From Octopus vulgaris (taxonomy: Eukaryota): DNA of 64,000 bases. The notes under the pieces are model-generated. The model was not told the origin of the DNA, ran no database searches, and was given only the letters and a program-made list of their open reading frames with translations. Below are positions 1-64,000 of the stretch, piece after piece; position 1 is the first letter of the stretch, and the number at the start of each line of letters is the position of its first letter. Where the stretch lies: NCBI GenBank assembly GCA_951406725.2, contig OX597830.1:43090001-43154000 (forward strand). The letters are read 5' to 3'. A program made the position numbers and the translations under genes.

Positions 1-155
1 AATCAAATACTGATGAAATCTCACATTGAATAGAGTATCTTTGTACTACATTGTTAATTATCTTGTAATGTTAACTGTAGATACAGTTATTTTATATAAA
101 TATTAACAAATGATTAATTATCGCTACTTAATTTTTAACATTATTTATCTTTCAG

Positions 156-330
156 ATGCAAGACCTTGGATATTTTATCGTAATTCTGTTTATCTTAATG
201 ATTGCCTATGGCATTGCTTCCCAGTCAATTCTCTATCCAAGTGCACCAGTTTCATATGATTTGTTTAAAAAAGTATTTAGGAAAGCTTATTTTCATATGT
301 ATGGAGAACTTTTTCTTGACGAATATGAAG
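156..330 (+). CDS. TRPM: TRPM channel internal exon (S5 helix and pore helix/filter)
   Basis: tttcag acceptor at 150-155 and GT donor at 331; translates MQDLGYFIVILFILMIAYGIASQSILYP...AYFHMYGELFLDEYE, the TRPM S5-pore signature. Upstream exons lie outside the window. Confidence 0.95.
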
Positions 331-499
331 GTAAACAAATTTGGTATAATTTTTCACTTTCTTTCAAGTCATTTGACAGAAATAATGGCTTGCAAACATT
401 TTTTGAGTATTGTATTTACGTGGAATGTGTTAGCAGAAATTATAAATATAGTCAAGTACATCAACATCAAAATCAAATCATATGACAATCAAATGGAAA

Positions 500-823
500 C
501 AGTATCTGTGCTGGTGGCATGTAAAAAGCACCACCCGAATGTGGCTGATGCCAGTGCCACCTTGACTGGCTTCCGTGCCGGTGGCACGTAAAAAGCACCA
601 TCCGATTGTGGTCAATGCCAGCTCCTCTGGCCCCTGTGTCGGTGGCACGTAAAAAGTACCCACTACACTCTTGGAGTGGTTGGCAATAGGAAGGGCATCC
701 AGCTGTAGAAACAGTTCCCAGATAAGATTGGAGTTGGGTACAGCCTCCTGGCTTCCCAGACCCCAGTCGAACCATCCAACCCATGCCAGCATGGTAAACG
801 GACGTTAAACGATGATGATGATG
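500..823 (+). mobile_element. RTE-type 3'-end repeat (RTE LINE 3' UTR or related SINE) with (GAT)n tail
   Basis: ggttggcaataggaagggcatccagctgtagaa...ccatgccagcatgg...gacgttaaacgatgatgat; the same sequence adjoins RTE coding remnants at 15386, 21238 and 36400. Confidence 0.8.
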
Positions 824-1210
824 ACATTTTTAACTCTCTACATTTTAAAATGGAATCATTTCAGATTCAACTTTGCTTTCATCCATCTGTTATCAATACA
901 TTAAGTCCTTGTATTATTTATAATTTGACTCAGTCTAGGTAAAAAAACTGTCCATGAGCTCTACCAATTTATGCATTTTCTATTTTTAACAATATTTTGG
1001 ATAACATGACCGATACCATCACATTGTAATGTCTTCTTTATGCTCCATCTAAGAAGAAATATGCTTTATCCTATATTACCTAATGGTAGTTGAAACAAGA
1101 GCATAAAGGAAATTATTAGATATTATTTCAGGAATATGTCAATCACGTCTTTAAATTCAGTGTTTGACAATGTAAAAGTCATCATCACCATCACCATCAT
1201 TGATGATGAT

Positions 1211-1414
1211 AATTCTTTCTACTATAGGTACAAGGGCTGAAATTTGAGGTAGAGGGCTAGCTGATTACATCAATCCCAGTACTCAACTGGTAATTAATTT
1301 ATTGATCCTGAAAGGATGAAAGGCAAAGATGACTTCATTGGAATTTGAATCCAGAACAGGAAGGCTGAAATGCTGCTGAGCATTTTGCTTGCTGTGTTAA
1401 CAATTCTGCCACCT
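1211..1414 (-). mobile_element. tRNA-derived SINE (AAT-tract family)
   Basis: Reverse B-box-like ggaatttgaa and the core gcctttcatcctttc...gatcaataaattaattaccag; many copies in the window. Confidence 0.8.
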
Positions 1415-1435
1415 TTATAATAATAATAATAATTA

Positions 1436-4133
1436 ATTCTTTTTATTGGCCACAAGGGCTGACACACATGATTAGGAAACATAAAGGGACAAAACAGGAC
1501 GAAAGGTTACAAAGGGTTTTGTCTGTTTTTGAAAAAATCCGAGTAAAAACTGTTTAACAACGAAAGATTATAACAATGAAAAAAACTCCCAATAGGGGAG
1601 GCGCTTCGAAAGGTTCCTGGTGGAAAAAACCCCATAAAAGCCAACAGGAGCCTGGTCAAAAGGGGGTAGAGAGCCCCTTTCTCCTTTTATAAAACCTTTT
1701 TCAATCACAGGCGAAACCTGAGAATTGGTCCATTTATACTGGCCATTCTCGCACAATTCACCCACCTTTCAGAAAACTTGCTATCGGACAGCACTCTCCT
1801 CTCTAACCTCATCTTCCTTTTCAAATGAAACTTGAAAAAGTTGATGAGGCCTTGTCCAAAGAGGAAAGTGTCTGACTTTAGCCCTTTCAAACGGGTCCAC
1901 CATACAACCTCTTTAGCCACAGCCACTAGGCACAGGGAAACAGCTTCACCCTCCTTGTTAAAGGAGGTCGGTGGGTCAATCTTCATTATGGATTCGGCCG
2001 ATAGCCAGATCCGTCCTACACGTGACAGTAGCTGTTCGACATAAACCCATTGTTCAGCAATACTAGGGCACTGGACGAGTGCATGCTGAACGGTTTCGTC
2101 ATCCTGGCAACACCTCGGGCAGGCTCGGCTGACGGCACTTCCGTGCCGGTAGAGTTTATCCCGAACAGGCAGAGCCCTTCAGTAGCACTGCCAGGCGAGC
2201 GACCTCTGGAAATTGTCCATCGGCCCCAGCCCGAAAGCCCTCCCGAACAGGCCGCTCAGTTCGTTATCGTCAACCCCTAGAGTTTCCCCGAGAACGTCGT
2301 CGCATTTTTCCTCCACAAACCCTCTATAGAACGCTAGAGTGGAGCTGAAACCGATCGCATTGCCTGCCTGGCGGAGGGTGGAGAGAGCTCGACAGCACTC
2401 GAGGTGCCAAGCGCCCTTTCTCGGTCTACGTTTGATCCAGGTCTGCAGCTCTGTCAAAGAGACGAGCTGTGGAAAGTCACGTCTGACAAAAGACGACCAC
2501 ACCTGATCACCATCTAGGAAACGCTTGAGATGTCGCAGCCTGAGCGCATGTCTGTGCATCTGTAACCACGGCATGCCAAGGCCTCCGTTCAGCGGTCGTT
2601 GACAGCAGATGGATCGCCTGACCAGTGGCACCTGACCCTTCCACAAAATGTCGAAGAGCAGGCGTACCAGCTTGGCCAACCAGTGGTTGGGACAAGGGAC
2701 GACAGTCAAGCGGTAATAGATGATGGATGCGATGTATGCATTCGCCACCTCCACTCGACCTTTCAGGGACAGCTTCCTCTCAGCCCATTTCTGGGTGAGA
2801 CGTGCCACCATGCTCGTCACTTCTTCCCAGTTTTTATCCACCTGGCGGTCCGGACCGAGCCAGACCCCGAGCAGTTTAACGGGCCCGTCTGTCCAGTGCC
2901 CTACGACGCTGTTGGACAGCATGGGCTTGCCTCTCCAGGTGCCCAGTTGCAAGCCCACAGACTTTTCCGCGTTAATCTTTGCCCCTGTCACCGCTTCGTA
3001 CTCGTTTAGTGTCTTGCCAATCAGGCCAATGTGCCTGTGGCTCAACACCATCACGGTGACGTCGTCGGCATAGGCAGACATGCTGTTTCCGCCTCCTAGA
3101 TTGCGCGGGATACCCCTCAAAGCCTCCAACTTGCGCAGTAATGGCTCGAGAGTCAATATGTACAAGAGGGAGTAGAGAGGGCATCTTTGGCGGACCGAAC
3201 GCGAGATGTCGAACGGTTCCGAAAGGTGACCGTTCACCCGTATCACCGAGCAGATGTTGCTGTATAAAGCAGCGATCCACCCGCGGAAGACTGGACCGAA
3301 GCCGGCTGCCAGGTACCAATGGTCGACCCTATCGAAGGCTTTACTCTGATCTAAGTTGATCAAAGCCCCACCCGTGCCAGCGTTGTTACCCACCCTCTCT
3401 ATGATGTAGCGCATGAGATGGAGGTTGTCGTGTATCGACCTGGTCGGCACGGCGCATGTCTGCATCTTGCCGACCAGCTTGTCCATGACAAGCGCCAATC
3501 TCTTGGCTAGCACCTTGGCCAAAATCTTCAACTCTGCATTGATGGGCCGAAAATTCCCTATAACATCCCCCTTGTTTGGGTCCTTTTTTAGCAAAGCCAC
3601 CACCCCTCGACAGACAAAAGCAGGAATTCTCCCGTTTTGCTGCCAGTTGCAGTAGACGTTTGCCAACAGGCCCGCAAACAAGTCTGGCATTGAAGTGTAA
3701 AGCTCATAGGGCAGACCATCCAAACCCGGCGATCTACCTCTCGTGCAACTCTTCATCGCTTCCTCCACTTCCCAGGCAGATATCGGTCCTTCGCAGCACT
3801 CTGCCTCGCTGTCCGAGAGTTGTGGTAGGCTGTCCAGGTACACACCGAAGTCTGCACCATTGTGCGTTCCACCGCTCGTCTCAAACAGTTGAGCAAAGTG
3901 CCGCTGAAACACCGTACACATCTGCTTCAGTTCAGTAACCTCGCGCCCGTTCTGGTCCACCAAAGATCGAATGGTTGCTTTGTTGCCTCGCTTCGCCTCC
4001 GCCACGCGGGCCCATCGAGCGGCTCTAGTCCCCTCCCCGCTTAGCGAATGTGCCTTAGCTCTAACAACGCAGCCTTCGTGTTTGGCGTCAAAGTGTTGGT
4101 TGAGGGCCAACCTTGCCGCCAACACGTCGGTCG
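1436..4133 (-). mobile_element. Tx1/L1-clade non-LTR retrotransposon, 5'-truncated, in TRPM intron
   Basis: RT motifs SPGLDGLP, NFRPI, LDQSKAFDRV, GGLG and AYADD; CCHC finger CPRCCQDDETVQHALVQC; markedly GC-richer than its flanks; probable 9-bp TSD taataatta (1427-1435 and 4134-4142). Confidence 0.92.
1705..4133 (-). pseudogene. LINE ORF2 remnant (RT and zinc finger, no endonuclease)
   Basis: ORF 2179-4125 reads through a single TGA (2179-2181) in frame into ORF 1705-1986; small in-frame deletions near RPI/NAELK. Confidence 0.88.
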
Positions 4134-4188
4134 TAATAATTACAATAAAATGATTATTATTTTTACAATGAGAAGAAGAATCCTTTTA

Positions 4189-4189
<1 letters not shown>

Positions 4190-4243
<54 letters not shown>
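4190..4243. repeat. (AGT)n microsatellite
   Basis: Pure tandem agt run. Confidence 0.95.
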
Positions 4244-4244
<1 letters not shown>

Positions 4245-4249
4245 ATAAC

Positions 4250-5140
4250 AATCCTTTCTACTAAAGGCACAAGGCCTGAAATTTGGTGGGAGGGAACTAG
4301 TCAATTACAGAGTTTCACTGGTAATTAATTTATTGACCCTGAAAAGTAAAGACCACCTCGGTGGGATCTGAACTCAGAATGTAGCAGTGGGTGAAATACC
4401 ACAAAGCATTTTGTCCGACATGCTCACTGCTTTTATTATAATAATAATGATGATGATGATGATGGCTTCAAATTTTTCCACAAGGGCAGCCATTTTGGGA
4501 GAGGGGATGTGTTGGTCACATTGCCCCCAGTGTTTCAACTTGTATTTAATTTATTGATCCTGAAACAATGAAAGGCAAAGATGACTCCATTGGAATTTGA
4601 ACTCAGAATGTAGTGATGGGTGAAATACTGCTAAGCATTTAGTCTGGTGTGCTAATGATTCTGCAAGCTCACCGGCTTTATAATAATAATAATAATAATC
4701 CTTTCTACTGTAGGCACAAAGCCTGAAATTTTGGGGAAGGGTTGAAGTTGATTACATTGACCCCCAATGCTCAACTGGTACTTAATTAATTGACTGCAAA
4801 AAGGGGAAAGACAAAGTAGCAGCAACAGACAAAATACCACTAAGCATTTTGCTTGGCATGCTAACGATTCTGCCAGCTTGCTTCTTTTATAATAATAATA
4901 ATAACAATAATAATAAAAATAAAAATCCTTTCTACTGGAAGCACAAGGCCTCAAATTTGTGGGAAGGGATTAAGTCGATTACATCAACCCCTGTGTATAA
5001 CTGGTAGTAATTTTATCGATCCCAGAAGGATGAAAGGCAAAGTTGACCTCAGAGGAATTTGAACTTAGAATGTAATGGCAGATGAAATACTGCTAAGCAT
5101 TTCACCCAGCATGCTAACGATTCTGCTAGCTCACCACCTT
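4250..5140 (-). mobile_element. Array of four AAT-family SINE copies separated by (AAT/GAT)n
   Basis: Copies at about 4250-4432, 4463-4677, 4697-4885 and 4924-5140, all in the same orientation. Confidence 0.85.
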
Positions 5141-5377
5141 ATTAATAATAATAATTGTCAAATGATGATGATGATGAATATCTTTTTTTCTTTCTTTTCC
5201 ATTTCTTCTCTTTTTATTCTTTCACATAACTTGATTTTGTAAATGAACAACTTGGAGTATTTATTTTAATGGCCTATCAATGTAAGTTTCTTTACTATAG
5301 GTGTTGGGAAGACACTCAGCAAGAAATGGGAACAAAATTAAAAAAGAAGAAAACTAATAATAATAATAATAATAATA

Positions 5378-5409
<32 letters not shown>

Positions 5410-5945
5410 GTGAAAGCACATGGCTCAGTGGTTAGAGAGTGAGCTTATGACCATAAGATCGTGAGTTCAATTCCTGGACTGGGTTGTGTAATGTGTTCTC
5501 GAGCAAGACACTTTATTTCAAGTTGCTCTAGTCCACTCATCTGGCAAAAATGAGTAGTATCTATATTTCAAAGGACCAGTTTTGTCACATTCTGTGTCAT
5601 CTTGAATCTCCATGAGAACTACATTAAGAATAGATGTGTCTATGGAGTGCTCAGCCACTTGCAGGCTAATTTCATGAGCTGGCTGTTCCAGTGATCGGAT
5701 TGACTGGAACCCTCATCATCATAGCTGACAAAATGCCAGTTTTTCATTAAAACATTTATTAGTTCTCACTGGTGCCAAGCTGTATTGGCCTTTGCCTTTC
5801 CCTTGGATAACATAAGTGGCATGGATAAGAAAGGGGGGCTGGTATGCATGGGTGACTGCTGGTTTTCCATAAACAACCTTGCTTGGACTTGTGCCTAGGA
5901 GGAAAACTTTCTAGGTGCAATCCTATGGTCATTCTTGACCTTACA
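5410..5945 (+). mobile_element. tRNA-derived SINE followed by the tail of a second SINE
   Basis: A box tggctcagtgg and B box gagttcaattcc. The 5560-5740 tail matches 45855-46030; the 5765-5945 tail matches 23270-23460. Confidence 0.8.
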
Positions 5946-6168
5946 CTTAATAACAATGATAATAATAATAATTTCCTACAATAGAGAATTCGTGCAAGAG
6001 TACCAGGCTCCAATTTATTACTGTTTGACTGTTTCATAACAACTCACAAAAACCGTGTTGCCAACACCTTACTTAGAGGAAGATTTCTTAAGTAAAAGTT
6101 TAAGATGCTATTATAATATGATTATAATTGTTATAATATTTAATGATTTTTCATTGGCTTTGTTTCAG

Positions 6169-6295
6169 AAAATTGTGATGCGAGCAACAGCACATGTCCT
6201 TCTGAACTTGGATTATACATTGCACCAATTTTGATGTGTATATATATTTTACTAACAAATATTTTACTTCTCAATTTACTGATTGCCATGTTCAG
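6169..6295 (+). CDS. TRPM: TRPM exon (outer pore loop and S6)
   Basis: tgtttcag acceptor and gtaag donor, phase-compatible with the previous exon; ENCDASNSTCPSELGLYIAPILMCIYILLTNILLLNLLIAMFS includes the canonical NLLIAMF S6 motif. Not in the ORF track. Confidence 0.95.
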
Positions 6296-6567
6296 GTAAG
6301 AACTTTTCCTTGAAATATGTGTGAATATATGTGCTAATGAAGTTTTAATAAGTGGGTAACTATAGTTACTGGATTACATTTTTGAATAATTGCAATGAAA
6401 ATAAAATAGAAACATATGAAAAAACTATTATTATTAAAGACATTAAATTTCATTTTTAAATTAATAAAATATATTTCAATTTGTTGTGACAAAATCCAGA
6501 ATGTTACTGACACTAAATTTTTTATAAAATTCATCAGTTAATGTATGCTGTATTAGCCTCTTGCTCC

Positions 6568-6569
<2 letters not shown>

Positions 6570-6618
<49 letters not shown>
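6570..6618. repeat. (CT)n microsatellite
   Basis: Pure ct run. Confidence 0.95.
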
Positions 6619-6622
<4 letters not shown>

Positions 6623-7360
6623 CCCACCTCTAAATATATTCATATGTACTGGGTACTGTTAAACAGTCTCATTAAAACATTAAAGAATTAAACATTGACA
6701 AACCAATAAAATGCAAAAAGTACCACCATGGATTAGAAAAATGTAAGATGATTAATTATGCGATGATACACATCAAATTCAAACAAGCAATTAACAACAC
6801 TTCTAATCGACAAAAATTAAAAAATAAATTAAGAAACATGTTTAGAGATGATAAAAATGAAAACCCTTGATTGCCCATAACCATGAATTAAAAGCTACCA
6901 GTATGAAACCCTTTCCTCAGAAGAGAATAAATGAAAAAAACAAAGAAATTAACAAGAGATTCAGTCAGAATCAGTTACTAGTGTTTATAGAGACAAAGGG
7001 TTAGTCAATAAAAACAGAGGCTCTTTCTCTGGATGATGCAGATTCATTCTGGAGACAAAAATGAGTTTAACCAGGTTATTATATAGCCAGAAGAATTCTG
7101 AAAGAAATATTGTTCTGAATATTGCATCAGTATCAATGGTGAATTCCTTAAAAATGTGATTGGAGAATTTCAGAAGAGGAAACACCGAGAAGACACCTGA
7201 TTGTCAGCGACCTTTATAAAAACAAAAAGTTGATATATTGGATACTAGTTATGGATCTTAAATTGTACACTCTAATGTCAAATTGGCTGGTATTGGCAGA
7301 AATGTGACTGATACTGACTTGGTTACTGGTCGTTGTATGCTAGAATATGAAGTATAGCGT

Positions 7361-7362
<2 letters not shown>

Positions 7363-7419
<57 letters not shown>

Positions 7420-7452
7420 AACACACACACACACACACATACACACACACAC
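7363..7452. repeat. (CA)n microsatellite
   Basis: ca run with a few interruptions. Confidence 0.95.
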
Positions 7453-7599
7453 AAGTAACTAAAATGAAAGGAATTTGGAGATTTACTGAGAAACATCTAC
7501 ACAGTGAAACTGTAATGTCAGAAGTGTGATGGCACAGAAAGTGTTTGGTTACTGTCTCACTGAGGCCTTGCTAAATTCTTGGTGATTAGGAAATTAAAT

Positions 7600-7940
7600 A
7601 TAGGCTATATACAGGTATATGTTACTGATAAGATAAAATATCACAGGGTTGTATAATGCTGTTCATAATTGCTGTGGACATGTTTTTGTTGAGAAGTTTT
7701 GATGAAGACATCATGGGTCACAGGAAATTTCCACATCAATAGTGATATCGATAGCTTCTACCTAAAATGCAAATAAGGAGGCAATGGTTTGCCATCAATT
7801 AAAGCAATCTTTGAAGGACAAACGAGATTCCATTCAAAGTATCTTGTAATCACCAAGCATCAAAGTGCATCCATGAATCAAGTATATAGAAACACAAAGC
7901 AGAAAAATCATGCGAGTTGGAAAGGAAATGTTAGAAAATA
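7600..7940 (+). mobile_element. Decayed RLE-type (R4/NeSL-like) LINE fragment
   Basis: Around 7720-7800 it translates GNFHINSDIDSFYLKCK*GGNGL, matching the post-RT H..SD.DRLY..R..GG.GL motif; contains stops. Confidence 0.55.
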
Positions 7941-9763
7941 ACTGATGACCAGGAATACGCATCCAAGTAATTTGCACATCTCTATCACAATAGAACACGA
8001 CACAAAAGGTTTTCTGCTTATCAGTAGGAGTTCATTCCTCCTCCTCCTCCTCCAATGAGTTGGAGGACTGCATTATGTTCCAATGTCTGCTTTATCATGG
8101 TTTCTATGGTTGGATGCTCTTCTTAATGCTAACCACTTCTCTAAATTTACTGAGTGCATCAGTACTAGTGAGGCTGCTATTTAACTCACAAATCTAGAAT
8201 CTTCCTTGAATGACTGGGGCTATAGAAAAGAAAAGCGGCAGCTTTATGCCAGGTAGTGAGAGGTAAAGGTGTGAAAGAAAGGACAGAAATGGGTGTTTGG
8301 TTGCAGAGGAAATACAAGGCTACCTCATGTTATATAAGAATGGATGAGAGTAATCAGGGTAGAGTTGGAAAGTGAGATAAAGATGGAAGTGGGGAGTTGT
8401 CAGGGTTCCATCAAGATACAAGGTAAAGAGAAGAGAGAAGGGAGCACAGAAGAATAGGAAGAGGGGTGGGAAGAGGTAACTAGAATGTATGGGGAGAGAT
8501 GGGATAGTGGTGGGGATAAAGAAAGTGAATAGTGAACAAGGTTGGAGGAGTGGTTGATGATAAATGAGTTGGAGGGAAGATAGGGGAGGGTAAGTGATGT
8601 CGGGCAATAGAGAAAGGACGAAGAGCAGCAGAATAGTAATAATGCTGTAAACAGGAGAATGGTGAAGGAAAGGGAGATGATGGCTAGGTTGCAAGAATGT
8701 GTGGGGAGAGTAAGAGATGTATGGTGATGGGTGGGTCAATAGGAAATGGTTCAGGAGAAATTGAGAGATAATTGGAGGCACAAAATGCTGATCATTATAA
8801 AATGTGAAGAGAGAGTGAGAATTTTAAGAATGAAGGGTGGAAGTCAATAGAAGTAGTTCCTGGTAATGGGAGAAATAACTGGTAAATGACTGGTATTCAG
8901 ACTGAGTTTAAAAAAAAAGAAATTACTTTCCTTCAACAACAGCATAAATATTGATACAAATAATAACATCAACAGTACTACCAAATCTGTCTGTTATCTA
9001 AAATAGAGTAAGTAGTCTTCTCATTTTGCTTTTTCTTTGCATTTGAATCAAGATGTACTCCAGTGCTATAAAAAATAAAAAGTCTGAGAAAATCCTTCTA
9101 CAAGTTATATAAAGTAGTTGAAAAATTCACTGAGATGAATGAAGCTTACACAAACTTAAATTATTTCATGATTAAAGAGCTCCAACAACTGGTATCTTTC
9201 TTTGTCACCAAAATGACTGTTCCTGATTGTTGGGCACAGTACCTCGTAATATTTGTTCTAACCTTCTGCACTTTGAGTTCAGATCCCACCCAGGTCAACT
9301 TTACCTTTCACCATTACTGTGTCACAAAAGAAAATGTACTTATCCAGAGTTGTATAGCTTTTAGAATGTCAGGCAAGTTACCTTGCAGTATTTGTTCTGT
9401 ATTTGCATTCCCCCTGCAAAGCCTGTAACAACATCAAGCTGCATTGGCCCAATTTGGCAATTTTTTCTGTTAATAAACATCAGCAGTATGGATGCATGGG
9501 CAACTGTCCACTCCCCTAAAAATATTTTGCCTGGATTTGGTTATACATGCGAAGATGTATGTTCAATGTTGACTGGCAGAGGCCCTGAAAATATATAGAA
9601 ATATTGATACTATATGTATTGATGCAATATGTATTAAATAGAAATAAATTTAATTTGTTTGTTGTTGATTGATTCTTTTAAAATAGGGTTTAATTTAATA
9701 TTATTGAAAGCTCAAAATGGAAATTAATTCTGTTCTGTAATGTTTTTTGGTTTTTATTTTCAG

Positions 9764-9954
9764 TAATACTTTTCAAAGAGTGCAGGAAAAAAGTCGTCTC
9801 CATTGGTCCTTCCAAAGATATGAACTAATCTTTGAGTTCTCTATCCGCCCTCCTCTGCCTCCTCCTTTCATACTGCTCTGTAACATCTACCAGGCCTGTC
9901 GCTATCTGTGTGAAAAAGCAAGTCGTAAACAACCTAATAGAAAATCTGCATTTT
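9764..9954 (+). CDS. TRPM: TRPM exon (TRP helix, TRP box, proline-rich segment)
   Basis: ttttcag acceptor and gtaaat donor; NTFQRVQEKSRLHWSFQRYELIFEFSIRPPLPPPFILL contains the TRP box WxFQR and the PPLPPPF motif. Confidence 0.95.
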
Positions 9955-10537
9955 GTAAATACCTTTTTCCTTGTTTTATTTCTATTATTTGTGATTTTCC
10001 AAATTTGTACTTCTGCATATTATTGGATACAGTTTTTACTGTTAGCGATATTTTGTATCAATATGCTACACAACGTAGGTATATGCAATGAACTTGTTTG
10101 TTAGTCATAGCAACATCAGTTAGCCATAGCAAAGGTTCCACTAAAATATTTTGGGTGTATTACCATTATAATCCATAGCCACAACAGCCCAATCTTCTTC
10201 ATAACCACTACACTTTATTACCATTCCTTGCATTGCCTCTATAACTCTTTGTGTTGCCATTATGTTTCATAAACTCTTATATATTCAAGTGCATTCCACA
10301 GTCACTACATCCTTACCTGTTTGTTAGCACTAAACAATCTAGTAACTACATCATAATATTTGTACTACCACTCTGTTGATTGCCTGAGACCTCAACCTCT
10401 GATGGTGACATAGGAGTACTTTAGGACTTACAGTTCACCAAACTTTTCTATCTGATGTGGTATTGTATCAGACCTGGGATCCATTTTGTCATGTTAGTCA
10501 TACATCTTTCATTCCTTCTACATAATTTTCCCACCGT

Positions 10538-11083
10538 TGTTCTTTGAAAAACAAGATCTAGTAATCTTTGCAAGACCACAGCTCTTTGAAAAACAAGATC
10601 TAGTAATCTTTGCAAGACCACAGCTCTTTGAAAAACAAGATCTAGTAATCTTTGCAAGACCACAGCTCTTTGAAAAACAAGATCTAGTAATCTTTGCAAG
10701 ACCACAGCTCTTTGAAAAACAAGATCTAGTAATCTTTGCAAGACCACAGTTCTTTGAAAAAGAAGATTTAGTAATCTTTGCAAGACCACAGCTCTTTGAA
10801 AAAGAAGATTTAGTAATCTTTGCAAGACCACAGCTCTTTGAAAAAGAAGATTTAGTAATCTTTGCAAGACCACAGCTCTTTGAAAAACAAGATCTAGTAA
10901 TCTTTGCAAGACCACAGTTCTTTGAAAAAGAAGATTTAGTAATCTTTGCAAGACCACAGTTCTTTGAAAAAGAAGATTTAGTAATCTTTGCAAGACCACA
11001 GTTCTTTGAAAAAGAAGATTTAGTAATCTTTGCAAGACCACAGTTCTTTGAAAAAGAAGATTTAGTAATCTTTGCAAGACCAC
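10538..11083. repeat. 42-bp minisatellite, 13 near-identical units
   Basis: Unit g(c/t)tctttgaaaaa(c/g)aagat(c/t)tagtaatctttgcaagaccaca; only three variable sites. Confidence 0.97.
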
Positions 11084-12300
11084 TGGCCATACCATTTTAG
11101 CTTTCTTTTCTTGCCTTTATCTTTAAGAAACGAAATGTGAAGCTGGATTGTTTTATGAACCTACTCATTTATGCAGTGGTCTGTGTTTAAAAGGCCCAAG
11201 ATGTTTCAGTAGAACCTCATATCCTGTATCTTCATCTGTGTTTCTACAGTGAGTATTTGCATCTCACATGGATACGAAAAGTTGGGAAGGACCAGTGCAT
11301 GTAGAATCAGATATTTCTTATCATAATGATACGTTTATCTTTCTATATTGCCTTCATTTAATTTAGTGAAATCATTATCTGTTAAGCTGTTTTGTGTGGT
11401 TCGTTTTCATTAATGATTACTCTCAGTTATTTGACATGTTATACTATCTCTGGTTTATGACCTTTTATAGAAGTATCTGTTGTGAAGATATCATTAGCAT
11501 TTGCAATGACTTTGGACATTTTGTAATGATTTCCAGTCCAAAGTTGTAAAGGCTTTATCAAGGTGATTGACTCATTGATCCTCCTTTCTTACCAGCTTAT
11601 CGATGTTGTCAGCAAATCTGTGGTTTGTGATGCTCTCCGCTCTGATGTTGACTCTGTTCATATGATCTGTTCATATAGGCATTGATGATAATATGCTCCA
11701 AGTTGTTGAAGATATTGGGTGAAAGAAAGCAACTTTGGTGGACTCCTATGGTGTTGTGGACCCGTCATCCTGATTGTGTCTTGCATGAGTACTGAACTGG
11801 TTGTCGTGGCATAAAGCTGTGAAATGTAATTAACCAGCTTGTGCCTCTTGTGGAATTTCTTCAAAGTGTTTCATTGCAAGCTCTATAAAATTCTTTCTTT
11901 AAGTCTTAGAAAATACAGTCTAATTCTCCGTGGTGCTAAAGGTATTTCTTGCAGAGGATGAAAATGTGAAAGATCTGCTCAGTAGTTCTTCTAGCTTTAT
12001 GAAAGCTTACTTGTTCTACAACTATGATGTATTCTGTCTGAAGCATCAGTCCATCAAAGATTGCTTTGAACATTGGACGTGTTTGTTTGACTGAGCTTAC
12101 ACATGCCATGATTATTCTGATATGGTTGGAGATTGCTTTTCTTAGGAAGCAATATTATCAAAAATTGAGATGAGAGTATCAGTCAATCCCCTGTCTGTCA
12201 GATCTTATTACAGATGGGTATTGTGACCTCTCCTTCTTGTTTCAACAGTTCAGCAGGGATATTGCCAACACCATCTTCCACTCATCTTATTGCAACTTGA
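11084..12300 (-). mobile_element. Decayed RTE (BovB-like) LINE RT fragment
   Basis: Reverse translation gives ITNHRFADNID (about 11600-11631) and RKLKWYG next to the minisatellite; many stops and frameshifts. Confidence 0.7.
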
Positions 12301-12935
12301 ACTTTTTCTCACATGATTAGGGAATCATTCTCATTGGAAGAGTCCATTACTTTCAGCATATTTAGACTTGTCAGATCTGATAATTGTGAATTACAATGAT
12401 ACACAAATTCCACTTAAATATCCATATGTTATTGCTATACTTCAATAACACACTACAACATTATTCTGGTTTAATGTCTTCAAGGACAATCCAAACTTTT
12501 CTTGTATTTAATGGATTATTACTACACTTCATAGCAAATGCAAATTTATCTTAGCACTGCATTCAATAACTAGTACGACAATCTCTTTTTAAAACTATGT
12601 CCTAGTTACCACAACCTTATCTATGTTTTAACTCCACAGCAGTTATATGTATATATTTGCATTACCTCTACATTATATAGCCACTGCATTGTCTACAGGT
12701 TACATGCTACACACTATAGCTATTGCAACATTATATAGCCATTACCAGTGTACTCTACAGCCACTGCAATTATATCTTTCCTTCACTGCTACACTTCATA
12801 ATCTCTTGTAGTACATTAGAGCTGCAACTACACTCCTTAACCATAACATATGTGTTATCTTGACACTCGAACCAGTACAGCTTATGTGGAATAACTTTCA
12901 CTATAATTAATATTTGCTATACATTTCTTTCACAG

Positions 12936-13053
12936 CAAAGACATATAAAACCGATTTGGAAAAAGAAAAAGAAAAAGATTTAATTCTCTGGGAAGATCAG
13001 ATGGTTGATTCTTACATCGCAAGGCAAAATAAATCTGACAGTAACAAGAATTT
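12936..13053 (+). CDS. TRPM: TRPM exon (C-terminal rib helix)
   Basis: tttcacag acceptor and gtaagt donor, phase 1 in and phase 2 out; SKTYKTDLEKEKEKDLILWEDQMVDSYIARQNKSDSNKN resembles the TRPM LxxWE...Y rib helix. Confidence 0.88.
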
Positions 13054-14465
13054 GTAAGTGATTTCACTTTTAAATTTATATGCATTAAGCTAATGTTCTG
13101 ACACTTGTAAAACAATTTTCGTTGGGGGAAAAAAGTACAATTTTTATAAGATTAAGGATAGGATGCAGTTGAACAAATACACTTGAGAACATAGTGCACA
13201 TTTTGTTGGCCCTGATTCGTTAATCACAAAGTTGATTCCAATGGAATAAAACTTCACATCTCGAATAAAACAAAAATGCTTGAGTAGATTAAGAATGAAT
13301 TGATGCCAGTGATATTTCTTTTGTCAAATCTGGAAATAAGATAAGTAAATTAGGGATAAAATACTGTAAACAATATATTTTGGTCCCTTGAAATCTTAGT
13401 CACCTCCTGAATTCTAAATAACTGGATTTCTTAAAAGGCATGAAACCAGTTTTATATTATATAGTTTGATACATTAAACTGAACCAATTCTCTTCTTTGT
13501 CAATAATTATCTTATCTACACTAAAAAGCATAAAAGTCAAAGATAATTCCAGCATGATTTGAACTCAGAATCTGAAGCTGAAAATGTGTTGAAACTTGAG
13601 ATGAGTGAAATCTGAAAATTGTGAGAATTTGGGATTTGAATAATAGTATTTTCTGGAAAATACAGGTAAAATATTAAGAAATGTTTAGAAAAGATTTTTT
13701 TCATTTTAAGGCTTCCTATTTTATTTTCAATTCATTCTATGCAAGCAAAAAAACCCTTGTTTTTAAAATTTATATTCCAGGTATTTGGTAAGCATATTGT
13801 TTAGGTTTTAGAGTTGTGATAAACTCTTATGGCCAAGTGTATGACACAATATTGATTCATAGTTGCACTCACTTCCCTTTACTTGTACCATTCATACTGT
13901 TCTGACAGAGACATAACTGTCACAAATCTTATTTTACTTCCCCTAAAGATAATAAGCATTATGTTCATAATTTTCAATCAATAGCTAGAAGGGGCTCATC
14001 AAGTACATTTACCCTTGATACTACACAAAGGTTTCTGGATCTGTGGCAATAAGGCTTTGGGTATTCTCATTTATTATGTTACAAACACAAAACTTGATTC
14101 AAGTTTATAACAGTTCATGAGTTAATAACTGAAATCTTTGCCCCAATACTGGTGTGAAAACTTATCTGTTTATCTTGTTTGAATAATCCTGTTGCTGTTT
14201 TCAAGAATTTATTCATACTGAGTTTACTTTATTGTATTTGTGATGGAACTATTTAAATATAGTCTGCAACTTGTAGAAAGTCTCTTCAATTCAATGCTCC
14301 AAGTTAAGATAACATTGAAATTTGTTAATTAGAACAAAGAGTTGTATATATTCCATGCCATCTATTTATTGTTTGGAAGACTGATAAGTTAATTGTTTTA
14401 ACCTTGAATTCATGCAATACCTGTGACAAAGTCCAAACATCTAATCATAAGTGCTTTCTGTCCTA

Positions 14466-14681
14466 TGAGGGGCTGCTGTAAAGTTCCTGGACTTAAGGGA
14501 ATTGTGAAAAGTCTGGTTGGAGACCTAACCTTCCAAGTTCTTTTACAGAGCTTAGAAAAACTGAAGGACTGCTGCAATAAGTATGTGAATCTTTGAGAGG
14601 GATATGTTGAATAAAATCATAATTAACTGATCCTCCTGTATTTTCTTTTATCCAAAGTCAGGACCTTTTCAGCACCCCTTG
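14466..14681 (+). mobile_element. Mariner-derived MITE/deletion derivative
   Basis: TA-flanked TIRs tgaggggctgctgtaaagttcctg / caggaccttttcagcaccccttg; internal remnant of the mariner C-terminus (...gatatgttgaataaaat). Confidence 0.75.
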
Positions 14682-15385
14682 TATACCTTATTAACTTAGG
14701 CACTTATAGTCATTATATTATTCTATTGACAATATTTTTTTTTTCTGATATTAAAGCATAATAATTGACAAATGATAAAAGGACACTGTTGGGCATTTTA
14801 AAGGGAAAGCTATTGGTATATTTGTTTTGATGATTTCCCATGGTGGATTCATCAGTTGAATACAATAGTAAAATCATTCCATCACCAATTGTACTAAACA
14901 CTAAATGTATTTATTTGAGCCACTGATGGAACCAATGGACAATTGCTCAAACTGCCAGAAGTAGCAGCTAAATTTCCCTCAAATCAAATTCTACTATAAA
15001 AAAGTAAGACACTTAGGACAATGTTGTTCTCGATACACAAAAGATGGGATAGTCGTGGCTGGAATGTCTCTGATCATTTGACTGCCTGGTCAGGGCTGAT
15101 TTGGGGTTAACTTACAAAAACATAAGTTATTGCTGTTTTATGTTTTTTGTTTTAAGTTTCTGACACACCGTCATCATTGTTTAATGTCTGTTTTCCATGC
15201 TGATATGGGTTAATGTTTTTATTAATTGTTGTGCATGCAACATTTAACACTTAGAGAACTGTAGTACTTTCTCTAGATGTCTCCCAATCCTATTAGAAAC
15301 TAGAGACTTTGATGAAATGCAGTTAGTCCAGTATAACAGTTTTTTTTAATAACTATTCCATAACTTTGGATGAAGTTTGTTGGTA

Positions 15386-16370
15386 TCATCATCAGCATCA
15401 TTGTTATTTAACGTCTGCTTTCCATGCTGACATGGGTTGGATGATTTGACAGAGGGCTGGCAAGCCAGAAGGTTACATCAGGCTCCAATCCGATCTGGCA
15501 AATTTTCTACAGCTGGATGCCCTTCCTAATGCCAACCACTCCGAAAGTGTACTGGATGCTTTTTACATGCCATCAGCATGAGGGTCAGTCAGGCAGTACT
15601 GGCATCGACCATGCTTGAATGGGGCTTTTTACATGCCACTGGCATGGGTGCTAATCAGGTGGTACTTTCATTAGCCATGACAATGACTTCACTTGACTCA
15701 ACAGGTCTTCGCAAGCACAGTTTATTGCCCAATGATTGAAGGGTACCCTTAAGTGGGCTGGTTATGCTGCACTGGCATAGGTCATGGTTACGGTCTCACT
15801 TGGCTTGCCGTGTCTTCTCAAGACAGCATATATTGGTCACTTGTCATTGTCTCAGTGAGGTCCAACATTCAAAAGTCGTGCTTCACCACGTCATTCCAAG
15901 TCTTACTGGGTCTACCTCTTCCACAGGTTTCCTTCACTGCTAGAGTGTGACACTTTTTCACACAGCTATCCTCATCCATATGCAACACATGACCATACCA
16001 GTGCAGTCATCTCTCTAGTACACCACATCTGATGCTTCTTAAGACCAACATTTCTCTCAGGCGCTTACACTCTGTCACACATGCACACTGACATTACACA
16101 TCCAGCAGAACATACTAGCTTCATTTCTTGCAAGCTTACACATGTCCTCATCAGTCACCACCCATGTTTCACTGCCATGTAGCATGGCTGTTCACACACA
16201 TGCGTCATACAGTCTACATTTTACTCTAAGTGAGAGGCCCTTTGTCACCAGTAGAGGTAGGAGCTCTCTGAACTTTTCCCAGGCTATTCTCATTCTAGCA
16301 GCTACACTCAGAGCATCAACTCCACCGCTACTGACTTGGTCACCTAGGTAACGGAAGCTATCAACTACTT
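15386..16370 (-). mobile_element. RTE LINE 3' fragment with UTR and (GAT)n tail
   Basis: Reverse translation gives VVDSFRYLGDQV and ETCGRGRPSKTWNDVVKHDF, followed by the shared UTR repeat. Confidence 0.85.
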
Positions 16371-16514
16371 ATTCATTGATGTACACTGTGAATGTGGTTT
16401 TAACCAGATTTTGTTGCTTTTTTGGTTGAATATAGTTAACTTGATTATCACTGATACTGGTTTCTGGACATCCAATTTCTATCTCAGAGTTAACTTTGTG
16501 TTGTAATTGTTGTT

Positions 16515-16816
16515 GTTTGTTCCTTCTTGAGCCATGCCTGGCTCATAAGGGGCAGTTTCCAAGTTTCATTGGCATATAGGTTCCCCACCTGGATGGGACG
16601 GCGGCCCATCACAGGTAAGCTGCTAAATGCATGAGGAAAGAGTGAGAGAAAGTTGTGGCGAAAGAGTCAGCAGAAGTTCACCATTACCTTCTACTGGAGT
16701 CATGTGGAGCTTAGGTATTTCACTCATAAACACACACATCGCCTGGTCTGAGATTCAAACTTGCAATCCCTTGACTGCAAGTCCACTGCTCCAATCTCGA
16801 GGCCGTGTGCCTCCAC
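16515..16816 (-). mobile_element. tRNA-derived SINE
   Basis: Head and body match the SINE at 45652 in reverse; the tail differs and contains tgatgggccgccgtcccatccagg. Confidence 0.75.
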
Positions 16817-18289
16817 TTGTGTTCTAATTAGTCTGCATTATTTGCAAGTTGCACAACTCTTATTAGAAAAGGAATTCCAAGATGTGCCTTCATGCTTTCC
16901 ATTCAAAGGTTTTTGTAAGGCCCAACAGCTTTTTTTCAATAATTATGCTTCCTTCATAAGCGCATCAATATGTAGAAACGCTACACCTATAATATGCCAA
17001 TAAATTGTGTTTTCAATTTTTCTCATTCATTATAAAATAATATTGATGCAATTTCAGCTACATGAAAACTCCACTCTAACTCAGAATTAATAAATCTCAA
17101 CATCAGTTTGATTGCTGGTGTTTATAGATGACATTGAAATATCACTCCAGATATTTAATCCAAATCTAACACTATATCCCTTTCTTATGCTTCATTTTAT
17201 CTTCATGATTCTCCAGAGTTCTGCACACATTCATCCAGTCTGCAAATTCACATGTTGTGAGTGATGTTTCAACCAGAACACTATAAATAGCATTTGTGCT
17301 TTGAGTAAATTGACCAGGATCTCCTCAAAATCTGGATTTTTCAATCTTTTTTCAAAATATTTCTTTGAGGAATATCTGTTATGCACCTTGTAAACTCTGC
17401 TTCATTCAAAATATATATAATTTCTTTTATTTTATTTTGAAAAAAAAAATTGATGTCTTTCAGTTAGCAATTCTATAAGAAATAATTACCAACTGTTCTA
17501 AGCCAGTTTGTGATATCTCTATATTGTTTGTAATCACTGAAATTGTTTCTTGGACCATATTCCTAATCTTTCTCTTGTTCCGTGGTGTTTTTCATATTGT
17601 CCATTATGATCATCACGTGTGTTGAAAGTGGGTTGAAAATTGCTAGAAAGACCTCACCCACTACAGTTTGTATGCTATTACTGGTTACACTGTTACTTGA
17701 TTAGCTTGTTTCAGCTTTAGAAATTGACAAAATTAACATTAAAAAATAGTTTTATAGCTTTTAATGTTTAGAAAATTCATCTGATTACTTCTTGTTGTGT
17801 TTGTGTTTTTAGTATCAACTTAAGAATTTTTCTGAACTCACTGTTATTTCTTATTGGTATTAATCTTTGTTAAAATCAAAGAAAATTCCTTTCAGCTTTG
17901 ATTATAGTGGATGCATAAAATATCACCACAAGTTATTCTGATGCTTCCAAATGCATTGTTACAAAATGAAACTTTCAGAAGGAACAAATGGTAGCGTTTT
18001 TTTTTAGTGGAATTCAGAAAGTTAAATCCAAATGTATTAAAGGATTAACGTAGATGAACAGATTGTGGAAAGGTACATGTTCCTTTAAGAATTGGTAAAC
18101 AGTTCTGAGAAGAACAGTATTAACCTTGCAATATATTACAAAAATGGTCTTGACTGCAATTTATTCAATGTGCACTGTCAGTTCAGTGACCATTTACAAC
18201 TTGGAAAATCTCTGAACACGGAAGAAAACACACCATCAAAATACAATGTACAGAAATTATTCAGCTTATTTGTGATCTACACCTAACTG

Positions 18290-18420
18290 AAGTGTTCCTC
18301 AATATTATTGTTGCACTTAAGGAATACTTAATGGCTATTACAAGGTGTGAAGCAGAAAGGAATTTTTCTACCATAACTGAAGAGTATTTAAATTATTTTG
18401 CCATATTGTCACCAAAAAAA
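18290..18420 (+). mobile_element. hAT transposase C-terminal (dimerization domain) relic
   Basis: VFLNIIVALKEYLMAITRCEAERNFS resembles the hAT FPN..ALxxxL..T.CEAERSFS motif. Confidence 0.55.
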
Positions 18421-18649
18421 AAATGTCATTGCAAGGAATCTCTCAAGTGACAAAACTTTGCAAGAAAAACCTGAAAGAAAATATTTCTAAAATTTGGTTT
18501 ATGTAGCATGTAATATAATAGGTGTTTAAATTAAAAAATTATGTTAAATCTAATCATAGCTGAGTTTTATTCATTAGTCTACATTGTGTCAAGCATTTGT
18601 ATAATGTCTAATTTTCATCCACCTCATAACTCAAACACTTTCTGTTCAG

Positions 18650-18666
18650 AGCAGAAACTTTAAAAG
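18650..18666 (+). CDS. TRPM: Predicted 17-nt TRPM micro-exon (L-AETLK-G)
   Basis: Pyrimidine-rich cactttctgttcag acceptor and gtgaga donor; it is the phase-2 to phase-1 piece needed to join exon 12936-13053 to exon 18931-18994 in frame. Confidence 0.6.
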
Positions 18667-18930
18667 GTGAGATAACTCAGCACAGCAATTTAAATTAAAA
18701 CTTGAGATATAAAACTGAATTTTATTTTAAAATGTATAATGATCTGTCATGGAACAAATGCATTATAGGGGTAGCCAAAGACCATTACTGATAGGAAAAA
18801 GCTTATTGTATGGTGCCATTTTTGGGGATTTCACTCAATCACACTTTTCTCTCACCTCTTGACTTCTGAGTCCTTGCATGGGTAGTAAGGTACTTTTCAA
18901 ACCTTGTTGAATGTTGCCCTATTGTTACAG

Positions 18931-18994
18931 GCTTTGAAGAGGAGCTTCAAGACACCCAAAACATAGGCTTGTCACTGCATGAAGAAGTGGAAGG
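18931..18994 (+). CDS. TRPM: TRPM exon (coiled-coil region)
   Basis: ttgttacag acceptor and gtaaat donor; GFEEELQDTQNIGLSLHEEVEG, open and phase-compatible with the next exon. Confidence 0.7.
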
Positions 18995-19124
18995 GTAAAT
19001 ATTTTCACCACACAACTGTGATTTGGCAGCTGACAAAGTTCCATTATAGTGGAACACTATGATATAAATGGCTCTTTCATAATGTAACTACCTCTAAATA
19101 TAATTACATATTTTATCATTGCAG

Positions 19125-19248
19125 AATTGACCAATTAGAACTTCCTAAATATGAAAGTTCACAGAATATTTCATTCTCAGAACCTGAAAAAGAATTTACT
19201 ATAAGCGCAAATATTTTAAATCAGAGGCTGCAAAACATTGAAGAAAAG
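19125..19248 (+). CDS. TRPM: TRPM exon (coiled-coil region)
   Basis: cattgcag acceptor and AAG|gtttgc donor; IDQLELPKYESSQNISFSEPEKEFTISANILNQRLQNIEEK, with a heptad-like end. Confidence 0.8.
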
Positions 19249-20677
19249 GTTTGCAATTTATAATTTAAAATTTATTTTTCAGCTTTAACATTTTATGCTA
19301 TGATTTACTCAAAATTTTAAGGAATTTATTAACTGAACAAATAATATTTATTGAATGTTAGAATTGCAGATATGAAGCAAATATAAAAGACTGGTCCATA
19401 GAGCAATGACAAAAAAAAATTTCTACGACATTTAGAAATGTGATAGTTATTCTGGCCAAAATCGACTTTATTGAAAATGGTTGTGTAGCATTTGTAGCAT
19501 TAGGAAACAGCATATAGGAAACAGAACAAATACATTAAAAGGTTTATCTCAAATAAAGAGTAAAAAATTTCATGGGGATATATTTGCTACATCCTTTATG
19601 AGTATCTGTCAAACAGCATCATCATATATGACACTAATATGATATTATTGAGAAAAACAAAAAAGTCATGGCAAAGAAAGAGTTTTTGTTTCTATTTATA
19701 CTACTATTACCAACTTTATATTTCATTTCTCAGTCATTAATCAATCTAATTTTCTACATTTTAAAAAAAGAAAGAAATTATATTAATTTTCATGTTATCA
19801 GAATCCAAGTAAGTATATCATATTTTATCAATGTTCAGCACACTTGCAAACAACTCCATTTGATTTAATTAGTGTGATTACATATAAAACTAATTGTAAT
19901 ATCATTGGAGCTATGATACATCACCACCTATGATCCATGATCAGAAGAATCCAACTGTGACCATCCCACATTTTAATCTAATTTAGTATACATAGAACTA
20001 TATTATCTAATGTGTTGCCTTTTTAAGATGGTAGGATAAGATGAAAACAAGATCTTGAGGCTTGAGAGACTACACAGAGATTCACTTGCAGGCTAATATA
20101 TTGTAAATTATTTAATCTCATACTCTACCATTTGAGGCTGATTGCTGATTTGATTTGTAATTTTAATTTTTTTTGCTTGTTTCAGTCATTAGAATGTGGC
20201 CATGCTTGGGCACTGCCTTAAATAATTTTTAGTCAAATGACTTGACCCCGCCTGGCACTTATACTATTGATCTCTTTTGCCAAACTGCTAAATTATGAGG
20301 ACATAAACACACGAAAACCAGTTGTCTAGAAGTGGTGGTAGTATACAAAACAGACACAAAGACACACAGACACACGCACATATATATAGTATACGATGGG
20401 CTTCCTTTCCGTTTTTGCTTACCAAATGTGCCAAATACATTAAGAGATAAAATGTATTGTTTTTGATATTTACTTCAAAATTAGGGCATCCCTCACCACC
20501 AAACACAAACTGAAAGAAAGTACAAGGCCCAACAATAAAGTCAAATATATTTCAAGATTTCATAACTGTGATGAAAATTTATTTGAAACTGAAAGTAAAT
20601 AAAATAAAATAAAAAATGAATATAACAGCCTGTATATATTAAATACTAAATAACAAACGATTTTTCTATACTTTCAG

Positions 20678-20740
20678 ATAAATAATATTGATACAACTCT
20701 TGCAAAATTAAAAGAAAGTCTCATGGACAGAAAACATTGA
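20678..20740 (+). CDS. TRPM: TRPM terminal coding exon
   Basis: tttttctatactttcag acceptor, phase 0; INNIDTTLAKLKESLMDRKH-TGA continues the heptad pattern. AATAAA occurs at 21038 and 21090. Confidence 0.78.
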   Translation: MNNIDTTLAKLKESLMDRKH

Positions 20741-20838
20741 GAAGAGGGTCCTGGAGGAATGTTTTCTGAATGTAGTGAAACAGACTTTTGTTTTGAGAAT
20801 GGCCAACTAAGAATATAATTGACATTTACTGTACTTAA

Positions 20839-21059
20839 CCCTTTTGTTACTAACCCGGCTGAAACCGGCTCTGGCTCTATAGTACAAATGTCTTGTTTTC
20901 ATAAGTTTTGAATTAAAATCTTCCACCGAACCTTAGTCACAATTTATGTTCCTAACACTAGCTGAATGATAACCAAGTTATTTTACTAAATTCTTTGTTA
21001 TATTTAAAGTAATTGAAAGAAACACAGAGCATCTCAAAATAAATACAGTAACGAAAGGG
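20839..21059. mobile_element. piggyBac-like MITE in the presumed TRPM 3' UTR
   Basis: ttaa|CCCTTTTGTTAC...GTAACGAAAGGG|ttttaa; an older related copy lies at about 61838-62055. Confidence 0.75.
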
Positions 21060-21237
21060 TTTTAAAGTATCAATTACATACGAAATCATAATAAACTATA
21101 GGCAACAGCAACACTAGCATCAGGAATGGATGTTGCTGTTGTTGTTAATGGTTTTTGAACAGACATAATCAGACAAAATTAGAATTAAGCCTGAAATATA
21201 AAAAGGAAGTGATAACTGTTTATTCATTAAAGCAAGT

Positions 21238-23130
21238 TCATCATCATCATCATCATCATCATCATTTAACGTCTGTTGTCCATGCTGGCATGGGTTGGAT
21301 GGTTTGACTGGGTTGGCACACTGAAAGGCTAGACCAGAATTCAGTCTGATTTGGCATGGTTCTCTACAGCTGAATGCCCTTCCTAATACCAAACACTCTG
21401 AGAGTGTAATGGGTGCTTTTATGTTCCACTGGCACAGGTGCCATTTGCATGACAACAGCCAGTTTGCGCGACAGCGGTATCTACTATGACTGTGATTTTG
21501 CTCAGCTTGATGGGTCTTCATCTCAAACACAACATAATGCCAAAAGTATTGGTCATTGCCTCTGTGCCCAACACTCAGCCATTTTGCCTCCATGAGGCCC
21601 ATCGTTCAAAAGATGCTCTTTACATGCCACCAACACGGGTGCATTTGGCCTGATGGGTCCTCTCAAGCCTAGCACATTGCCAAAGGTCTTGGTCACCAGT
21701 CATTGACTCTGTGAGGCTCAATATTTGAAGATCATACTTCACCACCTCATCCCATGTCTTCTTGGGTCTACCTCTACCACAGGTTCCCTCCACAGTTAGA
21801 GGCACCATTAACTGCCAAGGGATCAACCTAGAGGTAGTAGATAACTTCCATTATCTAGGTGACCTCGTCCAGCTGTCCTTATCCACTCACATCACATGAC
21901 CATTCCAGCACAGTCATCTCTCTTGCACACCACATCTGATTCCTCTTATGCCTAACTTTTCTCTCAAGATGCTTACACTGTCAAACATGCACACTGACAT
22001 TTCACATCCAGTGAAGCATACTGGCTTCATTTCTCTCAAGCCTTCGTGTGTCCTCAACTGTCATAGCTCATGTTTCACTGCCATGCAGCATAGCTGTTCA
22101 CATACAGGCATCAAACAATATACCTTTCACTTTGAGAGAGAGGTGCTTTGTTGGCAGTAGGGGTAGGAGCTCTCTGAACTTTGCCCAACCTAACCACAGC
22201 TATGCTCTTGGAGTATCCACCTCCACTACTAACTTGGTCACCTGTGATAATGGAAGCTATCTACTACCTCTAGCTTGATCCCCTGGAAGTTGATGGAGTC
22301 TATTTTCTGTGCATTTTCAGTGTTTATTGTACCTGTGAGCCTTCTACATACAAAAGTTAGTTTCCCTGTTAACCTTCCTCTGATGTTACTGCACCTTTTA
22401 TGTGTCCAAAGCTTACACTGGGTGCATTTGATGAAGTTTCTACCTACATCTTTTCTATAGATTGAATAGGGCCATCTACCTGAAGGGATTTGTGATTTGT
22501 CTGCCTTCCTACTTACTATGACTTTAGTTTTTGCTAGGTTAAATCTAAGGCCCTTTGATTCTAGACCTTGCTTCCATACCTGGAACTTTTTCTCTAGTTC
22601 AGGTAGTGATTCAGCTATAAGAGCAAGGTTATCAGCCTGTCTTGAATTCCTCTGTTATTGCATGGAGGACTATGATGAACAAGAGGGAGCTGAGCACTGA
22701 TCCTTTGTGAACCCCTACTTGTACCCTGAATTCTTTGCTGTACTCATTACCCACCCTCACCTTACTGGTAGCATCCCTGTACAAGGCTTGTATGGATCTC
22801 ACCAATTACTTGTCTAACCCTAGTTTCTGCATTGACCATCAGATAAGGGATCAGAGAACTCTGTCAAAAGCTTTCACCAAATCAACAAAAGCCAAGTACA
22901 GAGGTTTGTCTTTGGTTAGGTATTTCTCCTGCAGTTGCCTTACCAGAAATATAGCATCAGTGATGCTTCTACTTGGCACAAAACCAAACTGCATCTCATC
23001 TAGACTAAGTCTCTTCCTAATTAGTTGGGCTTTTCTTTCTCCATAACTTTCATCACCTGATACAACAATTTGATACTTCTGTAATTATTTCTATCTAAGG
23101 CATCACCTTTACCTTTGTAGCAGTTCACTA
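21238..23130 (-). mobile_element. RTE LINE fragment (RT core to 3' UTR)
   Basis: Reverse translations IVNCYKGKGDALDRNNYRSIKLL, MQFGFVPSRSITDAIFLVRQLQEKYL, AFVDLVKAFDRV and CGRGRPKKTWDEVV; frameshifted. Confidence 0.88.
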
Positions 23131-23460
23131 TGGTGGTTAGAGCGTCGAGCTTACGATCGTGAGGTTGTGAGCTCGAATCCCGGACCGGGCTGTGTATTGT
23201 GTTCTCGAGCAAGGCACTTTATTTCACGTTGCTCCAGTTCACTCAGCTGTAGAAATGAGTTGCGACATCACTGGTGCCAAGCTGTATCGACCTTTGTCTT
23301 TCCCTTGAATAACACTGGTGGTGTGGAGAGGGGAGGCTGGTATGCATGGGCGACTGCTGGCCTTCCATAAACAACCTTGCCCGGACTTGTGTCTAGGAGG
23401 GTAACTTTCCAGGTACAATCCCATGGTCATTCATGACCGAAGGGGGTCTTTACCCTTTAC
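23131..23460 (+). mobile_element. Well-preserved tRNA-derived SINE (CpG-rich)
   Basis: gtggttagagcgtcgagc...gagctcgaatcccgg head; ends gaagggggtctttacccttta. Confidence 0.85.
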
Positions 23461-23754
23461 CATCGATTTGAGTAGCTGGTCCCTCAATTGGGTCAACATT
23501 TGGCAGACTATCCTCCTCCCATTCATTCTCCACGTTCAGCAGTCTTCCTTAATGGCATCCCCAAGCCTTTTTCTTTGCAGACTCATTAAAAGCAAGTGCA
23601 CCATCATCCATGTGGACACATTTCTCTCCTATGACATCGCAATTTTCTCTCACGCACTGTCTTGCGACTTGAAATACTTAATTTCTTTGGGCCTCACGAT
23701 GCTTAACATAGGCAAACTTCTTCTTTTCTGCTTCTCCCTTGGCTACTTTAATCC

Positions 23755-24085
23755 TATATCTAATCCAATATTTTAATGTAATGTATTAACATATATTTCA
23801 CTAACTGTCAGGTAAATGCAAGAAACTGAAGAACTTTAAAATTAGAGGAGTCTTACCAAATTTTTGAGAATTTCCTCTACTATACTATATATAATTAACA
23901 TTTACTGCACTTAAAGTATCAGTTAATTACTAAATCATGATAAACTGTAACAAAATAGCTATAAATCCTAAAACAGAAATGTAAGGTAAAACCATATATT
24001 TTAATCTAATATTTTAACTGAATGTATTAACATATATTTTACTGTCAGGTAAATGCAAGAATCTGAAGTACTAAATATAGAGAGA
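23755..24085. repeat. Diverged local direct duplication (~245-bp period)
   Basis: aatattttaa..aatgtattaacatatattt..actgtcaggtaaatgcaagaa.ctgaag occurs at about 23768-23832 and 24009-24068. Confidence 0.8.
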
Positions 24086-24342
24086 ATACTTCCAAATGAT
24101 TGATGGGCAATGGGAAGTGTTAAATGTAAATCATGTATATTCACTCTATATTTTACGTAGGTTCTCAATTATAAACAATATTTAGGAATCTCACTTTATC
24201 TTTATTTTTCTAATTCATTTTTATGTAAGAAAAATTCAAATAAAGGCATGAATCTGTCTATTTGTCTGTTTGCTTACTTGGCTGCAACACAAACTTATAT
24301 ACACATTCATGTACAAACACCAATACACACACACACGTTTGT

Positions 24343-24383
<41 letters not shown>

Positions 24384-25489
24384 GTGCATGCACACACACA
24401 TGAATATACGTTTATATGTATCTTTTATTTGTTTCAGTCATTAAACTGGGACACCACATTGAAGAATCTTAGTAAAACGAATCAGTTCCAGTACTTATTT
24501 CTTTATCTTTAAGCATGCTACTTATTCATTTGGCTTTTTTTTTTTTTTTGCTGATATCTATGTTTGTATGATGGTCTATCACTTGCTTCTATTATATATT
24601 CCTTTTGGTCCATCAATGAACATGAAACATTATACCAATGATATATACATATTTATATATATCTCATTACGTTTATGAAATAGTTTTGCCACATTCCTCA
24701 TGTGAAATCTTGCGTTGAAACAGATATTGTTATATTTCGGGCCGATCATTTTATTTTCTTGTCAAATAAACACACGCACTATATATTCATTCTTTCCTTG
24801 TTTATTATTGTGTGGAAATCTTTTGTCACACATCCTGTGATCTCTTCAACAACTGTCCACCCCATATGTCTCCTCTACAATAATTTTTTTTTTCCACCAG
24901 GCACACACCAAGCTGCTTTTGTCTGTAGTATTCTACAGCCAAAGAAGAAATTGCCAAAAAAAAATGTAATCTCCACTCTGGTTCAATGTACTCAGATTGT
25001 TCAAGAAGATCTCTTTGAATTCAATAGCGTTCACATATTTGTTTCTGATCCCATCCTCTGCTAGAGTTTCCCATTTTATTCTGTAAGTTGCACTGGACCC
25101 ACTGGTTTTCTGAGTTCTCCCTGTTGTCGATAGTCTCACGTGGATAATTAGCAGTGGTCAGTTGATCTTTAACACGAACATCCATCATAGTATCAAAGAG
25201 GGTTTTGTAGGAGTTTTGGATAAAGAGCAACGTGACTTTGGCAGGGATGCATATTATAACCTCTCCTTTTTGTAATTTTAATGAGCTGCATTGATATGCA
25301 CTGCCATTGTGGAAGTGGATATAGGATAAGTCAGTTGATAATTGCTGACAGGAGGTGATACTTCGCTCATCAGATGTTCATAAGCATGCACTGCCAAGTG
25401 TTGCAAGGAAGGGCAGAGGATTAGTATTGCAAAGACTGAGACATTGATCTTCCAAAGAGAGTTCTCCCAGTGCACTCTGCATGTTAATG

Positions 25490-25680
25490 GAACATTACTG
25501 TAACAAGTGAAGAAATTTACATATCTTGAGACTGTATTCATGAGGGTGGAAAACAGGAGACTAATTTGAATGCTAGAATTGCAGATGCTGGTACAGTAAT
25601 GTGTCAGATCCAGAATTCGATCCTCAGAAGAGAAGTTGGAAAAAAGCCTCTAGATATTCAAACTCTATCTGTGAAATTAT
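25490..25680 (+). mobile_element. Old RTE-like LINE fragment
   Basis: QVKKFTYLETVF...LNARIADAGTVM resembles the post-RT V..FxYLG and RI..A motifs. Confidence 0.5.
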
Positions 25681-26893
25681 CAGTTCACGATAATGAGTAA
25701 ACCACACAGTTGAGCCATGTGCATTTCATACGAACACCCTATTTATCAACCAATCAATTTGCAGCAGATTGCACCACCAGATGGGACATTATCTGAAGTG
25801 TCCTTTAGACTAGTTAAGCAATTTAGGCCAAAAACAAATGGGGTTCTGGTGGCTTTCGAACGGAATATCTCGGATCTCACCAAGCCAATCAGGGAAAAGA
25901 CTTCAACAAGTTTCAGTAGTCTCTTATCTTCTAGATAACTAATAGTCAAACAGATACAGTTAAGTCAATCCCTACATCCTAGTCTCTCCACCAGTGAGGA
26001 TTTGATGATATATGTATGTATTCATGCTTAGCTTTCCCTCAATAAAATCTGTTGTTACATGTTCATGAGTTTTGCTTTCACACCACGATTGGTACAGCTA
26101 CAACACTATCTCACGACAATGGTAAACCCGAGATCAAGAAAAATCCTGTGGTAATTAAACTAATGTTCGTAAATCTCACAAATGATAATTTGAATTCTCT
26201 AGACTTAAGGTTTTTCATTTCTGATCATTACTAAAACCAATTGACTGTCATTCAATGTCTGGTGAAATAAAAGGTTATTTTTTTTGTCAAGTTAACCAAG
26301 TTTTTTACAAGAGAGAGTGATACACATTAGTACAGAATTTTCATCATCATATTTTTATCAGTCTCAGGGAAATAAACCTTCCAACGTAACAATGGATATG
26401 AAATGGATGCAAACAAACACCACGTTACAGTGAGAATAGACTAAACATCAAAAGGGTAAAAAGCTGCCAACATGATCTTTACTTCTTACACCCTCATCAT
26501 TTTGGTCTGCAATGTTGATATACTGATAGCATTGAGACCAACGCTTTCCACTCACTAAAGTTTTAGTCCATGTAAAATAGCAGCCAAAACCAAAATTTCA
26601 TTACTGATGAGTGTTTCGTCTAACTTCAAATGCAAGATTCCCAAACGAATTTTATCTAGATCCTTTGAGAGTCGTTGCAGCAACAACCGGTATTTAATCT
26701 ACTCATACCATTTTGGCTTGAATGATTCAAAATAATTTGTCCTTAAACATAGCAAGTTTACATGGCTTGAAAGTTTCTTCTGGAAATTGCAGCACCCCAG
26801 CTAAATAAAACATGAAAATCAAACTTAGAATTTCATCGAGTAATATATACCTCTATACTAATCATACAAATTAGGATATATATATATATATAT

Positions 26894-29543
26894 AAGAAAT
26901 TAAAAGAGGAAAATACGCACACTTACATAGTTTTAATATAATTTTTAATATATCGACCAGTTTCGCTGTCGCTATTCATAATATTGTTTTACTTATTTGA
27001 ATATGTATTTTTTCTTAAGAAGAAATTTTGTCCCAAGTTGTGTGTGATGAAATTCACGAGTGAATGACTCCACAAGTAGATAAATAAAGGGAGGTAATTG
27101 GTCATCGTTATTATTGTTATTGTTGTGGGTAAGGGAGATAACTGTTCAGCTTTTGGTAATAGGAGTGGGGATATATATGTACAGACAAAGACAAGTTTCG
27201 AAAACCTTGTTTGGTGAGGGGATTTATGTACAGTGATGTAATCGTGAATTGGAATATGTAAAAAGTTAAAAGTTGGTTATGTGTGCATATTAAGATGTAT
27301 TCTATATTTTTCAATGCAAAAAGTTTCTTTATTTAAACGTTCTTGTGGAGAAATTGTATCTTTGCACTGGTAGAAGGGGAAGACTGTGAAATTTGGTTTG
27401 ATGTTATCTGCACATTTTTCTATATGTTCAGTGAGAGGAATTTCCCTGTATTGTGGGAAACTGATTTGCTCTTTATGTAGAGTAGTTCTCTTTCTCAAAG
27501 CCATACTCGTTTGTCCAATATAGTTGTGTTCGCAACCCGAGCAGGTTATTACATAAATTAGGTTCTCAGAGGCACAAGTGAAACTAGTTTTAATTGTGAA
27601 CCTCTGTCGTTGTTTGAAAAGGAAATCCGAGCCTTTAAGTACATTGGAGCAGGTTCCACAGTTTGGGTGTCCACATTTTTCAACCGTTGCTTTCGTGGTT
27701 GTTTTGTAAAGCTTCGCATTTGTTCGTAGTCTCTTTAACGATTTGTCTTGTTTTTTGCATTTGATGAGTTTGTGTGTTTTCAGGATGTTGTTCATTTTTG
27801 GATCTCTAGTTAGTAAAGGAAGAGTTTGCACAATAGTGTTGAATGCCTCACTGTTTCTGGGTTGTGTGTTGATATAAATAGTAATGTTTTGAGTAGAGGT
27901 GTGGTGTTATGTTTTGTTGTTCTTAGAGTTTTTGTGTCTAATTGTTTGGCACGTTTAATTCCTTCGTCGATAAGTGAGGGTGTGTATTGTCTTTCAGTAA
28001 GCGTTGTTTTGAGGTCTTGAAGACGAAAGTCCCGAGTCGTTCTATCAGACACTATTGTGCAAATCCTTTTTGCCAAATTGAAAGGGGTATTTATTTTGAT
28101 GTGTTTCGGGTGGCATGAGTTAAAGAGAAGATATTGTTTTGAATCAGTTGGTTTATAAATAAATGTCAGTTATGATTTCATTGTTAACTTTTTTATCATG
28201 ATGTCTAAAAATGGGAGTTGTTCTTTGTTGTATTCCATTGTGAATTGAATGTTACTATTTATATCATTTGGTGTTGATTTGAAGTCCAAGAGTTTGTCGA
28301 TATTCTCCTTCCAAATGACAAAGCAGTCATCTAGGTATCTCTTCCAATTTTCTCTTATGTAGAGGTAAAATGGATAACCATATTTCTGAAGTGAAACTTC
28401 ATATAAGGTGAATCCAAAATAACCCATTATCAGGTTCGCAATTACGGGAGCTGCTTTCGTTCCCATCGCAAATCCGTATTTCTGACGATAGTATGTGTCA
28501 TCAAATAGGAAATAATTGTTCTGAAGTATAAATCTGGTTTATGCATTCCGGGAGTACTTCGGGGTACTTTTCCAACATGAATTTAATTGCTTTTATTCCT
28601 TACTCATGGGGGATGTTGGTGTAAAGATTGATAACATCGAGGGTAACCAATATTGCCTCTTCATTAATTGTTTTTGGTAGGTGTTCTAGCATGTCTAAAT
28701 TATCTCTAATGAAACTTTTGATGTATTTAAGCAAGGGTTTCAGTAGAATGTCTAGAAAATTGCTTAGGCGGTGGGTTTCACAGGCTGGCCCAGCTACAAT
28801 GGGTCTTAAAGTTAAGTCTTCTGGCGTATGGATATTTATAAATTTGCCTGGTGATTGTTTGCAGGCTTCATTGATTATCTTGCTCTTGTGTATTTTAGGA
28901 AGGCCATAAAAAAGACTGGGTTTACATTTGAAGTTCGTGATGTTTCTTTTTCTGTCAGGCCTTTTCCATGTAGAAGAATTAAGGATGCAAGATTTTTCAT
29001 TGTTTTTTGTTGTTTATAGTTTATAACTTTTTCGTAGAAGGCCTCATTTTCTAGTATGAATAGTACTAGTTTTTTATAGTGTTCTGTGTCCATCAGAACT
29101 ACAGCACTTCCTTTGTTTGCTTCTTTAATTGTCAGGTCTTTGTCGTTTTGTAGTTCAGTTAGATTTTTCCATTCTAGATTGTTGAGGTTCGGATTAATTT
29201 TTCGTTTATTGGATGTGTGGGGGAAATTTTGGATATGGTTGCAGACGTCATCCAGTGTTTTATTCCTACCCTTATGTGGAAGGTAATTACTTCTGTTTTT
29301 GACTAGTGATTCATCTTCGTTGTCGTAGTCAGTTAGTGCTTCTGCGAGTCGTAGTTTTCTGCAGAATTCCGAGATATTGTCTTTAATTTCATTATGGTTA
29401 GCTGTTGGTGGGGTTGGAGTGAATTTTAAACCTTTTGCATAGTATATTGATTTTTGTTATAGACAGAGTTTTCCTTGATAAGTTAATCACTTTGGGTTTC
29501 TCCTGTACGTTTTGTTCCAACATGTGTCCCTATTTCTCTCCTT

Positions 29544-29546
<3 letters not shown>
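26894..29546 (-). mobile_element. Penelope-like element (RT and GIY-YIG endonuclease), frameshifted
   Basis: [52 protein letters not shown] and ENLIYVITCSGCEHNYIGQT (GIY-YIG); bounded by (TA)n tracts at both ends. Confidence 0.93.
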
Positions 29547-29616
<70 letters not shown>

Positions 29617-29704
29617 CATATATATATATATGTATATACACACTTGTATATATATATATATATATATATACATACATATATATATATATGTATATACACA
29701 CTTG

Positions 29705-29738
<34 letters not shown>

Positions 29739-30121
29739 CACACACACATACATACATGCACGTATGGATGGATGGATTCGAAACACGTGTCTGCTAGCGA
29801 CAGCTGATGAAGGGGATTTTTCCTTGTGCAGCATGTCCTGTACTTCGTTTTTCTGCTGCACATAATTGTTTTTCCCGTTTTCGTTTTCGTTTCGTCTTGT
29901 TCCACGTCTCTGTCCTTCTGTTGTAACAAAATGTCGTTTCCGTTTTCGTTCTGTTGATTTTTTCGTCTTCCTGTGATGTCCTGAACGTATATATATTTAT
30001 ATATGCATGCATATATACATGTAGATGTCGGTACGTACATATATGTTTGTATGTATGCATATATTTTATTTATTACACTATATGTATATATATATACACA
30101 TATAAATATATATGTATATAT

Positions 30122-30155
<34 letters not shown>

Positions 30156-30201
30156 GTATATATACACACACATACATACATACATGCATGTATGGATGGA
30201 T

Positions 30202-30244
<43 letters not shown>

Positions 30245-30248
30245 CACT

Positions 30249-30292
<44 letters not shown>

Positions 30293-30348
30293 CATACATA
30301 CATACATGCATGTATGTGTGTATGGATGGATATATATATATATATATA
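29547..30348. repeat. Compound (TA)/(TACA)/(TGGA) microsatellite enclosing a ~210-bp dispersed repeat (29778-29990)
   Basis: Seen directly; the enclosed unit resembles 32655-32835. Confidence 0.85.
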
Positions 30349-31968
30349 TAGTTGCGGCCAAAATGTTCAGAACGGCATTGTTTTCGTCAGAAAAGTAAGT
30401 ATAAGTTTTTATCAAAGTAGTTTTATATTCTATAATTTTCACAGACAATAAATACAATATTAATTGTTATTGTCTGAGATTTTGGTGTACAATAATACAA
30501 AAATTATGGATGATTTAGTGATTTACTGAAAAACCCATGGCGGCCAAAATGATCAGAACGGTTGAAAAAATAACAAAATAATCAAAAATGACAGAGAATA
30601 CTGGAATTATTTAATATTTAGTGTGAAGCCCTTTAGCTTCAATCACAATCTGACATCTTCGACTGCGTGAGGAAATTAAATTTTCAATTTCTTGCTGGGT
30701 GATCTTATTCCATTCTTCCTGAAGGGCATTCCATAATTGCTCAGTTGTTTTAGGATTTCTGGCTTTCGAACGTTCTCCTAGAATATTCCATACATTTTCA
30801 ATAGGATTGAGATCTGGGCTTTGAGCAGGCCAATCCATAACAGTAACCTTTTCAGCCTTGAGGAAGTTCATGACCACCTTAGCCTTGTGACATGGGGCAT
30901 TGTCCTGCATGAATATGGGTGGTCGCTTAGTTGAATTTCTCAGCACAGGCAAGACATGATCTTTTACAAGTTGTTTATACACTCCTGCATTTACATTTAC
31001 ATGTAATCGCACCAAAGGGCCCACACCATCTCCAGATATCATCCCCCAAACCATGACACTTCCTCCACCGAATTTAACACTAGTCTTAAGGCATTTAGGC
31101 GACAATTTTTCACCTACTTTTCTACGAACGTACCTTTTCCCATCTGAGCCAAATAACATAAACTTAGATTCATCACTGAAATGCACCGTTTGCCATTTTT
31201 CTTGAGACCACAACACATGTTCGGTTGCAAAGGTAAGACGACACTTTTTATTCTTGGAGCTGATCAGTGGCTTCACTGTAGGTGCTCTTGCTTGTAGGTC
31301 ATGTTCAACTAAACGACGAGACACAATTTTTCGAGATAAAGTTTTCTTCAATACAATGCTCATTTTCCGAGAAACACCAGCAGCAGTTTTAAATCTGTCC
31401 TTTTTAACCAACTTTACCATAGTACGATCTTCTCTCTTGGTCGTTTTTCTTGGCCTACCTGTAAACTTTCTTGCTTCACACGAACCACAATCATCGTAGA
31501 CCTTAAGAATACCGTGTACAACACTTTCTGACTTGTTAACAATCTTTGCAATAGATCCAATACTTAAATTATCCTTCCTTCGAAGCTTAATAATCTGCTG
31601 ACGAATTGGTAACGGATTAAGAGGCATTATATTAACAAAGTACACTGCAAATATTCTTACTAATGTTTAGTAAACAAACCGTCACGTAAACAAATTCAAA
31701 ACATTAGAGATTGCCGGTTAAATATACTAAAACACGGAGTAAAAGCAACCGTTCTGATCATTTTGGCCGCCATGGGTTTTGCAGTAAATCACTAAATCAT
31801 CCATAACTTTGTATTATCCTCTCAAATTACACCAAAATCTCAGGCAGTAACAAATTATATCGTATTTATTGTCTGTGAAACTTTTAGAATATAAAACAAC
31901 TTTGATAAAAACTTATACCTACTTTTCTGACGAAAACAATGCCGTTCTGAACACTTTGGCCGCAACTG
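30349..31968 (-). mobile_element. Full-length Tc1-family DNA transposon, IR/DR type
   Basis: ~215-220-bp TIRs (30349-30564 and 31746-31968), each with two copies of gcggccaaa(a/g)tg(t/a)tcagaacgg; TA flanks; single transposase ORF. Confidence 0.96.
30611..31627 (-). CDS. Tc1 transposase (DD34E), 338 aa from ATG at 31627
   Basis: HTH N-terminus, GRPRK, FSDESKF, FMQDNAPCH and WPAQSPDLNPIE (34 residues between the second D and E), C-terminal KGLHTKY; no internal stop. Confidence 0.95.
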   Translation of the reverse strand: MPLNPLPIRQQIIKLRRKDNLSIGSIAKIVNKSESVVHGILKVYDDCGSCEARKFTGRPRKTTKREDRTMVKLVKKDRFKTAAGVSRKMSIVLKKTLSRKIVSRRLVEHDLQARAPTVKPLISSKNKKCRLTFATEHVLWSQEKWQTVHFSDESKFMLFGSDGKRYVRRKVGEKLSPKCLKTSVKFGGGSVMVWGMISGDGVGPLVRLHVNVNAGVYKQLVKDHVLPVLRNSTKRPPIFMQDNAPCHKAKVVMNFLKAEKVTVMDWPAQSPDLNPIENVWNILGERSKARNPKTTEQLWNALQEEWNKITQQEIENLISSRSRRCQIVIEAKGLHTKY

Positions 31969-31994
31969 TATATATACATATATATATAAAGTAG

Positions 31995-32119
31995 CTTCTA
32001 TTCTTCTTCTTCTTCTTCTTCTTCTTCTTCTTCTTCTTCTTTCTTCTTCTTCTTCTTCTTCTTCTTCTTCTTCTTCTTCTTCTTCTTCTTCTTCTTCTTC
32101 TTCTTCTTCTTCTTTCTTC
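31995..32119. repeat. (TTC)n microsatellite
   Basis: About 40 units with two slips. Confidence 0.95.
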
Positions 32120-32379
32120 TCCGCCAAGAATTCACAACGACCTCGAACCCACAAGAGTCAACAAACGATACAGAGACAGGCAGAAACACGGAAAATGTCC
32201 ATTGTATTTGAATACTATGCAAATATTCTTTTAAAAGATTTTCATTTAATTGTTTTCCATACTTACAGTTGAAAAAGTCACAATGACCGGAACCGGTACT
32301 GAAATATTTTTTATAAAATTATTTTAACAATTTCTACGTGTGTGTGTCTGTGTGTGTGTATTATATATTTATATATATA

Positions 32380-32527
32380 TTAAAGAAATGATTTTTAGAT
32401 TCTCAAACGCAGGATAGTTCTAATAATATAGCCTGAACAGGATCTGCAAATTAGGAATAATTTATCCTATTCAGGCTATATTATTAGCATTATCCTGCGT
32501 TTGAGAATTTAAAAATCACTTCTTTAA
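32380..32527. mobile_element. Foldback MITE-like palindrome bounded by TTAA
   Basis: ~63-bp inverted arms ttaaagaaatgatttttagattctcaaacgcaggata... / ...tatcctgcgtttgagaatttaaaaatcacttctttaa. Confidence 0.75.
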
Positions 32528-32593
32528 CATTCTAAGACATCTCAACGCTTCTAAAGCAAACTTCATTTGTTTGTTTAATTTCATCGTAATTTA

Positions 32594-32650
<57 letters not shown>

Positions 32651-32996
32651 TACGTTCGAAACGCGGAGTAGATAAAACAGTGGACAACTGATGAAGGGAG
32701 TGTTCTTTATGTTGCCTATCTCGTTTCTCTATTTGTTTCTTTCGTTGTTTGAAAAAAAGTTCGTTTTCTATGTTTTTGTTTTTTATGTCCTCGTTTCTCA
32801 TTTTGCCTACGTTTTTTTTTATGTCCTGTACCCATATATGTATGTATACATATATATATAGGTGTGTACATATATGTATGTATATGTACATATGTATGTA
32901 GGTACGTGCATATATGCATGTATATATGCATATATTTTTCATTTTTGGATTTGGTTTACAAGATTCTTTATGTGAGTTTGTGTATTGAAGCATATT

Positions 32997-33202
32997 CAGT
33001 TGTGTCTGGAGAAAGTCATTCTCTTTTAGTGCCTTGTAATTTAACACTCACCGGTAAAATTTCCATTTATTTCCTTTTTATTTTTCTTGCAAGACGCAAA
33101 GAAAATTTTAGAAAATCAAAAAAGAAATAAGTGGAAATTTTAACGGTGAGTGTGTTAAATTCTAAGGCACTAAAAGATAATGACTCTCCCCAGACACAAC
33201 AG
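32997..33202. mobile_element. MITE with ~80-bp TIRs
   Basis: gttgtgtctggagaaagtcatt...aaaatttcca mirrors tggaaatttt...aatgactctccccagacacaac. Confidence 0.8.
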
Positions 33203-33264
33203 TATATGTGTGTGTGTGTGTTTGTGCGTGTGTGTGCGTAGTATATGTATTTAAGTCACAAAAT

Positions 33265-33593
33265 CGTTTAACGTCCGTTTTCCATGCTGGCAAGGGTTAG
33301 ACGGTTCGACTGGGGTCTGGGGAGCCAGGAGGCTGCACCAGGCTCCAATCTGACCAGGCAGTATTTCTACAGCTAGATGCCCTTCCTAACGCCAACCACT
33401 CCGAGAGTGTAGTGGGTGTTTTTTACTTTCCTCCAGCACAGGGGCCAGAGGAGCTGGCATCGACCATGATTGGATGGTACTTTATATGTACCACTGGCAC
33501 GGGAGCCAGTCAAGGTATCAGCCACAATAATGGATGGTACTTTATATGTACCACTGGCACGGGAGCCAGTCAAGGTATCAGCCACAATAATGG
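33265..33593 (-). mobile_element. RTE-type 3'-end repeat with an exact 60-bp internal tandem duplication (33471-33593)
   Basis: Reverse copy of 500-823; the unit tggatggtactttatatgtaccactggcacgggagccagtcaaggtatcagccacaataa occurs twice. Confidence 0.85.
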
Positions 33594-34290
33594 TTCAGAA
33601 GTTACCTTTTGTAATGGTATGATTTAGGCGTTGGTAGCCAGTTGTAATGGGTGTAGATGTTGCAGGTGTGCAAGATGACAGAAGAACAGTGATCAGTGAT
33701 GTTGAGTCCAATTTTATCATTTACCGTTACTTAACAAAATGCCATGCCTCGACAGGCAGGGGTGTGTAACAATGTGGAAAAGTTTCTTTATTTTTTCCGT
33801 TTTTTTCCTTCTTTTCCATTCAGACTGGCTACACTAGTGCGGCCCCATTCACTCTCAACTCCCTTATGACATTTGTCCATCTTTTCTCAAACGTTCTTTG
33901 AGGTAGGCACCTTTTCCCCAGACTGATGTTTCTGGACAGGTGGTAGTTAAGAAAACTAACCAACCCGTGTCCAGAGATAAAGTTGCCTGTCTCAATTCCT
34001 CTTCTACGCGGCACCCATTCTGTCTCTTTCAATACTGAAGGCTGCAAGAAGCAAGGAAAACAATGGATATTTTGTGAAGTCCATTGTTATCTCAGTTCAC
34101 TTCTCTACTGTAGACAAGAGGTTAGAAGGGTCAAGTTGCTAAGATATAAATTGGCTTAGTAAAGCCATATGTTAAATGTAACTGCTGTTACTATTGTTTC
34201 TCTGTGAGAAAAGTGCTGTTGAAATATTATGAGGAATTTGCTGATTCAGGTTTGAATCTACTCTATGCCTCACTACATATATAATATGAC

Positions 34291-34398
34291 ATGCATGCAT
34301 GCATGCATGCATGCATGCATGCATGCATGTATGTATGTATGTATGTATGTATGTATGTATGTATGTATGTATGTATGTATGTGTGTGTGTGTGTGTGT

Positions 34399-34456
<58 letters not shown>

Positions 34457-34519
34457 ATGTATGTATGTATGTATGTATGTATGTATGTATGTATGTATGT
34501 ATGTATGTATGTATGTATG
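34291..34519. repeat. Compound (ATGC)(ATGT)(GT)(ATGT) microsatellite
   Basis: Seen directly. Confidence 0.95.
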
Positions 34520-35299
34520 AATGAGCTACCTCGCGTTGGTCACCAGAGTGATATTTGATCACTTTATAGAGTGTTTGAATGTCTGGAATGGAATAGCTTA
34601 CCTTATGGGCAGGTAGAAGCTCTTTAACCTTGGTAGGTAATCTACCTAGGAGAAGGAAATCTCTGAAATAAAACTTGAGGCCTTGGAAGTTCCTGGTTTT
34701 GCCAATTTTCATGTTACACTGGCGAAAGACTTCTTGGCTGGAGTAGTGCAGTGCAGGCTACACCCACTGATTATTCATCTGCATAGGTACTTCCTGTACT
34801 CCATATCTTAGTAAAATCATTGAATTGGTTGGTTGGTTTCTTCAAATGCATAACTGTAACATGGTCACTGACATGGTTCCATTGCATTTCAGGTAACTTA
34901 CCTGGCAAGTACACTGCTAGAATATACAAAAGCATTACTTTTATAGCTTTCATCCTGAGGCCGTGACCATGCTGAGGCACCTCTGTTAGTGTTTTTGCTA
35001 GTTTATATTAACTCATTTTCCCAGTGCTCTCTCTGGGTTTGGTTCTATTGAAGCAGAGTGTGGAACAAGGCTGCCTTTATCTGTGTCTCTTGTTCAATTG
35101 TGGGCACATCTGTTTCCCAGGCAAAATTTTATTTAAATGTTCTATGGACACATTTGCATCTAAATCTTGTAGACCTCTGATATTTTTTTGGCAAAGAGCA
35201 GAAAAGCTGTGGGCACTTGAATCCTAAGTTGTAACAGTATCGAGTAAGAATAGAATCTATGGCACTATGCAGTGACATCCTTCAAAATCTTCTACATAT

Positions 35300-35640
35300 A
35301 GGGTGCATGCATGGCTGTGTGATAGGAAGCTTGCTTCACAACAACATGGTTTCAAGTTCAACCCCACTGCATGGCACCTTGGGCAAGTGTCTTCTACTAC
35401 AGCTTCGGGCTGACCAAAGTCTTGTGAGTGGATTTGGTAGACGGAATCTGAAAGAAGCCCATTGCATATATATATGTATGTATATATTTGTGTTTGTATA
35501 TATCTGTGTTTGTCTCCGCTACCATTGCTTGACAACCAATGTTGGTGTGTTTACATCCCTGTAACTTAGCTGTTTGGCAAGAGACAAATAGAGTAAGTAC
35601 TTGGTTCACAGCAAATAAGTGCTGGGGTCAATTTGTTCAA
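35300..35640 (+). mobile_element. tRNA-derived SINE (ggctgtgtggtaag family)
   Basis: Shares ...gggcaagtgtcttctact...gtgagtggatttggtagacgg...aaagaagccc with copies at 58005, 60155 and 60630 (+) and 45505 (-). Confidence 0.8.
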
Positions 35641-35916
35641 CAAATAAAAGAAGAAAAGAATATATATATATATATATATATCTTTCCTGTCTAAACTGTA
35701 TGGAGTACAGCTTCAGCTCTTTTAGTCTCTCTCAGTATTTCATCTGTTGCCCCAAGACAGTTTCCATGATGTAATGGCATTGATGTGACTTGAGTTTAGT
35801 TTGACATGAAATGTTAGTTTGATGTATCAACCATAATCGAGAACAGTGATCCCAGGCAAATGAGTACAAATGTTCTCCATATGATCTAAGGGTTTTCTTT
35901 TTTCTTTGCTCTAAAA

Positions 35917-36220
35917 CATAGGTTCTCAAAGTCGGCACTACCGCCACCCCCAGTGAGCGCTGAGACAGTCCATGTGGGTGCTGGTGCCTAAGGGGGCGGT
36001 AGAGATAAAGGAGGCATTGGGAAGAAGGCAGTGGTTTGGGGGATGCTATAAATTTATTATAATATTATTATAGTATTGTATACAAATTATATAATATTGT
36101 ATTAAATATCAAATGATTCAGAATATATATATATAAATTAGAAAAATATAAAATATTTATTTATACATGAAAATAGGGGTAGGGGCACTGAGGGTGGCCC
36201 CAAAAGTTTGAGAATCTCTG
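35917..36220. mobile_element. hAT (Charlie-like) MITE
   Basis: Perfect 8-bp TSD ctctaaaa (35909-35916 and 36221-36228); TIRs cataggttctcaaa / tttgagaatctctg. Confidence 0.85.
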
Positions 36221-36399
36221 CTCTAAAAGATCACAGAATCCAACCAGCCAATCACCTGCACATTGTTGCTGATGCATCATTACTCATATAGATTTTCAGG
36301 TGCTGCATAAACAGTGTGTCTGGATGTTTGGGGTTACAATAACCTCCAATCTGGTGTATTGTGAATGCAATCTGTTTGTGAGCCAATAGTAAGGTGCTT

Positions 36400-36851
36400 G
36401 ATGGAAGAGGTAGACATGGGTGAGGTTGTGAAGCACAACCATTGAAAGTTGGGCCTCACAGAGGCAATTACAAGAGAGTGAGACCTTTGGAGATATGCTG
36501 TGATTGAGAAGACCCAGCAAGTAAAGTGAGATTGCAACTGAGCCAATACCAGTGCCACATAACCAGCCCATTTAAAAGTAAGCTTGAATTGTCGGGTGAT
36601 ATGGTGTTCTTGAGAAGAACAAAATTGTAGTTGTGGTCGATGCCAGCGCCACCTGACTGGCTCCCATGCTGATGGTACCCACTATGCTCTCGGAGTGGTT
36701 GGCATTAGGAAGGGAATCCAGCTGTAGAAACCTTGCCAGATCAGATTGGAGCCTGGCGCAGCCTTCTGGCTAGCCAGCCCTCAGTCAAACCGTCCAACCT
36801 ATGCTGGCATGGAAAGCGGACATTAAACGACGACGACAATGATGATGATGA
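36400..36851 (+). mobile_element. RTE LINE 3' end
   Basis: W.EVVKH coding remnant followed by the shared UTR and a (GAC/GAT)n tail. Confidence 0.8.
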
Positions 36852-36984
36852 ACTGCATGTTATTTTCATCAGCCCACCTGTATATTGCATTGAGGTTTTC
36901 CTCTAGTTTTGAGTTATGATCAGGAATCTTGACTGCTTGAGGTACTTTAGTATCATTCTGTTAACTGCTACTGTCTAACGCTTA

Positions 36985-37340
36985 CCTTTTAAACAATTGT
37001 CCAGTCACTTCCCTAGTTTTCCAACTACACCAAGATCACACAGTTTGTGGCATATCATTCCATGATCAACTTTATGAAAGGACTTGGCAAAGTCAAAATA
37101 TATCACATTCACATTTGAGTGGTTGAGCTGTTTTAGTACCCAGTCAAAATTTTGTAGAAGTTGTATAAGGCAGCTCCTTCCTAGATGGAAGCCACATTGC
37201 ATGCTTGTGAGCAAACTATTTTCTCCTGGAACCATCACCAGTTTCCTCCTGACAATACATTCCAAGACTTTTGTTAATGCACGAGGTCACAGGGATAGAC
37301 CTGTAATTTTTAGCATTTACTCTGTTTCCTCCTTTATACA
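36985..37340 (-). mobile_element. CR1-like LINE RT fragment
   Basis: QCGFHLGRSCLIQLL...VIYFDFAKSFHKVDH matches the QHGF..GRSC...YxDFxKAFDKVxH motif. Confidence 0.8.
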
Positions 37341-37459
37341 AAGAGCATATCTTACCTTCAGGTGAGTGTATATCAAGTGTAATACTTAAATGGTTATTTT
37401 AATCTAATGTTGTTTCAATTATGTACTTCTTTATACAACTGTCCTCCACCAAACACATC

Positions 37460-38200
37460 ACACAAACATCATCGTCAGCAAAATCTTCTTGCTTGCACCT
37501 CTTATACCTAGTTCTTCTCTCAACATTTTAATTTTGTTGTTCATGCACATTTACATTTCTCATTTAATGAACTATGCTACCTTCATTTCTCAGTCTTCTC
37601 AAGTCCTCTGCATTCAAGGCCATTGTCCCACTACCATGCAGCATTACAGTTCTAACACAAGCATCATAAAATCTGAGGGAAAATAAAAAAAAAACCCTTT
37701 GTTGCCAGCAGTTGAAGCTCCTTCAACCTTTTCCTGCCCATTGGTTCCCTGGTAGCTACAATTTCAGAGCAACCACCTCTCTTGTTACTTTCATCTTTTT
37801 GGGAACAAAAACTATTAATTGCTTCTAGTGAGTCACCTAGGCATTTAGGAGAGTCACTTTACTGCATTTATGTACATTGTTAGTACAACCCTCACAAGCC
37901 ATTTGTTTACACCTAGTTTCCTAAGTGACCATCAAATTATTGAATGTGATACACTGTCAAAAGGCTTCTCCAGGTCAACGAATGCCATGAACAGCGGCTT
38001 TCTTTTAATCAAGTATTTCTTGCACAGTTACCTCACTTGGAAGATTGCATCCATAGTACATCTGCCAAACACAAAGTTAAACTGTGTATCATCTTGGTTT
38101 ACTTCATCATAGATCAACTTTTCTATGACTCTCAGTATGACATTCCTGACCTGAAGCAGTAATTTGTCTAAAACATCACCTTTGACCTTTTCAGTAGCTT
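37460..38200 (-). mobile_element. Old RTE LINE fragments
   Basis: MDAIFQVR*LCKKYLIKRKPLFMAFVDLEKPFDSV in reverse; homologous to 22830-23010. Confidence 0.7.
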
Positions 38201-39790
38201 ACAATGTCATTGGGTATATATACATCTGTACTTCTGTACATTTGTAAGTATATACATGCCTAATGACTGGCAAAGCAATATCTTTGTAAGCTACCAATAC
38301 AGCAAAGGAGTTGTCTATATGTACAGATACATGCAAGCATGTAGACATGCACACACACACACGAATTTATTAAACTTTAACAAAGAGATAGGTGACAGTG
38401 ACTTTGAAGTTTTAGCCTACTATTTCAGCCTGCCTGCTGATGCACAGTCTTTTCCACACTCCCTGCAAGTAAGAGATGCCATATAATGCATAGTTGTAAA
38501 TTTCCCTCTGAGTGTGGTTTCTCTGATGACTTCTAAGGCTTGCCTACTCAGACAGACACCGCCCACACATATTACATGTTAAATTGGGTCATGAGTGAGC
38601 ATAACCAGGGAAATTAATATCAAGACAGTCTGATGTAGGCTAACAGGCCAAAACTTTAAAGTCACTAAACATGTACAATAAATGATGAAGATGAAATGAT
38701 GATAATATATTGAGAAAGAGAGAGAAAAAGAGAAAAGGAAACAGTGAATGTAAGAGAGAAAAACTTTAATTAGCTGCCTGGAAATATAATTACAAAGACA
38801 TAACATTCTGGTGAATTTTTCCTCAAATCCTCCCAGATAATCTGTACTGTATCAGCATAACAAGAACTGAATCAGTGAACCACCTTATGTCATAGGCATA
38901 AGTGACAATTTAGATTGACAATCACAACATCTATATACAAAGCATTGAGTAAGACTGCAAAATGTCTCCATCTTTGTACAGGATTGATGCTAAAATATAC
39001 AAGCCTCAGATAACTATTTTTTAATGTCTGTTTTTATTTTTTTTTAACCTTTTCAGGAGTATATTTTTATTTTTTAAAAATGTTTATTTAATTTCATTCA
39101 AAATTTTTGGCATTGCGCAGTGATAATTTCTGCATCTTTGTTCCTGCATTGTTTTTCATAAGAATGCTTGAAATTCTGAAAAAGATAGTACTTTTATTTT
39201 GAACCCAGACTTAAAGGAAGCATAAAAGGAGCTACAAGAATATTACTTATATGATAAAACAATGTTATTACTAATAATAAAATTAATGATAACATCAAAA
39301 ATATTAATATCAGTATGAGAAACATATTTTTTGATAAGCAAGATGTATCCTTGGCTCCTTGACTGTGTTCTAGTCTGGATTCTAAAATTTAAAGACTATT
39401 CGGAAAGATACCAAGTTTTGGAATCTTTCTCTCTTTTTTTGGTAGGAAGATAAAGAGAAATATTTGTGTTATAAATTTTTAAATCCAATTATGGCATAAC
39501 CTGACATTTGTCAGAATCATCACTATACAATGTAAGAAAGCCTTTGATTGTTAGTGAAGAAGGCATTCACTAAATAATATCAAAATTATTGGTTTAAATG
39601 CTCAGAACCTTCATCTAATGGATTCTCAGTTTGTTAAAAAAAATGTCAAGGGAAGTTTCACAACCATTATAACCCATGTCAGAAAAATAGTCACAATAAA
39701 AAGCATGTTCAAGATATTTTTGTATCAACATATCAGCTATACATTAGGTCATTGCATCTAGTGAGTTACCAAAACAAAATTGAGCTTCAG

Positions 39791-39852
<62 letters not shown>

Positions 39853-40748
39853 TAACAACAATAAATAACAACGATAATAGACTTGTCAATGCCGAAAAAA
39901 GAGTCATGAAGGAAGAAAGTAGGAACGAAAATAAAACTTGGGGAAATTGGTGAAAATTGATTCCTGAGTTCTTGTTAATGGCTTGAATAAATGAAATTCA
40001 GCAAAAAACCTCTTTATTTAGCAAACAGTTATTAATTCGTTACATATTTCCAAATTAGAATATCATGAAACAGACTTTTGTAAATAATTGTTATTTACTC
40101 AAATTCAAACTCGTTATAACTAATTTTTGATAAAAATAATTTAAACCTAATATGTGTAGTTTCTTTTAAGAGGGGTTCCTTGTGAGGTTAAAATATTTAT
40201 TTAAAATGCTGGAAACAGCAGAGGAACTTACAGAGAATACAAAATTTGACGTCAGTTTAACCTGCAAAAAGCTGGTTCGTGAAGCATTTTTTTGTTGCTA
40301 ATAATTTACATTGATTTCTATTGACTAGATACAAAACCCAATTTTTATTGGTACTGAAGAGTAGAAGCATCAGTTGCACTAATATCTGATTGCTACTGGT
40401 ATTTATATTATTAACTCCAGAGATTTAAAAGGCAAAGTTAAGTCAAGGCAGGATTTGAACTCAGAATGTAAAAGAGTAAGAAGACAAACATTTCAAATTT
40501 TTAAATCCAAGAATCTATTATTTTTATCAATTTTCTGCCTGTCCCATTATTGGCTCTTTTATTGAAGCTTTATTGAAGCATAAATCCAATATTCTTTGTT
40601 GGGTATAAGAGTGGATACAGTGAAATGAACTGAGCCTAGCGTATCACTGGTACACATTTTGATTGATTCTGGAGGGATGAAAGGCATAGTTAGCCAATGT
40701 GGGATTCAAGTTCATAAATATAAAAGGACAACACTAAACACCATAACA

Positions 40749-41064
40749 CAGGCAACCCTGCCCACCAGGCTGAGAATCAATACCTGGTTGCGGATCATTC
40801 ATTACTGGGCCAAACAGAAAGAATAAATTCCTAAAAATTTCATTTCTCTTTTATTGACTCTCGCAGACTGTTTTTGCATTATACATGTACTGTATATGCA
40901 ATTTATCATTATATGCATAATATATACAATATATATTATATGTGTAATAATTAAATCCTATATTATGTGCTTCTTTGTTTTGTTATGTGTGTAATCCCCA
41001 GGTCCATGGAAAAATTTTCTTGCGTGAAACAGGTCCATAGTGCCAAAAAGAATCAGAACCACCG
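40749..41064. mobile_element. Old hAT-like MITE
   Basis: Imperfect TSD ccataaca/ccataagg; subterminal ggtccatggaaaaattttcttgcgtgaaacaggtcc..gtgccaaaaag is typical of Charlie-type MITEs. Confidence 0.55.
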
Positions 41065-42355
41065 CCATAAGGTAAAATGGTTCAGCACTCTATTACCTCT
41101 AATTACAAATATTGATATCTTTAATTAGGCAAACGGCCATTATTCAAAGTGAAGAGTTATTTATAATTGAAGGAATTAGTTACCAAATATTTCATCATCA
41201 TCATCATCATCATCATCATTATCATCATTATTATTGTTATTATTATTATTATTATTGGTAATACATCGGTTGTGGAAATGGCACTTTACTCTTTCTACCA
41301 ATTGCTTCTGTTCTTTTGGTTAAAGTTAGAATATTTGAAATTTTATGAAAACAATGAAATATCAAATATTAAAAGATGTAGAAGAAAGAAGAGAAAACAA
41401 AGAAAAGATGACACACATTCACACACATACGCATATACAAATACATACACACATACATATGTGTGTATGAGAATATATATATATATATATATATATATAC
41501 GTATGCATGTATGTATCTATATATATATGTGTGTATGAAAATATATATATACGTATGCATGTATGTCACTATATACATATGTGTGTATGAGAATATATAT
41601 ATACACACACATAAACAAACATGTATATATAAGTATTTTATATAGGTACGTGTTTGTGTGTGTGAAAAAAATATATACACACATGCATATACACACTCAT
41701 GCACACACACATGCAAAACTGGACAACCTTGTTTATATTACACGCATTGCTAAAAATTTACGTGTCAAATAACAGGAAATCTAAAAAAAAAAAATAATAA
41801 TAATAATAATACAGAGTTAGACACACTGAATAAAATAGCAGAACTGTTGATTTCTGATTGTAAAATTTTGAAGGATAAAAAAATCTTCTAAAATCATCTG
41901 AGCATTGGAAGAAAATCTGGAAGGATAAGATATTAAAATCACCAGATTGGGAGAATTCTTTGATTGAAATGAGATTGTTCCCAGTTTAGTAGTAAAAGAG
42001 GGACGGTTGTAGAACAAAAGGGACTCCAAATTTAGGGTTTTTCAATCAGAATCAATGTGCAATGTCTTCTTTCTTGGCTACTGGTGGTAAGATTCACGTT
42101 TTTGAGAAAAAGGAATTTGCTTTTTAGGGCTTCTCTATCTCCCCACCACACTTTTTTTCTTTAAAAAAAAATTTTATCACTGATATCATCATTGTTTTAA
42201 CAATGATGAGGATGATGATATTTTTTGTTAGAGAAAAATCTATAGAAAAAATGTTGATAAAACAAAACACAAAACAATTTCTAACCTTACTTTGAACCAC
42301 ACACACAAACACATTTATGTATATATTTACATATTTATATATATATATATGTATA

Positions 42356-42387
<32 letters not shown>

Positions 42388-42533
42388 ATAGCACAATCAA
42401 TTGTCAACTAATTGATTGTCCCATATTATATATTTATAAACAAATTCCTCTATTTACATGATATCGAGGTCTCATTCATTCTGTTGTCATTTTATTATTA
42501 TTATTAATATATATGTATGTATCTATCTGTCTA

Positions 42534-42567
<34 letters not shown>

Positions 42568-43274
42568 CATATGTATGCAGGTATCATGTGTATGAGAGAA
42601 TGGTTAAAAAGTTTCCCCTAGCAAAAGTCCTAGATCCAATCTTAGAGTGCAATGCTTCTGCCAAGAAATGTCTTCTTTCAAAATCTCAAACTTAACAGAA
42701 ACCTGACGAGTAAAATCAGACTGACAGGAACTATTTGGAAGCCCATTAAATGGAATATACTCATTATTCAAAAGGGCAGAGCTAAGCCTTGTGAATGCAA
42801 TGTCACTCTAACTCTACTTGACCAGTATTCAGCCACTTTTGACATAATTCTATGCATAAGATAGTCCCTCATAAACATTCAAGTACAACTCTGTATACTA
42901 ATGCACGCTTAAGCACCTCACATTTATCTTAAAAAGACCAAAATCTGTAATATTCAAAATGGGTGTCCAAAACCTCAAGATTTAATTTTGAAATCGTAGT
43001 TTTATAATATTTACTCCTGATCAGTATTCGTAAAAAAAAAAGTATTCACAGGCTCATTTTTACTAAAGGTGAACTTAGACGCATTAACAAGATGACAGAG
43101 TTAATTTAATTAAAGACCAGTTTTATTGACAAAAGCACAAAAATATATTACTTCTTTCTGTGATTGCATATTGTTATGTATATGTATATAGATATGCATA
43201 CACTATATACGGAATTGTAGAATTATTTTTAATGTTTGTCTGTTATCCCTTTGAACACAAACATTAAAATAGTA

Positions 43275-43351
<77 letters not shown>

Positions 43352-43394
43352 TATATGTGTATGTATGTATGTACATGTGTCTATATATATGTGC

Positions 43395-43433
<39 letters not shown>

Positions 43434-43708
43434 CATACATACACATATACATACATACACATACATGCGCACAGACACACACACACACATATATGAAGAC
43501 ATAAATATAGTATTTATATATATGTATGTATGTGTGTATATATCTATCTATCTATATATATATATATATATAAACCAGGGCAAAAGAAAAAATTTCTAAT
43601 GCCAAATATGCCGAAACTAGACACAACGTCCATAACCATATAATTCATCACTATAAGCATGCATCTCGAAGAAAGCCGACAGAAATTTCTAAAAATTTCG
43701 TTATTACC

Positions 43709-43764
43709 ATATCGGACCCGATTTCAGAGTTAATTCATAAGAACCTTCTCTTCGTCAGTGATAA
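43709..43764 (-). ncRNA. Minimal type I hammerhead ribozyme-like motif (Penelope-type)
   Basis: Reverse strand reads ttatca CTGACGA agag[18 nt]ctct GAAA tcggg TC cgatat; intact core, 4-bp stem II, one stem I mismatch. Confidence 0.55.
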
Positions 43765-43908
43765 CTGCGGCAAAGAAATAAATGAAATACTCATTTACAC
43801 CCATAGAAGAAGCAAACACTAATTTAAACATAAATTTATCCTTTAAATGTATTTTTTAATATGCTGGCCATTGATAAAATTTTTTGAAAAAATTTTATCC
43901 TATATTAG

Positions 43909-44130
<222 letters not shown>

Positions 44131-44650
44131 AAGTCATTGTCAACACTTTTCATGTTAAACTGTTTTGAGTAATCCCTCAGTTTAATGTAAATATTTTTTT
44201 AGATAACTTAACATAAAAACAAGCATTTACACACACACATATATATATACATATATACATATATACACACATGCATATGTGTCTGTTTGTGCGTGCGTGT
44301 GTGTGTGTGTAGTTCTGTTCTGTTATTTGTAGGATGACCAAAAAAAGTACAGGCCATCCAGTGAAAGATAAATGTCATTTAATATAAACAGTATTTAAAT
44401 GTGAGCTACCAATAGTTTCATGCTGTGAAAACACAAAAATTCAGTAGATTTATACATCCTGCTTTGTATGTACATAAATTTAATAAAAGCCACTGAAAAT
44501 TTATGAATGTAATTTCTGAGTTTCAGTTTTCAGCTTGTAATGAGTACTTTTTTCTTGTAATGCAGACGCTAATGTGCATTTATTCACTTGTGGTATGTCT
44601 GTACAAACACTCACACACAAACTGGAACACTTAATGATATCTTGCCTTAA

Positions 44651-45216
44651 GGCAAGACTAACACCTTAGACATAGGAAAACACCCCTAAATCGAAGATGC
44701 TCTCACTCAGCGGAAATAAAACCTAAGCAAACCAAATATGGCATACATCAAGAACAATGTTAGTCCTATTGGGGTAACAGACTAGATGCTGGATCAAAGA
44801 CATTGATGAAGTTAGCCTAGATTTCGTTGTGAGGTGGCTCATAGCCATATGCAGCAGTTGAAGCATTTTTGACGCCTGGGTAGTAGTATTCAAGTGTCTC
44901 TGGAAGATGAACAAATAAAGTGTATCTAATCACACTAGACGGCCTCTAGGCATCTATCAAAGTAATACACATGCAGAATTTCAGCCTATTACATCAAATA
45001 TTCTTGGAGATATTGTGACCTAAAGATTGCTACTCATAATCTGAAACGACATTTTGAGAAAAATGCAAAAAACGCTGAAAATGGTTGATTGTACAACAAT
45101 GTCAAACTACACAAGGATAATATCCACATTTTGCACAGTCTAATAATGCCCAGAAGCATATCCGTAGCTATTTTTCTGAGATTTTGCTATCTGAAATCTG
45201 AGGTATAAGTCTTGCC
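44651..45216. mobile_element. Non-autonomous Kolobok-like DNA transposon
   Basis: TTAA on both sides; TIRs GGCAAGACTaacaccttaga / tctgaggtataAGTCTTGCC with RR termini. Confidence 0.7.
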
Positions 45217-45650
45217 TTAAGGACAGAGGTGGCCGGAACATATAAACAATGAGATAAATATTATATCAATGGTGATGACAATGATGATACTGACAGCGAG
45301 AATATTTATGATAATAACATCTTGGAATGGGGTCATGACAGCATCAGTACACAGTGAGTCATTATACATATGAAAATACATATGTAACTCTATGCATCAT
45401 GCTCACAATCAATACATAGCTATTGCCCCTCGTTTTCAGAATAAAATAATATTAGCTAATATAGAAACCAGCAAAGAAGATCTGAATGTTGCATCTGGTG
45501 TAAGGCTTCTTTCAGTTTCTGTCTACCTAATCCACTCACAAGGCTTTGGTCAGCCCGAGGCTATCGTAGAAGACACTTGCCTAAGGAGTGAGTCTGGTCT
45601 TTCTTTGTACAGTTGGGATAACTTTGGACATAGAAATAATACATTTCTAA

Positions 45651-46033
45651 ATGGAGGCACAATGGCCCAGTGGTTAGGGCAGCGGACTCGCGGTCGTAGG
45701 ATCGCAGTTTCGATTCCCAGTCCGGGCGTTGTGAGTGTTTATTGAGCGAAAACACCTAAAGCTCCATGAGGCTCCGGCAGGGATGGTGGTGATCCCTGCT
45801 GTACTCTTTCACCACAACTTTCTCTCACTCTTACTTCCTATTTCTGTTGTACCTGTATTTCAAAGGGCCAGCCTTGTCACTCTCTGTGTCACGCTGAATA
45901 TCCCCGAGAACTACGTTAAAGGTACACTTGTCTGTGGAATGCTCAGCCATTTACACGTTAATTTCACGAGCAGGCTGTTCCATTGATCGGATCAACCGGA
46001 ACCCTCGTCGTCGTAACCGACAGAGTGCTTCCA
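45651..46033 (+). mobile_element. Well-preserved tRNA-derived SINE
   Basis: A box tggcccagtgg and B box gtttcgattcc; CpGs retained; flanked by acatttctaaat on both sides (probable TSD). Confidence 0.88.
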
Positions 46034-47130
46034 CATTTCTAAATCTCTCAGAGAGATTTATGCAGTAGCAGCACAATAAAATGATGGCATGTTGTCAACT
46101 TAATGTGACAGTCCCATGAAAGGGAAGAATGCTACTGTTATTTAGCCCTAGGAAACATCGTTTCCTGTTGGACCTGACACATTTCCTGTGTCCTTATGGG
46201 AAACTTTGAACATGTTTCAGTGTTATTTAGATCTCAACAATGAAATATAGTCTAACCATCATTGATGAGCAAAGAAGTATTTGGAAACAGTGAGGGAGCC
46301 TCTTTTATTGACTCCAGAGGGATGAAAAGCAAAGTTGACCTGAACAGGATTTCAACCTAGAACATAAAGAACCATAACAAAATACTACAAGTATCTTCAA
46401 CTGTTTATGTCAATCGACATCCTTACATAATGGTTACAATCGTGATTTCTACCACAGACATAAAACCAATTATCTAGATGGAGCAGAGTCAGTGGATCAT
46501 ATCAACTTCAGTAAATCACTGGTACTTTATGTCATCAACCCTAGAAAGATGAAATACAAGGTTGACCATGCTGTAATTTGAACCCAGTACTGGAACAAAT
46601 GCTTGCAAAATATTTCGCCCAACACTCTACCAATTCTACCACCTTCAAGGCCTTTGTCATTATTGAATGTCTACTTTTCCATGCTGACATGGGTCAGATT
46701 TAATTTGTTGAGGCAGATTTACTACATTTTGATGCTCTCTCAGTCACCAACCCTTCTCTTTTTCCAAGCAAATTAATATTTCCTCTGGTCATCTATAATA
46801 ATCCTTTCTACTATAAGCACAAGGTCCAGAATTTAGGGGACAGTGGGGCTGGTGGATTACACCAATCCCTAGTGCATAACTGGTACTCATTTTATTGACC
46901 ATCAAGGATGAAAGGTAAAACCAACCTCAGCCCAATTTGAACTCAGAATTTAGAGACAAACAAAATACCAATAAACATTTTGTCTAGCATGCTCACAATT
47001 CTGCCAGCTCACTGCATTTTGGCCTTATATAACAACAATAATAATAATGATAACAACAATAATAATAATGATGAAGATGATAATGATAATAATAATAATA
47101 ATAATAATAATATTAATAATAATGAAGATG

Positions 47131-47175
<45 letters not shown>

Positions 47176-47671
47176 TACTTGGCAAGAAATGGGAACAAAA
47201 ACAAAAGAAGAAAATCTCATAATAGCAATAAAGCTTTTTCGTTTTTGGCACAAGGCCAGCAATTTTGAATGGAAGGGAGGAGTTGGGGACGGGGAGAAGC
47301 CCAGTGCTTAACAAGTATTCATTTTATTGCCTCCACCCCCAACCACAAAACAACAAATGGCAAAGTTGACCTTAGTGGAATTTGAACTTGGAATGTAAAG
47401 CCAGAAGAAATGATGTGAAGCATATTGCCAACAGCAGCAACAACTTCAACAACAATGATTTCTATGCCTGCTTTTCCATTTTTTCCAAGATGCTGGCATC
47501 GAATGGACAGGGCCAGTCCCTGATTCTGGAATTGAATGGACAGGGCCATTCAGTTTTTATTTGTAATAACTGCCATTCCAGACAATTTCACTTGTCTGGG
47601 ATCACTTGAAAATTGCATTTTTGTCATTCTTTTCTCTTGTTGGATGTTCTTACAATCATCACATTTGTTCC

Positions 47672-48112
47672 TCATCATCATCATCGTCGTTTAACGTTTG
47701 CTTTCTATGCTGGCATGGGTTGGATGGCAATATTTCTACAGCTGGATGCCCTACCTAACGCCAGCCACTCCGAGAGTGTAGTGGGTGCTTTTATGTGCCA
47801 CTGACACGAGGCCCAGTCAGGCAGTACTGGCAATGACCATGCTCAAAAGGTGTTGTTTACATGCCACCTGCATGGGTGCCAGTCTGGCAGCACTGGCAAC
47901 AACCACACTTGGATGTTGTTTTTCACATGCCACCGGCACATGTGCCAGTATGGTGATGCTGGCAATGATCACGCTCAAATGGTGCTTTTTACGTGCCACC
48001 ATCATGGGAGCCAGTTAGCATCTCTGGCTACGGTCTCGCTCAGATGGTGCTTTTAACGTTTCACTGGCACAAGTGCCAATCAGGCAGTACTGTCATCAGC
48101 CACGTCAGCGAC
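47672..48112 (-). mobile_element. RTE-type 3'-end repeat with ~60-bp internal subrepeats
   Basis: Same family as 500-823; repeated gtgcttttacgtgccacc units. Confidence 0.75.
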
Positions 48113-49799
48113 TTTGATTTTGATTTCATTTAGGAATAAATTTCTATTTAAAACTAAGTCTTCTAAATTGATTCACACCTTACAAGCACCTGTTACCAAC
48201 AGTGGAGAGGGGCATGAAAGTGAAAACCCTAACCTCTCAGACAGGATTTCAAATGAGAAAGTGAAAAAGAAATAAATAATAAACATATTGACCAAACATT
48301 GCAAAACATTTCAGTCTGGCAGCATCTATTGAGAATAAGGTTTTCTAATAGGAGCAGAGGGCCACAAAGTTAGGGGTTGGGGTCAACTGAATCAAACTCC
48401 AGTACATAATTACCACTTTCTTTATCAAGCCCCAGCAGAAAAAAAAGTTAGGCCATGTGGGATTTGAACATAGAATATGAGACATTAATTAAATGTTGCA
48501 AAGCATTCTTTAATGCTATAAGTTCTACCATCCAACACTGATTTTTGAGGGAGACTGGGGGTAGTCTATTATCTCAGCCCCAGTACATCACTGGTACTTT
48601 ATTTTATCAACCTTGTAGAGGTGAAAGGTATGAGAATTGAACTCATAACACAAAGATCCATAGCTGAATACAGCAAAATATTTTGTTTGATACTCTTAAC
48701 ACTTCTGCCACTCCATCACCCTTGGTAATAATTCACCTCTCTGATGATGATGATGATGAGGAGGAGGAGGAGGAGGATAATGATGGTGATGAGTACTATA
48801 GGCACAAGGCCTGAAGTTTCAGGGTGAGGGCTAGTCAGTTATATCTACCCCAGTGCTCAGCATCGACTCCCACCCAAAAGGATGAAAGGCAAAGTCAACC
48901 GCAGCAGAATTTGAACTCAGAACGTAAAGACAGACAAAATGCTACAAAGCATGTTGGGCAAAATGCTAACCATTCTGCAGACTGGCAGCCTCAATAAGAA
49001 TGATGATTCTAGACATAAGCAGAAAGACATACGTTTTAAGGTGTGAGTGGTGGTGGAGGTGGTGATGGTGGGGTGTAGTTAATTAGGCTGGCACCAGAAT
49101 CTGATTAGTACTTAACATTACTAGCCCCAGAAGTATGAATTACAAAGTTGTCCCTGGCAAGATTTGAACACACAACATAAACTGTATATTTCAAAAGATG
49201 TGTTTTTTTGTTTTGTTCTACCAATTCTGCAAATTCTTGGATTGTAATAACAGTAAATTTGTTACATAAGCAGAAGAGCAGAAATTGTGGAGCGAGAGCA
49301 GTTGATTATATAGACCTCCCCCATCCCCGCACCCAATTCTTGATTAGAAACTTATTTGAACAACACTGGAAGGATGAAAGGCAAAACCAACCTTAACTGG
49401 ATTTGAACTCAGAACATAAAAGATCATAACTTAATACTGCAAGGCACTCTGTCTGACAATCTAAGGACTCCACCGGAGAATAAAAATATAATCGCCACCA
49501 GCTTAATGATAAATAATAATGATTTCAAATTTTGGCACAAGGCCAGAAATTTCATGGGAGATGGAGTAAGTCAATTACACTGACCTCAGTACTCAGCTGG
49601 TACTTATTTTATTGACACTGAAAGGATGAAAGGCAAAGCTGACTTCAATAGAATTTGAACTCAGAATTTAAGGAAGGACGAAATGCCACTAAGCATTTCA
49701 CCTGGTATGCTATGGATTCTGCCAGCTTATTGCCTTTTGATGGTTAATAAAATAATTATAATAATAATAATAATAATAATAATGATAATAATAATAATA

Positions 49800-49955
49800 G
49801 TGTGACCATGAGATAGAGAATAGGATGCCAGACATAGTCTTAATTAAGACAGAAAGCAAACTAAGCTGGATCATAAATATAGCATGTTGCCTTAGTTCAC
49901 TGGTAGTGACCAGCTGATACCGTAGTACATCTCCAGGGTTAGAAGTTGTACAAAG
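49800..49955 (+). mobile_element. RLE-LINE (R4/Dong/NeSL-like) endonuclease fragment within an (AAT)n tract
   Basis: CDHEIENRMPDIVLIKTESKLSWIINIAC matches the RLE D..I..RPDIV....K...IIDIA motif. Confidence 0.7.
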
Positions 49956-50269
49956 ATAATGATGATAATGTTAATGATGATAATAATAATAATAATAATC
50001 CTTTCTACTAGAAGCACAAGGCCTCAAATTTGGGGGCAGGGATTAAGTCAATTACATCGACCCCAGTGTGTAACTGGTACTAATTTTATCGACCCCGAAA
50101 GGATGAAAGGCAAAGTCAACCTCAGCGGAATTTGAACTCAGAATGTAACGACAGATGAAATACCGCTAAGCATTTCACCCAGCATGCTAACGATTCTGCC
50201 AAATAATAATAATAATAGTAATAATAATAATGATGATAATGATAAAGATTGCTTTTGCTCACTTACACT

Positions 50270-50437
50270 CACAAGTGTAGCTAGAGTGTGTGCCACCTGG
50301 GGTGGCCCTTCCGTTTGCTGCCCCCAGACCCCACAAAAAACACATATTGTCTACAGCAGACCCAAAAGTGCTGCCCCTTTATAAGTGCTACCTGGGGTTG
50401 ACCACCCCTACCCACCCACACCCTAGCTGTGCTAGTG
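50270..50437. mobile_element. hAT-type MITE
   Basis: Perfect 8-bp TSD cttacact (50262-50269 and 50438-50445); TIRs cacaagtgtagctag / ctagctgtgctagtg. Confidence 0.82.
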
Positions 50438-50889
50438 CTTACACTTGAATCCAGTACAAAATATTTTCACAATTTTCTTAATGCTAAAACGATGAATAGA
50501 TAAGGTAATCCTTGAAGTAAAATGCAGAGGGACAAAACTGAATGATAATATTGTGTAGATATTGGTCCAACATTCTACTTACTGTCTCACACACCTCCAG
50601 AGCCATCCTTCTGATAAAACCAATTTTTCCTCTATCATTTTTTTTTTTGTTTTTTATCAAGACTGAAAGATTTTAAGTTATAGGGGAGAGGACTAGTCAA
50701 TTACATCGACCCCAGTCTTTTGCTGGTACTTAATTTATTGACCCTAAAAGGATGAAAGGCAAAGTCGACCTCATTGGAATTTGAACTCAGAGTTCAAATT
50801 CCAATGACAAAATACTGCTAAGCATTTCACCCGGCATGCTAATGATTTGGCCAGTTCGCCACCTTAATAATAATGATAATAATAATAAT

Positions 50890-50920
<31 letters not shown>

Positions 50921-51023
50921 TATTATTATTATTATTATTATTATTATCTCTATTATTATCATTATTTCTACTATTATTTCTAATAACAATTATTATTATT
51001 ATTTCTATGCCTTAATAATAATG

Positions 51024-51078
<55 letters not shown>

Positions 51079-51891
51079 TTATAATAATAATAGTAATAAT
51101 GATGATGATGATGATGGCTTCAAGTTTTGGCACCAGGCCAGCAATTTTGGGAGAGGGATATAGTTGAATACATCTACCCCAGTGCTTGACTGGTATTTAT
51201 TTTATTGATCTCGAAAGGATTAAAGGCAAAGTTGACCACAATGGAATTTAAACTCTGAATGTGAAGATGGATGAAATGCTGGTAAGCCATTTTGTCTGGC
51301 ATGCCAACGATTTTCTCTGGCATATAATGATTTTTGCCGGCTCACCATGTTATATAATAAAAATAATAATAATAACAATTAGATTATGAATCTCATTTGT
51401 AGAGAAAGTTCTTTGTCTACAATTGTGATAGAAAATTTGGAGATGATTTGTAAGAGAACTACTGAGGATTTTTATACAGCATCAAAAAAGAAGGAACCAA
51501 AAAAAAAAACAAATGTACTTTTTGTATTAATTGTTAAATGAAAAAAATATGGCAGAAAACAGATATCAATGTTAAATATAGAATAATAATGAAAAAAACA
51601 GATATAACAATATAACATGGAAATACTTTTTTTTGATTGTTATAAAAATGTAATAACATGATTAACTAATTTGAATGTCAGGAAGAATTAACAAATGGCA
51701 TGAAAAACAATGGAGAAAAACTTTAAAAAAATAAAAGAGAGACACAACTGAAGATATATATATACATGTGTGTGTGTGTGTGTGTGTGTTTGTGTGTGTG
51801 TGCGTGCGTGTGTGTCTGTCTGTCTGTATGTATGTATATATGTATATATATATATAAATATATGTGTGCATATATATGTATGTGTGTATAC

Positions 51892-51949
<58 letters not shown>

Positions 51950-52110
51950 GTATATGTATATACGTGCCTTTATCAGCATGCCTTAAGAATTATTTTTCTT
52001 GTGGTTTGTGTTTAACTGGCCTTTTTAGCATGTAAGAAGTCCTGTCAAGGGTCTTCTATATACATTCTCATATATATATACATATGTGTGTGTGTGTGTG
52101 TATATATACA

Positions 52111-52196
<86 letters not shown>

Positions 52197-52462
52197 TGTG
52201 GCCTAGTGGTCAGGCTTTTGGATCCACAATCACAACATCGTGTGTTCAATTCACAGGCTGTCTCCCTTTTGATCGAAGGGAAATATTGGTCTGCTTGCCT
52301 AGCCAGCGGGATGACATCATTCAAAGACTAAAACGATGCAAAGTGTATTGTGACCAGTGATGTGTAATGACATCTGAAAATCTGGTCGGCCATGTAGTCA
52401 CATATATTACACACATATGTATATGAATATGTATGTATACATATATGTATATTTACGTATGT

Positions 52463-52519
<57 letters not shown>

Positions 52520-53404
52520 CACACACACATACACATTTAAATATGTATGTATATTGACATATATATGTACAAATATACACATACACACACGCATACAAGA
52601 AAGAGATTGGGAGTAAAATTGTAATGCCACGAACAAAACAACAATATTGAATTTTAACCAAAATCCAGGATATAAAATACAACAAAACCATACTTTGATT
52701 GTAACACAGATCCAAAACTGAAAGACAGAAATTCTTTGGTGTTTTCCTTTGAAATAAAAAATACGATTTTTATAAAAATCACTTTCACTTTTGAAAGTAA
52801 TTTTGACAGGTGTCTTTGTGTCTAGATCCTTTGAGATTAGTGAAGAATTATTTCAAAATACTGAATGCTTTATAATTCTTTGTAAGTATTATGTTGTATG
52901 AGAAGGGAAGGAACGGTTTGTTTTTGAAAGGAATCATCAACAAGGGCATTCATGGATATCTATTTACACAAGCATTCTCATATTCTACACACACACACAT
53001 TGCACACACATGTACACAGGTTATCATCACTTAACATCTGTTTCCCATGCTGGCATGGGTCAGATGGTGTGACAGGAACTGGCAAGTTGGAAGAATGCAC
53101 CAAGCACTGCTGTCTGTACACACACACACACACACTCATATATTTGATAGTGAACCCAATGGTCAAGCAATTACACATATATAAATTAATTATTTGTAAT
53201 TCAAAACTTAAAATTTTATAATGTTCATGACTGAGTTTCTCAAGTAGCATCGTTTGGCAAGCATTGAAGCTCTTTCAAAAGTTCTAATGAAGAATTTTGT
53301 AAGGATATCCAAAGTTAATACATACCAGCATCATGGCTGCTGACATACCCTGACATCCTTTTATTTTCTCCAAGCTTCTTCGGTTCCAGTAGGTCAAACG
53401 AACA

Positions 53405-53603
53405 TTGGTTTCAAATTCTGGCACAAGTCTGAGGGAAGGGGCAAGTCGATTACAGCAGCCCCTCCCCTCAACTGGTACTTATTTTGTTGACCCCGAAAGG
53501 GATGAAAGGCAAAGCAGACCTCAACAAAATTTGAACTAAGAATGTAAAACCCAGCAGTAATGCTGCTGAGCATGTTGCCCAGCATGGAGACGATTCTGCT
53601 AGC
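53405..53603 (-). mobile_element. AAT-family SINE copy
   Basis: Same core as the arrayed copies. Confidence 0.75.
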
Positions 53604-53691
53604 TTTGATGTCTTTCAAAGATCAAATGGCATCGCAAATAAGGGATGTCAACCGTTTTGATCAATCTTAAAACTCTTTAAAACTGCATCAA

Positions 53692-54086
53692 CCTTTTAGT
53701 GTTAAAACCAGCCATATCCAGCCCAGATATTCCATCTGTTTTATATTCAAACTAGCCAGATCCAGCCTTTCACACCCACCCTACAATGTCATTCTACAAT
53801 AAAATCATTAAAATCTCAAAGCTACAAAACAATGCCTGAGTAATTTTATTATCAGTACCAATATGCTTGATGCACGTTCAAACTGGGGGAATAAGTTACT
53901 CACTGCGTTTTGTCATGGAGAATATATCTTCCTTGTTGACAAATGGTGTGTACGCAGATGCTGTGTATGCAAATGGTGTGTACACAAATGGTGTGTATGC
54001 AAGTGGTGTGTATACACCTAGATCGGCCTCAAAATAATGTCAGTTACAGCCATTGCACTTGACAAAATAATCTTAATGTTAAAGGG
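53692..54086. mobile_element. piggyBac-like MITE containing a 15-bp tandem repeat (53940-54016)
   Basis: tcaa|ccttttagtgtt...aatgttaaaggg|ttaa; five aaatggtgtgta(c/t)gc-like units. Confidence 0.6.
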
Positions 54087-55717
54087 TTAAACGATTATAT
54101 TTTTGAAAATCAAAGTTTGTTGCTCTGTCGTGTTGTAGGATTAGATTCTTGACCGATTTATTAAAATTTGATATTGGACGTTTCTAATGCATAAAAAGGC
54201 ATTGATATGTTGGTGTATTTAAATATGGCTATTATCTAAAAGAACAGAGCCAGCACCAATAAATTGGTAAACTGGACATTAGAAATAGATCTATAACAGT
54301 TTCAGCAATGACTCTTCAGTTGTTCAAACAGGTAACTGAATTAGTTATATAAGTGGCTGAGTACTCCACAAACATGTGCACCTTTAATGTAATCCTTAAA
54401 CAGAATCAGCATGGTGCTGTATGTGATAAGTTTGGATTTTTGAATTACAAGTACAATCCATGTTATGAACTTGAGCAGAGCTTCTCTCGACACCGGTTCT
54501 CTTACAAAACTCTGGTCAACTCAAGTGTTAAAATAATACATTCCTATGTTGCCTTGCATTGGGCTTGAACTTGATACCTCTAGGAATAGATTAAAAAGAT
54601 CTTAATTGTTTGGCCATGCTACTAAAATTAAACAGCTCTGTATCAACATGCCAAAAAGGTGAGACATGTGTCAACAATTTTGGTGGTTATAAAGAGAAGT
54701 AATGCCTATACATGTTGTACTTCATACTGTCCATGATAGATATAAATTATTTTTCATTAATTTTGTTGTACTTCAGGCCTGGTACTCATTGAATCAACCA
54801 GTTATCACATTTTAATCTTATAAAATGTTTCTCAAGCTCAGTCATGACACAAGAAACTAGCAGCCAAACTGATATTTCCACTAAATACTGTATAATGTTA
54901 ATGGAGTTTGACACAGAAGCTGTTAGTAACTAAGGTGAGAGAAACCCTTCACTGCTGTCAAAAAACACACCAATCTCTGGTGCAACTACAAACCAAATAA
55001 GAGAAAACATTGCTAACCAATGCCAGAGCTTGTTCAGTATAAAATTCTGAGTTTGGAATTATAAATATATATATATTTTACATGAATGAAGACCAACTAT
55101 TGTTTGAGCAATTCTTTACATGGGCACACGTCTATACAGAGAGGCATAACAAGAAAGAGAGAAAGAGAGAGAGAGAGAGTAGGTAGAGTAGTCTTCTCTC
55201 CTTCTGGACCCAGGAGTGAAAGGATGTAAAATTTCTTCTGGTTTATCATGTTGGTTACTTAAAAGGTGGAAGTGCTAAAAAGTCTTTGACCCCAGACACT
55301 GAAAATGCTTGCTATGCCATAGTCTACATCCATCCTTTCACACACACATGCACACATACACACATATTTATAAATGTGTTTACACACTGCCACCAATAAA
55401 CACATCCATATGCATTTAGATACATATATACAGTTATATACAATCAAGTCTTTCTATGACTATATACAGTTACACTTCAACTCTTTCTCCCTTTCCCTCA
55501 CTCACTCTCACTCTCACTCTGTCTTTCTCTTCTGCACACACTCACTCATTACATTTACATACATTCATATATACACATAATTGTTCAAAAGTTAGAATCA
55601 CCCATTTCATTATTTGAGAATTTCTTTTTTCTATTAATTATATAAGAATAAGTCATTTTGCTGTGTTCAAATTTCTGCAGACACAAACATTAAAAAAAAA
55701 AAAATTAAATCATGGTT

Positions 55718-56011
55718 TCATACAAAATTTTCTCCACTTCTCGGCTTTGCTAGTCTTGTTCCATCTGATGTTGCATGTATCACCGATTTTCTACCATTTG
55801 TACTTTCAGATGCATTGTCTGTGACATCCACAAATGCTGTTCTAGAACTAATGATTCCTTCCATACCGATTGGTGCTGTTTCTGGTTCATATCTGAACAT
55901 TCCAAAGCGCCGGGTGAGAGCTATTCCTGGCAGCCAAACTATCGGCAGCAAGACCAGGAACCCAGCAATGAGGCTAGCAAAGAGAGGGTACTGCATATCA
56001 TACAAAGTGGC
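55718..56011 (-). CDS. SLC6: SLC6 amino-acid transporter, last coding exon (TM12 and C-tail)
   Basis: ctttttcag acceptor; ATLYDMQYPLFASLIAGFLVLLPIVWLPGIAL...GENFV-TGA matches the YPxW/F-TM12 pattern of SLC6. Confidence 0.92.
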   Translation of the reverse strand, partial: ATLYDMQYPLFASLIAGFLVLLPIVWLPGIALTRRFGMFRYEPETAPIGMEGIISSRTAFVDVTDNASESTNGRKSVIHATSDGTRLAKPRSGENFV

Positions 56012-56234
56012 CTGAAAAAGATGAAACAAAAAATATTTGTTAAAACCTGAGACAGATTTCACAGCAATGCCATAAGAGGAATATACAGGGTGGGCCAAAA
56101 ATCACGTACAAAATAAGTTCAATACACTCTGGAATTGTCAAAGACATGGTTTGATTTTTTAAAAATTGAATGAAACAAATAAAATAATGACAAATACACA
56201 TGTACATAATGAACAAAAGGAATAATAACAATAA

Positions 56235-56491
56235 CTAGCAATGCATCCCGACGTTGCCCAGGTGTTATGACCTACAGCCACATTATATTACTTGGGTAGA
56301 ATCGGTACACAAGGAGTAGGAAGCAAACAACACTTCTTTATAAACATGTTTTTTGGTAATTTTCTGATGAACAACGCTGCAGTTTCTGTCTACCAAATTC
56401 AAACACAAGTCAGTGGTTGGCCTTCCATAAGGAACATACGCATGTGCGCACACACACAAACATGCACACAAAACTGTTTTATATATTAAGA
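56235..56491 (-). mobile_element. Non-autonomous Helitron
   Basis: Reverse strand A|TCttaatatataaaa ... cctgggcaacgtcggg (GC hairpin) atgcattgCTAG|T; no TSD. Confidence 0.7.
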
Positions 56492-56680
56492 TATCGTAAC
56501 GCAAATAAAATGCCATATGTTTTGGTGTGTGACACTTGGCCTCGCCCTGTACAGCTTCTGGTTGTTTAGACCCAGATCATCCTTAATAAATAAAACAGAA
56601 AGAACTTATGATTATAGATGGTCCATTCATGGCCATTCCATCATAGTTTTTCTAGATACAGTGTATCTAGAACTACATCA

Positions 56681-57085
56681 GGATCTTTTTGGTTTGACCG
56701 GCAGTTTTTTAAAATAATTTCCACGTAACTAAACACTTTTAAACTTCGTATACTGGTAGAATGTGTTTATAAAACATCTTTTTCTCTTGGTTTTATTGAG
56801 AAAATTCTATAGTTTGTAAGATATTTGTTGTTTTTTTTCTTCAATTTCTGCAATTTCAACCAATCAGTGACGTCTATTGAGGTGAAAACATTGCCGTATG
56901 AATATGTCCCTCGTTTAAGAAACAAATTGGGTTTATTTACATTTCTGAAGAAAAAAAGATACCCCACCCCTAACCCTAACCCTAAAACAGATTGAAATGC
57001 ACTAGATCGATACTAGGGTCATAATTATGGGTGACAATTTCATATGACACCACTAGAAAAACTGCCGTTCAAACCGAAAAGATCC
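56681..57085. mobile_element. Non-autonomous DNA transposon with GG termini and 8-bp TSD (Merlin-like)
   Basis: TIRs GGATCTTTTtGGTTTGAcCGGCAGTTTTT / AAAAACTGCCGtTCAAACCgAAAAGATCC; TSD ctacatca (56673-56680 and 57086-57093). The superfamily call is inference. Confidence 0.85.
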
Positions 57086-57694
57086 CTACATCATCCAATA
57101 AATAAAGTGTTGTTACTATTGTGGAAAGTGGTAGCAAATAATTTAAAGGGTACATGGATACATAAGAACATCAATATATGTATTCATAGGTGGAAGAAGG
57201 GATGTGAGTGTGTACGTGTATGTGTGTGCGTACATGTGTAATGTATGTATGTATGTATGTATGTATGTATACAGTCTCAGTAAAATATTTTCGTCAGTAC
57301 GTATATGAATACATACATACGTACGTACATACATACATACATACATACATACATACATACATACACATGTACGTATACACACACATGTATACGTACACAT
57401 TTCCATCTGTCTGTCGCAGTATATATGGAAATTAGTGAGTAGCGAAATTGTCTCCATAATCTGGATCATCATGAACAGAACTCCTTTGAATATTAACGGA
57501 GCTAAGAATGGAAGAGTGTGTTTGATTGAAAAAAAAAACTTCTGGATCCTTTAACTGCTGAAACTGCAAAAATTTTAGTTTCTCTTCAGAACTTCGTTTT
57601 CAAAAATGTTTGCATATTGGGTTGTTTCCCTTGACCCCTATCATGCCATCAGAGTGTTCTCCCCTGTATAGAAGCCCAATCGGTGTCTTGTTAA

Positions 57695-57909
57695 CCCATT
57701 AATGCATGGCGTCCAGAAAATTGGACGCAGGGAAAATTACTATTACGTGCTTCGTACGAGTGTCTAGTTGGTTTGTTTGTATGCAGCGCTTGCTCACTAA
57801 CAGAGCACCAGTTTAGAAGCAGACTAAACCAAAATAGATAGACAGTTTACTTGACAAGCAACAGTAATTTTTCCTGCCTCCATTTTTCTGGACGCTACGC
57901 CTTGATGGG
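57695..57909. mobile_element. piggyBac-like MITE with long TIRs
   Basis: TTAA|CCCAT...ggcgtccagaaaattgga..cagggaaaattact / agtaatttttcctg..tccatttttctggacgc...ATGGG|TTAA. Confidence 0.85.
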
Positions 57910-58188
57910 TTAATGTCAAGTATTTAACTTGATGTTGCCTGAAAAATTATATTTGGCAGAAAACTGAGAAGCTACAAAGCGAATCGCCAGCTATCTCCTC
58001 ACAAACCTGTGGTAAGAAACTTGCTTTTCAACCACATGGTTCTGGGTTCAGTCCCACTGTGTGATACCTTGAGCAAATGTCTTCTGCTACAGCCTTGCAC
58101 TGACCAAAGCTTTGTGAGTGGATTTGGCAGTCGGAGACTGAAGGAAGCCCGTCTTATATGTATATATCCATATATGTATGTATGTATG

Positions 58189-58220
<32 letters not shown>

Positions 58221-58682
58221 ATGTATGTGTGTATGTATGTATGTCAGTGTGTGTGTGTCTTTGTGTCTGCGTTTGTTCCCCCCACTACCACCAACTGGTG
58301 TACGTCCCCATAACTTAGTGGTTCAGCAAAACACCTGATAAAATACATAGCAGGCTTAAGAGAGAAAAAAAAAAGAAATACTGAGATTGATTCCTTCAAT
58401 TTTAAAAATTCTCTAAAGCAGTGATCCAGCATGGCCATAGTTTAATGCCCGAAACAAGTAAAAGATAAAGGCACATGCAAGGCTGTGTGATTGAGAAAGT
58501 ATACTTTGTGACGGAGTTCTTTCTGGTTCAATCCTTGGGCGGGTGTGTTCTACTGTAGCACTGGACCAACCAAAGCCTCAAGAGTGAATTTGGTGTATGG
58601 AAACTGTATGGAAGCTTATTGTATTTATATATGTATATATCTATATATTGTATATATATATACATACACACACACACATATA

Positions 58683-58714
<32 letters not shown>

Positions 58715-58779
58715 CATACATACATATATATATATATATAATTATATATATATATGTGATATATATAAATATATATATA

Positions 58780-58820
<41 letters not shown>

Positions 58821-58864
58821 TATATGTGTGTGTGTGTGTCTGTGTGTATGTGTGTGTGTATGTA

Positions 58865-59281
58865 TCATCATCATCATTATTATTATCATCGTTTAATGCC
58901 CGCTTTCCATGCTGGCATGGGTTGGATGGTTAGATTGCAGTTTGGAATCCAATCTGATTTGGCAAGCTTTCTATGGCTGGACGCCCTTCCTAACACCAAC
59001 CACTCCAGCATAGGAGTCTCTCAGGTGGGCCTGGCATCGATCATGTTTGGATAGTGCTTTCTACGTGCCACTAGCATGGAAGACAATGCCAACCACTACA
59101 CTCTCAGAATGGTTGTCGTTAGGAAGGGCATCCAGCTGTAGATACCTTGCCCAATCAGATCAGAACCTGGTGCCCATCCCGACTAACCACCTCCATCCCA
59201 GCTTACCAGTTTCAGTCAAACTGTTCAACTTATGCCAGCATGGAAAGCAGACATTAAATGATGATGATGATGATGATGATA
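58865..59281. mobile_element. Two RTE-type 3'-end repeats in inverted (head-to-head) orientation
   Basis: Minus copy at about 58865-59075 and plus copy at about 59092-59281, with (CAT)n and (GAT)n tails pointing outward. Confidence 0.85.
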
Positions 59282-59654
59282 TATCTGTGTTTATTTTCCT
59301 TGCTGGCCACTGTTTGATAGCTGATATTGGTTTGTTTACAACACCTGTAACTTAGCAGTCTGGCAAAAGAAACCGATAGAATAAACACTGGATTAAAAAA
59401 TAATAATTGGAGTCTATTTGTTTGAGTAAAACGCTCAAGATGGCTCCCACCTGGCAGCAGTCCAAAGACTTAAATCAATAGAAATAAAACTAGAAAAGAA
59501 TATATTGAACCACACACTTAATCTTGGATCTGCGTTCATTTAGCAAGTAACTTGATTTGAGAACTGAATCAGTTACATCATGCTAACCAGTTTGGTGTCT
59601 GAGATGTAGTCTAGGGTTTCTACATGTGGATATAGCAGCTGTCAATCTGTTCAA

Positions 59655-59940
59655 GTGAAGGCACGTGGCTCAGTGGTTAAGGTGTTGCACTCAGGATTGC
59701 TTGATCATAGGTTCAATTCCCAAACTGGGTAATGAATTGCGTTCTTGAGTAAAGCACTTCTTTTCATGTTGTCCCGGTAAATGGGTCACCCTGTGATGGA
59801 CTGGCCTTCCGGTGAGGGGAGAATGTTAGTCTGCTTGCTTAACCAGTGGAGTGGCATCATTCAGAAGCTAAAAACAATGTAAAGTGCATTGTGACCAGCA
59901 ATGTATAACATCTGATAGCCTGGTGAAAACCATGATACAT
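59655..59940 (+). mobile_element. tRNA-derived SINE
   Basis: tggctcagtgg and ggttcaattcc boxes; central ccctgtgatggactgg; tail shared with 52280-52400. Confidence 0.75.
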
Positions 59941-60316
59941 TGATATCAGTTTTAGATTTGAAAGCTATACTTCAATGTGGTCCTCATATGAGCTTTTTGG
60001 AATGTAAATAATCTTGGGTCTGTATCATTTTCTGGTCCAGAAGAGAAGGTCAAGTCATTGAGATGTGATCCAAATTAAATTAAGGACATGATTTTTACCA
60101 GAAGAGACATCCTTAGAGATGCTGACATCCAACATCTGGAGCATTCATGAGCATAGGTGCAGGAGTGACTGTGTGGTAAGAAGTTTGCTTCCCAACCACA
60201 TGGTTCTGGGTTCAGTCCCACTGTATGGTACATTGGGCAAGTGCCTTCTACTATAGCCTCAGGCCAGCCAAAACCTTGTGAGAGGAATTGATAGAAGGAA
60301 ACTGAAAGAAGCCTGT

Positions 60317-60367
<51 letters not shown>

Positions 60368-60821
60368 GAAAAATTCACAAAAATACAAAAGACAAAGACA
60401 AGTGGTGTAGACAACAAACAGATGTATTCTTTTAATGTTCAGGAAGTGAAAAAGTGTTTAACATTTCGAGCCTACACTCTTCCACAGAAAGGAACACAGA
60501 AAGAAACAGGGAGAGAAAATAAAGAATGTGTAGTGGCTAGCAATCTATCATGGTGAATACTGGACAGAGGGGTCACACAGAAGAGTTAGGAAGAAAGGGA
60601 GATAATAAAGTAGTGGCAATCCCAAAATGAAGGGCATGGGAGTGGCTGTGTGGTAAGTAGCTTGCTTCCATACTTCTGGATTCAATCCCACTGTGTGGCA
60701 CCTTAGGTAAGTGCTTTCTACTATAGCCTCGAGGTGACCAAAACCTTGTGAGGGAATTTGGTACATAGATGTATGTATGTATGTATGTATGTATGTATGT
60801 ATGTATGTATGTATGTATGTA

Positions 60822-60854
<33 letters not shown>

Positions 60855-61179
60855 ATATATTTGTGTATCTGTGTTTGTCCCCACTGCCATTGCTTGACAA
60901 CCGCTGTTGGTGTGTTTACATCCCCACAACTTAGCATCTATGGTACAACAATGTTTCCTGGAACTGAGTAGAATTTGTGCTTTCTTGCTTTTGAAAGAGA
61001 CAAGATAGATATGATCCCATTGAAGGATATTTTGGGGACTCTTTTTAAAGCATCAGCATGGATCTGGGGCGTGGTACAAAAGTTGTGAGTGGATGATGCA
61101 CAGCTGAGGGTGGGGTGAGGTTAAGAAATAAAAGATAATGCTTAAAAATATATAAGAAAAATAAATAAAAGAAACCCAC

Positions 61180-61342
61180 CTCGTTTTTGTTGTAAGCTTT
61201 GTAAGTAACAGGATCGATAAACTTCATTATAATGGTGGACACAAGAAGAATGAGAATAAGAGCAGGAGCAATAAACTTCCACAAGACACGCCAAATTATA
61301 TTTGGTCTCTTCCCAATCATTCCATATACATCATTACAAAAG
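61180..61342 (-). CDS. SLC6: SLC6 transporter exon (TM11)
   Basis: ttccacag acceptor and gtgggt donor; FCNDVYGMIGKRPNIIWRVLWKFIAPALILILL...YKAYNKNE contains the FxxDxxxMxGxxP..W..W motif. Confidence 0.95.
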
Positions 61343-63096
61343 CTGTGGAAGAAAACAAAAACCAAAAAACATCAAAGTCATTATCAGAAAGTAATTCTCA
61401 CACACACACACACACACACACACACAATTATATTACATTACATAATATTTCGAAGTTTATTTCTCGCTTGCAAGGAAAATATTTGTTTTTGTTTTTCTTA
61501 CATTCTACCCCACCCCTCAAACAACCCTACAAAACTGAAATTATCAATGTGTTTAAGGAATTTTTGTGAATCTTTCCCATCTTATTTAGAAGTAATTATT
61601 ACTTATTTAGAGGTAATGATTATGCAGCAAATTTTCTTTCATGTATCGGTAATTCAAAAACCTATAAACCTGCAACAACCACCAGATACCATTTGTTGCA
61701 GATAATAATGCCGTTTGCACATAAACAATCCCCCACACCCTTTGAAGTTATTGATTTTGTCATTACCCCACCATTTTATGTTTTTCCCGAAAAAGGTTTT
61801 GTAAATTGATGAAGCAAAAAATGTTAACAATTTATGTTAACCTATTTGTAACCAAATTTCTTTGTTTCAATTAATTTTGGAAATAACAAAGAATTTAATT
61901 AAATAATTTTGTTAACAGGCTGGTCCCTGGAACATAAATTAACATAAATTTTAATGGAAAGCTTTAATTTAAAATAGGAAATTTGTGTCCTAGAACAAGG
62001 GACAGTTTGAGTGGTAGTGGGTGGGGTGGGTGGGGGCTTGGTATGAAAAGGTTTCAACCATTGTTGTGTTTGCTACTAAAGTAGCTTTGTACAGGGATGA
62101 ACTGTGTCCAGGAAAACATTATTAACCCTGCTGAACAGATATTTAGGATTTAAACCCACCTAAATTTAATACAGCAACATATTTTAGCGACCAAATTACT
62201 GAAGACTACTCACGACTCACATATCTACATTCACATAATTTAATTTTCAAGTTTGCTGAATCCATAAATGTAATCAAACATCATGATATCTTGAGATAAC
62301 AATAATTCTATTTGCTAAATGTGTTTCTATCTTAATCCTGTCTCTACAGAAACCAGAAACATCAACCAAAAATTTAATTCTCTCAACAGAAAGCAGTTTA
62401 ATGTACCAAGCTATCTTTTGTTGAGGAATTTCATGCTTGAACCTTTTTTCTTTGTTGAGATATGTGAAGTTTATTGAGGCGACTAGGCTTGCAAAAATAC
62501 TAAATCTATTTCTTGGTGGATATTTCACATAATTACTGGAATAACCATAAAATTTAATTTGGCAGTTAAAAGCTTTAATTTCATGATGTTCTCAGGTGAA
62601 GAAGCTAGATTATTTAATTGTTGACTGCAACAAAAGTATAAACATGGCACTTAAGTATATTTAAAATGATATTTATAATAAATTTTAATCTAGTAGGATT
62701 AAGTTGTTAAATTTTATTATACTTAAGACCGTATAATGATTTATTAAATTAGAATTTCTTCGATTTTTTTTAGGCATGTACCCGATGAAATTTCAGTAAA
62801 AAGACTTTTGGACTGACAATAATTCAACAACAATCTCAATCCTTACTGAAAATAAGAACAATGATAACAGGGAGAATAACAAGTGTATTTTAGCGATAAA
62901 CAACACTTCTCTTTCTTTGTACTCCGAAAACCTAGTCACCATGAATTACCTCCCTTTTACTAGTTTCAAGGAATTATCTCATTTTTTTTATTTATTTTTC
63001 ATTTAATTGCTTCCAATAATTAGATGTGTTCGTTTTAAATGGCACATTTTAATAACAAATGTTGATTTTAAATGTAATTTTTCATGTCATACTTAC

Positions 63097-63256
63097 TTGT
63101 TGATACCGTATTTGTAAGAAACTGCTACAATTTCTAAAAAGGCCACAATCATTAGTGCAAATGTTCCAGAGAAAAAGTCGAAAAGTTCAACCCAGTAAGC
63201 GCCACTGTTGAGCGTGAAAACGATTCCAACCACAAAACTGAACAAACACAAAACAC
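63097..63256 (-). CDS. SLC6: SLC6 transporter exon (TM9-TM10), nutrient amino-acid/B0AT-like subfamily
   Basis: tgtttag acceptor and gtaagt donor; VLCLFSFVVGIVFTLNSGAYWVELFDFFSGTFALMIVAFLEIVAVSYKYGIN. The SGxYW..LFD..SG motif resembles SLC6A15-20. The 5' exons lie beyond the window end. Confidence 0.93.
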
Positions 63257-63481
63257 CTAAACAAAAAATAAAAAAAAAAATACAAATTCATTTTCAGACA
63301 ACAGCTTTTTTGAGGGTTTAACTAAAAAATACACTTGTTTACAGGTATGCTTCATTATTCCAGTTCTTTCCAAACTATCCCAAACCTTACAGACTCACAA
63401 TAAAATTTCCAATCTAATTTTTTTTATTTATTTAATTTTGCTAAAAATAATAATAAAGAATGACTTTATTATGTATCACAT

Positions 63482-63850
63482 TGGTTTCGAATTTTGGCTC
63501 AAGGCCAGCACTTTAGGGGGAAGGGGCCAGTTGATTTCATTGTCCCCGACACACACACAACCTTGCTCAGCTATGTATTTTAACATGTATAAGGAAACCC
63601 CCTAATTTTGGGGGCATTAAATTTAGAAAATAGGTTTGTAAGGGATTATAATACTATCCATGTATAAGAAACTCCCATATTTTTTAAACCTAATTTTTAA
63701 CAAAAAAAGGGATCCTTGAGCATGTTAAAATACAGTACTTTATTGACCCCAAAAGGATCAAAGGCGCAGCCAACCTCAGTGGGATTTGAACTCAGAACGC
63801 AAAGATGGATGAAATGCCACGATGCATTTTGCCCAGTGTTCTTGCAAGTC
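63482..63850 (-). mobile_element. AAT-family SINE interrupted by a short TIR element (63574-63734)
   Basis: SINE halves at 63482-63550 and 63735-63850; the insert is bounded by tgtattttaacatg / catgttaaaataca. Confidence 0.65.
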
Positions 63851-64000
63851 TGTCAAATTACAGGCTTTTTTAATTATCATGAATGACATTAAAAGTATGA
63901 AATATGCCACAATATTTTTTGATCCTTTTGGGGTTAATAAAGTACTGTATTTTAACATGCACAAAGATCCCGTTTTTTGTTAAAAATTAGGTTTAAAAAA

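What the first reader, a model, noticed from the sequence alone, without database searches (positions are those of the whole stretch)
1211..1462. Tx1-clade LINE and the abundant AAT-family SINE share a 3' end and target: candidate microsatellite-targeting LINE/SINE pair
Seen: the LINE 3' terminus (+ strand 1435-1462, aattctttttattggccacaagggctga) aligns with the 3' terminus of the neighbouring SINE (1211-1240, aattctttctactataggtacaagggctga; other copies read aatcctttctactataggcacaaggcctga). Both sit in the same orientation and end in (ATT)n inside AAT tracts. Known: many SINEs borrow the 3' tail of their partner LINE, and Tx1-clade LINEs are often sequence- or microsatellite-specific. Inference: this Tx1 family mobilises the SINE and steers it into (AAT)n, which would explain the SINE arrays. 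I do not know of this pairing being described, but could not search.
Basis: partly seen in the sequence, partly recalled or inferred. Interest (0 to 1): 0.72.

Follow-up and report, generated by a model that had tools for sequence, protein, structure and literature searches.

The report
SINE borrowing Tx1 retrotransposon hairpin tails
In this genome (likely an octopus) a family of long jumping genes sits in ATT repeats, and a very common short repeat ends in the same small predicted hairpin and favours ATT sites, so the short repeat likely hitch-hikes on this group of jumping genes, though probably on older relatives rather than on the young family lying next to it.

Summary
Observation confirmed, interpretation partly. 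Both elements lie on the minus strand. The LINE 3' end is a family trait, not a SINE remnant: 30 of 30 copies end the same way and run into (ATT)n, and 30 of 30 full-length 5' ends follow an ATT run. SINE tails a/b/c favour ATT too, but loosely: 1,048 of 2,674 exact tail-b copies run into three ATT, against 0.8% background. What is shared is a 4-bp stem with a CUUGU loop, kept through compensatory changes across Tx1-like families and four SINE tails. It is a group-wide signal, not a mark of this family. This family is young (0-4% diverged, against about 18% for SINE b/c), its stem differs from tails a/b/c, and a sister element matches them better. Two private mutations inflate the neighbour's match. 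A fourth SINE tail (d) matches other Tx1-like families over about 50 nt and avoids ATT (1 of 44), so tail and landing site change together. The exact partner of tails a/b/c was not found. This scan noted the same idea before on other DNA; I found it in none of the papers searched.

The parts
1435..4133 (-). 5'-truncated Tx1-like LINE copy (last 2.7 kb of a ~5.9-kb element)
   Evidence: 5' junction maps to position 3153 of full-length copy L070; 1.1% from the family consensus over the last 465 nt
2182..4133 (-). ORF2 part with reverse transcriptase; an in-frame stop at 2179-2181 separates it from the C-terminal part
   Evidence: Pfam RVT_1 E=3.6e-19
1705..2178 (-). ORF2 C-terminus, zinc-binding domain
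   Evidence: Pfam zf-RVT E=2e-7
1435..1462 (-). LINE 3' terminus: predicted hairpin (3-bp stem GCC/GGC, loop CUUGU), then AATAAA
   Evidence: present in 30 of 30 copies; pair table
1416..1434 (-). (ATT)n run between the LINE 3' end and the SINE head; the landing site
   Evidence: sequence; 3-44 ATT units follow all 30 copies
1211..1415 (-). Old SINE copy, tail type b: tRNA-like head, central body, Tx1-type tail; its hairpin is broken by private mutations
   Evidence: 76% to the SINE consensus
4246..5130 (-). Head-to-tail array of four SINE copies (tails b, c, b, a) separated by ATT/ATC runs, upstream of the LINE
46303..51312 (-). Larger cluster of SINE copies and fragments, all in one orientation
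   Evidence: one search lists 11 hits in this range, all on the minus strand

Best explanation
The SINE likely borrows the reverse transcriptase and endonuclease of Tx1-like LINEs by carrying a copy of their predicted 3' hairpin, and its a/b/c subfamilies were likely spread by ATT-preferring members of that group, of which the LINE in this window is a young, ATT-specific member. Shown: the family-wide LINE end, ATT runs on both sides of the LINE, the SINE's ATT bias, 9-17-nt target duplications, the covarying stem, and the change of landing site with tail type. Inferred: ORF2 binds the hairpin in trans; the APE endonuclease nicks the AAT strand, so the flank begins with ATT and orientation is fixed; each insertion leaves ATT at both ends, which is re-used and builds head-to-tail arrays; the SINE swapped tails as Tx1-like families rose and fell.
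For: LINE 3' ends: 30 of 30 (one is the window copy) share the terminus and run into 3-44 ATT; the query held no ATT run. 5' ends: 30 of 30 follow an ATT run (14 scored by script, 16 with variant 5' ends read by eye). Full-length copy has ORF1 zf-CCHC (E=4e-4, just under cut-off) and an APE domain (E=2e-11). Hairpin on 14 distinct rows from 8 families: 87.5% of cells paired, 3 of 4 pairs change on both sides, covariation 0.549, 0 of 500 shuffles, best slid register 0.269. Per-copy pairing is 0.74-0.96 in each family. SINE b: 1,048 of 2,674 exact tails run into ATTATTATT. SINE a: 37 of the first 100 listed do, and 79 begin with ATT (hand count). In 100 evenly spaced 10-kb stretches, three or more ATT follow a/b 11 of 49, c 8 of 38, d 1 of 44; background 0.78%. 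Duplications at non-repeat sites begin ATT/ATA, so the ATT comes from the target. Tail d aligns with sister families at scores 52-58, 0 of 2000 shuffles, and lands at GGTA/TATA-like sites. Older Tx1-like families ending at ATT/ATC exist. Four non-Tx1 tails give no match in 16 comparisons, best 181 of 2000.
Against: No autonomous LINE carrying tail a, b or c was found: none among 193 tail hits in 1.3 Mb (24 without the SINE core were read by eye), none among the first 30 exact tail-b sites, and 0 genome-wide matches to a hybrid pattern. The best match to a/b/c (L140 family) shows no ORF2 hit in 20 loci and does not sit in ATT. Similarity for a/b/c covers only about 25 nt; tail c does not match the window family (540 of 2000). 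The hairpin is small (3-5 bp); it is not the minimum-energy fold of the window family's tail; families were collected with motifs that include the stem, and the rows are related, so the shuffle figure is not a probability. The protein tree does not resolve whether ATT-preferring families form one lineage. No functional test exists.
Confidence: 0.68

Rival explanations
1. This exact LINE family is the partner of the ATT-associated SINEs.
For: Same ATT polarity; its terminal AAAGAATT resembles tail b; score 24 with a and b (29 and 4 of 2000); one copy at 84% identity shows that the family has older members; SINE a copies are 4-14% diverged and could overlap in age.
Against: The 30 nearest copies are 0-4.3% diverged (a sample biased to young copies) against medians near 18% for SINE a/b pooled and for c. 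Stem pair 2 is C-G in this family and G-C in a/b/c; pair 4 is unpaired. The L140 family scores higher with a, b and c.
Confidence: 0.13
2. Any Tx1-like ORF2 in the genome can carry any SINE tail; the hairpin is only a shared relic and ATT bias reflects whichever family was most active.
For: The motif is common to all families.
Against: Landing site tracks tail type (a/b/c 21-22% against d 2%). The sister family that sits in (ATCT)n is abundant, yet ATCT runs were not seen after SINE tails in the census listing. Age differences between tails could mimic this pattern.
Confidence: 0.1
3. The SINE does not target ATT; its own ATT end seeds microsatellites after insertion.
For: Most copies lie outside arrays; downstream runs are commoner than upstream ones (12 against 9 of 24, 6 against 1 of 20 rows, one of them a script artefact). 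Some later expansion is likely.
Against: Duplications at unique sites begin with ATT and match the upstream flank with no extra repeats between; 9 of 24 copies also have three or more ATT upstream of the head, and 21 of 30 SINE a copies do (the query held ATT flanks, so biased).
Confidence: 0.06
4. R4/Dong-like LINEs, which share the same microsatellite, carry the SINE.
For: They lie in the same tracts; Dong-R4 is the most numerous recently active LINE group in an octopus annotation (PMC13282606); Dong sits in TAA repeats (PMC3774820, passage).
Against: They end in (AAT)n on their own strand, opposite to the SINE and the Tx1-like LINE, and their tails do not match. The R4/Dong label rests on my recall of the motif; Pfam gave only zf-RVT.
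Confidence: 0.03

Closest known systems
Kibi, Koshi and crocodilian (TTCC)n/(TTTC)n Tx1 families (PMC4494074, passages read)
   Same: Tx1-type LINEs specific for a microsatellite
   Different: Target here is (ATT)n, with sister families in (ATCT)n and one copy in (TC)n; no SINE passenger is described for them in the passages read
SINEU / Tx1-Mar of crocodilians (PMC4494074, passages)
   Same: SINE assigned to Tx1 by shared target; SINE less strict than LINE (13-90%)
   Different: SINEU has an snRNA head and a poly(A) tail, and no LINE sharing the 3' end of SINEU-1 was found; here a tRNA-like SINE shares a structured 3' end with the LINEs
Stringent-type pairs: UnaL2 and ZfL2 (L2), CR1, RTE, Tad1 (PMC4176376, passages)
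   Same: Shared 3' stem-loop with conserved loop and variable stem
   Different: LINE belongs to the L1/Tx1 group, where SINEs with LINE tails are rare (3 found, PMC3747384, passages)
HAL1 half-L1 elements (name seen only in a reference list; details recalled)
   Same: The L140 family shows no ORF2 and keeps a Tx1-type 3' end
   Different: It sits at a fixed site in another repeat, not in ATT

Membership tests
L1/Tx1-group LINE | ORF1 with CCHC knuckle; ORF2 with APE, RT and C-terminal zinc-binding domain | tested here: met
   database homologues have the same domains
Tx1 clade | RT groups with named Tx1 references in a tree | not tested
   No named Tx1 sequence was on hand; the 19 hits bear no Tx1 name. 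The tree only shows this genome's families as one group (support 0.995)
Tx1 clade | Target-sequence preference (over 20% of flanks, Kojima's criterion) | tested here: met
   30 of 30 at each end
tRNA-derived SINE | Short, multicopy, target duplications | tested here: met
   about 220 nt; 123 core hits in 600 kb; duplications of 9-17 nt
tRNA-derived SINE | tRNA-related head with A and B boxes | tested here: inconclusive
   A- and B-box-like words seen by eye in the consensus (box consensus recalled); no tRNA hit by ARAGORN in the window or Rfam in 3 loci
Stringent LINE/SINE pair | Shared 3' sequence and stem-loop | tested here: met
   group level; strongest for tail d
Stringent LINE/SINE pair | One specific autonomous partner with a matching tail and age (this family for tails a/b/c) | tested here: not met
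Stringent LINE/SINE pair | Tail needed for mobilisation in trans | not testable with these tools
   needs a cell assay
MetaSINE | 66-bp Meta-domain after the head | tested here: inconclusive
   Bivalve MetaSINE sequences in the supplement (part 1 of 4 read) look unlike this body, and three body words are absent from the file; the Meta consensus is in a figure that is not held
Octopus OK / OR1 / OR2 SINEs (Ohshima and Okada 1994) | Sequence identity to the published families | not testable with these tools
   paper seen only as a citation

The most novel reading that the evidence does not exclude
One SINE body has serially captured 3' tails from a radiation of target-specific Tx1 LINEs, and each tail swap changed its landing site (a/b/c to ATT; d to GGTA/TATA-like sites including its own head). 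Tx1 would then be a stringent, hairpin-recognising LINE group, and this LINE/SINE system a main organiser of the (AAT)n-associated repeat stacks of octopus genomes.
Probability: 0.5. Interest if true: 0.68.

Novelty: new variant of a known kind. Interest (0 to 1): 0.5.

Why it matters
SINEs make up about 12% of an annotated octopus genome (PMC13282606), and I found no partner LINE named for them in the papers searched. SINEs with L1-group tails are rare, and the one Tx1-assigned SINE I found in print (SINEU) shares no 3' end with its LINE. A shared, covarying hairpin would make 3'-end recognition in Tx1 directly testable, and sister families with different targets offer a natural series for how an APE endonuclease gains specificity.

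Tried and rejected
LINE landed in a SINE remnant: rejected. R4/Dong-like or RTE-type partner: rejected by polarity and tail. MetaSINE label from my memory: not borne out. Search for an autonomous LINE with tail a/b/c: negative; no direct search remained after the 12 own-genome searches. Empty site from public contigs: no joint across the LINE among the rows shown, and 141 rows were not shown. No RNA holder listed. Tree of ORF2 C-termini: inner branches unresolved; rows under 90 aligned residues were left out. Target duplication of the LINE itself cannot be delimited inside ATT runs. One row (L108, negative length) is a script artefact, so counts come, where 21 tail-d hits at dimer junctions were set aside. 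The even census stopped at 1.0 Mb of a planned 1.2 Mb. Literature: eight searches answered; none listed a paper on a Tx1-tailed octopus SINE or an (ATT)n-specific Tx1. Repbase, the 1994 octopus SINE paper, Kojima and Fujiwara 2004 and the 2015 octopus genome paper (not held) were not seen and may bear on novelty, as may supplements of PMC13282606 and PMC4494074, which I did not open.

Full report
Setting. The window lies in a 2.8-Gb genome, likely an octopus (inferred from repeat content and size). The LINE reads on the minus strand from 4133 to 1435: RT (Pfam E=3.6e-19) and zf-RVT (E=2e-7), split by one in-frame stop. An ATT run (1416-1434) follows, then a SINE (1415-1211) in the same orientation.

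Observation. The quoted strings are there. They align with 23 identities in 30 columns, and 0 of 2000 shuffles score as high. Two of the neighbour's three private changes in this stretch happen to match the LINE, so the family-level match is weaker (score 24, 4 of 2000). Three of seven other window SINEs match above chance; four do not.

The LINE family. All 30 fetched copies (the best of 40 scored; one is the window's) share the terminus and run into 3-44 ATT units. The first refutation test, a SINE remnant, is therefore passed. Full-length copies are about 5.9 kb with an ORF1 zinc knuckle and an APE domain. All 30 fetched 5' ends follow an ATT run (14 by script, 16 by eye). Junctions of truncated copies are mixed, with many but not all in ATT. 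The label Tx1 rests on architecture and target specificity; no tree with named references was made.

The SINE. It is about 220 nt long and very common: 123 core hits in 60 evenly spaced 10-kb stretches, of which 46 were tail d, 34 b, 23 c, 2 a, 15 unclassified and 3 at an edge. One body thus carries four tails. Genome-wide, 1,048 of 2,674 exact tail-b sites run into ATTATTATT; for tail a, 37 of the first 100 of 242 do (hand count). In 100 even stretches three or more ATT follow a/b in 11 of 49, c in 8 of 38 and d in 1 of 44, against 0.78% background. At unique sites, duplications of 9-17 nt begin with ATT or ATA, so the ATT belongs to the target. The bias is real but much looser than the LINE's, as reported for SINEU against Tx1-Mar (PMC4494074, passages). 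Tail d instead lands at GGTA/TATA-like sites, and 21 of its 65 hits join a second SINE half at one site in the head.

What is shared. The genome holds several related families: one in (ATCT)n, one without a repeat target (L138), older ones ending at ATT/ATC (L078, L096, L308), and an ORF2-less one at a fixed site in another repeat (L140). Those whose ends were aligned finish in a short stem, a CUUGU-type loop and AATAAA. On rows from four LINE-type and four SINE families, 87.5% of cells pair and three of four pairs change on both sides; covariation is 0.549 against 0.208 shuffled and at most 0.269 slid. The rows are related and were picked by motif, so this supports the stem but gives no probability. 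Tail d matches the ATCT, L138 and L140 families over about 50 nt (scores 52-58), which is the clearest proof that the SINE tail is of this origin. Tails of R4/Dong-like and RTE-type elements do not match, and the R4/Dong-like elements face the other way in the same tracts.

Why not this family. Its stem has C-G at pair 2 where a/b/c have G-C, and lacks pair 4. L140 scores higher with a, b and c (27, 33, 25 against 24, 24, 17). The nearest copies are 0-4.3% diverged, while SINE a/b pooled and c are near 18% and d 6%; the LINE sample is biased to young copies, and pooling a with b inflates that figure. No autonomous LINE with tail a, b or c turned up.

Mechanism. Inferred: ORF2 of a Tx1-like LINE binds the hairpin on SINE RNA, as shown for L2 elements (PMC4176376, passages); its endonuclease nicks the AAT strand; reverse transcription starts there. 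Each insertion leaves ATT on both sides in fixed polarity, so later insertions stack head to tail: 7 of 30 LINE ends have a SINE within 400 nt, all in the same orientation. Tail replacement let one SINE follow successive LINE families and changed its landing site. Confidence 0.68; this exact family as partner 0.13.

Known and new. Microsatellite-specific Tx1 and Tx1-assigned SINEs are known (PMC4494074). SINEU-1 shares no 3' end with any LINE, and only three SINEs with L1-clade tails were listed (PMC3747384, passages). Eight searches listed no description of this pairing; Repbase and several key papers were not available. Papers seen: PMC13282606 parts 1-2 of 3; PMC4824008 passages, section 9, supplement part 1 of 4; PMC4758252, PMC3531059, PMC8967140, PMC5786205, PMC3774820 passages. 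Earlier notes of this scan state the same idea for other DNA; they are not evidence, and one mentioned the hairpin before I folded the tails. Verdict: real, a new variant of a known kind, interest 0.5.

Noticed in passing
L085:4724-5120, L083, L096, L109: Dimeric SINEs (tail-d unit joined to a second half at one site in the head) flanked by one target duplication, so the dimer moved as a unit.
   Followed up: partly
L141-L160: ORF2-less Tx1-tailed family, often stacked, ending next to the same motif of another repeat; best match to SINE tails a/b/c.
   Followed up: partly
L241-L255, L125, L126, L081: Sister Tx1-like family whose 3' ends run into (ATCT)n in 14 of 15 fetched loci by the motif scan; one further copy (L291) ends in (TC)n.
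   Followed up: partly
L166, L169: Two L138-family copies end just before a frame that reads like the start of histone H3 (recalled), a possible gene-cluster target.
   Followed up: no
L214, L219, L220, L228, L234-L236, L068: Tandem stacks of the ATT-specific LINE: one copy's 3' end, a short ATT run, then the next copy's 5' end.
   Followed up: no
window 1209-63855: 19 of 20 SINE hits lie on one strand; by clusters it is about 6 of 7, not significant.
   Followed up: partly
window 30611-31666 (-): Open 351-aa Tc1/mariner-type transposase frame (Pfam DDE_3, HTH_Tnp_Tc3_2).
   Followed up: partly
window 27277-29456 (-): Broken Penelope-like element with a weak GIY-YIG hit (E=0.0014).
   Followed up: partly
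window 61045-61371 (-), 55638-56101: Exons of a sodium:neurotransmitter symporter gene (Pfam SNF E=2.8e-7 for the first).
   Followed up: partly
window 132-485, 9072-10091 (+): Likely exons of a TRPM-like channel (by recall; no Pfam hit); the LINE and SINEs would lie in its intron.
   Followed up: no
window 10541-11083: 42-bp tandem repeat, 12.9 copies, 98% alike, open in three frames.
   Followed up: no
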